This document shows, one piece after another, positions 1 through 64,000 of a stretch of DNA of 64,000 nucleotides. Positions within the stretch are counted from its first letter, which is position 1, and every line of letters begins with the position of its first letter. A program made the position numbers and the translations under genes. Source of the stretch: Rickettsiales bacterium (GTDB lineage Bacteria; Pseudomonadota; Alphaproteobacteria; Rickettsiales; UBA1997); assembly GCA_047627215.1 (NCBI GenBank), contig JBLHTM010000001.1:2663-66662 (forward strand), read 5' to 3'. The notes beneath the pieces were generated by a model that was given only the letters and a program-made list of their open reading frames with translations, did no database searches and was not told where the DNA came from.

Positions 1-798
1 GATTTGAGATTCTAAATAATCTCTTAAATTTCCCAATTCTTGGTATTTTGCAATTTTATCAATTGACAAATTGCACGCTTCGCCAAAACCAACCACGCCC
101 GCAACATTCAAGGTTCCTGGTCTTTTTCCACCTTCAGCTGATGATCCAAAAAGAATTGGCTCAATATCTAAAGATTTTCTAATCAAAAGAGCTCCAACTC
201 CCTGAGGACCATTGAGCTTGTGAGAGGAAACTGAAGCCATGTCAATATTTAGATCTTCCAGATCAATATTAATTTTTCCTACAGCTTGAACAATGTCACT
301 ATGCATCAAACCGCCATATTGATGGGTCAGTTGAGAAATTTCTTTGATTGGTTGAATTGCTCCTGTTTCATTATTTGCCAGCATCACTGAAACAATAAAA
401 TTTTTAGTGTTTAACTCTTTTATTTTTACTTCCAAGTCAGCAATATCAACGACTCCACCACCATTAACCTTGATGATTTTTCCATTCTTTTTTAAAGCAA
501 CATTATAGACCGCCGGATGCTCAATTTGTGATGAAATAACTTGATAATCTTTAAATCCAAATAAAGCTAAGTTGTTTGATTCTGTTCCACCAGAGGTAAA
601 AATCACTTGGTAATTTTGTGCTCCTAATAATTTTTTAACATTATTTCTTGCACTATTTGAAACTCGAGATGCATATCTTCCAAAATAATGAATTGACGAT
701 GGATTTAGAGGATCTTGGTAAGTTTTAATCATCTCCTGCAAAACTTCATCAGAGATTTTGGTAGTAGCGTTATTATCAAAAAATATTCTTTCTCTCAT
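1..798 (-). CDS. iscS: cysteine desulfurase (NifS/IscS family), N-terminal 266 codons; gene runs off the left edge
   Basis: Own minus-strand translation from ATG at 798: MRERIFFDNNATTKISDEVLQEM...IFTSGGTESNN...SSHKLNGPQGVGALL (PLP-lysine SxHK motif). ATGA overlap with the upstream Rrf2 gene. Absent from the ORF track because no stop lies in the window. Confidence 0.85.
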   Translation of the reverse strand, partial: MRERIFFDNNATTKISDEVLQEMIKTYQDPLNPSSIHYFGRYASRVSNSARNNVKKLLGAQNYQVIFTSGGTESNNLALFGFKDYQVISSQIEHPAVYNVALKKNGKIIKVNGGGVVDIADLEVKIKELNTKNFIVSVMLANNETGAIQPIKEISQLTHQYGGLMHSDIVQAVGKINIDLEDLNIDMASVSSHKLNGPQGVGALLIRKSLDIEPILFGSSAEGGKRPGTLNVAGVVGFGEACNLSIDKIAKYQELGNLRDYLESQI

Positions 799-1211
799 GA
801 GGATTTTAAAGATTCCTGCCCAATATCAGTTATAAATATGGAACTTAAATAATTGTAAATGTTTTTTTCCAAACCTTGCCACAAATGATGTGTTGTACAA
901 CGTGTGTTTTTAGTGACACATCCGTCTTCTCCAGAACATCTGGTCATTTTTATTGGCTCATCAATTGCCAGAATAATATCAGCAACGTTGATAGTGTGGG
1001 GATCTTGTGCCAAAATATATCCGCCGCTTGCGCCACGAATTGATTTAACTATTTGAGCTTTTTTTAAAGAAGAGAAAATTTGTTCTAGAAACGACAAGGA
1101 TATGTTCTGACGAGAGGCAATCAAAGACAGCGAAACGGGCTTTTCACAACCATTTTCTAACATGTCTATCACTGCAATAGTTGCGTATTTTGCTTTATTA
1201 GTCAGAAGCAC
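795..1211 (-). CDS. iscR: Rrf2-family Fe-S cluster regulator (IscR-like)
   Basis: 138 aa with an N-terminal wHTH typical of Rrf2. Cys cluster TRCSGEDGCVTKNTRCTTHH matches IscR-type cluster ligands. Directly upstream of, and overlapping, the cysteine desulfurase gene. GTG start. Confidence 0.8.
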   Translation of the reverse strand: MLLTNKAKYATIAVIDMLENGCEKPVSLSLIASRQNISLSFLEQIFSSLKKAQIVKSIRGASGGYILAQDPHTINVADIILAIDEPIKMTRCSGEDGCVTKNTRCTTHHLWQGLEKNIYNYLSSIFITDIGQESLKSS

Positions 1212-1227
1212 AAGATAATTATTAGTT

Positions 1228-1272
1228 AATGATTAATTGAGTGACATTTAAAATATGGCTCAATTAATCATT
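1228..1272. promoter_or_regulatory. 14-bp perfect inverted repeat (aatgattaattgag N17 ctcaattaatcatt) just upstream of iscR
   Basis: Read directly from the sequence. It lies 17 bp upstream of the iscR start and 22 bp downstream of the DUF2335 gene stop. Candidate Rrf2 operator, or a terminator hairpin without a U-tract. Confidence 0.35.
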
Positions 1273-1293
1273 TCCTACTAAATTAGTCAAGTA

Positions 1294-1758
1294 TTATTTA
1301 GATGCTGGTTTTGATTGGGGACGATTTTTGTTTAAATGAGGAGCGTTTCTTCTTGGTGGTTTTCTAGTAGTAACTCTCCTTTCTATTTTGGTAACTACTA
1401 TTGCAAATGCAATTAATAGAGCGTTGATCACAAAAAGTTTCAAAGCTAAGCTTTCTCTACCTTCATTAACAAGGGTATAAACTAAAAATAGCAATCCAAA
1501 GTTGTAAATAAAACCACAGAGCAATCCTATTTTGTAACTAAATCCATGAAATTTAAGAAATTTATCTTGCCAAAAATGACGATGAGTTTGCTCTTTTTCG
1601 GCCATGTCCATCAATTTATTCACTGATCCTGGCGCAGCATCTTCGTAATCTTCTAGAACAGCTGCTGGTGGCAAAATATTGTAAGGAGTTCTTGGCGACC
1701 TTTGATTGGGGCGAGAATTTCTGTTGTTAGTGTTTGGTCTTCTATTGTTGTCTTTCAT
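1294..1758 (-). CDS. DUF2335-like membrane protein
   Basis: 154 aa. LPPAAVLEDYEDAAPGSVNKLMDMAEKEQTHRH resembles the conserved DUF2335 N-terminal motif, followed by two hydrophobic helices. Both termini are basic and low-complexity. Confidence 0.6.
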   Translation of the reverse strand: MKDNNRRPNTNNRNSRPNQRSPRTPYNILPPAAVLEDYEDAAPGSVNKLMDMAEKEQTHRHFWQDKFLKFHGFSYKIGLLCGFIYNFGLLFLVYTLVNEGRESLALKLFVINALLIAFAIVVTKIERRVTTRKPPRRNAPHLNKNRPQSKPASK

Positions 1759-1801
1759 TTGAAAAATTTATTTTTTGATTATTAAGTTAAGCGCAAATCG
1801 C

Positions 1802-2008
1802 TTATTGTTCTTTGTCGTTATTTTTGCTGTTTTTATTGATCGCAAGGGTCAAATCCTCACCAACAGAAGCAAGATCGTCACCGATTGCGCGGTTTTCTTT
1901 ATTAAATGGATATTCATTAGAGTTTATTTTGACAAAAGGAGTTATCGAAACAAATCCTGCTAAAAATTTCCTTAGATATTTAATAAATATTCTGATTGAT
2001 CTCATCAT
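1802..2008 (-). CDS. hypothetical small protein (68 aa)
   Basis: Only an ORF, co-directional with and 43 bp upstream of the DUF2335 gene. Two plus-strand ORFs overlap the same stretch. No recognisable motif. Confidence 0.25.
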   Translation of the reverse strand: MMRSIRIFIKYLRKFLAGFVSITPFVKINSNEYPFNKENRAIGDDLASVGEDLTLAINKNSKNNDKEQ

Positions 2009-2212
2009 TTTAGGCGCAGGTTAGTTTTTAAAAATTCGGGCAGAATAAAGTCTAAAAACTAATTTGTAAAGAGGTGGAGTTTTGAAATTTATTATTTAGC
2101 GAACTACACTTCAATCGTTCAGGTTAATATTTTAACTTTTAAAAAAAATCACCTGTAGATTTTTAGCTACAAACTCGTCTAAGATGCCATTTTTTAAATC
2201 CTTAAAGAATCG

Positions 2213-4081
2213 ATGAAAAAATATTCAACAATAGTGATTGGTGGTGGACATTCTGGTGTTGAAGCCGCGTGCGCTTCTGCAAGAATGGGTGTTTCCACTT
2301 TATTGATTACTCTTAAGCCAGAAAATCTTGGTGAAATGTCTTGTAATCCTGCTATTGGAGGAGTTGCCAAAGGGACGATTGTGCGTGAAATTGACTCTTT
2401 GGATGGAGTGATGGGAAGGGCTATTGATGAGGCTGGGATTCATTTTCGCATTTTAAATGCTAGCAAAGGTGCGGCGGTTCACTCTCCAAGGGCACAAGCG
2501 GATCGAAAACTTTACCATAAGGCGATAAAATCAATTGTTCTGAACCACGAAAATTTAGATGTTCTTTATTCTTCAGTTGAAGATTTGATTATTAAAAATA
2601 ACCAAGTTTGCGGAGTTATTATCAAGGATGGGGTTAATATTCAAGCTGATTCGGTAGTTTTGACCACAGGAACGTTTTTGTCAGGAATGATTCACATTGG
2701 CGATCAAAAAATTCCCGCCGGAAGAATGGGTGAGAATCCATCCAACGGCCTTTCAGTAACTCTAAAAAAACATGATTTTGCTTTAAGCCGCCTAAAAACC
2801 GGAACTCCCCCCAGAATTAGTGCCAAATCAATTAATTATTCTGATTTGGAAGCGCAACCAGGAGATCATCCCCCTGCCCCATTTTCATATTTAAATGACA
2901 AGATAGAAACCCCGCAAATTCATTGCCATATAACCTTCACCAACCTTAAAACCCATAAAATCATCCAAGAAAATTTGGAAAAATCCGCCATGTATGGTGG
3001 TCATATTTCAGGAATTGGGCCACGATATTGCCCTTCAATTGAAGATAAAATACATCGCTTTGCCGACAAAGAGCGCCATCAAATCTTCCTCGAACCAGAA
3101 GGATTAGACACTGACATAATCTATCCTAACGGAATATCAACCTCCCTTCCGGAAGAGGTTCAATTGAAATTTTTACGAACCATCAAAGGGTTAGAAAATG
3201 TTGAAATGATTCAACCAGGATATGCCATCGAATACGATTTTGTTGATGCTCGTGAGCTTTACCCAACTTTAGAGACCAAAAAAATCAAAAATCTATTTTT
3301 CTCCGGACAAATAAATGGAACCACAGGATATGAAGAGGCTGGAGGACAGGGATTGGTTGCCGGAATCAACGCTGCACTAAAATCTCAAAAAAGCTCTGAA
3401 GAGTTTATTTTGAATCGATCCAATAGCTATATTGGCGTGATGATTGATGATTTAACCACCCTTGGAACGGTTGAACCTTATCGAATGCTAACTTCCAGAG
3501 CCGAATATCGACTGCATCTAAGGGCGGATAATGCTGATTTAAGGCTGACTGAAATTGGAATTAAAATTGGATGTGTTAACAAAAAACGATCTGAGTCTTT
3601 TCTAGAAAAAAAAGAATCTTTAGAACGAGATAAGAAAACCTTGAGGGAATTGATTATTTCCCCTAAAAAACTTTTGGATCTGGGAATTAAAATCAAACAA
3701 GATGGTGTTAAGCGTAACTCTTTTGACCTTCTGGGTTTCGGAGAAATAAACTTTGAAAACCTCACAAATTCTTGGAAAGAGTTTAGGGAAAATACAAAAG
3801 AAATTAGTGCAAAAAATAAAAAACAAATTACTATCCAAGCTATCTATGCCTCTTATTTGAAGCGTCAAGATCGAGACATCGAAATTTTTAAAAGAGATGA
3901 GGATTTAAAAATTCCTGACAGCATCATTTACCAAAATATTAAGAGCCTTTCCAATGAAGTGGTAGAAAAATTAACCAAAATGAAACCAAAAACTATTGGT
4001 AATGCCGGAAGGATACCCGGAATCACTCCAGCATCAATCATGTCAATCATCATCTACATCAAGAACAAAAAAAATGATTAA
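2213..4081 (+). CDS. mnmG: tRNA uridine 5-carboxymethylaminomethyl modification enzyme MnmG (GidA)
   Basis: 622 aa. N-terminal FAD motif [12 protein letters not shown]. Full-length family-typical sequence ([19 protein letters not shown]). Confidence 0.95.
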
Positions 4082-5276
4082 GATCAAAACTATTTCCTAC
4101 TCATTAATTTTCATTTTCTTCTTTTCGGCTCTTTCTTCAGCAGAAGATATTAAGGCCGCAAACTCTTTAGAATCTCAGTCAAAAGACCAAGAATTATTAG
4201 AATCTTTAAAAAAATTATTAGAAGGGTCTCAGCAAAAAAATACAGTTAAGACTTTAGATTCAACAAAAGAGGATTCTCCAGTAATATCTGTTAAAAAAAC
4301 AACATCTACAAACAGCACAGATGGCCAATTAATTGTCACTGATTCTCAACCTAAAACAAAAAATACCCAACAACTTAAACCAGATCCAGACATTATCATT
4401 AAACAAGTGGAGCCTCAGAAGATAACCAATCAAAATGTTGACATCCAAAATTCTAAACAAAATCAATTGACGAACGAGAAACCTATACAAAAATCAGTCT
4501 CAACCCTGGAGGCGATTGATCAAATACAAAAAAGCCTAATATTCTCAGGAAACGTGAAGCCAAAAAGGTTAGTTACTCAAAAAAAACCTTCTAACATCAT
4601 CAATAGATCTTCCGATGTCACATCAAGGGTTGATATTCTAGTCCTTAACCCTTCCAAAAAAGGAAGCAAGGGTGATAGGCAAAAAGAACAAATCGCCTAC
4701 AATGCTTCAATCGCCGGGCAATATGAAGTGGCAATTGCAATTTATAAACAAATCTTAAAAAAAGATCCCAATAATCATTATGCCTCTTTCTCGTTAGCAT
4801 CTTGCTACCACAAGCTTGATCAATACAAACAAGCTAAAATAATTTACTACGATCTTCTTAAAAAAGATTGGGCGGATCAAGAAACCAAGGAGCAATTAAT
4901 AGGAAATTTACTTGAAGTAATTGTGCAAGAATCACCAAATGAAGCAATCTACATGCTTGATAAACTAATTGATCAAAACCCAAACTCAGCCTATATCATG
5001 GCAGGAAGCGCAATGGCTTATGATACAATTAACAAGCCAGATCAGGCAATATTACTACTAAAAAGAGCGATCCATATGAACCCAAATGAAGAAACATACA
5101 GATTCAACTTAGCAGTTATTTTTGACAAAATAGGTGATTATCCAAGTGCAATTCCTCAATATCAATCAGTGATTAATAAATATATTTCTAGTGGAGATTT
5201 AGACGATTCAATACCGATTGAACAAATCAGACAAAGAGTGGAATTCATAAAAAACAAAGGACGGGATGAAAAATAA
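4074..5276 (+). CDS. exported TPR-repeat protein (possible pilus-associated PilF/PilW-like factor)
   Basis: I prefer the internal ATG at 4074 ([28 protein letters not shown], signal peptide) over the track start at 3996, which lies inside mnmG. It has a Q/K/T-rich linker and then TPR-like repeats ([18 protein letters not shown]..., [14 protein letters not shown]...). The 3' end overlaps pilT by 11 nt. Confidence 0.7.
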
Positions 5277-6315
5277 TGAAACTTTAGATAAATTAATTGA
5301 CTTCATAATAAAAAATAAAGCCTCAGATCTTCACATATCGTCAGGAAACCACCCAATGTCGAGAATTGACGGTGATCTCAACCCAATACCAGAATTTCCA
5401 ACACTTTCCAATAAAGATGTTTCTGAGATAGTATTTTCCATGATGAGTGATTTGCAAAAAGATGCATATCTGGAAAAAATGGAACTAGATTTCTCCATAA
5501 GAACAAATGATTCTTATCGATTTAGAGTTAACGCATTTAATAATATCAACGGTCCAGCGGCAACTTTGAGAGAGATTCCTGCAGAAGCTATTTCCTTAGC
5601 AGATATTTCCGCCCCACAAATTTTCATTGAACTTTGTAATTTGAAACAAGGACTGATTTTAGTAGTTGGACCGACAGGAAGTGGGAAATCAACCACCTTG
5701 GCCGCAATGCTGAACCACCTGAACTACCACCATAAGCACCACATCATCACAGTTGAGGATCCTGTTGAATTTGTCTACAAAAGTGATCAATCACTAATCA
5801 ACCAAAGAGAGGTTGGTACCTCAACCAGAGACTTCCCTTCCGCACTAAAATCAGCAATGAGAGAGGATCCAGACGTGATTATGGTTGGAGAGCTTCGTGA
5901 CCTAGAAACCGTTAGATTGGCGCTAACCGCAGCCGAAACTGGGCATTTGGTTATGGCAACACTTCACACCAATTCAGCATCTCAGAGTATCAATCGCATC
6001 ATCGATGTTTTTCCTTCTTCGGACAAAGATTTGGCGCGATCAATGATATCATCTTCTCTTTCAGCGATTATTTCACAAAGGCTAGCTAAGAAAAAAGGTG
6101 GTGGCAGGGTTGCTGTTTACGAAATCATGGTTGCCAATACTTCAATTAGAAACTTGATCAGGGAAGACAGAATACCTCAAATCAATTCAATGATCGAGAT
6201 GGGCAAAAAACAAGGAATGACAACCGCAAAAGATTCTTTATTGGCCCTTCTCAATAAAGGATTGATTGAACAAAAAACCGCAGAAAGCTTATTTAAATCC
6301 ATGAGCTCTACTTAA
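5266..6315 (+). CDS. pilT: type IV pilus retraction (twitching motility) ATPase PilT
   Basis: 349 aa. ASDLHISSGNHPMSRIDG N-terminus, Walker A GPTGSGKSTT, GHLVMATLHTNSA signature. Confidence 0.9.
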   Translation: MKNNETLDKLIDFIIKNKASDLHISSGNHPMSRIDGDLNPIPEFPTLSNKDVSEIVFSMMSDLQKDAYLEKMELDFSIRTNDSYRFRVNAFNNINGPAATLREIPAEAISLADISAPQIFIELCNLKQGLILVVGPTGSGKSTTLAAMLNHLNYHHKHHIITVEDPVEFVYKSDQSLINQREVGTSTRDFPSALKSAMREDPDVIMVGELRDLETVRLALTAAETGHLVMATLHTNSASQSINRIIDVFPSSDKDLARSMISSSLSAIISQRLAKKKGGGRVAVYEIMVANTSIRNLIREDRIPQINSMIEMGKKQGMTTAKDSLLALLNKGLIEQKTAESLFKSMSST

Positions 6316-6329
6316 AATATTCTCAAGCG

Positions 6330-9300
6330 ATGCTCATAAAAACCACCAATCTACAAAATTTAGCATCAAATCCACTTAACTCCGCCTTTGTTTCTGCATC
6401 TGCCGGATCTGGGAAAACCAAAGTTTTAACCGATCGAGTTTTACGCCTTTTGCTTTGTGGAGCTCGACCTTCAAAAATTCTCTGCCTGACTTTTACCAAA
6501 GTTGCCGCCACGCAAATGCAGAATCGAATTTTTAAAGAGCTTGAAAATTGGGCGATTTGTGATCAAGAGACACTGAAAAATCAGCTTAAAAAATTCACCT
6601 CTCACGAACCTTCCCCCTCAGAAATAAAGACCGCCAGAAAACTATTTGCGAATTTGCTTGATGATGATTTTGGTCTGCAAATTTCCACCATTCACTCTTT
6701 TTGCCAAGGGATCATTAAACAATTTCCTATTGAAGCGAAAACTTCACCAAATTTTTCCATCATCAACGAACAGCAAGAAAATCAACTTTTGCTGGATTCT
6801 CGAAAATCAATCCTAAAAAAAGCTCTCACCAATTCTGACTTAGCAGAAAAAATCAATCTAATTTGCTCAAAACTCAACGAAACCAGTTTTTTGGATATTT
6901 CTTTTGAATTGATCAAAGAAAGACAAAAAATCTTTTGGTTGAAAGAAAAATATTTTGGAATAATAAATGTAATCGATGAAGTTTTTAAAGAAGTGGCGGT
7001 TGGTAGAGAAGAAAATGAAGAAACAGTTTTTTCTAGTTTTATTAATGATTCTGATTGGAGAAAAGATGATTTGACCGATTTATGTCAAAATTTCTCAATC
7101 AAAAATGGTCAAGAAATCATCAAATTCATCAATAATCCGGAACCTAAAAATCTTCAAGAATATCTGCAAGTTTTTCTAACGACAATTAACGAACCCAGAA
7201 AATCTCTAGTTTTAAAACCAGTTCAAAAACAAAATCCCTTGGCAATCGATTTAATGATTTTTGAACAAGATCGAGTTTTGAAATTCTTGGAAAAAACCAA
7301 CAATGTCAACATTGCCGTTTTAACTTCTGCCCTGCTTGAAGTTGTTGATCAGATCACTGGTAAATATGAAATTTTAAAAAACCAAAATGGCTATTTGGAC
7401 TACAATGACCTGATCATTAAAACCAACTCACTTCTTGAAAATTCTTCCGCCAGAGAATGGGTTAAGTACAAGCTAGATGGCTCATATGAGCATATTTTGA
7501 TCGATGAATCTCAGGACACCAATCATAGCCAGTGGGATATTGTTAAGATTATTACTGAAGAATTTTTTGCCGGAGAAGGTTTAAAAGATGAGCGTGAACT
7601 TTCCCGAACAATATTCATTGTCGGCGACGAGAAACAATCCATCTACAGTTTCCAGGGAGCTGATCCAGATATTTTTGCCAATATTTTTTACTTTTATCAA
7701 AACCAATTAAGTTTAATTGGTAAAGAATTCTTGAACATTGAACTTTCTAGTTCATTTCGCTCAATGCCAACAATATTAAAGACCGTCGACCAAGTTTTTG
7801 CCAAACCTGAGCTAAAAGATTCCATCAGCACTTTGGCGCAAAAAATTGAACATCATTCCATCAAAAATCACCATTCTGGAAAAGTTGAATTATTACCAAT
7901 TGTGATGATGCCAATTTTAGAAAAAGAGGAAAAGAATTATCGTTGGAAGCTTGATTTTCAAATAAAAGAAGAGTCAAAAGCGCAAGAAATTCTCGCCCAA
8001 ATTATTGCTAAAAAGATTAAAGGTCTTTTTAATGAAAAAAAGTTTTTGGCTTGCAAAGACCGTTTTGCCGAATTTGGGGATGTGATGATTCTTCTAAAAG
8101 AGCGCAAAAGCAATTTAGGAAAATTTTTGATAAAATATTTAAGTCAAGAGAACATTCCTGTCAGCAGCGCTGACCGCATTGATTTCAATAATAACATCAT
8201 TGTTTTGGATTTGATCTCTTTGGCGAAATTCATTCTTTTACCGGAAGACGATCTCAATCTCTCCTGTCTGCTAAAATCAATTTTCTTCAATCTTTCCGAG
8301 GATGATTTATTATCCAATTGCGACAATAAGAATCATTCAAGGGTCAGTTTATTTGATGCTTTAAAGCAAAATAATCCCAATCTTCACCAAGAACTTCAAA
8401 ATTTAATCACGAAAAACCAAGATCAGCAATTTTCTGTTTATGAATTTTTTAGTGATTTTCTGATCAAAAAATCCAAACAAAAGGATATTTTAGAAAAATA
8501 TGGCAAAGAAGGTGAGGAAATTGTTAACCAATTCTTGAAAATTTGCATCGATCATAAAGATCAAAATGTCAGTTCTGATTTACAAAAATTCGTTGAATTT
8601 CTAGAAAAATCTAATTTTCAAATCAAAATTGACGGATCTGGGCAAAATAAAAATCAGGTTTTTATCACTACAATTCACTCTGCAAAAGGCTTAGAAGCTC
8701 CGATTGTATTTTTGGCAGACACAGCTCATAGTACGCAAAAACAAATTGGTAATGATCGCAGTAGAATATTTTGGAATCCCGAAAACTCCCTACCTCTTTG
8801 GTCTCAAGGGTCAAAATTTGACAATTCTAATATTAAAAATATCAAAAAACTTGAACGAACAAATTCTAAAAAAGAATATTGGCGCCAACTTTATGTGGCA
8901 ATGACCAGGGCCGAAGAAGAGCTTTATATTTGTGGCTTTAGCAAACAAAAAATCGATCAAGATTGTTGGTATGAAACCATTAAAAAAGCAATTGTTGATG
9001 AGGCCATAGAAATTGAAGACTTCAATATTGATGAAAAATACAAAGAATATTTATTTGGGAAAAATCTTGTAGTTGGGGCGAGTTTCAACAATCACAAAAA
9101 GCTAGAAATAAACATTCCGCAAGAGATATTCAAAAAACCAGCTAAGCAAAATTTGAACAAAATAATTCCTGAAGAACTTTCAGCAGAAATTATCTACCCT
9201 TCAAAAACCAACCCAGATGATCTACAAATCAACCAATATCAAGCAGAATTTGGGAAGATTATTCACAAAATCCTAGAGTTACTTTTCAATCTAAAAATCA

Positions 9301-9656
9301 AAAATATTGAAGAAAGAAAGTATTTTTTACAAGATTATTTGGCAAAACAGAATTTATCGAATGAACAGGTTGGAGAAATAAATCAGAAAATTGAAGATGT
9401 TTTTGCAGAATTTTTTGAACTATTAACCGATGAAAAAGGGAAGGCAGAAGTTCCAATTATTGCCAAAATTGGGGCAAAAATAATTTCAGGTAAAATCGAT
9501 CGTTTGATCGTCAAAGATAATGATGCTCTGATAATTGATTTTAAAACTGGGAAAATAAATCCAGAAAAATATCAAACTCAAATGGATCTTTACAAGATAG
9601 CTTTGCAAAAACTTTATCCTAAAAAAAACATTAAATCACAAATTATCTGGCTATGA
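6330..9656 (+). CDS. addA: UvrD-type helicase / PD-(D/E)XK nuclease, AddA-like double-strand break repair protein
   Basis: 1108 aa. Walker [14 protein letters not shown], helicase motifs ([48 protein letters not shown]). C-terminal nuclease motif GKIDRLIV...IIDFKTGK...Y..QMDLY. Confidence 0.8.
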
Positions 9657-10165
9657 AAATATTTATTTTAAACCTAATAACCTTTCTCTTTTTAACTTCA
9701 AATTCTTTTGCCGAAATGAAAAATAACGAAAAAACTTACCCAAAAAATACCGAAAATCTCACCGAACTTCAAAAATATGTAACTCAACAAAATGGCACTG
9801 AACCGGCATTTTCAAATGAATATTGGGACAATAAGGAGGTGGGAATTTATGTAGATTCAGCTTCAGGTGAACCTCTTTTCTCTTCAATAGACAAATATGA
9901 TTCCGGCACCGGATGGCCAAGTTTCACCAAACCAATTTTCAAAGTTGAAACCAAAACCGACACAGCTTTTGGCATGACCAGAGTTGAAGTTCGATCAAGA
10001 GATGCTGATTCTCACTTAGGACATTTGTTCGATGATGGACCAAAAGACAAAGGTGGATCAAGATATTGCATAAACTCTGCCGCTTTGCGCTTTATCGCCA
10101 AAGAAAATTTGGAAAAAGAAGGATATGGAGAATATTTGAAATTGCTTGAAGAAGTAAAAAAATAG
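9653..10165 (+). CDS. msrB: peptide-methionine (R)-S-oxide reductase MsrB with a predicted N-terminal signal peptide
   Basis: [17 protein letters not shown] and RYCINS motifs. The first 20 aa are hydrophobic and end in SFA. ATGA overlap with addA. An alternative cytoplasmic start exists at Met22 (9716). Confidence 0.85.
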
Positions 10166-10166
10166 A

Positions 10167-10439
10167 TTATTTATTTTTCCACTCAGAGTTAATTGGGAAA
10201 ACTACATCATTGGTTTGATTCTTGATTACAGTTTTAACCCATCTTTGATTACCAAGAACTAATAATCTTCCTTTTTAATTTGTGAAATAGTTTTGACATT
10301 TGGCGATAATGGGAGAATACCATTTTTCCTGAGTATCAACCCAGAGTATTCTGACTTTTTTATCTTCTAATATTTCAATTGCAGGTGATATTTTTTGGGT
10401 CAGTACAGGATTGTGATATTTTTCAATAAAAAGGATATT
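10167..10439 (-). pseudogene. gene remnant: 91-codon frame with no start codon and one in-frame TAA; weak thioredoxin-fold (GST-N / ArsC-like) resemblance
   Basis: Own translation: NILFIEKYHNPVLTQKISPAIEILEDKKVRILWVDTQEKWYSPIIAKCQNYFTN*KGRLLVLGNQRWVKTVIKNQTNDVVFPINSEWKNK*. The pattern Y.NP...VD...F.N(P).G.L.VL resembles GST N-terminal domains. Confidence 0.3.
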
Positions 10440-10490
10440 TTATTAAATAAGTCTGGTTTTAACGATTTTACTTTCGATAAGAAGTTTGTT

Positions 10491-10536
10491 TTAAAAAAAT
10501 TATTAGCTCAATGCTACTAGTAGTATCGAGCTAATA
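10491..10536 (-). terminator. rho-independent terminator immediately after the short purL ORF
   Basis: 9-bp stem tattagctc/gagctaata with a partly self-complementary loop (ctactagtag). On the minus strand it is followed by ATTTTTTTAA. Confidence 0.55.
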
Positions 10537-10542
10537 AAAAAA

Positions 10543-11682
10543 TTATTTCCAAGGGCGATCATACTCTGGAGCAGCTTCAGACAAAGGGTCGGAAGGGATA
10601 TCGGCATAAACCTTGTCATTCATTTTCAAAACCACACGACCAGTGTCAGTAACAATTCCAATTACTGCAAAATCTAATCCCCATTTATCAAAAACAGCTT
10701 TGGCCATTTCTTCTTTTTCTGGTTTGATGATCATCAACATTCTTTCTTGGCTTTCAGAAAGCATTATTTCATAAGGAGTCATTCCTTCTTCACGCATTGG
10801 AACTTTTTCCAAATAAAGCTCAACTCCAGTACCGCCTTTTCCAGTCATTTCAAATGAAGATGAAGTTAGTCCAGCCGCACCCATATCTTGAATCGACAAA
10901 ATACAATCTTCTTTCATCAATTCTTGGCATGCTTCCAAAAGCAATTTTTCGGTAAAAGGATCTCCAACCTGAACTGTTGGACGCTTATCTTCATCACCTT
11001 CTTTAAACTCGTCAGAAGCCATCACGGCACCATTTATTCCGTCTCTTCCTGTCTTTGATCCAACATAAACCACACTAGCCCCAACTTGGCTAGCAGCAGA
11101 ATAGAATATTTTATCCGCATCGACCAGACCAACGTTCATGGCGTTAACCAAAATATTACCATTGTAACTTTTATCAAAAGTTATTTCGCCGCCAACAGTT
11201 GGAACACCCATGCAATTTCCATATCCACCAACTCCAGAAACCACACCGTTAACCAATTGCTTAGTTTTTGGATGATCAATGTCGCCAAAGCGAAGCGAGT
11301 TCAAATTGGCAATTGGGCGCGCGCCCATGGTAAAAACATCACGAAGAATACCACCTACTCCGGTCGCCGCACCTTGATATGGCTCGATAAATGATGGGTG
11401 GTTGTGACTTTCCATTTTAAATACCACTGCGTCACCGTCACCAATATCAATGATTCCGGCATTTTCCCCCGGACCACAAATCACCCAAGGAGCTTCGGTG
11501 TGCATGGTTTTAAGCCATTTTTTAGTAGATTTGTAAGAGCAATGTTCAGACCACATTGCCGAGCAAATTCCCAGTTCAGTAAAACTTGGTTCACGACCCA
11601 AAATATCAAGAATTCTCTGATATTCATCATCCGTTAGGTTGTGATCTTTGATTAATTTCTTCGTTATTTTTGGCTCAGTCAT
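10543..11682 (-). CDS. purL: phosphoribosylformylglycinamidine synthase subunit PurL, N-terminal half only (truncated relative to the family)
   Basis: 379 aa starting with the typical PurL N-terminus ([37 protein letters not shown]). It ends at ...APEYDRPWK*, where full-length PurL proteins continue with a second AIRS-like half. Confidence 0.8.
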
Positions 11683-11693
11683 GTTTTTAATTT

Positions 11694-13154
11694 TTAAAGT
11701 TTATTGTCGTTAGAAGTGTTTTTTAGGAGTTTATCAATTTCAGATTTTGAAATTTTGAATTTTTTTAGATATTTTCCTTTTAAAGACTTTCCAGAGGTGG
11801 TTTTAACTCTCGAAGGATTAACCTGTTTTCCTTTACTCAAGATTTCATAATGTAAATGCGGCCCGGTTGATCTTCCAGTGGTTCCAACGTAAGCGATGAT
11901 TTGACCTTGCTTGACTCTCGACCCAACCCGCAAGCCACGAGCAAATCGACTTGCGTGAGCATAGGCGCTGGAATATTCAGAATTGTGACGGATTCTAACG
12001 TAATTACCGTAACTTCCTCTCCTGCCGTAATGAGTGATCTTTCCAGCTCCTGCGGCAAAAATTGGGGTTCCTCTTGGTGCAGCAAAATCAATTCCTTTAT
12101 GCATTTTAGTGTACCCTAAAACCGGATGTCTTCTTCTGCCATAGCCAGATGAAATTCTTGCTCCATTGATTGGGGTTCTAAGTAGTGATTTTCTAACGCT
12201 ACGACCTTTTGAGTCGTAATATTCACCTCTTTTATTAGATCTGTCGAGATACATACCGATGGTTCTGATGCGCTTCACATCAAGGGAGGCGAATAAAATT
12301 TCTCCGTCTTTAACCTTATTACCATCTTCGTCGTAAAAACTTTCAAACAAAATTTCAAAACTATCTCCTTTTCTAATATCGCGCTGAAAATCGACATCAA
12401 AACTGTAAAGATTGATCATGTTAATCATGATTTTTGGTGAGATACCGACTTCAACCCCATTAACATAAAGTCCATCGCTGATGGTGGCTTCATATTTGAC
12501 GATTTTTTTGGTTAGCTTTTTGATGATCTTTTTTGCTTTGTAAGAATTTCCTTTACTGTCTTTAGTGCCGACAATTTGAATATCTATTTCAGGAGACGGA
12601 GAAAAACTAACCTCGTTAATAAAAACTTTACGATCAGAATTCTGTCTAACAACTTTTTCCCCCGACTTATTATCCCTTCCGGAATATGAAATTTGAACTT
12701 GGTATTTTATGTCAAAAATTTGACCAGCATCAATTCTTCTGGGATCGTGAACTTTTTTCATCTGATTCAAGATGGTGAAAATATCTGATTCAGGAGCTCC
12801 CAAATCCAGTAAAATTTTTAGCAAAGTGTCCCCTGCCTTGATTTTTCTTTGAACAATTTGAGTTTGACTGAGTTTAAAACCTGAATAATCATCGGATATT
12901 TTTATCTTGATTGGGCTCTTATCAACCCCTATTTCTTGAGAAGGTCTATTTTCTTTCAAACGATATTCGAGGTAAGTAAAGCCGTTAAATAAAATAAAAG
13001 AGGTGATAATTGAAATTGAAAATGTTTTAAACAAAGAGTGCTCAATGAGTTTGTCAATAAATCCAATTATGCTGATCGCGACATTTTTACGAGCGGTTTT
13101 ATCTTTTTTAAAGAAATTAGATTTGTCTTTTTTAAAGAAACTATTTTTTTTCAA
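11694..13154 (-). CDS. M23 family metallopeptidase (membrane-anchored murein endopeptidase-like)
   Basis: 486 aa with an N-terminal TM segment. C-terminal [14 protein letters not shown] ... [11 protein letters not shown] zinc-binding motifs. Confidence 0.85.
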
Positions 13155-13335
13155 AGGAAGTGAATTCTGGTTTGGGATTTTGCCAAAATTTGTAAAGCAA
13201 AATCATGTAAAAAATTTAAGCGACGCAGCATAATTAATTTAATTTTAAAATAGAAATATTTTTTTCTTGCAACCAATCGATTTACTGGTATTTTTCTGTC
13301 CTATTTTGAGCCGCACAAACCAAATAATAACTATC

Positions 13336-14004
13336 ATGACCAACAAAACTTCTTCACCAAAAAACAATAAAGCAACACAAATCACAAAAGAAACTCCCAA
13401 GAAGATCATTAAAGTTGGTGGATTTGGCGCTGGAGATCACGCTTTCTACCCTTCTCACGGAGTTGGGAAAATAACTGAAATTGAAACTTTAGAAATTGCT
13501 GGTGAAAAACTAGACGTTTTGATTATGTATTTTGAAAAAGAAAGACTAACCATCAAAGTTCCTGCTAACCAAATCATTAAAACTGGACTCAGAGCTTTGA
13601 TTTCAGAAGATGAAATGAGTGGAGTTTTTGATATTTTGAAAAGTGGTGTTAAAAAAATAAAAGGAATGTGGAGCAGAAGAGCCCAAGAATATGAAGAAAA
13701 AATCAATTCTGGGAACATCATTTTGCTTGCTGAAGTTCTTCGTGATTTAACCCGCGACATTGAAGATGGTGATCGCTCTTACTCTGAAAGAATCATCTAT
13801 GAAACTGCAATTGACCGTTTATCTTTAGAATATTCAATCATCGCAAACATTTCATTTGAAGAGGCGAAAGAAAAAATAATTTCAACCGCAAAACACAAAT
13901 TAGGATTAGCCGCTCAAGAGGCAAAAGCAATCCGCGATTCTTTTGATGATGAATTTGATGATGAAGATGAAGATGACGATGACGATGAAGACGACGATAA
14001 ATAG
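13336..14004 (+). CDS. carD: CarD/CdnL-family RNA-polymerase-binding transcriptional regulator with a poly-acidic C-terminal tail
   Basis: I prefer ATG at 13336 (MTNKTSS...) over the TTG at 13267. The CarD_TRCF-RID-like core is FYPSHGVGKITEIETLEIAGEKLDVLIMYF. The tail is FDDEFDDEDEDDDDDEDDDK. Confidence 0.75.
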   Translation: MTNKTSSPKNNKATQITKETPKKIIKVGGFGAGDHAFYPSHGVGKITEIETLEIAGEKLDVLIMYFEKERLTIKVPANQIIKTGLRALISEDEMSGVFDILKSGVKKIKGMWSRRAQEYEEKINSGNIILLAEVLRDLTRDIEDGDRSYSERIIYETAIDRLSLEYSIIANISFEEAKEKIISTAKHKLGLAAQEAKAIRDSFDDEFDDEDEDDDDDEDDDK

Positions 14005-14009
14005 GTAAA

Positions 14010-14681
14010 ATGTCTAATAATCTAGTTTTAAAAAACATCAATAAATCATTCCTATCTGGTAAACAAACTATAAATGTCATTATAAATGCCAATTTATCAA
14101 TCGAAAAAGGGGAGTCGGTTGCTTTGGTTGGAAATTCTGGAGCTGGAAAAACCACTTTCTTACAAATAGCTGGATTGCTTGATAATCCGGATTCTGGAAA
14201 TATTCTTATTCGAAATATTGATGCGTCAAAAGCAGATGACAACACCAGAACAAATCTTCGCAAAAACCACATCGGATTCATCTACCAGTCACACCATCTT
14301 TTGCCAGAATTTTCCGCATTAGAAAACGTAGCAATGCCTTTGTTAATCAAAGGAACTCCAAAAAAATCAGCTCTCAAACAAGCTGCAGAAATTCTCGATC
14401 AAATTGGACTAAAAGATCGACTAACCCATCTTCCATCAGAACTTTCTGGCGGACAACAACAAAGGGTTGCGGTAGCAAGAGCGATTGTAGGGAAACCGTC
14501 ACTTTTACTAGCTGATGAACCAACAGGAAATCTTGACTCCGCCAACGCTGACAATGTTTTTGATTTGATCAAAAAACTTTCGAAACAACACCAAATTTCC
14601 AGCTTGATTGTCACTCACAATCTCGATCTAGCTAGAAAGCTCGATAGAATGGTTGAAATTAAAGATGGAATATTAATCTAG
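14010..14681 (+). CDS. lolD: lipoprotein-releasing ABC transporter ATP-binding protein LolD-like
   Basis: 223 aa. Walker [10 protein letters not shown], signature LSGGQQQR, Walker [13 protein letters not shown]. Length and sequence typical of the LolD/MacB-type subfamily. Confidence 0.75.
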
Positions 14682-14694
14682 ATATTTTTCTAAC

Positions 14695-16590
14695 ATGTCC
14701 CATAAAAATCATCATTATCGAGCTGATATTGACGGCCTTCGTGCGATTGCGATCATTGCAGTAATTGCTTTTCATGCCTTTCCCAAAATAATATCTGGTG
14801 GATTTGTCGGTGTCGATATTTTCTTCGTAATTTCTGGATATTTGATATTTGGAATTATTGAGCGAAATTTAAAAAGAAACACTTTCTCATTCTTTGATTT
14901 TTACTATCGCCGGATCAGGCGTATTTTTCCTTCCTTAATCATTGTTCTGACCTTCTCATTGATTATTGGCTGGATCTTTCTCTACGCTAAAGAATATCAA
15001 GAACTTGCCATGCAAGCAGCTGCTGGAGCTGGATTTGTAGCCAATTTTGAACTACTAAGAGAATCAGGATATTTTGACAATTCCGCAGAATTAAAACCAC
15101 TACTTCACCTTTGGTCACTGGGAATTGAAGAGCAATTCTACATTCTTTCGCCATTTTTATTCTGGTTTTGCTGGAAAAAACAATACCCACTTTTACCAAT
15201 AATCCTATCCATCACTGCAATTTCTTTTATTTTCAATATCACAATTATCAACCAATATCCATCCGCCGCTTTTTATTTACCATTATCCAGATTCTGGGAA
15301 ATAGCCATCGGAGCTGCATTGGCACAATTCATAATTAACAATCCAAATTTCCTTAATTCACCAAGAATTCCCGCAAATTTTCTATCCATTGCCGGATTTG
15401 GAACAATCATTTTATCGGTCATTTTCATCAATAAGGACCAAAATTTCCCCGGATATTTAGCGATTTTTCCTTGTTTGGGGGCGGCACTAATCATCGCCTC
15501 AAACCCCAAAAACTGGATCAATCGCCACATACTATCGAATAAATTGATGGTCGGAGTTGGACTAATAAGCTATCCACTTTATTTATGGCATTGGCCATTA
15601 TTTTCATTCGCAAAAATCATCAAAGGAAAAGATCCAAGATTGGAACTTGTTGCCGGATTGATCGCTTTGAGCATTTTACTTGCCACCCTAACCTATCAAT
15701 TTTGCGAAAAACCAATTCGTGACAGGATAAAAACTAAAAAACATTTATTAATTTTAATTGGATTGATGCTGATAATTATAGCTTCAAGCCTGACAATAAT
15801 TTCTAATTCTGGATTTGAATCCAGATCCGAAGCTAACAAAAATCTATTAGTTAGGACCACCACCAGAGGTGATATTTATGATGAAAAATGTCTGAAAAAA
15901 TATCAAGAAATTGGTAATAATTATTGCCAAATAGCTGGAGAAGAAAAAGAGAAAAAAATCTTTGTCATCGGCGATTCTCATTCTCAAGCAATTTTTAACG
16001 GATATTCCCCTAATTTTATTGCTCAAGATTATCAAATTACTCACCTGGCAAATTCTGGTTGCCCATTTATCGCTAGCGACAAATCATTAAATGCGGTCAC
16101 GGCAGAAGGAGAAGATATCACCAAATGCAACACAACATTCCAGCAAATATTACAGGCAACAATCTCCCAAAATCCACGAGCAATATTATTTTCCAATGAC
16201 GGTTGGACATATCGCCGAGATGATTTTGAAGATTCAATGATCAAAACCCTAGAAATGATTCCCCAAACAATTCCAGTAATTTATTTCACTCAAATTCCTG
16301 CCATGCCATTTTCTCCTTTAAAATGCATTAGGGATGGTCTTTCATGCAATTTCTCCAAAACAAAATATCAGCAAGAAATAGTCGATTATTCTGTAATAAT
16401 TAAAAAACTATCAAAGCAATTTTCTAATTTAAAAATCATCAACCCTGTCGATGTTTTGTGTGAGAAAAATATTTGCAGAGGTTCTGATCAGGGTGGATTA
16501 TTCTATTATCGAGATGGAAAACATTTGAGCATTTATGGCGGCTTAATTATCGCCGAAAAATTACCAATCAGTCAATATTTAACAAAATAA
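14695..16590 (+). CDS. acyltransferase family 3 (OafA/YrhL-like) membrane protein with a C-terminal SGNH-like domain
   Basis: 631 aa. N-terminal YRADIDGLRAIAIIAVIAFHAF, about 10 TM segments, then a soluble domain with an FVIGDSHS block. Confidence 0.8.
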   Translation: MSHKNHHYRADIDGLRAIAIIAVIAFHAFPKIISGGFVGVDIFFVISGYLIFGIIERNLKRNTFSFFDFYYRRIRRIFPSLIIVLTFSLIIGWIFLYAKEYQELAMQAAAGAGFVANFELLRESGYFDNSAELKPLLHLWSLGIEEQFYILSPFLFWFCWKKQYPLLPIILSITAISFIFNITIINQYPSAAFYLPLSRFWEIAIGAALAQFIINNPNFLNSPRIPANFLSIAGFGTIILSVIFINKDQNFPGYLAIFPCLGAALIIASNPKNWINRHILSNKLMVGVGLISYPLYLWHWPLFSFAKIIKGKDPRLELVAGLIALSILLATLTYQFCEKPIRDRIKTKKHLLILIGLMLIIIASSLTIISNSGFESRSEANKNLLVRTTTRGDIYDEKCLKKYQEIGNNYCQIAGEEKEKKIFVIGDSHSQAIFNGYSPNFIAQDYQITHLANSGCPFIASDKSLNAVTAEGEDITKCNTTFQQILQATISQNPRAILFSNDGWTYRRDDFEDSMIKTLEMIPQTIPVIYFTQIPAMPFSPLKCIRDGLSCNFSKTKYQQEIVDYSVIIKKLSKQFSNLKIINPVDVLCEKNICRGSDQGGLFYYRDGKHLSIYGGLIIAEKLPISQYLTK

Positions 16591-16591
16591 T

Positions 16592-17521
16592 ATGAAAATA
16601 ATTTTAGCCGAACCAAGAGGATTTTGCGCCGGAGTGACTCGCGCGATTGACACTGTTGAAAGAGCATTAAAAAAATTTGGAGCGCCGATATATGTTCGCC
16701 ATGAGATTGTTCACAATAAATTCGTTGTTGAAGATTTGCGCAAAAAAGGGGCAATTTTTGTCGAAGAAGTGTCGGATATTCCAGAAGGATCTTTGGTAAT
16801 TTTTTCAGCGCATGGCGTTTCTGATCAGGTAGAAATTGATTCAAGAAATAAGGGATTAAAAATAATTGATGCCACCTGCCCTTTGGTCAGTAAAGTTCAT
16901 CGTAAAGCCAAAAAATATGAGGATGAGGATTTTCAAATAATTTTGATTGGACATAAAGGGCATCCAGAAGTTGAAGGAACTAGCGGAAGGGTTAAAAAGC
17001 CAATGATTTTGGTTTCTGATGAAAATGAAGCAAAAATTGTTCAAATCACAAATCCTGAGAAAATCGCCTACGTTACCCAAACGACTTTAAGTGTTGACGA
17101 CACCAAAAAAATTGTTGATGTTTTAGAAGAAAGATTTCCACAAATGCAGCGTGGACTTGCCACAAAAGATATTTGCTACGCCACCCAAAATCGCCAAGAC
17201 GCGGTCAAAGAGCTCGCAAATCAAGTTGATCTATTGTTGGTCCTGGGTTCTCAAAATAGCTCAAACTCCAACCGTCTTCGCGATTTGGGATCAGAATCAA
17301 TTCCATCCCACCTCATCAATGGAGCTTCCGATATTGACCCTAACTGGCTAAATGGAATAAAAAATATCGGCATCACCGCCGGTGCTTCCGCTCCTGAAAT
17401 TCTGGTTGAAGAGGTTATTAAAAAAATCAAAGAATTGTCAGGGGAAAAAATTGAAGTTAGTGGAATGGATGGAATTGTTGAAAATGTTCAATTTGCACTT
17501 CCAAGAGAGGTTAGAAAATAA
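16592..17521 (+). CDS. ispH: 4-hydroxy-3-methylbut-2-enyl diphosphate reductase
   Basis: 309 aa. MKIILAEPRGFCAGVTRAI, ATCPLVSKVH, GASAPE motifs. Confidence 0.95.
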   Translation: MKIILAEPRGFCAGVTRAIDTVERALKKFGAPIYVRHEIVHNKFVVEDLRKKGAIFVEEVSDIPEGSLVIFSAHGVSDQVEIDSRNKGLKIIDATCPLVSKVHRKAKKYEDEDFQIILIGHKGHPEVEGTSGRVKKPMILVSDENEAKIVQITNPEKIAYVTQTTLSVDDTKKIVDVLEERFPQMQRGLATKDICYATQNRQDAVKELANQVDLLLVLGSQNSSNSNRLRDLGSESIPSHLINGASDIDPNWLNGIKNIGITAGASAPEILVEEVIKKIKELSGEKIEVSGMDGIVENVQFALPREVRK

Positions 17522-17635
17522 TGATTTTACTACATTTTATCGAACTGTTTTTAGGAAAGTAAATATCAAAACTATATCCAACAAAAACAGGTAATATTTT
17601 CAATATTATTACTTCCATCGTCACTGCTTACCTAA

Positions 17636-18098
17636 ATTCTAGATTCATTTATTTGTGGTTTTTGGTATTACAACATATTTAATAAAGAGGCAGTTAGAAT
17701 CAATCCTAAGATCGGTAAACACCCAATAAAAACAATTGATTTTAACGTAAAAAATAGAGATTTTGTTTTTTTAACTTCGGAATATAGAGATTTTATTCCT
17801 ATAAAGAATTTTATCGCAAAAAAAAGAATTTCAAAAAAAAGAGATAAAGGATCAATTAATTAAGCAATTAGATTTCTATTTACATGTTTTTAATAATATC
17901 AAATTAGCTTGGGGAGATCCTAGCATACATAACATTATGATTGTAAATGATCTTGATGGTATTGTTTTAGTTCCAGTGGATTTTGTAAGTAACAAAGAAG
18001 AAGATATATTAAAAATACAACAAAATAATAGAGAAGTAGTTAAAGAAATTACTGAATATATTTCAAAATCCGCAGGGAAAAATTCTAAAGACCGTTAA
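17636..18098 (+). pseudogene. start-less 154-codon open frame resembling the C-terminal lobe of a protein-kinase-like (APH / choline / Kdo-kinase type) enzyme
   Basis: Own translation has no ATG/GTG/TTG before codon 101. It contains ...LHVFNNIKLAWGDPSIHNIMIVNDLDGIVLVPVDFVSNKEED..., matching the hGDxxxxNhh ... hhDF catalytic-loop/metal-loop pattern. It is missed by the ORF track. Confidence 0.4.
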
Positions 18099-18212
18099 TA
18101 CTCTCAATGATGTATTTGAAAGATAATTTTGTCGAGTTTTGTTGGACATAATTTTGATATTTATTTATTGAAAATTGTCCAGAAAAAGGCGGTTACATTA
18201 AAAAGGTTATTT

Positions 18213-18992
18213 TTATTTTTGTAGATGATTTGTGGAGCAAATCTGACAATTGGGATTTTTCTTCAAAACTACTTTTCGAAATTCATTTTTTAGAAAATCA
18301 AATATCAGAATTTTTCCTACCAAACTCTCTCCCAACGACTCCTGACTTCCTAAAATTTCTTTTATTGTGGTTGTTGCCTGCAAAGCCCCAATAGTTCCTG
18401 CTACCGCTCCTAGAATTCCTTTTTCAGATAGTGGTAAAGAAAAACTCTCACCAACGATATTAGGATTAAAACAAGCATAGCAAGGATTGTTGTTTTTATA
18501 GGATTTGAAAGTTGAAATTTGACCCAAGAACCCTTTAACAGCAGCAAGAATTAATGGTTTTTGTTGTTCATGGCAAACTTGGTTAATAACAAATCGAGTT
18601 GGAAAATTATCAGTTGCATCGATCACAAAATCATAATTTTGAACCAAATTAGTGAGATTTTTATGGTTTATGCGAATAGGAAATATATCTACTCTCACAT
18701 CATCATTTAAGGATTGGACTTTATGTTTGGCACTTTTAACCTTTTTATCTCCCAGATCCTCCATGTTGTGAATTATTTGTCTTTGCAAATTTGAAAGCTC
18801 AACCACGTCATTGTCAGCAATACCAATATTTCCCACTCCAGACGCTGCTAAATAATAAATCACCGGAGATCCAAGCCCTCCAGCGCCAATCACCAAAACT
18901 TTGGATTGTAGTAATTTTTCTTGTCCAGATTCACCAATTTCCGGTAAAATAAGATTACGCAAATAGCGCTGTTGCTGGTTCTGGCTGATCAT
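18213..18992 (-). CDS. ThiF/MoeB/HesA-family adenylyltransferase
   Basis: 259 aa. RYLRNLILPEIGESGQEKL, nucleotide loop VIGAGGLGSP, and two CxxC pairs (CYAC, CQIC). Confidence 0.8.
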   Translation of the reverse strand: MISQNQQQRYLRNLILPEIGESGQEKLLQSKVLVIGAGGLGSPVIYYLAASGVGNIGIADNDVVELSNLQRQIIHNMEDLGDKKVKSAKHKVQSLNDDVRVDIFPIRINHKNLTNLVQNYDFVIDATDNFPTRFVINQVCHEQQKPLILAAVKGFLGQISTFKSYKNNNPCYACFNPNIVGESFSLPLSEKGILGAVAGTIGALQATTTIKEILGSQESLGESLVGKILIFDFLKNEFRKVVLKKNPNCQICSTNHLQK

Positions 18993-19024
18993 GATTATTT
19001 TCTGGATTTTTTATTAAAAATACC

Positions 19025-19052
19025 CTTGTTTTTCAAAAAACACTTCCTATCT
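19025..19052 (+). promoter_or_regulatory. candidate RpoH (sigma-32) heat-shock promoter of dnaK
   Basis: CTTG (19025-19028), a 17-nt spacer, then CCTATCT (19046-19052). This fits the alphaproteobacterial heat-shock consensus CTTG-N17-CYTATNT and lies about 80 bp upstream of the dnaK ATG. Confidence 0.5.
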
Positions 19053-19130
19053 CTAGGCGAGTTTTTGTTTTGGGAAACAATACCAAACAATTCACAAACT
19101 TTCTATTAAAATCAATAAACATTTAAAATT

Positions 19131-21062
19131 ATGAGCAAAGTAATCGGCATAGATTTAGGAACCACAAACTCTTGCGTTTCTATCATGGAAGGAAAAAACA
19201 CTAAAGTAATCGAAAACGCTGAAGGCGCAAGAACTACCCCTTCAATTGTTGCTTTCTTGGCAAACGGCGAGAAAACTGTTGGTGCGTCAGCGAAAAGACA
19301 AGCAGTAACCAACCCGACAAATACAATTTTTGGAATCAAAAGATTGATTGGTAGAAGATTTGATGATCCAACGACTAAAAAAGATCAAGAATTGGTTCCA
19401 TATAAAATTACCAAATCTTCAAGCGGTGATGCTTGGGTTGACATCAAAGGAGAAAAATTCTCTCCGAGCCAAATTTCTGCTCTTATTTTGCAAAAAATGA
19501 AAGAAACTGCAGAAAGCTATTTAGGCGAAAAAGTTGAAAAAGCTGTAATCACAGTTCCCGCATATTTCAACGACTCTCAAAGACAAGCAACTAAAGACGC
19601 CGGGAAAATCGCCGGTCTTGAAGTTCTAAGAATAGTTAACGAGCCAACTGCTGCTGCATTAGCTTATGGATTGGACAAAAAAGAAGGTCAAACCATCGTA
19701 GTTTATGATCTTGGTGGTGGAACTTTCGACGTTTCTGTTCTTGAAATTGGTGGTGGTGTTTTTGAAGTTAAAGCAACCAACGGTGACACTTTCCTTGGTG
19801 GTGAAGATTTTGACATGAGAATCCTACAATTCTTGTGTGATGAATTCAAAAAAGACAATTCAGTTGATCTTTCCAAAGATCCTTCAGCTCTTCAGCGATT
19901 AAAAGAAGCTGCTGAAAAAGCTAAAATTGAGCTTTCTTCAACTTCTGAAACTGAAGTTAATTTGCCTTACATCACAGCTGACGCTACTGGACCAAAACAT
20001 TTGAACGTCAAACTAACTAGAGCAAAATTAGAGCAATTGGTTGATGATTTGGTATCCAGAACCATCAAACCTTGTGAAAATGCTTTGAAAGATGCCGGTT
20101 TAAGCGCTTCTGACATTGACGAAGTTATCTTGGTTGGTGGAATGACTAGAATGCCAAAAGTTGTCGAAACAGTTAAAAAGTTCTTCGGTAAAGAGCCAAA
20201 TAAAGGTGTTAACCCTGATGAAGTTGTTGCAATTGGCGCAGCGATTCAAGGTGCAGTTTTGCAAGGTGATGTCAAAGACGTTCTTCTTTTGGATGTGACT
20301 CCTTTATCACTTGGAATTGAAACAGCGGGTGGTGTACTTACTAAACTAATCGAACGTAACACAACTATTCCAACTAACAAAAGCCAAGTTTTCTCAACTG
20401 CAGCTGACAATCAAACTGCTGTGACCATCAAGGTCTATCAAGGCGAAAGAGAAATGGCAGTTTACAACAAAATGCTTGGCGAATTCAATTTGGAAGGAAT
20501 TGCTCCAGCGCCACGTGGAATGCCACAAGTTGAAGTTATTTTTGACATCGATGCCAATGGCGTAGTTAAAGTTTCTGCTAAAGATAAAGCGACTGGCAAA
20601 GAGCAAAATGTTACCATTCAATCTTCTGGTGGTTTGTCCGATGAAGAAATTGAAAAAATGGTTCAAGACGCTCAAGAAAACGCTGAAGCGGATAAAGAGA
20701 AAAAAGAACTAGTAGAAGCAAGAAATCACGCTGATGGTTTAGTTTATTCTACGACGAAAAGCCTTGAAGAACATAAGGAAAAAGTCGGTGAAGAAATCAA
20801 AACTTCAATTGAAGAAGAAATCAAGAGAGTCAAAGACTTGCTTGCTCAAGCTGACGCAAAAGTAGAAGATATTAAATCTGCTACTGAAACCTTGATGACA
20901 GCTTCAATGAAATTGGGTGAAGCTATCTACAAACAAGATCCTGAAGCTGGAGCTGAAGGTTCTGAAGCTGATTCCGATTCTGCCACTGATTCTAACGAAA
21001 AAGTAGTTGATGCAGAATATGAAGAAGTTAAGGAAGAAGACAAGAAAGAAGGTAATTCTTAA
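19131..21062 (+). CDS. dnaK: molecular chaperone DnaK (Hsp70)
   Basis: 643 aa. [21 protein letters not shown], and a full-length Hsp70 with an acidic C-terminus. Confidence 0.98.
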
Positions 21063-21087
21063 TTATTTTAGTCTGTTTTTTTAAAGA

Positions 21088-21124
21088 AGCCTTGTGAAAT
21101 TCATTTTTCACAAGGCTTTTTTAT
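21088..21124 (+). terminator. rho-independent terminator of dnaK
   Basis: 13-bp perfect stem aagccttgtgaaa / tttcacaaggctt with loop ttcatt, followed by a T-run. Confidence 0.85.
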
Positions 21125-21632
21125 TGAATTTCGTTTATGAAAAATAGTAATCATAAACATTTATAGGAACTTATAAACTAACAGATTTAATATTTTGGGA
21201 TAAAAACTATCAATTAACTTCGATTGCTGTTGATTGGGATTCAACCTTAAAAAATTATGAAGAAGATATTTTTGGCGAAAAACTTGGTCGATATGGATCC
21301 TTTAATATAGATTTATGACACGGACCCATTTTTTATGATACCCTCAACCATCTTCTTGACTAAGTGTAATTTCTAATATAAGAATTTTGATCAAAAAAGT
21401 TTATCTTTATCGCAACCAGGGTAATAAAAATTAATTTTATTAATGATGTTTAGATGTTTTTAGTTAATTAATTGAACAGCATATATTAACTTACTTTTGC
21501 TTATTATTTAATAAAATATTTCTAAATATTGTCGATCTTAGAAAGAAATTTATCAAAAAAGCGTTAAAAAATCCGCAATCCACTTAACTATCTAACGGTA
21601 TCTCATTAATTTCTTACTTATTTATTTAAAAA

Positions 21633-22664
21633 ATGACTTTAAAAACCTCGGATTTCGACTTCTATCTTCCTGAAGAATCAATCGCACATAAACCCGTTAG
21701 TCCTCGAGATTCATCAAAAATGTTAGTTTGGAAGGATCAGCAAATAACGAATAAACAAGTTAGTGATTTAGCTGATTTTTTTGAAGCTGGAGATTTATTA
21801 GTTCTAAATGACACTAAAGTCATAAAAGCGAAACTAATTGGCAAAAGAGGTGCGGCAAAAGTTGAGATTAATCTTCATAAAAAAGTAAGCGGAAACACTT
21901 GGCAAGTCTTTGCAAAGGGCGCTAAGAAATTAAGGATTGGTGATAAATTTGAAATGTCCAAAGATTTTTATGCGATAGTTTTAGCTAAAGATGAAGATGG
22001 AATTATTGATCTAGAATTTAACAAGTCTGACCAATATTTTTTTGATGCGCTGGAAGAGTACGGGCATATACCACTTCCTCCTTACATAAAAACCAACGAG
22101 GATCAAAATAAAAACTACCAAACAGTTTATGCAAAAAACTCTGGCGCAGTTGCAGCACCAACTGCCGGACTTCATTTTACCGAAGAATTGTTTAGAAAAT
22201 TAGAAAAAAAAGGGATTGAAAAAGTTTTTACAACCCTAAATGTTGGAGCAGGAACTTTTTTGCCAGTAAAAACAGATCTGTTAAAAGATCACAAAATGCA
22301 CAGTGAATATTTTAGTATCTCGAAGGAAGCCTGCGATAAAATTAATGAGACTAAGAATAATGGAGGAAGAATTATTGCTGTAGGAACAACCAGTATGAGG
22401 GTTTTAGAGTCCTCTACTGATGAGGATGGATTTTTAGAACCTCAAACGAGGGAGACTAATATTTTTATCTACCCGCCGTATGATTTTAAAATTGTTGATA
22501 TTTTGATGACTAATTTCCACTTACCAAAATCAACTTTATTTATGCTAATTTCTGCTTTTGTGGGAATTGACAAGGCTAAAGAAATCTACGATCACGCCAT
22601 TAAAAACAATTACCGATTCTATTCTTTTGGTGATTCTTGCTTGCTGTTTAAAAATAAACATTAA
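21633..22664 (+). CDS. queA: S-adenosylmethionine:tRNA ribosyltransferase-isomerase
   Basis: 343 aa. FDFYLPEESIAHKP, GAVAAPTAGLHFT, VGTTSMRVLES motifs. Confidence 0.95.
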   Translation: MTLKTSDFDFYLPEESIAHKPVSPRDSSKMLVWKDQQITNKQVSDLADFFEAGDLLVLNDTKVIKAKLIGKRGAAKVEINLHKKVSGNTWQVFAKGAKKLRIGDKFEMSKDFYAIVLAKDEDGIIDLEFNKSDQYFFDALEEYGHIPLPPYIKTNEDQNKNYQTVYAKNSGAVAAPTAGLHFTEELFRKLEKKGIEKVFTTLNVGAGTFLPVKTDLLKDHKMHSEYFSISKEACDKINETKNNGGRIIAVGTTSMRVLESSTDEDGFLEPQTRETNIFIYPPYDFKIVDILMTNFHLPKSTLFMLISAFVGIDKAKEIYDHAIKNNYRFYSFGDSCLLFKNKH

Positions 22665-22692
22665 TCCATATTTATAGAATAGACGGTCTAAT

Positions 22693-22730
22693 GAAATGGG
22701 TGGATTCTACAACAATTCACCCATTTTTTT
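22693..22730 (+). terminator. probable queA terminator overlapping the 3' end of the convergent U32 gene
   Basis: 9-bp stem aaatgggtg / cacccattt with a 15-nt loop, followed by T7. Confidence 0.45.
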
Positions 22731-24311
22731 AGTCTTTAAAAGCTCCCTAGCTTTAGCATATTTATCATCATGCCAAAACATTAAGCATCCGTTACAACCT
22801 TTTCCACAACATCCTTCCATTCCAACCCTTGGGGTTTTTGGAGAAATTTCTTTAATTTTTTGATCTAAAGAGCTCAAATATTTATCTCTCTTATTTTTAT
22901 ATTTGTGATCATTATCCGCCCCACCTTCCATCCTATGAGCCTGATTGTGTAGTTCTAAGCGGTTCTTATCACTTTTTTCCATCGCCTTTTCTTTTCGAAT
23001 CAACGTTAGCTCTGGTAATAATTCTTTTAGTTTTTCACCATCTTCCAAATGAAACAATGTCGCAGGGATGCGGACTAGATCTCTCTGTCCAGAATGGACT
23101 GCTTGCGTTTTTTTATTACCAGATTCATTTTCCAATTCATATATTCTCAGAAGAATTGGGTCTCTCTTTTGTGGAGACAAGAATTCCAAAACATCACCAA
23201 CAACAATACGGTTTTTGATTTGTATCAACATGTCGTCACCATCCCATTTAACAACTCGGGCCGCATATTCATAAACTGCTGTTGATTTTGTACTGTCGTA
23301 ATCATGAGCCAAGTTGGTCAACCTACCATCATGAAAAGCAAGTGTGTATCCACGATTGGCAACAGCTTCTAATTCACCCATGTATTTCTCCGAATCCCAG
23401 TCTTTTGGATTTTCGTAATAATCATCAATCGCCATTCGATAAGCTCTAGCAACCGTTCCTGCATAATATTCAGTTTTGTTACGACCTTCAACTTTTAGTG
23501 AATCAACGCCAATTTCTAAATATTCATTTAATTTAGGCATTAAACATAAATCTTTGGAGTTCAGAATATAAGATCCCGCCATATCTTCTTCGAAAGGCAT
23601 TAATTCACCAGGACGAATTTCTTCTTCCAAAAAGAAATCGAAAAGATCTTTATTCTGATCAGTGATTTCAATTTCGTGCTCAGTGTTGTCTTTTAGCTTT
23701 ATTTTAACCTTGTATCCCCATCTGCAGCTGTGAGCACAAGAACCTTGGTTAGCACCACGTTCTGACATAAAATTTGAAAGTAAACAACGGCCAGAATAGG
23801 TCATGCACATTGATCCGTGAACAAAAGCTTCAAGTTTAATATCTGGGCATTTCTCGCGGATTTCTTTAAGCTCAGCAAAACTAACTTCACGAGCCAAAAC
23901 TACTAATTTTGCGCCTTGATCTTGCCAAAATTTTACTGATAACCATGAACAAACATTGGCTTGGGTTGAGACGTGTATTTCTAGATTTGGAGCGTGTTCT
24001 TTTACGAAATGAGCAACTCCTGGATCAGATATTATCAGACCATCTGGATTTACTTTTTTGACTGTTTCGATGTATTCAGGAAGTTTTTCGATATCTTTGT
24101 TATGAGAGAACAAATTCAAAGTTAGATAGACCTTTTTACCTTTAGAATGAGCATATTCAATTCCTTCAACCAAGTCTTCTAGGCTAAAAGATGATTTGGT
24201 GCGCAAAGACATATCTGGAGTTCCACAATAAACTGCATCAGCTCCATAAAGAATTGCAGTTTTTAAGCGATCAAGTGATCCTGCCGGTAAGAGAAGTTCT
24301 GATTTTTTCAT
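22707..24311 (-). CDS. U32-family (peptidase U32 / Fe-S hydroxylase-type) protein with an extra Cys-rich C-terminal module
   Basis: 534 aa. N-terminal ELLLPAGS...AILYGADAVY. Conserved Cys cluster HGSMCMTYSGRCLLS...GSCAHSCRW. C-terminal GCCGKGCNGCLMFWHDD. Confidence 0.8.
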   Translation of the reverse strand: MKKSELLLPAGSLDRLKTAILYGADAVYCGTPDMSLRTKSSFSLEDLVEGIEYAHSKGKKVYLTLNLFSHNKDIEKLPEYIETVKKVNPDGLIISDPGVAHFVKEHAPNLEIHVSTQANVCSWLSVKFWQDQGAKLVVLAREVSFAELKEIREKCPDIKLEAFVHGSMCMTYSGRCLLSNFMSERGANQGSCAHSCRWGYKVKIKLKDNTEHEIEITDQNKDLFDFFLEEEIRPGELMPFEEDMAGSYILNSKDLCLMPKLNEYLEIGVDSLKVEGRNKTEYYAGTVARAYRMAIDDYYENPKDWDSEKYMGELEAVANRGYTLAFHDGRLTNLAHDYDSTKSTAVYEYAARVVKWDGDDMLIQIKNRIVVGDVLEFLSPQKRDPILLRIYELENESGNKKTQAVHSGQRDLVRIPATLFHLEDGEKLKELLPELTLIRKEKAMEKSDKNRLELHNQAHRMEGGADNDHKYKNKRDKYLSSLDQKIKEISPKTPRVGMEGCCGKGCNGCLMFWHDDKYAKARELLKTKKMGELL

Positions 24312-24492
24312 GACAATATTTTATTTTTTAATTGGTACATTAGGAGTCTTCATCCCGGAGATAAATTTTGTTCATCACCTTCTCTATATTACAAAATAAT
24401 CATCAGGCTCCTCGTAAAATACAATAATTATTCCTGTTTAACGAGATGCCGGATATAAAACCTCTAGTCAGAAAAATCTGCTAAGAGTTTTT

Positions 24493-24654
24493 ATACCAAG
24501 TCCCAACTATAATTCTATATATGAACAAAGTATTTTGTGGTATAGATTATTGAAAAATTAAGACATATATCCTTTGATAAATGTCTTAATTTTTTGATGA
24601 TTTATGACGAAAAAGACAAAGTTCATATACGTAATTATAGTTGGAACTTGGTAT
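24493..24654. repeat. 162-bp imperfect palindromic element, copy 1 (MITE/RPE-like or structured RNA)
   Basis: Outer 34-nt arms (24493-24526 / 24621-24654) are complementary at 30 of 34 positions. A central perfect 14-bp hairpin (24553-24566 / 24581-24594) has a 14-nt loop. Termini ATACCAA...TTGGTAT. Homologous to 39614-39774. Confidence 0.7.
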
Positions 24655-24750
24655 TATATCCGGTATGAAGATATTTTTAACCTCTGGGCACAAAATACAC
24701 CAAAAGGCCGTATATCTATCATGAAGATATTTGTTACAATTCTTTATACT

Positions 24751-24790
24751 AAAAAAGCGCTTAGAACCTTTCGGCTCTAAGCGCTTTTTT
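24751..24790 (-). terminator. rho-independent (bidirectional-looking) terminator of pnp
   Basis: A6-gcgcttagaacc-tttc-ggctctaagcgc-T6. It lies 22 bp past the pnp stop. Confidence 0.8.
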
Positions 24791-24811
24791 AAATTAAGTA
24801 TTCAAAGAATA

Positions 24812-27040
24812 TTATTTACCAAAAAATCCTCTTTTTTTCTTAGGCTCTTCTGGCTTATCAGAATCATCCCTTACTCTACGATCATCTCTATCACCCCTTC
24901 CTTTTCTTTCTTCGCGTTCTTCAGGAGCTGGGAATTTATGAGATATATCTTCACCAGTTGTCTGATCAACTGATCTGAAGCTCAATTTAGGGCGACTTTT
25001 TTTGTCAAAACCAATAACTTTAACTTTAACGATTTCACCTTCATTGATAACATCTTCAACAAATTCAACACGATATTCAGCAAGTTCAGATATGTGAACA
25101 AATCCGTCTTTTCCTTCAGCGATATTGATAAATGCACCAGCGTCGATAACTTTAACAACAGGTCCTTCATAAATACTACCGACTTCTGGTTCAAAAGTGA
25201 TGCCGTTGATGATTGCAATTGCTTTTTTAGTTGCTTCAGGGTCGTTACTACTGATTTTAACAACACCATCATCGTTGATGTCGATAAGAACCCCGGTATC
25301 TTCACAGATTCCTTTGATAACTTTTCCTTTAGCGCCAATAACTTCTCTGATTTTTTTAACTGGAATGTTAAGAATTTCAACTTTTGGAATGTTATCATTC
25401 AAGGTTGTTCTAGCTTCGGACAAAGCTTCGGACATTTTGTCTAAAATGTGCAATCTTCCGTCTTTGGCTTGATTCAATGCACTTCCCATGATGGGGAAGT
25501 CAATACCATTTATTTTGATATCCATTTGCAAAGCAGTGATACCGTCTTTGGTTCCAGCAACTTTAAAATCCATATCACCTAAATGATCTTCGTCACCCAA
25601 GATGTCAGACAATACAACATAATCCTCTCCCTCCTTGATCAATCCCATGGCAATTCCAGAAACTGCTTTTGGCATAGGAACGCCAGCATCCATTAGTGAC
25701 AAAGAAGCCCCACAAACTGAAGCCATTGAAGATGAACCATTTGATTCAGTTATTTCAGAAACAACCCTACTAACATAACCGAACTCTTCTTGGCTTGGCA
25801 AGATTGGATTGATAGCTCTCCAAGCTAATTTACCATGACCAATTTCTCTTCTTCCTGGAGGGCCAAATCTGCCAACCTCACCAACTGAATATGGAGGGAA
25901 GTTATAGTGAAGCATAAAAGTTTCTTTAGTGTGAGCAGAATCGATACTGTCGATAGTTTGCTCGTCTCTAGAAGATCCTAGTGTAGTAACAACTAAAGCT
26001 TGAGTTTCTCCCCTAGTGAACAAAGCTGAACCATGAGCTCCTGGAAGGATCCCAACTTCAGCTTTAATTTCTCTAACTTCGTTAACTTTTCTACCGTCAA
26101 TTCTGGTTCCACTTTTAACAATATCACCACGGACGACGTTTTTTTCTAAGTTTTTGAAGATTGAAGCAAGCTTGTTTTCATCAACTCCTTTTTCTTCATC
26201 AATGAATTTTGCAATGATTTCAGATTTGATAGCATCAAGATCAGATGATCTTTCTTGCTTAACTTGTTTTTTATAAGCAGAAGTGATTCTTTCACCAAAC
26301 TCACCAGAAACAGTGGCAATCAAAGCGCTGTTATCTTCAGAAGTAACTTCGATTTTTGTTACGCCAGCTTCGGATTTGAATTCATTAATTGCATCGATAA
26401 CACCTTGCATTTTTTCGTGACCAAATTTAACCGCTCCAAGCATGACTTCTTCAGAAAGCTCTTTAGCTTCAGATTCAACCATAAGAACAGAAGATTTGGT
26501 TCCAGCAAGAATCAATTCCAATTTACTGTCTTTTAATTCAGCGTTGCTTGGGTTTAAAACATATTCACCGTTAACATATCCAACTCTTGCGCCAGCAATT
26601 GCTTCTGACAAAGGAGCTTCGGAAATTGAAAGTGCCGCAGAAGCGCCAATCAAAGCAACGATATCTGGATTGTTTTTAGGATCGTATGAAAGAACCGTAC
26701 AGATAAGGTTTATTTCATTGTGGAAATTAGAGGGGAACATTGGGCGAATAGGACGATCAATCAATCTTGAAGTCAAAGTAGCATTATCTGAAGGCTTAGC
26801 TTCTCTTTTGAAAAATCCACCTGGAATTTTTCCGGCTGCGTAATATTTTTCAACATAATGAACAGTAAGTGGCAAGAAGTTAGCTCCAACAAGTGGTTTT
26901 TTAGAAACGGTTACTGCGCAAAGAACAACGGTTTTTCCCATTGTAGCTAAAACAGAACTTGCTTGTCTGGCAATCTTACCAGTTTCCAAGGTAATGGTTT
27001 TATCACCAAATTGAATTTCTTTTTTAATCTCGTTAAACAT
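24812..27040 (-). CDS. pnp: polyribonucleotide nucleotidyltransferase (PNPase)
   Basis: 742 aa with two RNase PH domains plus KH and S1 domains (GRREIGHG, SDILGDEDHLGDMDFKVAG). Charged R/D/E/K-rich C-terminal tail. Confidence 0.97.
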   Translation of the reverse strand: MFNEIKKEIQFGDKTITLETGKIARQASSVLATMGKTVVLCAVTVSKKPLVGANFLPLTVHYVEKYYAAGKIPGGFFKREAKPSDNATLTSRLIDRPIRPMFPSNFHNEINLICTVLSYDPKNNPDIVALIGASAALSISEAPLSEAIAGARVGYVNGEYVLNPSNAELKDSKLELILAGTKSSVLMVESEAKELSEEVMLGAVKFGHEKMQGVIDAINEFKSEAGVTKIEVTSEDNSALIATVSGEFGERITSAYKKQVKQERSSDLDAIKSEIIAKFIDEEKGVDENKLASIFKNLEKNVVRGDIVKSGTRIDGRKVNEVREIKAEVGILPGAHGSALFTRGETQALVVTTLGSSRDEQTIDSIDSAHTKETFMLHYNFPPYSVGEVGRFGPPGRREIGHGKLAWRAINPILPSQEEFGYVSRVVSEITESNGSSSMASVCGASLSLMDAGVPMPKAVSGIAMGLIKEGEDYVVLSDILGDEDHLGDMDFKVAGTKDGITALQMDIKINGIDFPIMGSALNQAKDGRLHILDKMSEALSEARTTLNDNIPKVEILNIPVKKIREVIGAKGKVIKGICEDTGVLIDINDDGVVKISSNDPEATKKAIAIINGITFEPEVGSIYEGPVVKVIDAGAFINIAEGKDGFVHISELAEYRVEFVEDVINEGEIVKVKVIGFDKKSRPKLSFRSVDQTTGEDISHKFPAPEEREERKGRGDRDDRRVRDDSDKPEEPKKKRGFFGK

Positions 27041-27123
27041 ATTTTTTAATTTAATTATTAAACAGCTATCGCATCAAAACAATGCAAGGCTATATTTGTC
27101 AAATCTGACAATAGGTAAGGGGA

Positions 27124-27152
27124 AACCCTCAAAAAATAATTGTTTGAGGGTT
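27124..27152 (-). terminator. hairpin between rpsO and pnp (partial terminator / pnp leader processing stem)
   Basis: 10-bp stem aaccctcaaa / tttgagggtt with a 9-nt loop, 17 bp downstream of the rpsO stop. The position is analogous to the rpsO-pnp intercistronic hairpin in E. coli. Confidence 0.45.
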
Positions 27153-27168
27153 AGAATTTAAAATAGAA

Positions 27169-27438
27169 TTATTTTCTTAAACCAAGTTTAGCAATGACAA
27201 TTTCGTAACGAGCTTGACTGTTGCTTTTTAGATAATCTAAAAGTCTTTTTCTTCTGTTAACAGCCATCAAAAGTCCTCTTCTTGAAGAGAAGTCTTTTCT
27301 ATGAACTTTTAAATGTTCAGTTAGGTCTTTGATTTTCTTTGTAAAAATAGCAACTTGAATTTCACTTGAACCAGTATCTTTGTCTTTCTTACCGTATTCT
27401 TTTACTATTTTTTGTTTTTCTTGAGATTTTGTTGTCAT
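27169..27438 (-). CDS. rpsO: 30S ribosomal protein S15
   Basis: 89 aa. GSSEIQVAIFTKKI..LTEHLK.HRKD.SSRRGLL pattern. Confidence 0.95.
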   Translation of the reverse strand: MTTKSQEKQKIVKEYGKKDKDTGSSEIQVAIFTKKIKDLTEHLKVHRKDFSSRRGLLMAVNRRKRLLDYLKSNSQARYEIVIAKLGLRK

Positions 27439-27453
27439 TGTTTTTGACTAAAA

Positions 27454-28386
27454 TTAAAAATTATTAAACGGCTTGAGCAAATCATTTTCAATTTTTGCTA
27501 ATCCAACCAGAACACCTTCACTAATAATCTTAACTGTTGGGATATCTTTATTTTCAAATCTCTCGACCAAATTATCTATATTTGTCAATTCTACGAACTG
27601 ACCATTTTTGATTTTTGAAGCGTCAAAACTATTTAATTTAATCTCAGGAATGAAACTAAGAACATCACGCAATTGCAGAAAAAAATTATTTTGCGCGTTA
27701 TATTTAACGATATTTTTTAATTTATCAAGTGAAATTGCTTCATCTGACAGAAAACTACCAACCTGTAATCTTCTTAACATCTGAACATATCCACAAACCC
27801 CCATTTCTCTGGCTAAATCCTTGGCAAAAGATCTTACGTAAGTTCCTTTGGAGCAAACAATCTCAAAGGCAGATTTTTGATGATTATTAAAAATTAACTT
27901 TATTTTATTAATGGTAATTTGACGGGATTTTAATTTGACCTCAATACCTTGACGAGCCAATTCATAAGATCTTTTTCCATCCACTTTTATTGCAGAGAAG
28001 GAGGATGGGACTTGATATATTGTACCAATAAATTTTGGTAAGGAGTTGATAATATCTAAATTTGACGGCCTTTCATCGCTAGACTCAATCACATTACCGG
28101 TTCTGTCGTCACTATCACGAAATTCTCCCCAAGTGATCTCGAAATAATATTTTTTAACCGCACCAACCACATAATCACAAGTTCTTGTTGCTTGACCAAC
28201 CGCAATAGGAAGGACTCCTGTAGCAAAAGGGTCTAAGGTTCCAGCATGTCCAACTTTTTTGGATTTAGCTTTTGAGTTCGTCAATCTTTTTACAATTGCC
28301 ACAATTTTTGCCGAAGAGTAATCCTCAGGTTTATCAATATTGAGCCAAAAATTTTCTTTATCGATATTTATGTTTTTAGATTCCAT
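27454..28386 (-). CDS. truB: tRNA pseudouridine(55) synthase
   Basis: 310 aa. GHAGTLDPFATGVLPIAVGQATR catalytic motif. Confidence 0.93.
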   Translation of the reverse strand: MESKNINIDKENFWLNIDKPEDYSSAKIVAIVKRLTNSKAKSKKVGHAGTLDPFATGVLPIAVGQATRTCDYVVGAVKKYYFEITWGEFRDSDDRTGNVIESSDERPSNLDIINSLPKFIGTIYQVPSSFSAIKVDGKRSYELARQGIEVKLKSRQITINKIKLIFNNHQKSAFEIVCSKGTYVRSFAKDLAREMGVCGYVQMLRRLQVGSFLSDEAISLDKLKNIVKYNAQNNFFLQLRDVLSFIPEIKLNSFDASKIKNGQFVELTNIDNLVERFENKDIPTVKIISEGVLVGLAKIENDLLKPFNNF

Positions 28387-28990
28387 CTATTTTAATATCA
28401 GTAAATTTTCTTAAAGTTTCAAGGTTGCCAAAATTATCAACCTCACCATCTTTTTGATTAAAAATAATTTTAGCAATTTCAATACCATGAACTTCCAAAG
28501 ATTTGATGGCGGTCAGTGTATGGCTTATTGTCCCTAGATAATTTCCCGTAACTAAAATTGCCGGAATTTTCAAAGCAAACATCAAATCAGCAAAAGTTTT
28601 ATTATTATCAATTGGAGTCATCACACCGCCCGCACCTTCTATCAATAAATAATAGTTATTCTTTCTCGCCTCTGCAATTCTGTTTTGGCAAAAAAATACC
28701 AATTCTTCAAAATCGATATTTTTATTCTCAATAGAAGCTGCAATATTTGGAGAGAGTGGCGCATCAAAGCGATAAGGGGAAATTTTATTAAGATTTTCTT
28801 CGTTTAAATCCTTTCCTAAAATTTTAAGAATCTTTGCAGAATCACTATTGGGATCATCGCCTGAAAATCCACTGATTATTGGCTTAATAAGGTTAATTTT
28901 CTTCCCTTCCAAAAGCAATTTATTAGAAAGTTTTTCTAAAACAAAAGTTTTTCCAATATCAGTTCCTGTTCCTGTTACGAAAAATTGCAT
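28376..28990 (-). CDS. bioD: ATP-dependent dethiobiotin synthetase
   Basis: 204 aa. MQFFVTGTGTDIGKT P-loop and LIEGAGGVMTP motif. Overlaps truB by 11 nt. Confidence 0.85.
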   Translation of the reverse strand: MQFFVTGTGTDIGKTFVLEKLSNKLLLEGKKINLIKPIISGFSGDDPNSDSAKILKILGKDLNEENLNKISPYRFDAPLSPNIAASIENKNIDFEELVFFCQNRIAEARKNNYYLLIEGAGGVMTPIDNNKTFADLMFALKIPAILVTGNYLGTISHTLTAIKSLEVHGIEIAKIIFNQKDGEVDNFGNLETLRKFTDIKIDGI

Positions 28991-30177
28991 TAAAAACTTC
29001 CAAATGAACTGTAAATTGGACCAAAAACGGCGATCGTAATCCAGGCCATCATCCCACCCATGATCAATGTTAATGCAGGCTGAATCATTCCGACCATTTT
29101 ATCCACAGAATCATTTATTTCTCGATCGTAGAAAAATCGAATATTATTTAGCGCATCTTCCATATTACCACTATTCTCACCGACCTCAAACATTCTAATT
29201 ACCAAACTTGGGAAAAAACCAGTGGATTCAATTGCTTTTGCTAATTTTTGACCATCTGAGACTCTGGTTTTTACATTTTCAATACTCGCTTTGATTGCAT
29301 GATTTCCAACAACGGTTTTTGCACCTTCCAGGCACTCCAAAACCCCTAAGCCACTTTTAAATGTGATAGAGAAAAAATAGCAGAATCTTGATGCGTCAAT
29401 TTTGGTAATTATTGTACCAAAAAATGGAATGTAGAGTTTAAATTTATCCATTTTTATGGCAATAATTGGCCTGGTATTAAGAATTTTGTAAACCATAATA
29501 AGAATTGGTATTGCAATAACTATTAAGAAACCATTATTTTGCACAAAATCAGAAAAATTGATCAAAGCCACGGTAATTGTTGGAAGAGCAATATCTTGAG
29601 ACTGTAGGAATTCCGTTACCTTAGGAACAACAACGGTTGTCATCACACCCAAAACCAACATCATAACAACAATACTAAAAAGTGGGTAGCGTAGAGCTTT
29701 TCCAGTTTTTCTTTTCATATCTGAATTCCACTTTATATGGTCAATAATACTGTTAAATGAATGGTAAAGATTACCGGTTTTTTCACCGTTACTAATCAGA
29801 CCAACAAATATTTCAGGAAATATTTTTGGATGTTTGGCTAAAGACTCAGAAAGAAGTGATCCATTTTTCAAAGATTCGTAAATCTCCTGCATCAAATTTC
29901 GTACTTTTATTGAGTCAGCTGAATTTTTGATGTCAGAAATAGAATCAATGATTGAAACTCCAGCTCGGTCGAGCTGTTCAAGATGAGAGAAAATGGTGAT
30001 TAAATCTTTATCATTTAGTTTTCCACCAAAAAGACTGTCTTTTTCAATGCGGTTTGAAATGAGATACAAATGGGAGTTTTTGAGCAAAACTTCAAGCTCA
30101 CCCACACTTTCAGCAGAAATTACACCGCGGACATATTTTCCGTCATCATCAATTGCTTTGTATTTGTATCTGTTCAT
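28990..30177 (-). CDS. pilC: type IV pilus / type II secretion platform protein (GspF/PilC family)
   Basis: 395 aa with duplicated T2SSF-type cytoplasmic domains and three TM segments. C-terminal ...GGMMAWITIAVFGPIYS. TAATG overlap with bioD and ATGA overlap with def. Confidence 0.85.
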   Translation of the reverse strand: MNRYKYKAIDDDGKYVRGVISAESVGELEVLLKNSHLYLISNRIEKDSLFGGKLNDKDLITIFSHLEQLDRAGVSIIDSISDIKNSADSIKVRNLMQEIYESLKNGSLLSESLAKHPKIFPEIFVGLISNGEKTGNLYHSFNSIIDHIKWNSDMKRKTGKALRYPLFSIVVMMLVLGVMTTVVVPKVTEFLQSQDIALPTITVALINFSDFVQNNGFLIVIAIPILIMVYKILNTRPIIAIKMDKFKLYIPFFGTIITKIDASRFCYFFSITFKSGLGVLECLEGAKTVVGNHAIKASIENVKTRVSDGQKLAKAIESTGFFPSLVIRMFEVGENSGNMEDALNNIRFFYDREINDSVDKMVGMIQPALTLIMGGMMAWITIAVFGPIYSSFGSF

Positions 30178-30725
30178 TGAAGTATTTTTTTGAGTTTTTT
30201 GAGGGTAATTTCTCTTTTTAGTTTCGATAAATGATCAACGAAAGTTATTCCGTTCAAATGATCAATTTCGTGTTGAACACAAGTTGCAAGAAGGTCATCA
30301 GCTTCCAATGTTTGCTCTTTTCCATTAGCATCAAAATATTTAACCTTAACCATTTTCGGCCTCACAACATCAGCCCTAACCTCAGGAAATGACAAACACC
30401 CTTCGTGGTAAGTGATTTTTTCTTTTGAAACACTAACAATTTCAGGGTTAATCAAAAATATCGGCTTTTGACCACTAAAATGATCGTGGCCGTGGCTGTG
30501 ATCATGTTGTTCGTTGCAATCTTCAATTTTGTAATTTATATCCATCACTACAATTCGCTTCAAAACTCCGATTTGAACAGCTGCTAAACCAACTCCTCGA
30601 TCAGCATACATTGTTTCCAGCATATCATCCATCAATTTTTTCAAATCATCGTCGAATTTTTCAACTGGTTTTGAGGTTTCTTTTAGGAGTTTATTAGGAA
30701 AGATTAAAATCGGTAGAATAGTCAT
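30174..30725 (-). CDS. def: peptide deformylase (with a His-rich loop insertion)
   Basis: 183 aa. GVGLAAVQIG, EGCLSFP, HEIDHLNG motifs. Insertion NEQHDHSHGHDHFSGQ lies between motifs 1 and 2. Confidence 0.93.
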   Translation of the reverse strand: MTILPILIFPNKLLKETSKPVEKFDDDLKKLMDDMLETMYADRGVGLAAVQIGVLKRIVVMDINYKIEDCNEQHDHSHGHDHFSGQKPIFLINPEIVSVSKEKITYHEGCLSFPEVRADVVRPKMVKVKYFDANGKEQTLEADDLLATCVQHEIDHLNGITFVDHLSKLKREITLKKLKKILQ

Positions 30726-30726
30726 T

Positions 30727-31311
30727 TTATTTTAGGATTGTTTGACAAATTTTAAACAAAGAAGCTGGATAAATTACATGCTCTTGTTTTAAAATTCTAG
30801 CTGCTAATGTTTCCTTAGTGTCATTTTTAAGAACCTCAACTTCAGCCTGCATGATAATTTCTCCACAATCCATTTGCTCGCTAACAAAATGAGTTGTGCA
30901 GCCAGATTTACTAGCGCCAGAATTCAGAGCATCTTCCACCGCATTAGCGCCTTTAAAATTTGGTAAAAAAGAGGGGTGAATATTGATCATACGACCTTGA
31001 TATTTTTGCACAAACCAACCAGAAACCAAGCGCATGAAACCTGCTAAACAAATAATATGACATTCATTTTCATCAATAATTTTTGATACCCTATGATCAA
31101 ATTCTTCGCGAGAGGAAAAATCTTTGTGATTAATAAAAGCAGTTTTAATGCCCATTTTATTAGCAAATTTCAACCCTACAGCATTCTCTTTATTAGAAAT
31201 CACCAAAGAAATTTCGGCAGGATATTCAGGATTTTTGGTAGCATTTATTAGATTCCGCATATTTGAACCTCTACCAGAAATTAGAATGGCTGTCTTTATT
31301 TTGTTGTTCAT
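30727..31311 (-). CDS. purN: phosphoribosylglycinamide formyltransferase
   Basis: 194 aa. ILISGRGSN, INIHPSFLP, and the C-terminal formyltransferase core. Confidence 0.93.
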   Translation of the reverse strand: MNNKIKTAILISGRGSNMRNLINATKNPEYPAEISLVISNKENAVGLKFANKMGIKTAFINHKDFSSREEFDHRVSKIIDENECHIICLAGFMRLVSGWFVQKYQGRMINIHPSFLPNFKGANAVEDALNSGASKSGCTTHFVSEQMDCGEIIMQAEVEVLKNDTKETLAARILKQEHVIYPASLFKICQTILK

Positions 31312-31614
31312 TTCGAAGTTTTTTGGATAAAAATTTTAATTCTTAACATTCTTCCTCCAATAGGTCAAAGAGAAACTAAAAAATAAAAACTTAAATATAG
31401 TTTTTAACTTAGATTCAAAAATAACATAAATATCTATATTTACGAAATATATGTTGCTGATGTATTTTTTCCAAAAATAGATGATTATTCAAATTATCCC
31501 TAACAAATTGCTGATGGATAATTTTATTTAAATCAACTATTGCTGGGTAGCTGAATGGAGTTAGTTTTAGGAAAATAAATTTGCAGTAATTTTATCACAA
31601 TCATCAAAATAACA

Positions 31615-32946
31615 ATGTCTAATTTACTCTCAAACAATAAATATCAACCCCTAGCCGATGCTCTTCGACCAGATTCTTTTGCCGATGTGGTTGGGCAAGA
31701 TCATCTTTTTGGAAATGAAGGAATTTTATCAAGAATTGAAAAATCAGATAAAATTCCGTCTCTAATTTTGTGGGGTTCAGCAGGATGTGGCAAAACCACA
31801 ATTGCCAAAATTGTGGCGGCAAATAGCAAGATACCCAGCACAATAATTTCTGCTACCAATAGTGGGGTTGCTGATTTGCGTAAAGTTTTTGAAGTTGCAA
31901 CAAGATGTAAAAAAGACGGTCTTTCGACAGTTCTGATTGTTGATGAAATTCATCGCTTCAACCGCGCGCAACAAGATTTGTTTTTACCTTTGATTGAAGA
32001 TGGAACAATAATTCTCATCGCTGCCACCACTGAAAATCCTTCTTTTGAACTAAACTCTGCCTTGCTTTCAAGATGCCGAATTGTTGAATTCAAAACTCTC
32101 GATGAGGCGGCGATGAAAATTATGATTCAAAAAGCAGAAAAATATTTGGATAAAAAATTGCTACTTAGCGATGAAGCCGAAAATCACCTAATCGCAATGG
32201 CAGCAGGAGATGGCAGATATTTTTTGAATATGTGTGAGGAATTATTTGTTTTTTCGGGACATGAATCAACAAGTTCAAAAAAAAACCCATCTGGCGTCAT
32301 CAACAAAGAAACATTACTAAAATTGGTTGCAAAACGCAGCGCCAATTACGACAAAAATCGCGATGGTCACTACAATTTGATCAGCGCACTACACAAATCA
32401 ATGCGCGGATCAGACGCCGATGCCTCCTTGTATTATTTAGCAAGAATGATGTCGGCCGGGGAAGATCCACACTATTTACTACGCAGAATTGTCAGATTCG
32501 CTTCTGAGGATATTGGAATGGCAGATCCAAATGCCTTGATTCAAGCTCTTGCCGCCAAAGATTCTTACGATTTTCTAGGAAGTCCAGAGGGAGATTACGC
32601 AATTGCCAATGCGGCTATCTATTGCGCTACTGCACCAAAATCAAATTCTTGCTACGTGGCATACAAGGCAGCATTGATTGACGCCAAGAATTTCAACTCA
32701 TTAATGCCCCCAAAGAACATTTTGAATTCTCCAACCAAAATGATGAAGGATTTAGATTACGGAAAAGACTACATTTATGACCATGACACTAAAAATACTT
32801 TTTCTGGCCAAGAATATTTTCCCGATGAAATTTTGATAAAAAGACCACGCCCAAAATATTACTCACCAAATAAAAAGGGGTTTGAAAGAGAGATTGTCAA
32901 AAGATTAGATTATTGGAGAAAGTTGAAAAATGAGCAGGTAAATTAA
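31615..32946 (+). CDS. rarA: replication-associated recombination protein A (MgsA/RarA AAA+ ATPase)
   Basis: 443 aa. LADALRPDSFADVVGQDHL, Walker A GSAGCGKTT, VDEIHRFN, C-terminal MgsA domain (HYNLISALHKSMRGSD). Confidence 0.93.
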   Translation: MSNLLSNNKYQPLADALRPDSFADVVGQDHLFGNEGILSRIEKSDKIPSLILWGSAGCGKTTIAKIVAANSKIPSTIISATNSGVADLRKVFEVATRCKKDGLSTVLIVDEIHRFNRAQQDLFLPLIEDGTIILIAATTENPSFELNSALLSRCRIVEFKTLDEAAMKIMIQKAEKYLDKKLLLSDEAENHLIAMAAGDGRYFLNMCEELFVFSGHESTSSKKNPSGVINKETLLKLVAKRSANYDKNRDGHYNLISALHKSMRGSDADASLYYLARMMSAGEDPHYLLRRIVRFASEDIGMADPNALIQALAAKDSYDFLGSPEGDYAIANAAIYCATAPKSNSCYVAYKAALIDAKNFNSLMPPKNILNSPTKMMKDLDYGKDYIYDHDTKNTFSGQEYFPDEILIKRPRPKYYSPNKKGFEREIVKRLDYWRKLKNEQVN

Positions 32947-33081
32947 TTACCGTCATGACGGACATAGAGTTTTTTATGTAGCTTTGCTGCCTTAGAAAAA
33001 TTGATCCGGTACCTCAATGAGGAAAAATATCTGTCTATAATTCTTGATTCATCTATTCTTTTAAAAGATCTTCGATCCTGA

Positions 33082-33119
33082 CTTAATAATATCCTCACTT
33101 TCGCGAGGATATTATTAAG
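33082..33119. terminator. 15-bp perfect hairpin between convergent rarA and thiE (no U-tract)
   Basis: cttaataatatcctc - actttcgc - gaggatattattaag, read directly from the sequence. Confidence 0.35.
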
Positions 33120-33171
33120 TGGATAATTCATTTACCCACTAATTTTGGAAAAGATCAAAAAAAGCAGTAAA

Positions 33172-33774
33172 TTACTTCTCACTAAGCCTATCAATAGCCC
33201 ACTCAACCCCGTTCTCATTACTCCAAATAAAAGAAATAACAGCAATAAAATCAGCTTTAGAAAGCTGGCTAAAATTTTGATCATCAATTCCACCAATTGC
33301 AACTGATTGCACTGGCAAAATTTCGTCACACCAATCTAAAATTTCTGGAGTTGGACTTCCTTTTGAATTTTTAGTTTTACTTGCAAAAAAAGTTCCAAAA
33401 GAAACATAATCGGCTCCTGCCTCAACCGCTTCTGCAGCCAAATGTTTGGAATCGTAGCAGCTAGTACCAATAATAAAATTTTCTGGAGAATCTTTTCTAA
33501 TTTGAGCAATATTGCCATCGTCAGATCCCAAATGAACTCCGTCAGCTCCAATTTCCAAAGCTAGATCAAATCTGTCATTAATGATGAAAGGGACGCTATT
33601 TTTACGGCAAATATCTTTGGATTTTTTGGCAATTTTTAGCAAATCTTCATTAGAATAGCCTTTAATCCTAAGCTGAAAAACTGAAATTTTTTTAGTTTTG
33701 AGCGCCAAATCAAGGTTAATAAGAAAATTTTCTAAATCAATTTGAGGCGGGCTAATTAAATATATTTTACTCAT
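33172..33774 (-). CDS. thiE: thiamine-phosphate synthase
   Basis: 200 aa. [15 protein letters not shown] and VAIGGI motifs. ATGA overlap with the ftsZ stop. Confidence 0.88.
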
Positions 33775-35405
33775 TTTTTACGTCTGAAAAAAGCTGGAAC
33801 ATTAAGTATGTCATCTTGATCCTCAAGATGATCATTTTTTTGATCCATGTTAATATTAACAACAATTTCATCATCGTCGTCATCCATTGTTAAATCTTTG
33901 TTAGATTTGAATTCTTCGGGTTTTTTGGTTGATTCTTCAGAATTTTTTGAACCTTTATTCATGAATCCAAATAAGCTAAAACCTTCTTTTTTAGCAAAGT
34001 CTTTTTTGGACTTCTTTTTGATCGGAATTTGAATTTCCCCTCTTTCTTCCGCAATTTCTTTCCTGGTTGGAATTCCGTTATTTTCCTCTGTTGGAGCAAA
34101 AAGATTGTCGTTTTGAACTTTATTTTCCTTTTCAATTTCATGCCTTTCATGTTCAGCAAAATCGTTTTGATAAACTTTTTGAGGAGTAGTTTCTTCTTCT
34201 GGATGACTGTCGGAACTGATTTCTGCTTTGGAATAAAAATGATCTTCAGAAGTGTGAATAATTTCTTGCAAAGGAACCCTAATCTTTCCCGGATCAAAAT
34301 AATCATCTTCATTTTCACTTATTGCTCTAGAATTTTTCTGATCGCCACCATTGCGCAAATCATCATTAGATATTGGTGGGTTTGATGAATTAAGTTTTGG
34401 CCTAACAAAATCGCTAGCATAGTCTGAATCGCAAAACTCATCCTCGTCAATTCCTGTTGCCACAACTGAAATTCTAATACTACCCTCCATATCTTTATTG
34501 AAAGCGGATCCAAAAATGATATTAGCATTGGCATCAACTTCTTTTTTGATGGTATTAACCGCCAAATCCGCCTCAAATAATGTCATATCAGGACCTCCGG
34601 TCATGTTGACCAAAACTCCTTTGGCACCACGAATTGAAATGTCATCTAAAAGTGGATTGGAAATCGCCTCTTCACACGCGATAACTGCCCGGTTTTCACC
34701 GCTCGCTTCTCCCGTCCCCATCAAAGCTTTTCCGCTTTTGGTCATGATGGTTCGAATGTCAGCAAAATCAAGATTTACCAAACCTGGCATAGTGATCAAG
34801 TCCGTAACGCCACGAACGCCAGCATGGAGAACATTGTCCGCCATTTTGAAAGCTGATTCGAAAGTGGTTTGCTCATTAGCAATTCTAAATAAATTCTGAT
34901 TAGGAATGATGATCAATGTATCGACACATTTTTTAAGATCTTCAATTCCTTGTTCCGCAGCTTCCATGCGATATTTTCCTTCAAATTGAAAAGGCTTAGT
35001 GACAACTCCGACAGTCAAAATATCTCTTTCACGAGCAAGCTTAGCAATAACAGGAGCAGCTCCGGTTCCGGTTCCTCCACCCATTCCGGCAGTGATAAAA
35101 ACCATATTATTACCATCTAGAAATTTGATAATCTCCTCAATATTTTCTTCTGCAGCAGCCCTACCTCTGTCTGGAAATGATCCAGCTCCAAGACCTTTGG
35201 TGATTTCAACTCCAAGCTGAATACGATTAGCAGCAAGTGAATTGGCCAAAGATTGAGCATCAGTATTGGCGGCGATGAATTCTACACCCTCAAGATTTGA
35301 ACGAATCATATTATTCAGGGCATTCCCCCCTGCTCCACCAACTCCAAAAATTGAAATTTTTGGCTTGAGTAAAACTGGCTCAGGAACATTGATTTTTAAT
35401 GTCAT
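33771..35405 (-). CDS. ftsZ: cell division protein FtsZ with a long disordered linker
   Basis: 544 aa. [13 protein letters not shown] and [13 protein letters not shown] tubulin motifs. About 200 aa of acidic low-complexity linker. C-terminal conserved peptide [13 protein letters not shown]. Confidence 0.97.
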
Positions 35406-35665
35406 TTTTAATTGATTTGGCGTTGCTAGAAATGAAGTCGAGAGAATGGCAAATTCGTTCTAATTATTCAAGGAAAGTTATCTACTGTTTTAAAATAAAT
35501 AAAATAGACTTTTTTGACCAAATTTTGGCACCATTTTTAATAATCTGCCCACATGTCAATAATCCATTAGCATTTTAATTAACCAAACCTAATCTTCCTA
35601 ACCCTGAAGATTGTAAACGAAAGTACACAACCTTCCTTAAAACAAGTCATTAAAATTAGCTAGAG

Positions 35666-36271
35666 ATGTTAGATATTGATCAAATAGCAGATAATCTGGC
35701 GATCAAAGGATTCTCTTTTATTCAAAATATTTTTGAAGAAAAATTACTAGAATCACTTCAAAGAGAAGTAAGAATAATCAATCAAAATAAGGATTTTAAA
35801 GAAGCTGGAGTAGGAAGACTCGAAGATCATGTATTAGCAAAAGAAACTCGAAAAGATAAAATTAAATGGCTTGAAGGAGTAACCTTTGCGCAAAAATCTT
35901 TATTTGAAAAATTAGAAAATATTCGCTACGAACTTAACAAGTCTTTGATGCTTGGTTTATTTGATGTTGAGGCGCATTTTGCAATCTACAAAAAAGGGGA
36001 TTTTTACAAACGTCATTCTGATAGTTTTAAAGGTGAAAAAAATCGCCTAATTTCTATGGTGATTTATTTAAACAAAGATTGGCAAGAAGGTGATGGGGGA
36101 ATTTTGAATATCTATGAAAATAAAGAATCTAAAAATCCAAAATTTTCAGTAATTCCAAAGTGGGGAAATGCGATATTATTTCTAAGTGAAGAAACTCCTC
36201 ACGAAGTTTTGGTTTCTCAAAAAACACGATTCAGCATTGCAATTTGGTTTCGCGCCAAACCTTTTATCTAA
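35666..36271 (+). CDS. 2OG-Fe(II) oxygenase family protein (prolyl-4-hydroxylase-like)
   Basis: 201 aa. HSD facial-triad motif (YKRHSDSF), distal His (PHEV), and RFSIAIWF 2OG-binding Arg strand. Confidence 0.75.
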   Translation: MLDIDQIADNLAIKGFSFIQNIFEEKLLESLQREVRIINQNKDFKEAGVGRLEDHVLAKETRKDKIKWLEGVTFAQKSLFEKLENIRYELNKSLMLGLFDVEAHFAIYKKGDFYKRHSDSFKGEKNRLISMVIYLNKDWQEGDGGILNIYENKESKNPKFSVIPKWGNAILFLSEETPHEVLVSQKTRFSIAIWFRAKPFI

Positions 36272-38172
36272 ATTGAAATTTCCGCTGCACTAATGTTTTT
36301 ATTGGCACTTGAAACCGAAGGTCTGCAAAAAATTATTTGCCCCAAATCATTATCCATTTTTTCTTTGAAATAGACCTTTAAAGCATCAATTCTTTTATTG
36401 GCAATCAATAAGGCTTTTTTAGAATCTATTTTGTCTTGATCATTTTTTTGATCTGATTCAAAAAGACTGGCTATTGGACAAATTTTGAATTTGAGATTTC
36501 TATGCTCTGCAAGAAATTGGCTAAAATACTCAAGTCTTATCATAGATTCTTCAGTAATTTGATTGGTTAAAGGAATGAATTTTACGTCTTTAAATCTTGG
36601 CTTAGTAATTGCGTTGTAAGCCTTGTTTGCCAAAAATATTGCATTGGACGGAGAAACGGGAATTGAAGCTAAAATAGTCGGAGCAAATTCAGCCGCCAGT
36701 TTGGTTGCCAGTAACGAACTGGTTTTGGAGACGATAATTGATCCCAACCCCTTTCCAAGAATATTAAATAGGCCAAAATTGGGATCATTTTCACTTCCGT
36801 AAATATCAAATTTAAAATCAATATTTCCATTTTTATCTTTAATAAATGCAAGGGCGGTTTTTAGTGGAATCGATGAATTGTTTTGCAACTCTTCTCCAAA
36901 TTCATTTTTATCATCCAAACTAAGATGGAATAAATTGGCGATAACATCTCCTTTTATTTCTCCATTTTCAGTTTTTGTTTTTGCGTTCAAATTCAATTTT
37001 CCACTAGAAATTTGATAATTTAGACTGGATTGTAAAGCTTCAGAAAATTGTGTTAAATCCAGATTTATTATTTTCAAATCCAATTCTTTTGCGGTTTCAG
37101 ATTTGAAATTTTTAAAATCAATTATCCCCCCATGGGTGAAATTGATTTTACCCTTACTATTAAAAGTTTTTCTATCTTGACTTATTTTAAGATTGTCAAT
37201 TTCTATTTTTGAAAAATCGGACAATTTATTTTCATCAAAGTGATCGTCGAGCTTTGATAATAATAAATTTTTTATCAATATTGAGGATGATTCAAAATTT
37301 ATCGATGGCTCAGATTGGGTTATCTTTAGGTCCTTAACATTCAGTTCTTTAGCAAAATAATTGATGGTTTTTAAATCCCGAGAATAGACAAAAAAATCAT
37401 TTAAAGCCAAATCCATTTTGGAGTTAAAATTTCGACCATCAAATTTCAATAACCCATCTGCTGATAATTTTCCCTGAAAATCACCAATGTTAGTAATATT
37501 ATCATTAAGCATATTTAAAAAGTTCAAATCAAAATCATCAATTTTGAATGTCATTTGCCCCTTGGGATATTCTCCATCAATAGAAACATTTCCTGTCAAA
37601 TAAATTATAGATTGATTGAATTTGAGTTTTCCTTTCAATTTTAAACTTGATTCTTTGGCAATTATCAAATCATCAATTTCTAGATTTTCTACCATCAAAA
37701 GATGATTCTTCAGGGTCAGGATTTCTGAGTTTATAATTTCAATTTTACTAATATAAAATTGCCATTTTTTTTGATTTGGTTTTAAAGAAATTTCTGGATT
37801 AGAAAGTCTTTTGTCATCGATTATTTTCTTAATTAAATCCACATCTAAATCTGATATTTCAGCATTAAGTCCAATTATTGATATTTTTGAAATGTTTATT
37901 TTTCTGTTCTTTAGGTCAGGAATAGAAAGATTTACGTAAAGATTTTCTAAGTAGCTATCTTTAGATAAATTTAAGTTTTTTATTTTCAAAACAAGGCCGA
38001 AAGGTTCAAAACTAATATCTCCAATATCAATTTTAGCTTTCAATTCTTTTTGAACCAAATTCTTGATTGTCGGTGCTAAAAAATAAGGAACCAAATATTT
38101 CATCCCTAAGTAGGATCCCAGAAACAAAATAAATATTGCAATAAGGGTGATTTTCTTTTTCTTGTGTTTCAT
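36268..38172 (-). CDS. DUF748 / AsmA-like membrane-anchored protein
   Basis: 634 aa with an N-terminal TM anchor. YLVPYFLAPTIKNLVQKELKAKIDIGDISFEPFGLVLKIKNLNL resembles the DUF748 N-terminal repeat. Long beta-rich body. The 3' end overlaps the convergent oxygenase gene by 4 nt. Confidence 0.5.
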   Translation of the reverse strand: MKHKKKKITLIAIFILFLGSYLGMKYLVPYFLAPTIKNLVQKELKAKIDIGDISFEPFGLVLKIKNLNLSKDSYLENLYVNLSIPDLKNRKINISKISIIGLNAEISDLDVDLIKKIIDDKRLSNPEISLKPNQKKWQFYISKIEIINSEILTLKNHLLMVENLEIDDLIIAKESSLKLKGKLKFNQSIIYLTGNVSIDGEYPKGQMTFKIDDFDLNFLNMLNDNITNIGDFQGKLSADGLLKFDGRNFNSKMDLALNDFFVYSRDLKTINYFAKELNVKDLKITQSEPSINFESSSILIKNLLLSKLDDHFDENKLSDFSKIEIDNLKISQDRKTFNSKGKINFTHGGIIDFKNFKSETAKELDLKIINLDLTQFSEALQSSLNYQISSGKLNLNAKTKTENGEIKGDVIANLFHLSLDDKNEFGEELQNNSSIPLKTALAFIKDKNGNIDFKFDIYGSENDPNFGLFNILGKGLGSIIVSKTSSLLATKLAAEFAPTILASIPVSPSNAIFLANKAYNAITKPRFKDVKFIPLTNQITEESMIRLEYFSQFLAEHRNLKFKICPIASLFESDQKNDQDKIDSKKALLIANKRIDALKVYFKEKMDNDLGQIIFCRPSVSSANKNISAAEISI

Positions 38173-38189
38173 TAAAATTATTTTTTAGA

Positions 38190-39524
38190 TTACCATATTT
38201 TTTGAATTTCAAAGTTCTTATCTTGATTTTCAATCTCAATCTCACCCTTCCCCTTAACAGCTTTCCATTTTAGAGACAAAGATTCAATTCCATCGTCATT
38301 GAAATAAATGTGAGAAGACGAGACTGTTCCAGACATCAAATTCCAAGTTGGGTCAACATAGATCCAGCGATTATTATGGTGAATAAGATTCCAAGCATGA
38401 CCTTCGAAACCATCATATTCGCCATGAGCAACCCCAACAACAACTAGTGATGGAATTCCGGCGGTGCGAGCGAGAGAATTATAAAGCTTGGCATATTCAG
38501 TGCAAACACCCATTTTATTAATTATTATTTTTTCCAAATTTGGCAGTTTATTAATGTAGGACAAATCGTATTTTATGTAATTGTGAACATAAACTCCTAT
38601 TTTAGCGTAGAGAGGAAAGCCTTTTAAATCATCATCTTGGCTTATATCTTTTAGCATGGCAGATAATAAAAATTTATCTGAATCGCTAATTTGTAAATAA
38701 TCGGACGGATTTCTGTGAATATTTGAACGATTATCATTTCCGGTTTTGATTTGGGATGTAATTTGCAGGAAAATATTTTTATTTTCCAAATTACCAAACC
38801 CGAGGACACTTTTACCTTCGTTGGTTTTTATTTTGGTTGCCGGATTGGAGGTTATTTGATAGCCATATTTTTGCTGTCCACTATTTGAAAAATAATTAGG
38901 AATAGACATTTCTAGTGAATTAATTTTCCCAGTAGCGCGAATAGAGTTTTTAATTTTCACATTCCAAGAATTTCGAGAATTGGTCAATTTAACAATTTCC
39001 GAAATTCCTTTAGGCGGGACAATACCTTTATAAACAAACTTTTTATTAAATTCCTTAATATTTTTATTCAAAGTGGCTGAGGTCAAGGACCAAGGATAAT
39101 AAACTTCAACTTGTGCAAAAGCCCCACTAGTAAAAGAAGGAACACGTATTATTTCACTCCTTAAATATTGGTGAATTTTTCCATATTTTTCAATATATGC
39201 AAAATTAATTACCAATTCATCATTATTAGATTTTTTGCGCGGGAATGAGATTTTTAGGTGATTATTTTGAAAGGAATTTTTAGTTTTTTGATTGTCTATC
39301 AAGACTCCCTTGATCTTTATTTTCTGTCTTGGGTCAAAAGAAATTTCAAATCCATTGTGATATTGATTCTTGGCAAGGTCAGTGATTCTTGCTTTTATTC
39401 TCACATTGGATTCCTTGCCATTTTTAGTGAGAATTATTTTCTCATCCCAATTGGTGATTTGGATTTCAGCTTGCACTGAGAATGGAAATAAGATTAATAA
39501 AATGATTGATATTTTAAACATCAA
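38190..39524 (-). CDS. exported transglutaminase-like (Cys-His-Asp) protein
   Basis: 444 aa. Signal peptide MMFKISIILLILFPFSVQA. Core MGVCTEYAKLYNSLARTAGIP...GHAWNLIH...YVDPTW matches the transglutaminase-like catalytic triad spacing. Confidence 0.75.
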   Translation of the reverse strand: MMFKISIILLILFPFSVQAEIQITNWDEKIILTKNGKESNVRIKARITDLAKNQYHNGFEISFDPRQKIKIKGVLIDNQKTKNSFQNNHLKISFPRKKSNNDELVINFAYIEKYGKIHQYLRSEIIRVPSFTSGAFAQVEVYYPWSLTSATLNKNIKEFNKKFVYKGIVPPKGISEIVKLTNSRNSWNVKIKNSIRATGKINSLEMSIPNYFSNSGQQKYGYQITSNPATKIKTNEGKSVLGFGNLENKNIFLQITSQIKTGNDNRSNIHRNPSDYLQISDSDKFLLSAMLKDISQDDDLKGFPLYAKIGVYVHNYIKYDLSYINKLPNLEKIIINKMGVCTEYAKLYNSLARTAGIPSLVVVGVAHGEYDGFEGHAWNLIHHNNRWIYVDPTWNLMSGTVSSSHIYFNDDGIESLSLKWKAVKGKGEIEIENQDKNFEIQKIW

Positions 39525-39613
39525 GGAATGTAAATTTGATTAGATTGCACTTGATTAAAATATCACATTTTTTATTAAAATGAAACGAAAGGTTCAAAGA
39601 TAAAAAAACAATT

Positions 39614-39774
39614 ATACCAATTATCACAGTTAGATGTACATTTAGGCAAAATATTTTTGAGTATAAAATTGGGAAAAAAAATCTTCTGTATCATGGCATA
39701 TAGAAGATATTTCTTCCCAATTTTAGACCAAAAAGATGAAGCATAAATGTACAGATAACTGTGATGATTGGTAT
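39614..39774. repeat. 161-bp imperfect palindromic element, copy 2 (same family as 24493-24654)
   Basis: Outer 31-nt arms (39614-39644 / 39744-39774) are complementary at 28 of 31 positions. The inner stem (39669-39687 / 39702-39720) has a 14-nt loop. Same termini ATACCAA...TTGGTAT. It starts 6 nt after the autotransporter stop. Confidence 0.7.
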
Positions 39775-39780
39775 TATTCA

Positions 39781-42747
39781 CTAAAAACCATACCTAAAAT
39801 AAAGCGAACCTAGTTGTGATTTGTAGGTCGGCTTTTCTTCAACTTCATAATCTATCATCATCAAAATTCCATTTTTCTCATAAATATCTAAGCCAAAACC
39901 ATATTTTAGACTCTCTTTATCGATATTAGAATTTTTAATCCTGAAGCTATAATTTTGACCTTCAAATCTATTCATTGAAGATTGATCACTAGCGAGAAAA
40001 TCATATCCGTAACTGACACTGAATCTTGGCTTAATTTTCGTTGATAGGATTTCCAAATCATCATACCTCAAATCCACCCCAAACCTTCCTTCAAAAGAAT
40101 CATTTTTCTCGTTACTAACTTGCAAATTCAGGGTCCCTGACCCAGTTTCGCTGTAGGTTGAAATTTGATTCCTTGCCATTATTAGGCTGATTCTTGGAGT
40201 TAGGGAAAATCCATAATCAATATTGTTGGTCATTCCACCGTCAAATTTTACCATATAAGTTTCTCCTCCATAATCAGCTTTGGCAATCAGATTCATTTCC
40301 GGCATCGGTCTTATTGAACTGTATTTATTAACCGCAACACCAATAATTGCACTGATAAAATATGGCTTAAAATCATATCCTCCATAAAGATTGAACTGAA
40401 GGCTTTCAATGGCAGTTTCTTTTTTATTAGAACTATTTGATTCAACATTCGCCATAGAAAAACTTGATGAAACTCCGAGTCGTAAATTTTTGGCAATTTC
40501 CTGATCCACACCAACCGCCAAACCTTGAGAGGAATATTCATATCCCATCGAGTCTTCAACGTCATTTTGCGTTGCGGAAGATCCAAATCCTTGAATCCAT
40601 ATCGCCTGATCATCAAAAATTTCATCGTCAAAACTCAATTTATTTAAGCTGGATATGTTTTCTTTTTTTGAAAAATTAGAAAAGTTCTTGGGATTCTTCG
40701 AATTTGGGAAATCACCAAAGTTATTTTTCGATTCTCTTAATAATGAATTTTCCAATCTATTTGAGGTGATATTGATGGAAGATTTTGCCGAATTTAATGA
40801 GCTATTATTTAGATCTTGGTTATTTTGAGGAATTGTAGATTGCAGAGCTGAGGATCTTTGAGAATTGGCGGTTGATGTCCGGTCAATGAATTTTTGCAAA
40901 TTGCGAAGTTCGCCAATTGCGCCTGATCCGATCTTATCAATATTTTGGTATGATTGAGCCGAGAATTTGTTTTTTGTGAAAGTTTCAGCTCCTTTGCGAT
41001 CAACTACAAGGAATAATTCAGATCCATATTTTCTAGTATTGAAAGTGAGCAACCCTGATTGATTTGAAGTTGAATTATTAACATCAATATTGAAGCTGGA
41101 AACCTTATTTACTTCTCCAGAAGATCCAGAAATAATGGCTATTTCAGATCCATCGGATAAATATCCAGAATCAGAATCGTAAGAAATTTGCAGATTAATA
41201 TTTTCACCAACAGCCACATCTCCGGCAGATTTCAAGCTTCCAACATTGGAATTATTCAAAGCATTTATTCTTAAAATATCACCATCAGAAACTGAGAAAT
41301 TACCAGAAATTTCATGATTTGCGCTTCCAAAATCAATAATGGCCGATCCTCCAGAAGTTGATAAATTTCCGGTGATGATTTTTGCAGAATTACCTAAATC
41401 TAAAATTCCTATAATTGAAATATTTTGCGCAGAAATATCAGCATTTGCGGTCAATATATTTCCAGATGAAATATTTAGATTAGCAAGAGATTGATCTTTT
41501 CCAATTTCATAATTGCTGGTGTAATCATGATTAATGTTAAAAGTTCCTTTTCCGGCGCCACTTGCGCGAACAATTCCGTTAATTATTCCACCATTGTAAT
41601 TGAAAATCGCATTCGAATTGAGACGAATTAGCGAATTTGAATCAGCACCAATTGAACCGTTATTTTGAGTCAAAACTGGAGAAACTAATACTGAAGTTGA
41701 AGAGATTGAGCCTTCACCAATATTAATTATGTCGGCATTGAAGGAAATATCATTTTTGATAATTAGTGACGTTTCATTGGAGATCAAAATCTCTGCCAGT
41801 TTTTTATCTTTTCCAAAAGAATCTGCTGGGGAATAACTATTATTTGACCCAGAAAATTGTAAAGTTCCACTACCATTAATTGTACCATTAATATTACCAG
41901 AAACAGTAGAATTTATATTAATGTCTAATTTTGCACCTTCGAAAATATTTATATTATCAGACGTAATAGATTGATAATTGGATTTCAAGGTTCCATTTTT
42001 ACCCTCGCCAACATTAATTGTAGTGGCAATAATACTCTTACCTAATGTCACTGTCGAACCATTATTTACTTTTATTTCTGATAATTCATCTCCATCAATA
42101 TTCCTTATAATATCGAATTTTGTCGTGTCGCTACCAGAAAAAATAAGAGATCCTGAGCCTTCAACGGTTCCAACAATATCACCTCCGCCATAATTCAATG
42201 TGGATCCTGAATTAATCTTCAGAAAAAGCGTATCAATGTTTTTATTTGAGGTATTTAGAGTGGAATTATTAGAAATTTCAACCAAATTTAAAGTTGTTGT
42301 TTTGGTTCCAACACTAGCAAAAAGAGTGTTGTCATTTTTAAAATTAACCGCCCCAACCTCATCAGATTCTCCCCTAATACTTACCTCAATATTTCCCCCT
42401 TCAACTGACAAGGTTGCATTATTGGAAATTTTAACGGTACTAGAAATATCAACATTGCCATTTAGAATTGAATCAAAATCAATGGCAATTTTTCCTGCTC
42501 CAGAAACATTGCCATTTAAGGTTCCTCCATTAAATATTGTGGTTTGATCGGAATTTCCCATGATGATGTTGGCGTCCAAAACACCACCTGAATCTATTGT
42601 TAAAGTTGAATCTGAAGATTCGGAAGATAGGTCAATATCTGAATTTTCTACATTTGATATTATTCGATCAATTGCAAAAGAATTGGATATAAAAAATAGA
42701 AAAAACGAAAGTACAAAAAACGGTAATATTGTGGTAGTTTTTGACAT
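39781..42747 (-). CDS. autotransporter (type Va) outer-membrane protein
   Basis: 988 aa with a signal peptide. N/S/G/I-rich passenger with repeated G.G.L.F.G / N..G.I.G beta-helix-like units. C-terminal ~280-aa beta-barrel translocator (WIQGFGSSATQ... ending ...YFRYGF with terminal Phe). Confidence 0.85.
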   Translation of the reverse strand: MSKTTTILPFFVLSFFLFFISNSFAIDRIISNVENSDIDLSSESSDSTLTIDSGGVLDANIIMGNSDQTTIFNGGTLNGNVSGAGKIAIDFDSILNGNVDISSTVKISNNATLSVEGGNIEVSIRGESDEVGAVNFKNDNTLFASVGTKTTTLNLVEISNNSTLNTSNKNIDTLFLKINSGSTLNYGGGDIVGTVEGSGSLIFSGSDTTKFDIIRNIDGDELSEIKVNNGSTVTLGKSIIATTINVGEGKNGTLKSNYQSITSDNINIFEGAKLDININSTVSGNINGTINGSGTLQFSGSNNSYSPADSFGKDKKLAEILISNETSLIIKNDISFNADIINIGEGSISSTSVLVSPVLTQNNGSIGADSNSLIRLNSNAIFNYNGGIINGIVRASGAGKGTFNINHDYTSNYEIGKDQSLANLNISSGNILTANADISAQNISIIGILDLGNSAKIITGNLSTSGGSAIIDFGSANHEISGNFSVSDGDILRINALNNSNVGSLKSAGDVAVGENINLQISYDSDSGYLSDGSEIAIISGSSGEVNKVSSFNIDVNNSTSNQSGLLTFNTRKYGSELFLVVDRKGAETFTKNKFSAQSYQNIDKIGSGAIGELRNLQKFIDRTSTANSQRSSALQSTIPQNNQDLNNSSLNSAKSSINITSNRLENSLLRESKNNFGDFPNSKNPKNFSNFSKKENISSLNKLSFDDEIFDDQAIWIQGFGSSATQNDVEDSMGYEYSSQGLAVGVDQEIAKNLRLGVSSSFSMANVESNSSNKKETAIESLQFNLYGGYDFKPYFISAIIGVAVNKYSSIRPMPEMNLIAKADYGGETYMVKFDGGMTNNIDYGFSLTPRISLIMARNQISTYSETGSGTLNLQVSNEKNDSFEGRFGVDLRYDDLEILSTKIKPRFSVSYGYDFLASDQSSMNRFEGQNYSFRIKNSNIDKESLKYGFGLDIYEKNGILMMIDYEVEEKPTYKSQLGSLYFRYGF

Positions 42748-42816
42748 ATCTTAATGTGGTGAATTAATATATTGTGGACGAAAAAATGGGCTGTTTTATG
42801 TTTTGGGTAATGTCGA

Positions 42817-44001
42817 TTAATTATGTTTTAATAATATTCTTCCTTTCAAATAAGATTTTCCAAAGATTCGATTAAAATAGCTGCGCGCATTTATGATTGT
42901 ACACAAAAGAAGCATTAAAATAATTGAAATCCACAAACCTTTTGACCCCATCAATTCCATTATTGCTCCTGTAAAAAAAATTCCACAAATATTTCCTATT
43001 AAGCAAATTTTGGCAAAAGCGCTATTAACCGCAAGACGTTGAGTTGGTTTATATTTCTCATTAATCAAAATTAGAGCTGGCAACTTGATGCCAATTCCAA
43101 AACCAAAAAGCAGGAACAACAAGAATGCCATAATTATAAAATCTTGAATGAAGAACAAGAAAATAGCACAAACAAGGGATGATAAAGTTGAAACCATCAT
43201 TAAAAATCGACGATTAATGACATCAGTGACAAAACCCATCGGAATTGAAAAGACAGTACCAAACAACAAAACCGAAAATAATATCGACGCCCTATCAATC
43301 TCTAATCCAATTTGAATTCCATAGATTACCACAAAAGAACTGGCTGCAGCTTGAACGTAATTAAACGTAAAACCTCCAAGCATAATTTTGGGAGAAATTT
43401 TTATGTATCTCATCAATCCAACTTTTTTACTTTCTTTGACAATGCTATTAATATTTATAAAGAGCATCATTGGCAACATTGAAGACAAGTATAAGGCGGA
43501 AGCAACACCATAAGGAAAGAATCCATCTGACCCAATATAATTTATAATAATAGCTCCTAACGAACTTCCTAAAGCCATCAACATCCCACCAATTGAAACT
43601 ATTATTGCTTTGTGATTCGGAGGGGATATTTCAAGAGTTATTGTTTGTCTGATAATTGAGAAAGAGAACAAAACGCCGCCAAAAATAAAAACAACGAGTA
43701 ACCAAAAAAAATATCCGTGATATTGGTACATCAATAAAACCATGGACGCAGCAATCACGATGGAAATTTGAATGGTTTTTAATACACCAATTTTTTTTGC
43801 TATAATTGGCACATATCTAGCAAAAACTACTCCTGCAAAAATTTGCGTTGCCGCTGAAATAGATATGAAAATTTCACTACCGACGAATTCATTCATCTTG
43901 ACGGCAATCAAAACCATCACCATTCCAAAAGGAAGTGAGGAAAGAAAAATTGAGGAATAGACAGAGGTGAGATTTACAGCAAGGCGATTTTTGTTACTCA
44001 T
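42817..44001 (-). CDS. MFS-type transporter (about 12 TM segments)
   Basis: 394 aa and highly hydrophobic. The loop after TM2 (GVVFARYVPIIAKKIGVLKT) resembles MFS motif A. Confidence 0.6.
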   Translation of the reverse strand: MSNKNRLAVNLTSVYSSIFLSSLPFGMVMVLIAVKMNEFVGSEIFISISAATQIFAGVVFARYVPIIAKKIGVLKTIQISIVIAASMVLLMYQYHGYFFWLLVVFIFGGVLFSFSIIRQTITLEISPPNHKAIIVSIGGMLMALGSSLGAIIINYIGSDGFFPYGVASALYLSSMLPMMLFININSIVKESKKVGLMRYIKISPKIMLGGFTFNYVQAAASSFVVIYGIQIGLEIDRASILFSVLLFGTVFSIPMGFVTDVINRRFLMMVSTLSSLVCAIFLFFIQDFIIMAFLLFLLFGFGIGIKLPALILINEKYKPTQRLAVNSAFAKICLIGNICGIFFTGAIMELMGSKGLWISIILMLLLCTIINARSYFNRIFGKSYLKGRILLKHN

Positions 44002-44039
44002 GGTTCATTAAGGGTTTGGAAGTGGTATTTTTTTAGTAT

Positions 44040-45467
44040 TTAATTTACATCAACCATCTTACGAACATCGCTCAAGTGACCATTAATTGCAGCAGCAACA
44101 GCCATCACTGGGCTTACCAGATGAGTCCTTCCTCCCCTACCCTGTCTTCCTTCAAAATTTCTATTAGAGGTGGAAGCACATCTTTCTCCATCTTCCAATT
44201 GATCAGAGTTCATTGCTAAACACATTGAACATCCTGGCTCACGCCATTCAAACCCGGCATCGATAAATATCTTATCCAAACCTTCAGCTTCAGCCTGTTC
44301 TTTAACAAGTCCAGAACCAGGAACAACCATCGCTAATTTAATATTTTTAGCAATTTTTTTACCTTTAGCTACTTTTGCTGCGGCGCGAAAATCTTCAATT
44401 CTTCCATTGGTACAAGAACCAATAAATACTTTGTCAATTTTAATTTCTTCCAGAAGAGTTCCAGACTCCAAACCCATATATTCCAAAGATCTTTTTACTG
44501 CACTTGCCTTTCCTTCATCTTGAAAATCTTTAATAAAAGGAACGGAAGAAGTGATAGGAAGAACGTCTTCAGGACTTGTCCCCCAAGTCACCTGTGGCGC
44601 AATATCATCGGCATGTAAAATTATTGTTTCATCATAAACTGCTCCATCGTCAGATTTTAAAGATTTCCAATATGTAAGTGCTTTTTGAAAATCTTCACCT
44701 TTTGGAGCCAAAGGGCGATTTTCCAAATAATCATACGTCACTTGATCAGGAGAGATCAATCCAGCTCTGGCTCCAGCTTCAATTGCCATATTGCAAATTG
44801 TCATTCTTCCTTCCATTGACAATTTTCTAATCACGTCACCCGTATATTCAATAACATATCCAGTTCCGCCAGCCGTTCCGAGCTTACCAATAACTGCCAT
44901 AGTAATATCTTTTGCAGTAACTCCAAAACCAAGTTCACCATCAATTTGAACTAACATATTTTTAGCTCTTTTTTGTATCAAGGTTTGAGTAGCTAAAACA
45001 TGCTCAACTTCTGAAGTTCCAATTCCAAATGCAAGAGCCCCGAAAGCACCGTGAGTTGAAGTGTGAGAATCTCCACAAACAATAACCATTCCTGGTTGAG
45101 TTAAGCCTTGCTCTGGACCAACAATATGAACAATTCCCTGTTTTTTATCATCTAAATCAAAATATTTGATACCGAATTCTTTACAATTTGCTTCCAATGT
45201 TTCTACTTGTATTTTTGAAGTCGCATCTTTTATTCCAGCGGTTCCATTACCTCTATCAGCGGTTATTGTCGGAACGTTGTGGTCTGCTACCGCTAAATGA
45301 GATTGCGGATTGCGCGGTTTTCTACCTGACATTCTAAGGCCTTCGAACGCTTGTGGAGAGGTAACTTCATGGATCAATTGACGATCAACATAAAGCAATT
45401 GACTAGACCCATCATCGTCGATCAAGTGAGAATCCCATATTTTATCGTAAGTAGTTTTAGCAACCAT
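44040..45467 (-). CDS. leuC: 3-isopropylmalate dehydratase large subunit
   Basis: I prefer the internal ATG at 45467 ([16 protein letters not shown]...). The track start at 45542 would run through the rpsD terminator. Aconitase-family Cys motifs ([20 protein letters not shown]). Confidence 0.93.
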
Positions 45468-45521
45468 TTTGTATTTTTTGTTTAGTGAGGAGCGTTGAAA
45501 ATATTTGCTTGGTGAGTAAGT

Positions 45522-45560
45522 AAAAAAAAACCCCAAGATCAAAATCTAAGGGCTTTTTTA
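45522..45560 (-). terminator. probable rho-independent terminator of rpsD
   Basis: Minus-strand gcccuuagau-uuug-aucuuggggu stem (8 bp with one mismatch and one GU) followed by U9. Confidence 0.45.
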
Positions 45561-45586
45561 TAATCTTCAGGTTTTTATTTAAGAAA

Positions 45587-46204
45587 TTATCTTGAGTAAA
45601 ATTCTGTAATTAAATGCGGTTCCATTTGACAAGCATATGGAACGTCAGCAAATATAGGCTTAGAAAGCAATTTTATTGTTCTTTCATCAGAGTTCAATTC
45701 CAAATAAGGAGGGATATCTCTTTCTTTTTTTTGCAAAGAATCGATAACAATAGCAAGTTCGCGAGATCTTTCTCTAACTTCAACGACATCACCAATTTTC
45801 AAACGAAATGAAGGAATGTTTACTACTTTACCATTAACCATAACGTGCTTGTGGTTAACAAATTGTCTAGCTGCAAAAACAGTTGGAACAAAATTAGCGC
45901 GGTAAACAACAGCATCCAATCTGCTTTCAAGCAAAGAGATGAAGTTTTCACTAGTATCGCCTTTTATTTTTGAAGCAGTTCCGAACATAGTTCTAAATTG
46001 CTTTTCAGAGATATTTCCGTAATAAAATTTTAGTCTTTGTTTTGCTTTAAGCTGAATTCCATAGTCAGTTGGTCTGGTTCTAGTATTGGCGCCATGTTGA
46101 CCTGGTTTAAAATTTCTTTTTATAAAAGGATCTTTTGCTTGTCCCCATAGGCTTGCGCCTAATTTTCTGCTTATTTTCTTTTTAGCGTTAAGTCTTTTAG
46201 TCAT
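45587..46204 (-). CDS. rpsD: 30S ribosomal protein S4
   Basis: 205 aa. Typical S4 N-terminus (KKISRKLG..LWG) and S4 RNA-binding domain. Confidence 0.95.
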   Translation of the reverse strand: MTKRLNAKKKISRKLGASLWGQAKDPFIKRNFKPGQHGANTRTRPTDYGIQLKAKQRLKFYYGNISEKQFRTMFGTASKIKGDTSENFISLLESRLDAVVYRANFVPTVFAARQFVNHKHVMVNGKVVNIPSFRLKIGDVVEVRERSRELAIVIDSLQKKERDIPPYLELNSDERTIKLLSKPIFADVPYACQMEPHLITEFYSR

Positions 46205-46266
46205 TATTAATTTTAGTTATTTTGTAAATAAAGAAGGCGAAAAATATAGTTAGAACTATTGTCTTG

Positions 46267-47196
46267 TCAATCGTTTTTAGTTTTTTTCTTTCTTGGATCT
46301 AGATAGAGTAATATTGGCGCGGAAATATAAATTGATGAATAGGTCCCAACTACAATTCCAAAAAATACCGCTACACTAAAGCTTTTCAAAGCTTCTCCAC
46401 CAAAAATTATCAAAGCGATAAGAGATAGTAAAGTGGCGCCTGAAGTTAATACCGTCCTACTTAAAGTTGAATTCAAACTAAGATTAATAAGGTCAGAAAG
46501 GCTAGCTTTTTTATATTTGTGAAGATTCTCACGAATACGGTCATAAATCACCACTGAATCATTAATTGAGTAACCAATAATAGTTAAAATTGCTGCGATC
46601 GATGTAGCGTTAAATTCCAAACCGGTTAAGGCAAAAAAACCAAAAACCATGGTCGAATCATGTAATAAAGCAGCGATAGCACCAATTCCAAATTGCCAAT
46701 CGAACCTGATCCAGATATAAATCATTATCGCAGCAAAAGAAAGCAGTAAGGCCATAACACCTTTTTTGATCAATTCTTCACCAATTTGAGGTCCGACAAA
46801 ATCAACTTTTCTATATTCAGTACCAGGAAAATTCTTATTAATTATTTTCTTTATACTCTTAATTGTTTGCTCCTGATTGATGTCTTTATTTTGCGCAACT
46901 TTGATCATGAAATTTCGATCGTCAAAATTCTGCAAACTAACTTCTCCAAGATTTTTTCCAATCAATAGGTCTCTAACTTTGGATAATTTTGCACTTTTTT
47001 GAAATTTGACCTCGATCAATATTCCTCCGGAAAAATCAATACCAAGATTTAATCCGCGAGAAAAAACTAATGAGACTGAAGCGATAGTGAGAAGCAGGGA
47101 AAGGATCAATGCCGCCCTATGAATTCTCATGAAACCAATTTTGGTACCAACTAAAAAGTTAGACAAAATTGATTTTCGTGAGAAGTTCTTGAACAT
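46267..47196 (-). CDS. secF: protein translocase subunit SecF
   Basis: 309 aa. GIDFSGG, six TM segments, SINDSVVIYDRIREN motif. Confidence 0.9.
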   Translation of the reverse strand: MFKNFSRKSILSNFLVGTKIGFMRIHRAALILSLLLTIASVSLVFSRGLNLGIDFSGGILIEVKFQKSAKLSKVRDLLIGKNLGEVSLQNFDDRNFMIKVAQNKDINQEQTIKSIKKIINKNFPGTEYRKVDFVGPQIGEELIKKGVMALLLSFAAIMIYIWIRFDWQFGIGAIAALLHDSTMVFGFFALTGLEFNATSIAAILTIIGYSINDSVVIYDRIRENLHKYKKASLSDLINLSLNSTLSRTVLTSGATLLSLIALIIFGGEALKSFSVAVFFGIVVGTYSSIYISAPILLYLDPRKKKTKND

Positions 47197-47209
47197 TGTT
47201 TGGTGGTTT

Positions 47210-47587
47210 TTATTTGGAAGCTCTTGCCGAGGATTTTGATCTTGCTGCTTTAGCTTTCTTAGCTAATGCTTTTTTATCTGCAGTTTTTTTAGATTTAACC
47301 ACTCTTTCTTCAACTGGCTTAGCGTCTTTAATTCTACGAATTGCCGCACCAAGTCTTCCTAGTTTTCTAGCTGCAGTTCCAAGTTTAAAAACTTTCTTGG
47401 TAACGCCTTTCATAAGCTCAGGCTCAAGTTCTTTAAAAGCAACTCTTGCATTTGGCTCATCATTTTTTGTGATAAGATCTTCAACTTTCTTGATGAAAGT
47501 TCTGATTCTGCTTTTTCTAGCTTTGTTAACTGTTTCTTTTGCTTTGCTTGATCTTAAAGCTTTTTTTGCTGAACTGGTATTTGCCAT
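47210..47587 (-). CDS. rpsT: 30S ribosomal protein S20 with a Lys/Ala-rich C-terminal extension
   Basis: 125 aa. MANTSSAKKALRSSKAKETVNKARKSRIRT is a typical S20 N-terminus. About 38 extra basic residues at the C-terminus. Confidence 0.9.
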   Translation of the reverse strand: MANTSSAKKALRSSKAKETVNKARKSRIRTFIKKVEDLITKNDEPNARVAFKELEPELMKGVTKKVFKLGTAARKLGRLGAAIRRIKDAKPVEERVVKSKKTADKKALAKKAKAARSKSSARASK

Positions 47588-47661
47588 TTTTAGGGTATTT
47601 ATTACTAATGATTAATCGATATATTTATGAAAGCGGGGCATGATAAGTGCAAATTATTATT

Positions 47662-48933
47662 TTACAAGATTGATTTTGTAATTTTATCAACTCCATTCAT
47701 ATATCCAATTAATACCTTTGGAACACCAACTGAACCATCGGAATTTTGATAATTTTCTAAAATAGCTACAATAGTTCTTCCAACCGCTAAAGCTGAACCA
47801 TTGAGGGTGTGAACCAATAATGGTTTTTTAGATTCAGGAGTTTTATATTTAGCTTCCAATCTTCTTCCTTGAAAATCTCCACAATTTGAACAGCTAGAAA
47901 TTTCACGATATTTATTTTGACCCGCCATCCAAACTTCTAAATCGTAGGTTTTTTGAGAACAAAAACCCATGTCTCCGCTACAAAGTAAAACTTTACGATA
48001 AGGTAGTTCTAAGCGGCGCAGAATTTCACAAGCAATTTCTGTCAATTTTTCATGCTCTTTTATAGAATCTTCCTGGGTTGTGATGGCAACCAATTCAACT
48101 TTTTTAAATTGATGTTGACGAATCATTCCACGCGTGTCTTTTCCTGCCGCTCCAGCCTCACTTCTAAAACAAGGCGTGTACGCCGTAAAACGAAGTGGTA
48201 ATTCATCAATTTTGAAGGTTTTCTTGGCAACCAGATTAACCAATGAAACCTCAGCAGTTGGAATCAGCCAATAGTCATTAGTGGTTTTAAAAGCCTCATC
48301 AGCAAACTTTGGTAATTGCCCAGAGCGCAACATGGCGTCAGTTTTAACCAAATTTGGTGGCGACATTTCTTGGTAACCAAATTCCCCTGCAATATCAAGC
48401 ATAAGGTTCGATAAAGCCCTTTCCAATTTAGCAAGATTTCCACTCAAAGTAGAAAAACGCGCTCCGGACATTAAAGATGATTGCTCAAAATCTAAAAGTC
48501 CAAGATTTTCACCAACTTCAAAATGTTGCTTTGGAACAAAATCAAAAGTCGGTATCTGTCCCCATTTCTCGACTTCCTGATTGTCATTTTCATCTTTACC
48601 AAAAGGAACTTCAGGTAATGGAGTGTTGGGAATTTGAAGCAATATATTTTTCAGTTGATCATCATAAGAATTTTCTTCTAGACTTTTTATCTCCAAACTA
48701 ATTTCCTTGGATTCCCCCATCAACTCATCAGCATTACCACCACTCTTTTTTAAAGCTCCAACCTGACTAGCAATAAAGTTTTTCTGGCTTTTCAATTCTT
48801 GAATTTTAGTGGTTATCAAGCGCTTATCTTCATCGATTTTAAGCAAATTTATTGCACGAAATTCTTGACCACGATTTGCCATAGCATCATCAAAAGCGGT
48901 TGGATTTTCTCTGATCCATTTAATATCTAACAT
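47662..48933 (-). CDS. serS: serine--tRNA ligase
   Basis: 423 aa. MLDIKWIRENP, class II motifs (FRSEAGAAGKDTRGMIRQHQF, GSALAVGRT). Confidence 0.95.
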   Translation of the reverse strand: MLDIKWIRENPTAFDDAMANRGQEFRAINLLKIDEDKRLITTKIQELKSQKNFIASQVGALKKSGGNADELMGESKEISLEIKSLEENSYDDQLKNILLQIPNTPLPEVPFGKDENDNQEVEKWGQIPTFDFVPKQHFEVGENLGLLDFEQSSLMSGARFSTLSGNLAKLERALSNLMLDIAGEFGYQEMSPPNLVKTDAMLRSGQLPKFADEAFKTTNDYWLIPTAEVSLVNLVAKKTFKIDELPLRFTAYTPCFRSEAGAAGKDTRGMIRQHQFKKVELVAITTQEDSIKEHEKLTEIACEILRRLELPYRKVLLCSGDMGFCSQKTYDLEVWMAGQNKYREISSCSNCGDFQGRRLEAKYKTPESKKPLLVHTLNGSALAVGRTIVAILENYQNSDGSVGVPKVLIGYMNGVDKITKSIL

Positions 48934-49022
48934 TGATTTTATTAAGGTTGGAGTTTAGATTACGGAAATTTAAAAGCGGTTATTTTCAATAACAATCCAC
49001 AACTTTCAATCAATTATTTAAA

Positions 49023-50174
49023 ATGTATTTAGATTCAGTCAAACTATCACAAGAGCTCATCAAACACAATTCACCAAGCGGTGCAAACCTTCCAATATTA
49101 GAATTTCTTGCCAATGTTTTGGCTAATTTTGGTTTCAAAAATGACATCCTAGGATTTGACGGTGACGGATCTTACCCAGTCATCAACCTGCACTCAATTT
49201 ACAATCCAAAGGATTCAAAGAATATGTTCTATTTCGCCGGACACACTGACATTGTCCCTGAAGGTGACGAAAAATTATGGACCCATCCGCCATTTGAGGC
49301 AAAAATTGTTGATGGAATCTTGCATGGGAGAGGGGCTGTTGACATGAAGCCAGCGATTGCCGCTTTTGCCATGGCAGCAGCTAACTTTATCCGCCTATAT
49401 CCAAAGGCGGATTTTGGAATCGGACTTCTGATTACTGGCGACGAGGAAGCTGACGGAGTTAATGGAACCAGAAAAATTCTCCAATGGCTTAAAAAAAATA
49501 ACATGCCAATTTCAGCCTGTATAGTTGGCGAGCCAACCAATCCAAACAAGCTTGGTGAAATGATAAAAGTTGGTCGCAGAGGAAGCGTTAGCTTTGAATT
49601 AAAAATTATCGGAAAACAAGGTCACATCGCCTATCCAGAGAATTTTGACAACCCCAATACCACAATTACAAACGTTCTAAAATTACTAAAAGATCACAAA
49701 TTAGATTCCGGAAATCAATTTTTCGACCCATCAAATCTAGAAGTAACCAATATCCAAACTTCAAATGTTGGTGGAAACGTTGTTCCGGAAGACGTTAAAG
49801 CAAATTTCAACATCAGATTCAACGATGAACACACCTCACAAAGCCTAATCGAATGGGTGAAATATGTTTGCGATAAATCTGCCGGAAAACATGAACTAAC
49901 AACTCGAGTTAGTGGAGAATCATTCATTACTAAACCGGGAATTTTGAGCGACTGCGTGGCCAAAGCCGTCAAAAAAGAAACAGGACTAGATCCAGAACTA
50001 AGCACAACAGGAGGAACCTCGGACGCCAGATTCATCAAAGATTATTGTCCGGTTGTAGAGTGCGGATTGATCAACAAAACCGCTCATCAAATCGATGAAA
50101 ATATCGCCACGATTGATATTCAAAAATTAGAAAAAATTTATTATTCAATATTAGAAAATTATGCTCAAAGATAA
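49023..50174 (+). CDS. dapE: succinyl-diaminopimelate desuccinylase (M20 family)
   Basis: 383 aa. GHTDIVPEG, GRGAVDMK, DEEADGVNGT motifs. Confidence 0.88.
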   Translation: MYLDSVKLSQELIKHNSPSGANLPILEFLANVLANFGFKNDILGFDGDGSYPVINLHSIYNPKDSKNMFYFAGHTDIVPEGDEKLWTHPPFEAKIVDGILHGRGAVDMKPAIAAFAMAAANFIRLYPKADFGIGLLITGDEEADGVNGTRKILQWLKKNNMPISACIVGEPTNPNKLGEMIKVGRRGSVSFELKIIGKQGHIAYPENFDNPNTTITNVLKLLKDHKLDSGNQFFDPSNLEVTNIQTSNVGGNVVPEDVKANFNIRFNDEHTSQSLIEWVKYVCDKSAGKHELTTRVSGESFITKPGILSDCVAKAVKKETGLDPELSTTGGTSDARFIKDYCPVVECGLINKTAHQIDENIATIDIQKLEKIYYSILENYAQR

Positions 50175-50688
50175 ATTTTACACCGCCATAGCAACTGGAT
50201 TTTGGGTTGGAAAGATTCCTTTTGCACCAGGAACTTTTGGAAGCATTTTGGGGGTTTTCCTGTGGATTATTCTAAATAATTTATTAATTAAATTCGAATC
50301 TTCTGTAATTTTTATCAATATTTTTTGGGGTACTTTAATCACCTTTCTAACAATTATTGGCATTGTTTCGGCAGAATTTTATTCCAAAAAAAACGGAAAA
50401 GATGACGCTAGTGAAATTGTAATTGACGAAATTTGTGGGCAATGGATCACTTTCTTCATTGCCTCACTTTTTATCGATATTTCATCAAACTATCTCTTAT
50501 TGTTTTTAGGTTTTATATTTTTTAGGTTCTTCGATATCACAAAACCTTTTGTAATTGGAACTGCAGATAAAGAATTAAAAGGTGGTCTTGGAGTTATGGT
50601 AGATGACTTGCTAGCAGGAGGTGCGGCGGCGGCTTTGCTTTATATTGTTGATATTTTTTTGATAAAAGATTTTTTAGAAATCTTCTAA
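50161..50688 (+). CDS. pgpA: phosphatidylglycerophosphatase A
   Basis: 175 aa. GFWVGKIPFAPGTFGS, IVIDEICGQW, FRFFDITKP motifs. Overlaps dapE by 14 nt. Confidence 0.88.
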   Translation: MLKDKFYTAIATGFWVGKIPFAPGTFGSILGVFLWIILNNLLIKFESSVIFINIFWGTLITFLTIIGIVSAEFYSKKNGKDDASEIVIDEICGQWITFFIASLFIDISSNYLLLFLGFIFFRFFDITKPFVIGTADKELKGGLGVMVDDLLAGGAAAALLYIVDIFLIKDFLEIF

Positions 50689-51062
50689 CTTTCTGCTATA
50701 AATTGTGAATCATTTTACAAAAATTGGACAGCAAAAGAGGTTTTTGTCAAAGAAATCGGATTAGGAATGAAATTTTATTTTAAGTTGTGAAATATGGTAA
50801 TTAATAAAAAGTCGAAAAATTTTATTAAGATAAAATTAAGAGGAATAAGTTTAGAATTAAACGCCAAATATTGATGATATTAAGCTAAAACAATTCCAAA
50901 TCGACAATTCTATTATTGCAATAATTTTGACCAGCACTTCTGTTTTTTACATCACCAAAATCTCAAAAATTTAAACAAAAATACTTTTGAATTTTATAAA
51001 ACGATAATTACCATAGCCGCCTTTAACAGATAGCCTTAAAAATTCCTTTATATTTCTCCAAA

Positions 51063-52058
51063 ATGGATCCGATCTTTCTTGAATATTTATTCAACATTTT
51101 AAACATTATTGGCAAAATTCTTTTAGTTGTATTGCCTTTGGTTGGCGGTGTTGCTTATTTGACTTTGATGGAGCGACGAGTGATCGCCGCTATGCAGCTT
51201 CGTAAAGGCCCAAATGTTGTTGGTGCTTTTGGACTTCTTCAGCCTCTAGCTGACGGCTTGAAACTCATGCTCAAAGAAGTTATTTTACCTACAAAAGCCA
51301 ATAAAATTCTCTTCCTACTAGCTCCATTCATCACTTTCATGCTCGCTCTAATTGCTTGGGCAGTGATTCCCTTCAGTGAAACTTGGGTTATTGCTGACAT
51401 TAATGTTGGAATAGTATATTTACTTGCTACTTCATCTCTTGGAGTTTATGGGGTTATTATTGCTGGTTGGGCGTCAAACTCTAAATATGCATTTTTGGGA
51501 GCAGTTCGCTCTTCAGCACAAATGATTTCTTATGAAGTTTCAATTGGCTTGGTTATCGTCACAGTAGTTCTTTTGGCTGGATCATTAAATTTGACTGACA
51601 TTGTTTTAGCGCAAACAAACCATTGGTTTGCTCTGCCTTTATTCCCTATGTTTATCATCTTTTTCATCTCCACACTCGCCGAAACAAATCGCCTACCATT
51701 TGATCTTCCTGAAGCGGAGTCTGAGTTAGTTGCTGGATACAATGTGGAATATAGTTCAATGCCATTTTCAATGTTCTTTTTGGGTGAATATGCAAATATG
51801 ATTTTGATGTCTGCCACAACAACAATCTTGTTTTTGGGTGGATGGCTTCCTCCTTTCGATAACGCATTTTTCAACTTTATTCCTGGAGTTATTTGGTTTA
51901 TCTTAAAAATCGTTTTCTTACTTTTCTGTTTTATCTGGGTTCGAGCAACTTTGCCTCGCTATCGATATGATCAGTTAATGCGTCTTGGGTGGAAAGTATT
52001 TTTGCCAATCTCACTAACTTGGGTTGTTGGAGTTTCTGCCTATGTTGTTTATTTCTAA
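51063..52058 (+). CDS. nuoH: NADH-quinone oxidoreductase subunit H
   Basis: 331 aa. [18 protein letters not shown] and [26 protein letters not shown] motifs. Confidence 0.96.
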
Positions 52059-52120
52059 ATCTATTTATTTACGCAGCGTGAGCTGCTTATCAATGAAGTA
52101 TTTGAATTAATTTAAGTATC

Positions 52121-52624
52121 ATGATCAAAAAACTTGCCATCAAAATCATCAAACTAGCCTCAATTTTTGGGCTAAAAGAAATTGTCTACGGAATGTCCCT
52201 GACGCTTCGCTATATGTTCAAACCGAAAGTCACCATCAATTACCCTTTTGAGAAAGGACCGATCTCACCAAGATTCCGTGGTGAACACGCCTTGCGTCGA
52301 TATCCAAACGGTGAGGAAAGATGTATTGCTTGCAAATTATGTGAGGCTATTTGCCCAGCCCAAGCAATCAAAATTGAAGCTGAGGAAAGAGAAGACGGCA
52401 GTCGTAGAACTACGGTTTACGACATTGACATGCTAAAATGTATTTATTGCGGATTGTGCCAAGAAGCTTGTCCGGTTGATGCAATTGTCGAAGGACCAAA
52501 TTTTGAATTTGCCACCGAAAATCGTGAAGAACTTTATTACGACAAAGAAAAACTTTTAGCCAATGGCGACAGATGGGAGCACGCTTTAGCAAAAAATATC
52601 GAAGCCGATACAGATCAAAGATAG
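52121..52624 (+). CDS. nuoI: NADH-quinone oxidoreductase subunit I
   Basis: 167 aa. Two 4Fe-4S motifs [12 protein letters not shown] and [12 protein letters not shown]. Confidence 0.96.
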
Positions 52625-52673
52625 TCACTAACTACCGGACAATAATTACTTACAACTTACAACTATTATAATT

Positions 52674-53297
52674 GTGCTAGCAGATATCTTATTTTACTTA
52701 TTTTCATTCGTTCTATTGACTTCATCTTTCGTGGTAGTTGGCACCAGAAATACAATCTATTCAGTATTGTTTTTGATTTTGGCTTTCTTCAATGCGGCAG
52801 GATTGTTCATTTTACTAGGAGCAGAATTTTTGGCAATGCTTTTGATAGTTGTTTATGTTGGAGCGATTGCAGTCCTATTCTTGTTTGTAGTGATGATGCT
52901 TAATGTTGACAATGACGAAGTTCAAAAAATAAAAACAAAATTCAACAAATATTCATTTATAGCATTTTTTATAGGAACGGTTTTATTTATAGAAATCAGC
53001 CTGATCATACAGCCGTCAACAATGCTTTTTGACAATAAAACCGCCAAATCTTTAGAGATCGCAAAAGATGTTTCTAATAGCGAGGCAATTGGAAATGTTC
53101 TCTACACTGACTTTATTTTCCCATTCCAATTATCTGGAATGATTTTGTTCGTTGCCATGATTGGTGCAATCGTTTTAACTCTTCGTGACCAAACTCGCTT
53201 CATCAGAAAACAAAATATTGGCCAGCAAGTAGCAAGAACAAGATCTGATTCAGTTAAACTAGAAAAAGTTGAATCTGGAAAAGGAATAGACATTTAA
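52674..53297 (+). CDS. nuoJ: NADH-quinone oxidoreductase subunit J
   Basis: 207 aa. GTRNTIYSVLFLILAFFNAAGLF and VVYVGAIAVLFLFVVMM. GTG start. Confidence 0.9.
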   Translation: MLADILFYLFSFVLLTSSFVVVGTRNTIYSVLFLILAFFNAAGLFILLGAEFLAMLLIVVYVGAIAVLFLFVVMMLNVDNDEVQKIKTKFNKYSFIAFFIGTVLFIEISLIIQPSTMLFDNKTAKSLEIAKDVSNSEAIGNVLYTDFIFPFQLSGMILFVAMIGAIVLTLRDQTRFIRKQNIGQQVARTRSDSVKLEKVESGKGIDI

Positions 53298-53380
53298 AAT
53301 AATGATGAATTATGTGTTGTAAATGATAAATAAAAAATCAATTCATAGCTCATAGATCATAAACCGTAACTCATTGACTC

Positions 53381-53692
53381 ATGCTAAATATCACAATCAG
53401 CCACTTTCTATTTCTCTCTTCCGCTCTTTTTTGCATCGGACTTTCAGGAATGTTCATAAATCGCAAAAATGTCATCTCCCTATTAATGTCTTTAGAGATC
53501 ATGCTTTTAGCAGTTAATATCAATTTTGTAGCGTTTTCTTCTTACCTTGGTGACTTGGTTGGGCAAATATTTGCCATTTTTGTCTTAACAATAGCTGGAG
53601 CTGAAGCTGCTATAGGTCTTGCTATTTTGGTTATTTACCAAAAAAATAAACATAATATCGAAATTGACGAAGTTTCAATAATGAAGGGTTAA
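53381..53692 (+). CDS. nuoK: NADH-quinone oxidoreductase subunit K
   Basis: 103 aa with three TM segments. [15 protein letters not shown] and [13 protein letters not shown]. Confidence 0.93.
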
Positions 53693-53737
53693 AAATTGTC
53701 TATAATTTTCTGTCGGTGTCCTCAAAAATATCAAAAA

Positions 53738-55165
53738 ATGGATCTTAAAAAACTCGGCACCCTCATTATATTCATAATTATCACCCTCCCCTCACAATCA
53801 TACAGCGCTAACAAAAAAATAACCCCTTGCAACATCACGATTCGTGAAACTGCATATTTATTAGATAAAGCAGAAAAAGGAGACAAGGTCTATATCAGAG
53901 CATTGGAGATTTGCAAAAAATCCAATCGAGAATTATTTTCAAAACTAATAAATATTGATCCTTATTATTTCAAATTTGCATCAAAAGATCTTAAGAATGA
54001 CGAAGTTTTTATTAGCAAATTTGTTACCATGAATCCAGACATCCTCAAATACACATCTTCAAAACTTTTAGGAAATGAGCATTTCATGACCAAAATGACA
54101 AGATTATTCCCAAATGCCTTAAAATATTCAGCCCCCGAATTAATGAATAAGCGAGGATTTGTTAAAAATATGGTAAGAATGAATCCTAGAAATTTTTCCT
54201 ACGCCTCATATAGATTGCAAGATGATAAGGAAATAGCGCTTCTGGCACTCAAAAAAAGTGGTAAAATGCTCAAATTTGCGTCAGATAGACTAAAAGACGA
54301 TGAAGAAATAGTTATTCAAGCAATAGAATCTTTCAATCTTTCAATAGATTTTTCCTCCGACAGGTTACAAAAAAAACCTAAAATAAAAAAACTAGCATCA
54401 CAAATCGATTACAGCTTTATTGAAAAATTAGACAATTTTCTAAAAAAGAATTATGGAGGTCTTGGAGTTGGGCCAAAATCTTCTAGAGGTTACCATATTG
54501 TCAATATGGCACTTTACTTTGACAAAAATAACATTAACTACAACCCTTACGTGACAAAGTGGGAGCAAGTTTACAAAAATGGTATTGGGACTAACGACAT
54601 TATGCTCGACACCAAAAGCGTTAATGATGGCGGATGGAAGGTAGATTTTGACGAATATCCAGAACTGATAAAAGAAATCGAAAAAATCTTTTACCGCAGC
54701 AAAATTGATCAAAACACTATCGACGCTCTCAACGCTGTTTCATTGTGGAAAGTGTCGACGAAACCATTAGTTCTAGCATTCAACCTTTATTTACTTCGCA
54801 AAATTAATGATCCTTATGTCGGCAAAGAAGCTTCAAACATTATTCTCTTGACCGCAATCGCCAAAAAAATTGACCAAACAGATAAGGCTTGGGAAATAAG
54901 CATTGTTGATGTTATTTTTGATGCTAATTTGAAAATGGATGTCAGATATCCAAGTGGCCATCGTCGTTACAAAATATGGGATATTTATACGGAGGATGAG
55001 AATGACAAAAATCCTAAAATTCTTTTTAAAGTTGAAGATGCCAATAGTGAATATTTTGAACTCTTCTCTAAACAAATAAATAATCGTTACGCCTCAATTT
55101 ACAAAGGCGGAGGATATTCGATGGAAATAAATTTATTTGAAGATCTTAACATTATTTCTCAATAA
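53738..55165 (+). CDS. exported DUF4116-repeat protein with an uncharacterised C-terminal half
   Basis: I prefer ATG 53738 (MDLKKLGTLIIFIIITLPSQSYSA, signal peptide) over the track start at 53696. At least five tandem ~30-aa units end in L.(Y/F)(A/T)S..L..D.(E/V), e.g. KFASKDLKNDEVFI, KYTSSKLLGNEHFM, SYASYRLQDDKEIA, KFASDRLKDDEEIV. Confidence 0.65.
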   Translation: MDLKKLGTLIIFIIITLPSQSYSANKKITPCNITIRETAYLLDKAEKGDKVYIRALEICKKSNRELFSKLINIDPYYFKFASKDLKNDEVFISKFVTMNPDILKYTSSKLLGNEHFMTKMTRLFPNALKYSAPELMNKRGFVKNMVRMNPRNFSYASYRLQDDKEIALLALKKSGKMLKFASDRLKDDEEIVIQAIESFNLSIDFSSDRLQKKPKIKKLASQIDYSFIEKLDNFLKKNYGGLGVGPKSSRGYHIVNMALYFDKNNINYNPYVTKWEQVYKNGIGTNDIMLDTKSVNDGGWKVDFDEYPELIKEIEKIFYRSKIDQNTIDALNAVSLWKVSTKPLVLAFNLYLLRKINDPYVGKEASNIILLTAIAKKIDQTDKAWEISIVDVIFDANLKMDVRYPSGHRRYKIWDIYTEDENDKNPKILFKVEDANSEYFELFSKQINNRYASIYKGGGYSMEINLFEDLNIISQ

Positions 55166-55166
55166 A

Positions 55167-56588
55167 ATGGCACCAAAAATTACCTACTCCTGTCAAGAAT
55201 GCGGAACAATTCATACGAAATGGGCAGGAAAATGTCCTGATTGCGGAGCATGGAACACGCTTTTAGAAGAATATGAAATTGGAGGTTTTAACGCGGAAGG
55301 GGGGAATCTTAGTACCAATATTCTGGCAAAAAATAAAAATGTAAAAGACAGGGGCCGAAAAATTGATATGGCCGGTCTCGACACTTTGGGTGTTGATGTG
55401 CCACGAATTAAAGTTGGAATTGCTGAATTGGATCGAGTTTTAGGTGGGGGATTGGTCAAAGGTTCTGCGGTTTTGATTGGTGGAGATCCTGGAATTGGAA
55501 AATCCACCCTACTCCTTCAGGCGGCCGCATCTCTTGGAGTCTTAGGAAATAATGTTTATTATATTTCTGGAGAAGAATCAATTGACCAGGTTCGTCTTCG
55601 TGCCAAAAGGTTGGGGTTAGAAAAATCAGGAGTCAAATTGGCCTCAACCACCAATGTTTTAGATATTCTAAAAACACTAGATAACAAAGATACGCCAACA
55701 GCAGTCGTTATTGATTCAATTCAAACCATGTACATCGAAGATTTAGCTTCCGCCCCAGGAACGGTATCTCAGGTTCGTGCGTCAGCTGGTGAGCTAACAA
55801 TGCTTGCCAAAAGAAAAAACATCATTCTCATAATTGTTAGTCACGTCACCAAAGATGGACAAATCGCCGGCCCAAAGGTTTTGGAGCATTTGGTTGATAC
55901 AGTTCTTTATTTTGAAGGAGAACGCGGTCATCAATTCAGAATTCTACGTTCTATAAAAAACCGCTTTGGCGCCGCCAATGAAATTGGTGTCTTTGAAATG
56001 AACGACGTTGGACTTTCAGAAGTTTCCAATCCAAGCGAATTATTTTTATCCTCACGAACCACTAATATTTCCGGCGCCGCAGTTTTTGCTGGAATGGAAG
56101 GAACGAGGCCAATTCTAGTAGAAGTTCAAGCGCTGATAGCTCCTTCATTCATACCAACTCCAAGACGAGCAGTTGTTGGCTGGGATTTAAATCGTTTGGC
56201 GATGATTATTGCTATTTTAAACGCAAGGTTTGGCCTTAGTTTGGCAGATAAAGAGGTATATTTAAACATTGCTGGTGGATTACGTATAAACGAACCCGGA
56301 GCCGATCTGGCGGTTGCCGCAGCCCTCATTTCTGCTGCTCGAGATATTCCACTACCTAATAATTGCGCCGTTATCGGAGAGTTAGGCCTAAGTGGAGAAG
56401 TGCGAATGGTTTCAGGAATAGACGTTCGTTTGAAAGAGGCTGGAAAGCTTGGTTTTAAAAATATTATCGTTCCCAGTGGGGTTGAAAAATTAAAAAGCTG
56501 GAAAAGCTTAAAAAATGGTCTAAAAGATGTTAACATTCAAACCGTTTCTCATATTCGCGATTTAGCAAGATTTTTTAAGAAATCCTAA
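55167..56588 (+). CDS. radA: DNA repair protein RadA (Sms)
   Basis: I prefer ATG 55167 (MAPKITYSCQECGTIHTKWAGKCPDCGAWNT zinc ribbon). Walker A GDPGIGKST, KNRFG motif, C-terminal Lon-like domain. Confidence 0.95.
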   Translation: MAPKITYSCQECGTIHTKWAGKCPDCGAWNTLLEEYEIGGFNAEGGNLSTNILAKNKNVKDRGRKIDMAGLDTLGVDVPRIKVGIAELDRVLGGGLVKGSAVLIGGDPGIGKSTLLLQAAASLGVLGNNVYYISGEESIDQVRLRAKRLGLEKSGVKLASTTNVLDILKTLDNKDTPTAVVIDSIQTMYIEDLASAPGTVSQVRASAGELTMLAKRKNIILIIVSHVTKDGQIAGPKVLEHLVDTVLYFEGERGHQFRILRSIKNRFGAANEIGVFEMNDVGLSEVSNPSELFLSSRTTNISGAAVFAGMEGTRPILVEVQALIAPSFIPTPRRAVVGWDLNRLAMIIAILNARFGLSLADKEVYLNIAGGLRINEPGADLAVAAALISAARDIPLPNNCAVIGELGLSGEVRMVSGIDVRLKEAGKLGFKNIIVPSGVEKLKSWKSLKNGLKDVNIQTVSHIRDLARFFKKS

Positions 56589-56623
56589 TTTCAATAATTA
56601 CCAACATAAAAGTAACTAAAAAG

Positions 56624-57202
56624 ATGAACAAGAAATATTTAGCAATTATTTTACTTTTCTTAACAACCTCTTGCATTGAAACACTATTTGTTGGAGCTGC
56701 AGCAACTGTAATTGTGGTTGCGCAAGAAAAACAACCCTCAGAAACAGCAAGTGATATTTGGATTACTACGCAAATTGATCAGAAATTTCTTTTTGCTGGA
56801 CTAAAAAACCCAGCCAATAAAATTGGAGTTACAGTTGATAAGCAAAGGGTTTTGCTGACAGGAATTGTTGATTCTAAAAGAATGGTCAAAAAAGCCAATT
56901 CTCTTTCTTGGAGAGTTCCAGGAGTTAAGGAAGTTATTGATGAAATTCAGGTTTATTCAAAAAAATCAACCATTCGCAATTTCTTAAACTATTTCAAAGA
57001 TGCTTCAATAACAGCTCAAATAGGAACAAAAGCTTTGATGAGTAAAGACATAGCTTCGATAAATTTTGAAGTTGTAACTATCAATAAAGTAGTTTATTTG
57101 ATTGGATCCGCCAAAAATGAAAGAGAAATAAGATATTTAACAGAAATTGCCGCCAAAGTTATTGGGGTTAGAAAAGTTATTAGCCATATATCCTTAAATT
57201 AA
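56624..57202 (+). CDS. BON-domain lipoprotein (OsmY-like)
   Basis: 192 aa. Lipobox LLFLTTSC. Two BON-like units (VTVDKQRVLLTGIVDS...VPGVKEVIDEIQV and VVTINKVVYLIGSAKN...VIGVRKVISHISL). Confidence 0.75.
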   Translation: MNKKYLAIILLFLTTSCIETLFVGAAATVIVVAQEKQPSETASDIWITTQIDQKFLFAGLKNPANKIGVTVDKQRVLLTGIVDSKRMVKKANSLSWRVPGVKEVIDEIQVYSKKSTIRNFLNYFKDASITAQIGTKALMSKDIASINFEVVTINKVVYLIGSAKNEREIRYLTEIAAKVIGVRKVISHISLN

Positions 57203-57571
57203 GTCCTCTCTTAACAAATATTGAATCTTTTTAAACTGGGTGGGCAGATCGATTAATATCCTACGCAGGACGAGTTTTTTAAATGACTTCAGTCATTTTA
57301 AGTTATCTTCATGCTGGAAGATAGCAGCTTTACTGGCTTACAAAATCTTAATCCGGCACCTTGGAGGAAAAATATCCACCTTCTATCTTTCCACCAATCA
57401 TTAAAAAATCCTCGATTATTACTCACAAGATCTTCACTGTCGAGAGGGTGTAAGGCGTAGGGGATAAAAAGTGTGTAAGTTCTGACATCCATGTACCAAA
57501 AAGATGTAAAACTAGATATTAAAGAGCAATAAAGATGAAGTTAAAGATAAGGTTAATTTACAAAAATAACA

Positions 57572-59374
57572 TTATTCAGCACATAGTTCACTAAGTTCGA
57601 TCCAACGATTTTCTGATATTTCTAACTCTTTTTGCAATTTAGCTATTTCCATGGAGATAAATGCCAAATTTGCAGAATTTCTATCTTCTGTCTCACTTAA
57701 TTCTTCGCTTAGATCAGTAATTTTATTTTCCAATCTTTCTATCTTTTCTGGCAGTTTTTTGAGCTCATAAACATATTTATAAGAAAGTTTTTGTAAGATT
57801 TTGTTTTCACTTTTCTCAATAGCTTTTTTCTTCGAAATAGATTCTTTTTCTTCGATTTTATTCTTATTTTTAAATTCCAAATAATCACTGTATCCACCCA
57901 GATGATAGGTTATTGTGCCATCATCTTCAAAAGCTAAAATACTTGAAACCGTGTTATCGAGAAAATCACGATCATGACTAACCATTAGAAGGTTACCTTG
58001 ATATTCATTCAAGAAATTTTGCAGCATATCCAGTGAATCCATATCCAAATCATTGGTTGGCTCATCTAAAATTAGGAAATTTCCCGGATTAGCTAAGGTT
58101 TTTGCCAAAAGTAGGCGATTTTGTTGACCTCCAGAAAGGGTTGATGCGATGGTTTTGGTATCTTTTGGATCAAAAAGGAAATCCTGCAAATATCCACAAA
58201 TATGTCTGACCTGACCATTTGCCATTTGTACATAATCCGAACCACCCGGACATAGAATATTTTGAATAGATAGGTTGGGTTTAATTCCAATTCTTTTTTG
58301 ATCGAAATAAGAAATAGCAAGATCTTGTGCAGATTTTATTTTTCCAGAATCAGGTTCAAGCTCACCCAAAAGCATCTTGATTAAAGTACTTTTACCCGAG
58401 CCATTTTTACCAATAATGCCAATTTTTTCACCACGAAGAATTTTGAGTGATAATTTGTCGATTATTGTTTTTTCTCCAAAATTTTTTACCACATTGGTTA
58501 GTACCGCAATCAAATGTGGAGAATCTTCCTTTATATCTTGTTCTGAGATCTTGATATTACTTTTCGCCCCAAACACCAGTTTTCTCTTCTCTTTCATCTT
58601 TGTCTTGAGCTCTTGTAAATAATGCAAACGCCCAACATTTCTTTTTCTTCTACCCGTCACTCCAGTTTGAAGCCATCCACTTTCAAGTTCAACTTTCTTC
58701 TCCAAATTTCTAAGCTCTCTTTCTTCTTGACCCAAAATCAGATCCGACCATTCTTCAAATTTTCGATATCCATGATCACTAACTTTAATCACTCCATTTC
58801 GAAGCCAATAAACCTTATTAGAAATATTTTCTAAAAATTTTCGATCATGACTAATCACCAAAAGTGATCCTGAATAATTGCGCAAATAACCTTCTAGCCA
58901 TTCAATCACCGTCAAATCCAAATGGTTGGTCGGCTCATCTAAAAGCAAAATATCTGGCTCCAAAATCAATGCTCTTGCAAGCCTGACTCGTCGAGCCTGA
59001 CCCCCAGAAAGAGTTTTAAGAACGGCATTAACATCAATTTGCAGATTATGACAAACGATATCCACCAAATATGATTTATCATCATCACCTTCCAATTCTT
59101 CGAGCAAATATTCCAAGACAGTAATATCGCTAGGCATTTCTTCTGATTGGGATAAATATCCAATCACACATCCAGATTGAACCCATCTTTCACCAATATC
59201 AAAATCTATGCTGCCAAAAATCGCATTGATCAAAGTTGTCTTCCCTGATCCATTTTTTCCGACCAGGCAAACACGGTCACGAGGAAATAGATTGAGGTTA
59301 AGATCCTCAAAAAGAACTTTTTTGGCAAAAGATATACTTGCGTTTCGGATGGATAATAATGGAGGATTAGACAT
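57572..59374 (-). CDS. ABC-F family ATPase (Uup/EttA-type, no TM domain)
   Basis: 600 aa. Two ABC cassettes (GKNGSGKTTL/LSGGQARR and GKNGSGKSTL/LSGGQQNR) plus a C-terminal coiled-coil. Confidence 0.88.
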   Translation of the reverse strand: MSNPPLLSIRNASISFAKKVLFEDLNLNLFPRDRVCLVGKNGSGKTTLINAIFGSIDFDIGERWVQSGCVIGYLSQSEEMPSDITVLEYLLEELEGDDDKSYLVDIVCHNLQIDVNAVLKTLSGGQARRVRLARALILEPDILLLDEPTNHLDLTVIEWLEGYLRNYSGSLLVISHDRKFLENISNKVYWLRNGVIKVSDHGYRKFEEWSDLILGQEERELRNLEKKVELESGWLQTGVTGRRKRNVGRLHYLQELKTKMKEKRKLVFGAKSNIKISEQDIKEDSPHLIAVLTNVVKNFGEKTIIDKLSLKILRGEKIGIIGKNGSGKSTLIKMLLGELEPDSGKIKSAQDLAISYFDQKRIGIKPNLSIQNILCPGGSDYVQMANGQVRHICGYLQDFLFDPKDTKTIASTLSGGQQNRLLLAKTLANPGNFLILDEPTNDLDMDSLDMLQNFLNEYQGNLLMVSHDRDFLDNTVSSILAFEDDGTITYHLGGYSDYLEFKNKNKIEEKESISKKKAIEKSENKILQKLSYKYVYELKKLPEKIERLENKITDLSEELSETEDRNSANLAFISMEIAKLQKELEISENRWIELSELCAE

Positions 59375-59383
59375 TGGGTTTAT

Positions 59384-60214
59384 TTAAGATTTTGACAATT
59401 CAATCGAACGTTTACTAGCTGCTTCCATGGCGTCAAAAACAATATTCTTTAATTGATCATCTTTTTGTAAAACGTCTAAGGCTGCTTGGGTAGTCCCTCC
59501 TTTGCTGGCGACCGATTTCTTCAAATCTTCCAAATTTAGATCTGATTCTAAGGCCATTTTGGCGCTACCATAAATTGCTTGTTTGGCAAGTTTTTCTGCT
59601 GAATCTTTATCAAGTCCAAGTTTTATTCCGGCTTCAACCATAGAGCTGAGAAATAAGAATAAATAAGCCGGAGAGCTTCCAGAAATTGCCGTAACTGGAT
59701 TCATTAAATCTTCATTTTTTAAAGCAACATTCTTTCCAACTCCATTCAAAAATGAGGCCAAAGATTCAATTTCAGAAGCCTTGATATTTTGATTAAAGAA
59801 ATATCCGAAAGACCCTTCTCCCACGAAAGTTGGAAGATTAGGCATGATTCTCAAAATTTTTGCATCTTCTCCTAAAATTTCTGTAAAAAACGGGGTTTTC
59901 TTGCCAGCTAGGATTGATGTAAAAATCGTTTCCGAATCAGCCATTTTTTGACTGGAATTATGAGACATAAAATCACTGATAATTTCTTTGGCAACTTGAG
60001 GCTTAAAACCAAAAACTACAATATCAGCAACATAGTCATTTGGAAGTTCTTCATAGGAAGAAATGTATTTAATGCCAACGATTAGATTATTTTTGCTGGG
60101 CTTGAGGATGGTAAAATTTTGATACTCAAAACCATTTTTAAGTAATCCGCCGATTATTGCCGAACCCATTTTTCCACAACCGATAAATAGAATTTTTTGA
60201 TTATTATTTGTCAT
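59384..60214 (-). CDS. proC: pyrroline-5-carboxylate reductase
   Basis: 276 aa. ILFIGCGKMGSAIIGG NAD(P) loop and SKGGTTQAAL motif. Confidence 0.9.
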   Translation of the reverse strand: MTNNNQKILFIGCGKMGSAIIGGLLKNGFEYQNFTILKPSKNNLIVGIKYISSYEELPNDYVADIVVFGFKPQVAKEIISDFMSHNSSQKMADSETIFTSILAGKKTPFFTEILGEDAKILRIMPNLPTFVGEGSFGYFFNQNIKASEIESLASFLNGVGKNVALKNEDLMNPVTAISGSSPAYLFLFLSSMVEAGIKLGLDKDSAEKLAKQAIYGSAKMALESDLNLEDLKKSVASKGGTTQAALDVLQKDDQLKNIVFDAMEAASKRSIELSKS

Positions 60215-60300
60215 TTTGATGATTTGATTTTTAAAATTCTATTTTTTAATAAAAAATTAAGTTTTTTTGCGAATAATTTTCCAAAAAAAAATGGAAAAAT

Positions 60301-60391
60301 AAAAAAATGGCTTTGCCTCGCAGTTAATTTGGATTGTCGTGCATTAAGTTATTTGCAACAATACAAACCAAATTAACTGCGAGGCAAAGCC
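60301..60391 (-). terminator. sdhCDAB terminator: unusually long hairpin (24-bp perfect stem) followed by T7
   Basis: ggctttgcctcgcagttaatttgg (60309-60332) pairs perfectly with ccaaattaactgcgaggcaaagcc (60368-60391). The 35-nt loop is partly self-complementary. On the minus strand it is followed by TTTTTTT (60301-60307). Confidence 0.8.
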
Positions 60392-60430
60392 AAAAAGGAC
60401 AGTTATTTTGAAGTAAAAGCAGGATTTAGA

Positions 60431-61222
60431 CTATGCCTTACGATCGGCAATCATTTGTTTGATCTTACCAATTGCTTTTGCAGGATTTAATCCTTTTGGA
60501 CAAGTACTGGTACAGTTCATGATTGTGTGGCAACGATAAAGCTTGAATGGATCTTCTAAGGCGTCAAGTCTTGAATCAGTTGCTTCATCACGAGAATCAG
60601 CGATAAAACGATAAGCTTGAAGCAAAGTTGCGGGTCCTAAATATTTATCACCATTCCACCAATAGCTTGGGCACGAAGTAGAGCAAGAAGCGCACAAAAT
60701 ACACTCATAAAGACCATCTAACTTTTCTCGATCTTCAGGGCTTTGCAACCTCTCTTTTCCAGAGGTTGGAGCTTCAGCTTGAAGCCATGGCTTGATTGAT
60801 TCATATTGATCATAAAAATGAGTCAAATCTGAAACCAAATCTTTTATGACGGGCATGTGAGGCAAAGGATAGATCTTTATGACATTAGAGCATTCTGAGA
60901 TTGGCTTTGTGCAAACAAGAGTATTAGTTCCGTCAACATTCATCGCGCAAGATCCACAAATTCCTTCGCGGCAAGATCTACGAAAAGTTAGTGAACTATC
61001 TTGCTCACCTTTGATTTTGATTAGAATATCCAGGACCATCGGGCCACACTTATCTAAATCAATTTCGAAGCTATCAATATGAGGATTTTTTTTCTCAATA
61101 TCTTCAGGATCAAAGCGATAAATATCGACTCTTTTAACATTTTTTGCATCTTTTGGAGCCGCAAAAAAATTTCCAGATTTTTTGTCAATTTTTGAATTTT
61201 TTGGAAGAGATAATTGAACCAT
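60431..61222 (-). CDS. sdhB: succinate dehydrogenase iron-sulfur subunit
   Basis: 263 aa. [39 protein letters not shown] cluster motifs. Confidence 0.97.
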
Positions 61223-61310
61223 AGTAAGTTAGTTATTATTTATAAATTATTAGTTATAAGCTATGAAGTGAATAAAAATTCACCATTCATAACCCATAAT
61301 TAGTCATTGA

Positions 61311-63110
61311 TTAGTAAACCCTTTTCTTAGGAGGGAAAGATTGAACTTCATTAGTCAAAGGCTTAAGAATTACTTCACGGTAATCGATTTTTGTTTCACC
61401 GTCTTTATCGATCCACACGATGGAATGTTTCATCCAGTTGACGTCATCACGATCCTGGTAATCATCACGAGCATGTGCGCCACGACTTTCTTTGCGGTTT
61501 AAAGCGCAATTAATTGTCACAACTGCTTGAGATCTAAGATTATCAAGCTCCAAAGCTTCGACCAAATCACTATTCCAGACCAATCCACGATCAGAAATTC
61601 CGATCTCGTCAAAAGATTGGTAAATTTCATGCATTTTGTTTTTTCCATCAGATAAAATATCTTCATTTCTAAAAACTGCAGCGTGTTTTTGCATTGCTTT
61701 TTGCATTTCAAGCCTGATTTCTGCAGTGCCATATTTTCCACTAGAGTTTCTAATTTTATCCAATCTTTGGATTGCCTCTTTTCCGGCATCTTCTGCCAAT
61801 TCTTCGTGTGCAGAGTTTGGCTCGATGACTTTTCCAGCTTGAATTGCCGCAGCTCTACCAAAAACAACCAAATCAAGAAGTGAGTTTGAGCCAAGTCGGT
61901 TAGCGCCATGAACTGAAACACAAGCTGCTTCACCAATTGCCATCAAACCTTTAACTATTTCCATTTTACCATTCTTTAAATCAAGAACTTCACCTTTGAC
62001 ATTGGTTGGAATTCCACCCATGTTATAATGGACAGTTGGAATAACTGGGATTGGCTGCTTATTGACGTCAACGTTAGCGAAAATCTTAGCGCTTTCAGAA
62101 ATTCCTGGAAGTTTTGATGCCAAGGTCGCCGGATCCAAATGATCAAGATGCAAGAAAATATGGTCCTTATTTTCACCCACACCACGACCAGCATTTATTT
62201 CCATAGTCATTGCGCGAGATACAACGTCTCGAGAAGCCAAATCTTTGGCTGATGGAGCGTATCTTTCCATAAATCTTTCACCCTCACTATTTACCAGGTA
62301 ACCACCTTCTCCTCTCGCCCCTTCTGTGATCAAACATCCAGAACCATAGATTCCTGTTGGGTGAAATTGAACAAATTCCATGTCTTGCAAAGGAAGACCT
62401 GCACGAAGAACCATAGCGTTGCCATCACCAGTACAAGTGTGAGCAGAGGTTGCGGAAAAATAAGCTCTTCCATATCCTCCAGTTGCTATAACTACACTTT
62501 TTGATTTGAATCTGTGAATATTTCCTTCAACTAGTGATAGAGCAATAACTCCACGACATTCACCATCAACCATGATCAAATCAAGAACGAAATATTCGAT
62601 GAAGAATTGTGCGTTTTGCTTTAGTGATTGTTGATAAAGAGTGTGAAGAATTGCATGACCTGTTCTATCGGCTGCTGCACAAGTTCTTTGTGCCGCTCCA
62701 CCCTCACCATATTCTTTGGTCATTCCACCAAATGGACGTTGGTATATTTTACCTTCTTTTGTTCTGGAAAAAGGAACCCCATAATGTTCAAGCTCTATAA
62801 TTGCTTCTGGAGCTTCTTTACACATATACTCAATCGCATCTTGATCACCAAGCCAATCTGACCCTTTTACGGTGTCATACATATGCCATCTCCAATCATC
62901 TTCACCCATGTTTCCCAAAGCAGCAGAAATTCCGCCTTGCGCCGCCACTGTGTGTGACCTGGTTGGAAAAACTTTAGAAATACAAGCGGTGTTTAAGCCT
63001 TTTTCTGCCATTCCAAATGTTGCACGAAGACCAGCTCCACCAGCACCGACAACAATAACGTCAAACTCATGGTCAATAATTTCGTAATTTTCGATTTTCT
63101 TTTCAGTCAT
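61311..63110 (-). CDS. sdhA: succinate dehydrogenase flavoprotein subunit
   Basis: 599 aa. [21 protein letters not shown] (FAD-His), [16 protein letters not shown]. Confidence 0.97.
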
Positions 63111-63130
63111 TTTATTTTTATTTTTATTTT

Positions 63131-63484
63131 TTACGCCACTAAATGCATTTTCAAAATAGCCACAATCACCGCAGCTCCAGTCACAATTGAAAGAAAGCGA
63201 ATCAACATGATATAAAAATGCTTCTTCATTTTATTGGGAACATAATCCTCAATAACTTCTTTCATGCCCAAACTTCCGTGGTAAAGAGATGATATTACGA
63301 ATAAAATTCCCATAAAGGCATTAAGCGGATAGGCAAAAAATATTGGCATGAAGTTGATTGGATCAGAAACTATTTGCATGATTGACAAAACCAACCAAAT
63401 TACCAATGGAATCAAGGCTATTGCAGAAATTCTTTGCATTAGCCAAGAATGAGATCCAGTTTTTGTAGAAGGAGAAATTTTCAT
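63131..63484 (-). CDS. sdhD: succinate dehydrogenase membrane anchor subunit SdhD
   Basis: 117 aa with three TM helices. [16 protein letters not shown] motif. Position between sdhC and sdhA. Confidence 0.85.
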
Positions 63485-63499
63485 ATTATTGATATTTTA

Positions 63500-63919
63500 T
63501 TAAACGATGAATAGAACGTAGTATATGCTGGCGATAGTTAGGAATGTCGAAGCTAGTAAAACTATAATTCCATTACGATTAGCGATTTTTTTGTCAAATC
63601 CCTTACCAATATCCCAAAACAAATGACGAATGCCATTGCAAAGGTGATAATAAAGAGCCCAAGACCACGCTGCAGCAACTACAAATAAAGCATATGTCCA
63701 GAAACAAGAGCAAGCTACGCCTGAAGAGACTTCTCCATCAATCATTATCTCAACTTGGTATGTGTAATTCACGATTGCCCAGAATATTATCACAACACCA
63801 ACATAAAGGGAAATTCCAGTCAAGCGATGAAGGATTGATGTGAGAGATCCGATTTGTGGTTTGTAGATTTGAATGTGTGGAGAAAGAGGACGATTTGGGG
63901 ATAGTTTTTTTGAATTCAT
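63500..63919 (-). CDS. sdhC: succinate dehydrogenase cytochrome b556 subunit SdhC
   Basis: 139 aa. RPLSPHIQIYKPQIGSLTSILHRLTG motif. First gene of the sdh cluster. Confidence 0.88.
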   Translation of the reverse strand: MNSKKLSPNRPLSPHIQIYKPQIGSLTSILHRLTGISLYVGVVIIFWAIVNYTYQVEIMIDGEVSSGVACSCFWTYALFVVAAAWSWALYYHLCNGIRHLFWDIGKGFDKKIANRNGIIVLLASTFLTIASIYYVLFIV

Positions 63920-64000
63920 CTTAAATTTTTAAATGTTTAAATTTTTTGCTTATTTGCTTAATAGTAGATTCTAGAAGTTAGTTAAAATAAATCAGAATTC

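Follow-up and report, generated by a model that had tools for sequence, protein, structure and literature searches.

Two long palindromes of almost the same length lie in separate spacers of the 64,000-nt stretch of DNA analyzed here (hereafter, the window), both between co-directional genes, which raises the question of what kind of sequence they represent. A first, sequence-only reading had offered two answers: a mobile palindromic element, small and non-autonomous, or a family of structured sRNA or terminator modules. Copy 1 is an imperfect palindrome at 24493-24654, made of two 79-nt arms that are 78% complementary and separated by 4 nt, with a TACCAA...TTGGTA core at 24494..24653. Its midpoint (24573.5) falls exactly at a perfect apical stem of 14 bp with a 14-nt loop (24553-24566 paired with 24581-24594; 24553..24594 on the + strand). 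Both this centering, by sequence reading and folding, and the complementarity of 30 out of 34 positions in the outer arms, by recount, agreed with the initial description. Copy 2 (39614-39774; core TACCAA...TTGGTA at 39615..39773) had been described as a second element of 161 bp with the same ATACCAA...TTGGTAT ends, which was also the case, and its outer arms likewise match at 30 of 34 positions. In both copies, the forward strand of the family corresponds to the + strand of the window.

The two copies were analyzed together. The pattern ATACCAA-N135-160-TTGGTAT was found twice in the window, against an expectation of 0.01 occurrences, and the folding energies of both copies departed strongly from those of shuffled sequences (z = -14.1 for copy 1 and -12.4 for copy 2). 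As had been proposed, the copies could be aligned to each other (61-63% identity; blastn E value of 5e-7), and this only when both were read in the same direction. Further, a profile HMM built from 37 foreign copies recognized exactly two sites in the 64 kb, both on the + strand, with leave-out E values of 2.9e-28 for copy 2 and 9.5e-21 for copy 1. Each window copy was nearer to copies of other genomes (80-86% identity) than the two were to each other (63%): copy 1 shared 80-81% identity with loci L019-L021 and belongs to the subfamily amplified in the metagenome-assembled genome (MAG) JAURQX01, while copy 2, from a different subfamily, was 86% identical to L039.

The distribution of the family was determined by scanning genomes with a pattern of 27 bases derived from the window copies (ATACCAA-N31-TNTTTT-N58-86-AAAANA-N31-TTGGTAT), which provides a lower bound for copy number. 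At least 40 loci were retrieved, among them about 36 clear hairpins of 148-170 bp in about 15 MAGs, and the hosts among the matches listed were mostly Rickettsiales-like or alphaproteobacterial MAGs. The profile search (nhmmer) suggested as a check in the sequence-only reading revealed at least 10 additional full or partial copies within the 8-kb loci, and dozens of copies are thus known from related genomes. Diverged relatives were present in G+C-rich Clostridia, where a 2.3-Mb contig contained one strict-pattern match among the matches listed, in a single 8-kb stretch, a number that would suit a gene or an element of low copy number better than a burst. Loci L022, L025 and L043, with neither hairpin nor HMM match, were excluded as chance matches, and the homology of L009 and L016, which fold well on the forward strand and gave no match to an HMM built from alphaproteobacterial copies only, is uncertain; L046, also without a match to that HMM, was judged by eye from the alignment to be kin of L031 and L033.

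Copies were intergenic, several could be found within 8 kb, and some were tandem, nested, truncated or internally deleted. Most contained stop codons in all six frames and no frame was open across the family, and the idea of a coding palindrome was therefore dropped. MAG JAURQX01 carried at least 7 copies, and near-identical pairs with different flanks occupied different loci within one MAG (L010/L024, 98.8% identity; L019/L021, 99.4%). Orientation was unbiased with respect both to neighboring genes (7 sense, 11 antisense) and to GC skew (17 to 21), which served to approximate the direction of replication. At gathering thresholds, no Rfam family was detected anywhere in the window, and in four loci searched with E values up to 1, the sole match overlapping an element was a chance miRNA-hairpin hit below threshold. 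Plasmid and phage collections contained no match to the element by blastn, and a scan of viral contigs returned one A+T-rich chance hit without a hairpin. A description of the family was not found in the literature searched. Both palindromes are, in conclusion, copies of a real, previously undescribed repeat family, which is now named and delimited and is invisible to current annotation based on Rfam, plasmid or phage matches. Its copies are common in the genomes of uncultured Rickettsiales-like bacteria, where short-read assemblies break at them.

The two halves of the element are inverted repeats over its full length, so that a hairpin of about 75 bp can form on either strand. Two small conserved asymmetries distinguish the ends: TATTTT on the left faces AAAAGA on the right, which gives an A.G mismatch, and there is an internal loop rich in purines; both the mismatch and the loop are conserved across phyla. 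In the outer 30-bp stem, 94.3% of the aligned cells were paired, a share that dropped to 70% in shuffles and to about 40% with slid partners, 23 of the 30 pairs were changed on both sides, and the covariation score was 0.614 versus 0.159 in shuffles. The compensatory changes that the first reading had deduced from two copies are therefore real. As proof of selection on the folded form, covariation is not decisive, since co-evolution with a transposase or templated repair can also produce it in palindromic DNA.

The ends of the element proved to be sharp. The terminal ATACCAA and TTGGTAT were invariant, which was partly imposed by the search pattern, yet also holds for the independently found window copies. 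Identical trinucleotides flanked 30 of the 42 full copies (TTA in 23, TAA in 6 and TCA in 1), whereas a perfect 3-nt repeat was absent in the remaining 12, one subfamily being more consistent with TA; past the trinucleotide, no base was conserved in the flanks. In the window, the putative target-site duplications are the TTA pairs at 24491..24493 and 24654..24656 for copy 1 and at 39612..39614 and 39774..39776 for copy 2. At L011, L020, L030 and L035, the flank was TAA although the element was in forward orientation, which indicates that the flank is target DNA rather than part of the element. Neighboring elements shared a single trinucleotide at L018, L029, L035 and L036, and the left repeat coincided with the TAA stop codon of the upstream gene at L019, L020 and L036. 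Exact searches in metagenomes for the predicted empty sites of copy 1 and copy 2 gave no matches.

Taken together, the copy number, the near-identical copies at unrelated loci, the sharp ends with 3-nt repeats, the random orientation and the tandem and nested insertions support a mobile element, as does the failure of both attempts at refutation, given that further copies exist and that the pairing changes are compensatory. We consider it probable (about 75%) that the two palindromes belong to a family of non-autonomous transposable elements (MITEs) of about 160 bp, the first of the two answers initially proposed. In line with this assignment, the elements are 148-170 bp long without coding capacity, their outer stem forms terminal inverted repeats, direct repeats flank them as putative duplications, and near-identical copies are dispersed over unrelated loci in JAURQX01. 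The hairpin restored by excision of copy 1, the relative without the element, the short-read contigs that end inside copy 2 (all described below) and the different subfamilies of the two window copies also speak for mobility, whereas the failure to find a transposase or a clean empty site, the 12 copies with no perfect repeat and the single match on the Clostridia contig count against it. A DDE transposase encoded elsewhere would cut and paste, or copy, the element, recognizing its terminal and subterminal repeats and making a 3-nt staggered cut at T-N-A.

One property, however, is not predicted by a purely double-stranded cut-and-paste model and is unexplained: the strands differ in how well they fold. 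In 33 of 39 copies, the forward strand gave the better fold, with a mean advantage of 9.3 kcal/mol (Wilcoxon 1.7e-6, with related copies counted as independent), and with the same treatment of related copies, G.U pairs outnumbered A.C mismatches both among alphaproteobacterial copies (90 to 58) and, most strongly, among distant ones (41 to 11). In L033, a copy of 62% G+C, the A+T-rich sequence of the family is preserved in the left arm, A has drifted to G in the right arm with U.G pairs retained, and the forward fold is considerably more stable than the reverse one (-77.3 vs. -47.4 kcal/mol). This one-strand bias hints that a single-stranded form matters.

These asymmetries would be expected if the copies were cis-acting RNA modules or genes for structured non-coding RNAs, multiplied by gene duplication, whose product is the forward hairpin of about 160 nt, acting for instance as a protein-binding or processing signal. 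The better forward fold, the G.U excess that is greatest in distant copies, the arm drift in L033, the A.G mismatch and purine loop shared across phyla and the strong covariation all speak for this explanation, although the strand tests treat related copies as independent. Nevertheless, we regard it as unlikely: no promoter or terminator is conserved in the flanks, nor anything else past the trinucleotide; the orientation relative to genes is random, so that transcription would read the wrong strand in about half of the cases; several copies may occur per 8 kb, some of them tandem, truncated or internally deleted; direct repeats are found at the flanks; and Rfam contains no such family, even at E values up to 1. 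The copy number together with the random orientation disfavors, in particular, a trans-acting sRNA.

The preserved fold of one strand would also be explained by a hairpin element mobilized as single-stranded DNA by an HUH-type or another structure-recognizing enzyme. Such is the case of PATEs derived from IS200/IS605 and of integron attC sites, which are recognized as strand-specific folded single strands and in which conserved mismatches mark the active strand, as those of the present family could do. PATEs and attC sites, on the other hand, show no target duplication and have different conserved motifs, whereas matching TTA, TAA or TCA trinucleotides flank the copies described here; moreover, the hairpin spans the whole element, unlike the short subterminal hairpins of IS200/IS605-type ends, orientation shows no GC-skew bias, and no HUH gene was seen near the copies. 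This origin is therefore rather improbable. In a broader formulation, which has only an outside chance of being correct, the selected unit would be the folded forward strand itself, as RNA or single-stranded DNA, i.e., a horizontally mobile hairpin of 160 nt in Rickettsiales-like Alphaproteobacteria and G+C-rich Clostridia. The left arm would then be read as sequence and the right arm would merely pair with it, with G.U pairs tolerated. If true, this would point to an undescribed structure-recognizing or RNA-dependent mobilization system that nonetheless produces a TNA duplication. The combination of cross-phylum relatives and a one-strand bias raises the question of whether the single-stranded form serves the spread of the element or a host function.

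Returning to the MITE assignment, we searched for a transposase with the same ends, and none was present in the window, adjoining any copy or as a recurrent neighbor. The absence of a transposase from the window, as stated in the sequence-only reading, was substantiated by the fact that all 46 ORFs of at least 150 aa have housekeeping Pfam domains or synteny. A terminal-repeat HMM run over 435 kb of loci detected no long-range pairs, all-against-all clustering of neighboring ORFs yielded no recurrent gene, and Pfam searches of the neighbors of distant copies and of all window ORFs returned no transposase. A cognate autonomous element with the same terminal repeats, one of the features looked for in a MITE, was accordingly not found in the window, the loci or the plasmid and phage collections. 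At L006, an IS1595-family transposase adjoins a hairpin of 71 nt, in which a block of 27 nt is common to the family. This enzyme was not adopted as the partner, because IS1595 elements generate duplications of about 8 bp and no matching ends were found.

Among known repeats, the family resembles the Rickettsia palindromic elements (RPE-1 to RPE-10), which are likewise palindromic, measure 100-150 bp, occur in many copies in Rickettsiales genomes and have no known transposase (PMC3767692, PMC10969869). A hallmark of RPEs, however, is that they insert in frame into protein-coding genes and contain open reading frames, while the present copies are intergenic with stops in all frames, and a TNA duplication is undescribed for RPEs. 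No genuine Rickettsia genome appeared among the listed strict-pattern matches, where the records named 'Rickettsia typhi' are lake MAGs. Correia elements of Neisseria and the ERIC/IRU sequences of enterobacteria are intergenic bacterial MITEs as well, 100-170 bp in length and inserted at sites that contain TA; their co-transcription produces long RNA hairpins, and promoter boxes can arise where they join the flanking DNA. Their terminal sequences are unrelated to those described here, and each of them is known only from a single genus or family, whereas relatives of the new family are recognizable in both Alphaproteobacteria and Clostridia.

With regard to the duplication, there is a likeness to Tourist-type MITEs, which are short and non-coding, with terminal inverted repeats and a 3-bp A+T-rich duplication (TTA/TAA) or 2-bp TA variants, although Tourist proper is eukaryotic. 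Harbinger-type transposons are kin to the bacterial IS5 family, and both produce duplications of 3 bp, or sometimes 2 or 0 bp (PMC12730594). The TNA duplication would hence fit an IS5/Harbinger-type transposase, a link drawn from the size and sequence of the duplication, as neither an IS5-like transposase nor a full-length element was found. As a bacterial 'Tourist-like' element that shows a TNA duplication but whose partner is not known, the family offers a concrete starting point in the hunt for the missing transposase.

The remaining proposal, a repeated intrinsic transcription terminator or attenuator module, could be evaluated in the spacer between pnp and the U32 peptidase gene. The position of the window copies between co-directional genes, the many copies that abut stop codons and the high stability of the hairpins are compatible with it. 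Yet, the A+T-rich stems of about 75 bp end in TTA and unconserved sequence rather than in a T-run, a scan for terminator-like sites in both window spacers gave none, and several copies lie directly upstream of gene starts (L041, for example, 14 nt from leuC). Further, the pnp-U32 spacer has a hairpin of its own, G+C-rich and flanked by an A-run and a T-run (24751..24790), directly downstream of pnp and outside the element, which is likely the true terminator, even though a simple terminator scan did not call it. It is kept in L003 and L004, which do not carry the element, and the central changes there remain pairable. We thus consider a terminator function of the palindromes highly improbable.

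The same spacer provided a glimpse of the probable insertion event of copy 1. An additional 10-bp pair (24449-24458/24654-24663), with 34 nt inserted on the left side only, had been noted around the palindrome. The pair is real and lies within a 17-nt pair of 88% complementarity, but it is outside the element and is better described as a local hairpin interrupted by copy 1: its left arm, loop and most of its right arm are at 24446..24490 and the distal end of the right arm (TATCCGGTAT) is at 24657..24666. In silico deletion of 24494-24656 restored a 57-nt hairpin of -30.1 kcal/mol, suggesting that copy 1 would have been inserted into the right arm of this pre-existing structure, 181 nt upstream of the U32 gene. 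The outer CCGGATATAA hairpin was also considered as a second repeat family and was discarded, its sequence being unique to this locus. Copy 1 accounts for the odd length of the spacer, which measures 500 nt in the window and 227 nt in L003/L004, the nearest relative sharing the pnp-U32 synteny (U32 95% identical); the element is absent there, but the spacer is unalignable to that of the window.

Copy 2 may likewise have been inserted between the stop codon of an autotransporter gene (39781-42747, minus strand), 4 nt beyond its right TTA, and the start of a transglutaminase-like gene. Contigs from the same strain all carry the copies, short-read contigs end inside copy 2, and synteny differs in the relatives of the flanking genes (P0002, P0003 and P0006); outside the strain, the transglutaminase-like protein has no homolog closer than one of 71% identity. 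Whenever a spacer is transcribed, the element within it would form a long RNA hairpin. In addition, each element end, together with a TAA/TTA flank, would give an outward extended -10-like box (TGGTATAAT), as judged from its consensus match. At copy 2, such a promoter-like site spans the element end and its flank (39611..39640, minus strand) and consists of TGTACA, 18 nt and TG-n-TATAAT, with 10 of 12 hexamer positions and the TG before the second hexamer matching the consensus, which is the sole basis of its recognition. The site is located 87 nt upstream of the transglutaminase-like gene, and possible effects of the elements on this gene and on U32 are accordingly flagged.

The element between pnp and the U32 peptidase gene (copy 1, 24493-24654) is an imperfect palindrome with 79-nt arms, 78% complementary and separated by 4 nt; 30/34 positions of its outer 34 nt are complementary, and a perfect 14-bp stem (24553-24566 / 24581-24594) with a 14-nt loop lies at its centre, as the sequence-only reading had described. 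The related element of nearly equal length proposed there was also recovered: copy 2 (39614-39774) spans 161 bp, ends in ATACCAA...TTGGTAT like copy 1 and has outer arms complementary at 30/34 positions. The pattern ATACCAA-N135-160-TTGGTAT occurred twice in the window (0.01 expected), and both copies folded far more stably than shuffled sequences (z = -14.1 and -12.4 for copy 1 and copy 2). The copies are 61-63% identical and alignable in the same orientation only. Each lies in a spacer between two minus-strand genes and is antisense to its neighbours: the spacer of copy 1 runs from the pnp stop (PNPase, 24812-27040) to the U32 peptidase start (22707-24311), and that of copy 2 from the end of an autotransporter gene (39781-42747) to the beginning of a transglutaminase-like gene (38190-39524). 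The G+C content of the window is 34.8%, and the nearest relatives of its proteins come from MAGs labelled 'Rickettsiales bacterium'. All ORFs of at least 150 aa in the window (46/46) are housekeeping genes, with no transposase among them, in agreement with the earlier claim; an Rfam search of the window gave no match.

Spacing is identical in both copies (ATACCAA, 31 nt and TATTTT in one arm; AAAAGA, 31 nt and TTGGTAT in the other), and a 27-base pattern built from it was employed to scan one genome per bacterial species. At least 40 loci were retrieved, about 36 of them hairpins of 148-170 bp with clear similarity beyond the pattern (TCCCATCTTTAAT, CAAAATATTTTTGAGGATAAAATT, TTTTAGACCAAAAAGATGAAGC and an apical GTATC..GATATAC). 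Their hosts are mostly Rickettsiales-like or alphaproteobacterial MAGs, and seven lie in JAURQX01 alone. Three scan loci (L022, L025, L043) and the single viral match (L051) were discarded as chance matches with neither hairpin nor HMM score. Within the same 8-kb loci, nhmmer detected at least 10 further copies, full, truncated or internally deleted. Further, a profile made from 37 copies of other genomes only matched exactly two window sites (E = 2.9e-28 and 9.5e-21), with no match outside copy 1 and copy 2. The roughly 36 hairpins elsewhere and the recovery of both window sites by this foreign profile dispel the doubt, raised in the sequence-only reading, that no further copies might exist. 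With JAURQX01 copies, copy 1 shows 80-81% identity, and copy 2 reaches 86% with the copy in locus L039, as against only 63% between the two window copies; judged by sequence, these belong to different subfamilies. Public records give several lake MAGs with the family the names 'Rickettsia typhi', 'Lentimonas sp.' or 'Rhizobium sp.'; these look like taxonomic misassignment or mis-binning, since the MAGs agree with the Rickettsiales-like group in gene content and in composition (27-39% G+C).

The family is dispersed and non-coding; its members consist of inverted repeats, end sharply and are bordered by T-N-A direct repeats. Near-identical copies with unrelated flanks were found within one MAG (L010/L024, 98.8%; L019/L021, 99.4%; several others above 90%). 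The trinucleotides flanking the core TACCAA...TTGGTA were identical in 30/42 full copies (TTA/TTA in 23, TAA/TAA in 6, TCA/TCA in 1), and the repeat is direct, whereas continuation of the inverted repeat would give TTA...TAA. Since TAA flanks occur on elements that are 'forward' by their internal asymmetry (L011, L020, L030, L035), the orientation of the trinucleotide is independent of that of the element; on this sequence evidence, it is read as target DNA outside the element. No base conservation was observed beyond the repeat, and in one subfamily (L015, L017, L018, L042) a 2-bp TA fits better as the duplication. Abutting elements often have one trinucleotide in common (L018, L029, L035, L036), and the left repeat is the TAA stop codon of the upstream gene in L019, L020 and L036. 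Two tandem elements in L018 (2076-2238 and 2239-2411) have one common flanking TA/TTA, and a 3-kb stretch of L036 carries three full or half copies (4132-4303, 4503-4565 and 6696-6881), including a solo left half; such arrangements suggest repeated insertion into a target regenerated by an earlier copy.

If copy 1 and one TTA are removed (24494-24656), the flanks come together as a 57-nt hairpin (-30.1 kcal/mol), which indicates that copy 1 landed in the right arm of a pre-existing hairpin. The extra 10-bp outer pair reported earlier, whose left side alone has 34 nt inserted, is real and is explained by this insertion; the interrupted hairpin is unique in sequence to that locus. Loci L003 and L004 have the pnp-U32 synteny in common with the window (83-89% nucleotide identity) and a spacer of 227 nt vs. 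500 nt that lacks the element and is too diverged for a clean empty site, and exact searches of metagenomes for the predicted empty sites of copy 1 and copy 2 found 0. As expected for a repeat, two same-strain short-read (Logan) contigs with an identical transglutaminase-like gene (L054, L055) end 227 nt upstream of that gene, inside copy 2 (window about 39748). In JAURQX01, pnp is followed after about 140 nt by an 88-nt internally deleted copy consisting of the outer stem and a short loop (L028, 36-123), in the same type of spacer as that of copy 1; this deleted copy belongs to the copy-2 subfamily and hence represents an independent insertion.

The family is best filed as a new family of MITEs (miniature transposable elements with inverted repeats). 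The first reading offered from the sequence, a small non-autonomous mobile palindromic element, was right, given the near-identical dispersed copies, sharp ends and direct repeats; the main gaps in this case are the missing transposase and empty site. The family works like other bacterial MITEs (Correia, ERIC, Rickettsia palindromic elements (RPEs)) and resembles Tourist/Harbinger-IS5 derivatives in its duplication. RPEs are known for carrying open frames and inserting into genes in frame (PMC3767692, PMC10969869), whereas the copies described here lie between genes and have every frame closed, which rules out an RPE by its hallmark feature; no true Rickettsia genome, at one genome per bacterial species, matched the strict 27-base pattern. 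An IS200/IS605-like element was ruled out because a duplication is present, a terminator was rejected with a terminator scan of both window spacers, and Rfam searches of the window and of four other loci assigned the elements to no RNA family.

Across 39 copies in an oriented alignment (A3), pairing in the 30-bp outer stem reached 94.3%, compared to 70% in shuffles and about 40% with partners slid; 23/30 of the stem pairs had changed on both sides (covariation score 0.614 vs. 0.159 in shuffles). Inner stems differ wholly among subfamilies, with arm-against-arm Watson-Crick pairing still at about 82% per copy, so that the compensatory changes preserving the hairpin, proposed from the two window copies, hold across the family. 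In a palindromic transposon, such change alone is no proof of a selected fold, because one transposase has to accommodate both arms, and templated repair can keep these matched. The arms also differ consistently (left TATTTT vs. right AAAAGA, an A.G mismatch, beside a purine-rich internal loop), which defines the forward strand, on which HMM scores are about twice those of the reverse. The forward strand folded better than its complement in 33/39 copies (mean difference -9.3 kcal/mol, Wilcoxon 1.7e-6), by -20 to -30 kcal/mol in distant copies, and when the arms were compared with each other, forward-strand G.U mismatches outnumbered A.C ones in alphaproteobacterial copies (90 to 58) and in distant copies (41 to 11); related copies enter these counts as if independent, so that the p-values overstate the case. 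This bias points to a single-stranded form, RNA or DNA, under selection. Against a simple RNA gene argue the unbiased orientation relative to neighbouring genes (7 sense, 11 antisense) and to GC skew (17 to 21), together with the lack of a conserved flanking promoter or terminator. The MITE assignment does not fully account for the strand asymmetry which, with the cross-phylum reach, deserves attention.

A profile restricted to alphaproteobacterial copies still matched L031 and L033 (Clostridia) and L032 (a contig binned as Bacteroidota) at E about 1e-6, with no match at the pattern-fitting chance loci nor at L009, L016 and L046. The family, or the system spreading it, thus crossed phyla and lasted long enough for adaptation to 60% G+C. 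L046 was judged by eye from the alignment to be related to L031/L033, and membership of L009 and L016 is uncertain. Clostridia MAGs of 57-62% G+C hold copies (L033 4854-5014, L031 7838-7997, L046 481-638) whose forward-strand fold contains 5-9 G.U pairs, the reverse fold 2-4. The Clostridia copies lie among housekeeping genes, in contexts that are unrelated (smc-ftsY, a DHODH-like gene, an AMMECR1 gene). In L033 (62% G+C), the A+T-rich sequence of the family is retained in the left arm, with G in the right arm wherever U.G pairing is still possible; this copy lies 3 and 6 nt from smc and ftsY. The L031 copy is flanked by TCA/TCA and was the one match in the single 8-kb stretch returned from a 2.3-Mb contig. 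An unrelated raiA RNA (Rfam RF03072, 111.9 bits, above the gathering score) occupies L033 1-167, at the edge of this Clostridiales locus.

A DDE transposase cutting with a 3-nt stagger would mobilise the family in trans. Duplications are 3 bp for canonical Harbinger transposons and 3, 2 or 0 bp for their relatives; the bacterial IS5 family is related to Harbinger transposons (PMC12730594), and members of it are known from Rickettsiales such as Wolbachia (PMC3205602). A terminal-repeat HMM detected no long-range pairs on the family loci, no recurrent neighbour gene was found, and plasmid and phage collections gave no match. A 71-nt hairpin in L006 (14343-14413; also in L007), with ends CTAATA(C/T)CA...TGGTATTAG and a 27-nt block, TTTTAGGCGAAATATTTTTGAGG.TAAAAT, in common with the family, is flanked on one side by a VTT-domain gene and on the other by an IS1595-family transposase together with a SocA_Panacea gene; it is possibly a lead to the partner, or another derivative.

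A transcript through the spacer of either window copy would contain a hairpin about 75 bp long. The element end plus a TAA flank reads TGGTATAAT, a putative outward-facing extended -10 box; at copy 2, the -10-like box is preceded at 18 nt by a TGTACA box and is followed 87 nt later by the transglutaminase-like gene. In L041, only 14 nt separate a copy (1027-1189) from the downstream ATG of an aconitase-family gene (Pfam PF00330), which looks like leuC by its MGKTLYDKIWD start, so that the element must tolerate or supply transcription into the gene; the window orthologue (44040-45542, minus strand) has no element upstream.

Directly downstream of pnp, a G+C-rich hairpin between an A-run and a T-run (24751-24790) has the appearance of a bidirectional intrinsic terminator. 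It was not called by a simple terminator scan, and it is kept in L003/L004 with central changes that can still pair. Beside copy 1, the same spacer contains the exact 12-nt ATGAAGATATTT twice (24665-24676 and 24721-24732), 56 nt apart, and GTATTTTGTG inside copy 1 (24530-24539) forms a 10-nt perfect inverted match with CACAAAATAC in the flank (24689-24698).

Follow-up and report, generated by a model that had tools for sequence, protein, structure and literature searches.

The 3-bp TNA/TWA (TTA/TAA) target duplication is shared by Tourist-type MITEs, PIF-Harbinger transposons and the IS5 family, and staggered 3-bp cuts at TWA are made by DDE transposases of the IS5-family and PIF-Harbinger types. 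The ends of Correia and ERIC elements can create outward -10 boxes, and in transcripts the hairpin of these elements may serve as a processing site. The YPAL elements of Yersinia reportedly insert just downstream of stop codons, and their co-transcribed hairpins are said to alter or raise mRNA levels. In the account of De Gregorio et al. 2006 given in PMC2759123, YPAL (RU-2) is 167-168 bp long and has a TA duplication. General MITE features are described for Correia (NEMIS) and ERIC/IRU elements (PMC3184786, PMC10969869). Rickettsiales genomes contain RPEs, which are palindromic repeats of ~150 bp without a transposase of their own (PMC10969869). When bacterial MITEs were clustered by sequence, 97.4% were genus-specific and there were no mixed-phylum bacterial clusters (PMC11602168).

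We found two copies of a palindromic element in the window, that is, the whole 64 kb stretch of DNA that was analysed. The element is set apart from RPEs by description: RPEs are noted for inserting in frame into protein-coding genes and encode conserved peptides, whereas copies of the present element are intergenic and have no conserved frame. Its family recurs across phyla when it is recognised by tips, duplication, length and fold, and shows a conservation pattern that is inverted compared to classical MITEs. We propose, with a probability of about 0.85, that the copy located after the autotransporter gene of this window is a MITE insertion, in which a member of this family was moved in trans.

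The hairpin behind the autotransporter gene

The hairpin (copy 2) lies between two genes of the minus strand. The upstream gene (39781-42747, minus strand) encodes an autotransporter of 988 aa (PF03797, E 4e-42) and ends with a TAG stop codon at 39781-39783. The downstream, transglutaminase-like gene (PF01841, minus strand) corresponds to an ORF at 38190-39524. We read its start as the ATG at 39521 (38190-39521), and the public call is 443 aa, one residue below the ORF. The protein matches P0001, from a 'Rickettsiales bacterium' MAG, at 100% identity. A preliminary description of this DNA had placed a palindrome 6 nt after the autotransporter stop codon and 90 nt before the next gene, which is right for the element boundaries it adopted. 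The palindrome is present as a rod-like, near-perfect hairpin at window positions 39610-39778. In our repeat scan, its outer arms of 69 nt (39610-39678 and 39710-39778) match at 74% without gaps, and an inner pair of 37-nt arms (39655-39691 and 39698-39734) matches at 84%. With bulges permitted, 39612-39776 forms one rod over the full length. The RNA of copy 2 has a predicted MFE of -71.7 kcal/mol (z -12.2) for the minus strand and -76.7 kcal/mol (z -14.2) for the plus strand. None of 200 shuffles matched this stability, indicating a fold far beyond chance.

Based on the fold and the covariance model scores, the element proper is a non-coding, 159-nt rod hairpin (39615-39773) that begins with TACCAA and ends with TTGGTA. 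It is bracketed by a 3-bp target-site duplication, TTA, at 39612-39614 on the left and 39774-39776 on the right, and 4 nt separate the element and its duplication from the autotransporter stop codon. The left arm of the outer stem (39615-39646) has a subfamily-variable sequence, while its complementarity to the right arm (39742-39773) is constant in our alignment A3. A conserved mid-arm block, CTTCATCTTTTTGGTCTAAAATT (39719-39741, minus strand), marks the Rickettsiales-type subfamily. The paired columns of this block (41-47 and 50-57 of A3) are invariant or almost invariant, and an identical 23-mer is present in locus L005. Its partner block, CAAAATATTTTTGAGTATAAAATT (39647-39670, plus strand), pairs with 39719-39741 and leaves a small internal loop. 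The apical stem-loop (39671-39718) is paired and differs among subfamilies.

Copy 1 occupies 24491-24656 (to 24657 in one reading) and consists of TTA, a 160-nt element (24494-24653) and TTA. It sits between pnp (24812-27040, minus strand) and a U32 peptidase gene (22707-24311, minus strand). The termini and the TTA/TTA flanks are shared with copy 2, while the two copies are only 62.5% identical. The covariance model found exactly two copies in the 64 kb window, and the R1 scores are 82.1 bits for copy 2 and 70.6 bits for copy 1. A BLAST search of copy 2 against the window returned itself alone; copy 1 surfaced in the inverted-repeat scan.

We then investigated an ORF of 68 aa (39575-39781, minus strand) that arises from the element and lies almost wholly inside it. 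The preliminary description had attributed this ORF to the palindrome, in good agreement with our results: its frame is open in only four of 55 other copies, stops are present in all frames of other copies, and a Pfam search of the ORF gave no match. The ORF is spurious and should be dropped from the annotation.

It had also been suggested that the hairpin marks an insertion junction of an accessory block. We considered this as the edge of a horizontally acquired block comprising the autotransporter, transglutaminase and DUF748 genes. In line with this, the autotransporter and transglutaminase-like genes are not neighbours in relatives. However, gene order is scrambled generally in these relatives, and GC content and skew show no discontinuity at 39.6 kb. 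Moreover, a target duplication belongs to the element alone, and copy 1 resides at an unrelated housekeeping locus (pnp/U32). A block edge at this position is thus highly improbable, and what was inserted at 39.6 kb is the element itself, not an accessory block. Relatives at 71%, 58% and 44% identity showed no synteny, so orthologs did not provide an empty-site comparison.

Target duplication, dispersed copies and candidate parents

Several features of copy 2 and its relatives are those of a MITE: a size below 500 bp with no conserved frame, terminal inverted repeats, a target-site duplication and dispersed copies. The terminal inverted repeats consist of the TACCAA/TTGGTA tips running into a paired outer stem of ~28 bp, with 4-6 nt conserved in sequence. 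Both window copies have TTA/TTA flanks. Among copies unbiased by the search pattern, the flanks are TTA/TTA, TAA/TAA or, in one case, TCA/TCA, and the next base is unconserved. A pattern-free structural scan revealed identical flanking triplets in 19 of 20 and 53 of 73 copies, with lengths of 159-161 nt. Roughly one in four metagenome copies has flanking triplets that differ, mostly as TAA/TTA mixes. Recombination between copies could have produced these mismatches, and chimeric A/B copies exist.

A degenerate search with the mid-arm block retrieved 106 metagenome stretches, including many near-identical 159-nt copies and many contigs that end within the element. Dozens of near-identical copies are found in a distantly related, freshwater Rickettsiales-like population, and copy 2 is 81% identical to subfamily A of the freshwater population. 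Candidate genomes with many near-identical copies are those of Colwellia sp. C1TZA3, Pseudoalteromonas sp. Z1A8, Photobacterium sp. GJ3 (chromosome 2, 16 places) and the Ga0214919/Ga0214921 population. The short-read contigs of the window organism also break inside the element. A complete copy in locus L163 has split an IS5-like transposase ORF, and excising this copy together with one TTA restores the frame seen in an uninterrupted homolog in L183. Where copies are in tandem, a single TTA is common to both. Copy 2 is present in all assemblies of the window organism, and its empty site (the joined flanks) had 0 matches in the metagenomes. Thus, we infer the mobility of copy 2 itself from its duplication and its family.

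The fetched loci, ~1.7 Mb in all, yielded neither an autonomous parent nor a transposase gene bounded by TACC...GGTA ends, and longer elements with the same ends were only pairs of neighbouring short copies. Isolated element ends turned out to belong to copies that are truncated or into which other IS elements have inserted. The IS5-family gene beside a half copy is a lodger rather than the parent, with terminal repeats of its own that are unrelated, and a small Photobacterium plasmid with a copy carries no transposase. No protein family recurs beside the element. Because these searches yielded no parent transposase, the mobilising enzyme and its mechanism can only be inferred. The element encodes nothing and would therefore have to be moved in trans. 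The target of copy 2 would have been a TTA located four bases beyond the stop codon of the autotransporter gene, which was duplicated on insertion. Instead of a long terminal sequence, the enzyme probably reads the tips together with either the fold or the mid-arm blocks. The staggered 3-bp cut at TWA would be of the IS5-family/PIF-Harbinger kind.

Distribution of the family and conservation of its pairing

The family is defined by 4-6 terminal nucleotides, a 3-bp TWA duplication, a length of 159-161 nt and a continuous rod hairpin; the invariant mid-arm blocks are an extra feature of the subfamily of the window copies. Such elements occur in Gammaproteobacteria, Bacteroidota, Rickettsiales, Chlamydiota, Verrucomicrobiota and other phyla. 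A structural model (R2), whose training set included no sequence from the window or from Rickettsiales, gave 76.8 bits for copy 2 and 59.8 bits for copy 1 and found nothing else in the window, and its decoys (chance matches to the terminal pattern in viral contigs) scored at most 29.4 bits. These model scores indicate that the window copies are members of a cross-phylum TACC...GGTA/TWA family beyond their termini. On the other hand, members from other phyla have an interior with a CAAGGC...AACG core and an ATAGCY..GCTAY apex; an interior-only HMM built from other phyla did not detect the window copies, and an nhmmer profile of the CAAGGC...AACG core did not match them. A short block of the AAAAAGAnGAA type at the equivalent position was spotted by eye only. 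As no interior homology was detected, the cross-phylum link rests on termini, duplication, length and fold.

We also looked for the element outside these genomes. Carriage by viruses was rejected, as matches to the terminal pattern in viral contigs are mostly due to chance (a flat distribution of lengths, and paired sub-termini in three of 120), while five viral contigs are genuine by model score. E. coli genomes had no match for a Vibrio copy, and a plasmid collection had none for copy 2. A literature search by terminal sequence returned only irrelevant primer and barcode matches.

Double-sided changes are found in 16 of 23 outer-stem pairs across phyla and in 27 of 32 pairs of the outer helix in A3, where 94.7% of cells are paired. 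Within the subfamily, 94.0% of the cells of 65 pairs are paired, as compared to 75.5% in shuffles (0 of 500 reached the observed value) and 38-51% when slid, and 146 cells are double-sided against 41 expected. The ~28-bp outer stem and the apex vary freely in sequence, but always on both arms together, and even the tips co-vary (TACCAT/ATGGTA, TACCGT/ACGGTA and TAGCAT/ATGCTA).

An outer stem that keeps its structure and not its sequence, tips with only 4-6 fixed and co-varying nucleotides, and a nearly fixed length would also be expected of a mobile element whose single-stranded hairpin is read by an HUH-type or other structure-specific enzyme, as with IS200/IS605 ends, REP/REPINs and their RAYTs, or integron attC sites, TWA being the target or the cleavage motif and not the product of a staggered cut. 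Furthermore, the two strands fold unequally well in 33 of 37 members with the CAAGGC...AACG core. This asymmetry counts against a MITE insertion, since a purely double-stranded transposase substrate needs none. However, the Rickettsiales-type subfamily of the window copies has no strand fold asymmetry, and its changes are from one Watson-Crick pair to another with few G-T pairs. With respect to the element core, the flanking triplet is found in either orientation, and it can be TCA/TCA, indicating that it behaves as a duplicated target and not as a cleavage site carried by the element. The ends are TACC...GGTA and lack the GTAG/CGTC tag of REP/REPIN elements, no RAYT gene is linked to them, and neither HUH nor RAYT genes recur near the elements. 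We consider single-strand mobilisation to be unlikely.

The conserved internal loops of the rod fold, as well as the strand asymmetry of the core-bearing members, might alternatively suggest a multi-copy gene for a small structured RNA, such as an sRNA, a 6S-like or Y-like rod, or a retron-like ncRNA. This is very improbable in our view. An Rfam search of the window and of the elements in 18 homolog loci assigned them to no family, and the generic-hairpin matches to miRNA precursors were far below threshold. No promoter or flank is conserved beyond the duplication, and no reverse transcriptase or other partner gene is found nearby. The copies are dispersed, at times in tandem, with target duplications, and one is inside an ORF. 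The only Rfam match in the 18 loci was an FMN riboswitch ~1.1 kb from the element in L014.

Effects on neighbouring genes and comparison with known elements

Only three of 82 copies are in long stop-free frames. Copies are often 0-20 nt 3' of a stop codon, and convergent pairs of flanking genes outnumber divergent pairs (25 versus 9). The preliminary description had interpreted copy 2 as an intercistronic terminator, attenuator or mRNA-stability element, and for this one copy an effect of the terminator or processing type on the autotransporter and transglutaminase-like transcripts is physically plausible. On the minus strand, in the sense of the mRNA, the hairpin is directly followed by GUUUUUUUAU (39610 to 39600). 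The U-rich tract UUGUUUUUUUAU (39600-39611, minus strand) directly 3' of the hairpin is flank DNA outside the element. A selected cis-regulatory hairpin that terminates, attenuates or stabilises the autotransporter transcript, thereby uncoupling the two downstream genes, would also be consistent with the very stable fold of copy 2, with the accumulation of family members just 3' of stop codons and between convergent genes, and with the reported insertion of the similar-sized YPAL elements of Yersinia after stop codons.

However, the 3'-end enrichment may equally result from purifying selection against insertions into promoters and genes, together with an A/T-rich TWA target. No family-wide regulatory signature was found: the structured or motif strand has no bias to the sense of the flanking genes (7 versus 5 and 11 versus 7), and sense-strand U-tracts are not enriched 3' of the elements (mean 3.90 versus 3.95 T in 10 nt, with at least seven T after the element in 4 versus 8 of 87 cases). 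Compared with an intrinsic terminator, copy 2 does have a U7 tract, but its stem is ~75 bp long with an A/U-rich base, and the terminator scan made no call. A genuine terminator-like hairpin in the same window (60308-60392) is different, having G+C-richer arms and U-tracts on both sides. Thus, while a transposon insertion may act in this manner, a hairpin selected for such control appears quite doubtful.

A promoter-like site (39611-39640, minus strand) faces the transglutaminase-like gene. It comprises TGTACA, an 18-nt spacer and TG-n-TATAAT, with 10 of 12 consensus matches and an extended -10, and the -10 combines a single base of the flank with the duplication and the tip of the element. 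An outward promoter as a function of the family was rejected, as the elements have no orientation bias to downstream genes (20 versus 14, p 0.39), and the site is therefore probably incidental. Given that the family shows no sense bias, U-tract enrichment or promoter orientation, the U7 tract and the outward extended -10 of copy 2 appear to be local accidents that may still affect expression. If co-transcribed, copy 2 would add an RNA hairpin of ~75 bp and a U7 to the autotransporter mRNA, which could terminate or attenuate transcription or attract RNase III, while the tip and the duplication would create the -10 facing the downstream gene. We suggest that 39610-39778 be annotated as a mobile-element insertion, and that, if the autotransporter is uncoupled from the genes downstream of it, this be regarded as a side-effect open to testing and not as designed control. 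The covariance model provides a means to annotate a class of repeats that breaks assemblies and spawns false ORFs.

Among the known elements, YPAL/RU-2 is similar to the present family in its size, its stable hairpin over the whole length, its multiple copies and its intergenic location. It differs in its TA rather than TWA duplication and is known only from Yersinia and Erwinia, and the published RU-2 sequence is G+C-rich and has other termini without TACCAA. Correia (NEMIS) elements of Neisseria and ERIC/IRU of enterobacteria are likewise palindromic MITEs, of 100-160 bp, but they have a TA duplication, long conserved terminal repeats and a genus- or family-restricted distribution, whereas the present family conserves its termini less than any other part, save for 4-6 nt. 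Tourist-type MITEs, PIF-Harbinger and the IS5 family (IS1031, IS427 and ISL2 groups) share the 3-bp TNA/TWA duplication, but have G-rich conserved terminal repeats (GG.../GA...), and the ends of the IS5-family element from the same population, GGGACYGTCYCAAATC, are unrelated.

Integron attC sites, IS200/IS605 ends and REPINs resemble the present family in that short fixed boxes are accompanied by a remainder conserved as pairing. Unlike the present family, they have no target duplication, have other boxes and are linked to enzymes (IntI, TnpA and RAYT), and attC lengths vary widely, while the present family is fixed at ~160 nt. A mobilising enzyme, if found, may make clear by what means hairpins of a set length are recognised by a transposase or recombinase. 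It is possible, although we would not favour it, that this enzyme reads the shape of the DNA (the folded rod, as a cruciform or a single-stranded hairpin, and the mid-arm block) rather than a terminal sequence, and that it cuts a set distance away, where the TACC tips adjoin a TWA. Such an enzyme would explain the length constancy of about ±1 nt, the turnover of the stem on both arms and the persistence across at least five phyla. If this is true, the family would represent structure-specified mobile DNA of a new class, similar in principle to attC sites or IS200/IS605 ends but with a target duplication.

A palindromic insertion between two genes

We found that a long imperfect palindrome (39610-39778) lies between the minus-strand genes of an autotransporter (39781-42747, PF03797) and a transglutaminase-like protein (38190-39524, PF01841), the latter being followed by a DUF748 gene. 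In an inverted-repeat scan, its 69-nt arms match at 74% without gaps and enclose an inner pair of 37 nt at 84%. The single-strand fold is a continuous rod, and its RNA minimum free energy was equalled by none of 200 shuffles for either the minus strand (-71.7 kcal/mol, z -12.2) or the plus strand (-76.7 kcal/mol, z -14.2). The palindrome and its neighbours are thus as the preliminary description had them, and ORF 39575-39781 is, as suspected there, a product of the palindrome and not a conserved protein: it matches no protein family, and almost no other copy of the element keeps its frame open. The hairpin is no artefact: it is a transposon insertion, a 159-nt element at 39615-39773 (copy 2). 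The element is also present in other assemblies of this organism, and a 'Rickettsiales bacterium' MAG encodes a protein 100% identical to the transglutaminase-like one. Two Logan short-read contigs of the organism (L003 and L004) begin inside copy 2, as is usual where a repeat breaks an assembly. Many other short-read contigs (among L129-L234) likewise start or end inside the element, indicating that the family fragments the assemblies of carrier genomes.

A covariance search of the 64 kb with filters off returned exactly two copies. Copy 1 (24491-24657; palindrome 24493-24654) consists of 160 nt between two TTA triplets and lies between pnp and a U32 peptidase gene. Both copies have common termini and length, yet they are only 62.5% identical; no other member of the subfamily diverges as far as copy 1, yet its self-complementarity is still full. 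In a freshwater relative (L133), an independent subfamily-B copy sits just upstream of the U32 homolog.

Other palindromes were also observed. One with 27-nt arms, 81% complementary, and a 31-nt spacer (39494-39578) covers the start codon of the transglutaminase-like gene; in the mRNA-strand fold, the start region would be in the loop and the first codons in the 3' arm. It may serve as a translational control hairpin or be what is left of a different small element. A short palindrome at 1219-1281 (31-nt arms, 81%, 1-nt spacer) has no relation to the MITE family by the covariance model. A near-perfect inverted repeat at 60308-60392 (30-nt arms, 97%), between two co-directional minus-strand genes, is bordered by an A-run at one end and a T-run at the opposite end. 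It resembles a bidirectional intrinsic terminator, and illustrates the terminator-type hairpin of this genome for contrast with the MITE.

A family common by design across phyla

We then scanned one genome per species for the terminal signature, TTATACCAA followed by 138-158 nt and TTGGTATWAT, which matched at least 120 loci. Among the matches listed, 87 of 126 measure 164-168 nt, the pattern permitting 157-177 nt, and 82 of 128 (both window copies counted) have complementary sub-termini. In a control scan of viral contigs, the same pattern gave flat lengths and paired sub-termini in only 3/120. The listed matches include isolates of Pseudoalteromonas, Colwellia, Vibrio, Psychromonas, Flavobacterium, Tenacibaculum, Labilibacter and Saccharicrinis, and MAGs of Saprospiraceae, Simkania, Verrucomicrobiota, Victivallaceae, Desulfococcaceae and Clostridia; MAG host labels are possibly imperfect, and the isolates alone secure two phyla. 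Genomes hold several copies each. Unannotated copies occur on secondary replicons of Vibrio, Photobacterium and Pseudoalteromonas (16 places in one record), and a Vibrio copy used as query found none in E. coli at BLAST sensitivity.

A covariance model (R2) was trained on 57 members, with the window and Rickettsiales sequences excluded. It scored copy 2 at 76.8 bits, copy 1 at 59.8 bits and nothing else in the window, while decoys (chance matches of the terminal pattern in viral contigs) reached at most 29.4 bits. By this model, the window elements belong to the cross-phylum family by design; by interior sequence, homology is undetected, as an interior profile from other phyla did not detect them. 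Rfam holds no corresponding family. Five viral-labelled (IMG/VR) contigs carry genuine members at 50-83 bits (L270 563-729; L236 2929-3095; L319 11527-11693; L242 2330-2496; L279 247-421), and phages or prophage regions may be vehicles for its transfer from one host to another.

Double-sided changes occur in 16/23 predicted outer-stem pairs across phyla. An alignment of 13 representatives of the window's subfamily gave a rod of 65 pairs, in which 94.0% of the cells are paired, against 75.5% in shuffles (reached by 0/500) and 38-51% with slid partners. Double-sided cells numbered 146 against 41 expected; 27 of the 32 outer-helix pairs co-vary, and the mid-arm blocks are all but invariant. Co-variation extends even to the terminal hexamer (TACCAA/TTGGTA, TACCAT/ATGGTA, TACCGT/ACGGTA, TAGCAT/ATGCTA). 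This pattern is the opposite of that of a classical MITE, whose terminal repeats are the conserved part. In the window's subfamily, one Watson-Crick pair replaces another, G-U pairs are few, and the strands fold equally well. Among members elsewhere with a CAAGGC...AACG core, it is the strand bearing this core that folds better in 33/37 (median -10.7 kcal/mol, p 4e-7).

The mid-arm block common to both window copies and the copy in a 71% relative was used as a metagenome query, and yielded 106 stretches, most from two related freshwater-type samples. One of these contigs, Ga0214921_10000233, also encodes a 44%-identical homolog of the window's downstream gene. The 47 full copies delimited, 41 of them exactly 159 nt long, form two main subfamilies and chimeras between them, with copy 2 at 81% identity to subfamily A; there are also other subfamilies, whose outer stems are wholly different. 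Internally deleted short forms of ~95-130 nt (L009 2311-2435; L020 5834-5932; L152; L199; L214) keep both tips and the duplication and lack the apex; persistence, if not mobility, can therefore do without it.

Target duplication and mobilisation

Model-found copies were used for the flanks, removing the selection bias of pattern-found ones. They read TTA|TACCAA...TTGGTA|TTA or TAA|...|TAA, once TCA|...|TCA; the next base varies, and the flanks show no conservation beyond the terminal signature. A pattern-free structural scan gave a length of 159-161 nt and identical flanking triplets, nearly always TTA or TAA, in 19/20 genome and 53/73 metagenome copies; both window copies are flanked by TTA/TTA. 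In many members the core is asymmetric, and it is found both ways round with respect to TTA, so the triplet is target DNA outside the element. Adjoining copies can have one triplet in common: copies of different subfamilies stand back to back with a single TTA or TAA between them (L040 4191-4516; L044 781-1106; L049 2362-2818), the junction (…TTGGTA-TTA-TACCAA…) being a 15-bp perfect palindrome. Thus, insertion seems to favour the triplet next to a copy already in place.

In the freshwater population, mobile elements are mutually inserted (L163 13555-13713; L183 3160-4470). The L163 copy lies complete within an IS5-like transposase ORF, and removing it with one TTA regains the frame (...GRV|RSRIGTSKLSK...), as in the uninterrupted homolog of L183. 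L163 provides direct evidence for insertion with duplication. A metagenome scan with joined flanks has no empty site for copy 2 on record; in relatives whose protein identity is 71%, 58% and 44%, gene order is unrelated, and there is therefore no orthologous empty site. Some MITE copies contain, nested within them, a second small palindromic element that is unrelated to the MITE and has ends GACCCCTGCAAATCAACCAATTTTGAGG... (L202 ~4350, minus strand; L233 ~3385; L135 ~6211).

Among the fetched loci, no protein family recurs next to the elements and no longer element has the same ends. An IS5-family element of the same population (DUF772 + DDE_Tnp_1) was rejected as the parent: it has its own, different ends, and was merely inserted into, or hit by, the MITE. 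In L183, half a MITE is joined to such an element of 1.3 kb, whose ends are GGGACYGTCYCAAATC. Since some IS5-family groups and PIF/Harbinger elements typically make a 3-bp TNA/TWA duplication, we favour, by analogy, a mobilising enzyme of the DDE type. This enzyme may read structure rather than terminal sequence, which would fit the inverted conservation pattern and the fixed length.

Relation to genes and to known elements

The family is intergenic, with only 3/82 members in long stop-free frames, and convergent gene pairs exceed divergent ones (25 vs 9 in the family; 13 vs 5 in the subfamily). Members are often 0-20 nt from a stop codon, and at several loci the stop codon is supplied by the duplicated TAA. 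Copy 2 had been proposed as a terminator or attenuator for its flanking genes. A U7 tract does follow the hairpin on the mRNA strand, and a promoter-like site (10/12, TGTACA-18-TGgTATAAT) points at the transglutaminase-like gene. Across the family, however, the structured or motif strand is not biased to the gene sense (7 vs 5; 11 vs 7), the outward extended -10 formed by tip and duplication is not biased to downstream genes (20 vs 14, p 0.39), and sense-strand U-tracts after the element are not enriched, all of which argues against a selected regulatory role. Regulation by copy 2 is thus plausible only as a side-effect; we regard its U7 tract and promoter-like site as accidents of this insertion that could still matter. 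The other suggestion, that the element marks an insertion junction of an accessory block, finds no support, because base composition shows no discontinuity there.

As a MITE, the element is an ordinary kind of thing. The family is unusual enough to deserve further study: its length is fixed, its duplication is TWA, its stems co-vary, its mid-arm blocks are conserved, and it is spread over several phyla. Among 1.4 million bacterial MITEs, 97.4% of clusters are genus-specific and no bacterial cluster mixes phyla by sequence (PMC11602168). That the family has been overlooked so far is consistent with this census, because design, not sequence, is common to its members. Correia, ERIC and RPE have the general MITE-hairpin theme in common with it but differ in duplication and termini, and RPEs also in not having its intergenic habit. 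The closest behavioural analogue is YPAL/RU-2 of Yersinia; in work from 2006 by De Gregorio, YPAL was reportedly seen to insert after stop codons and to affect mRNA level. PMC2759123 describes YPAL/RU-2 as a hairpin of 167-168 bp with a TA duplication; its termini differ from those of the present family.
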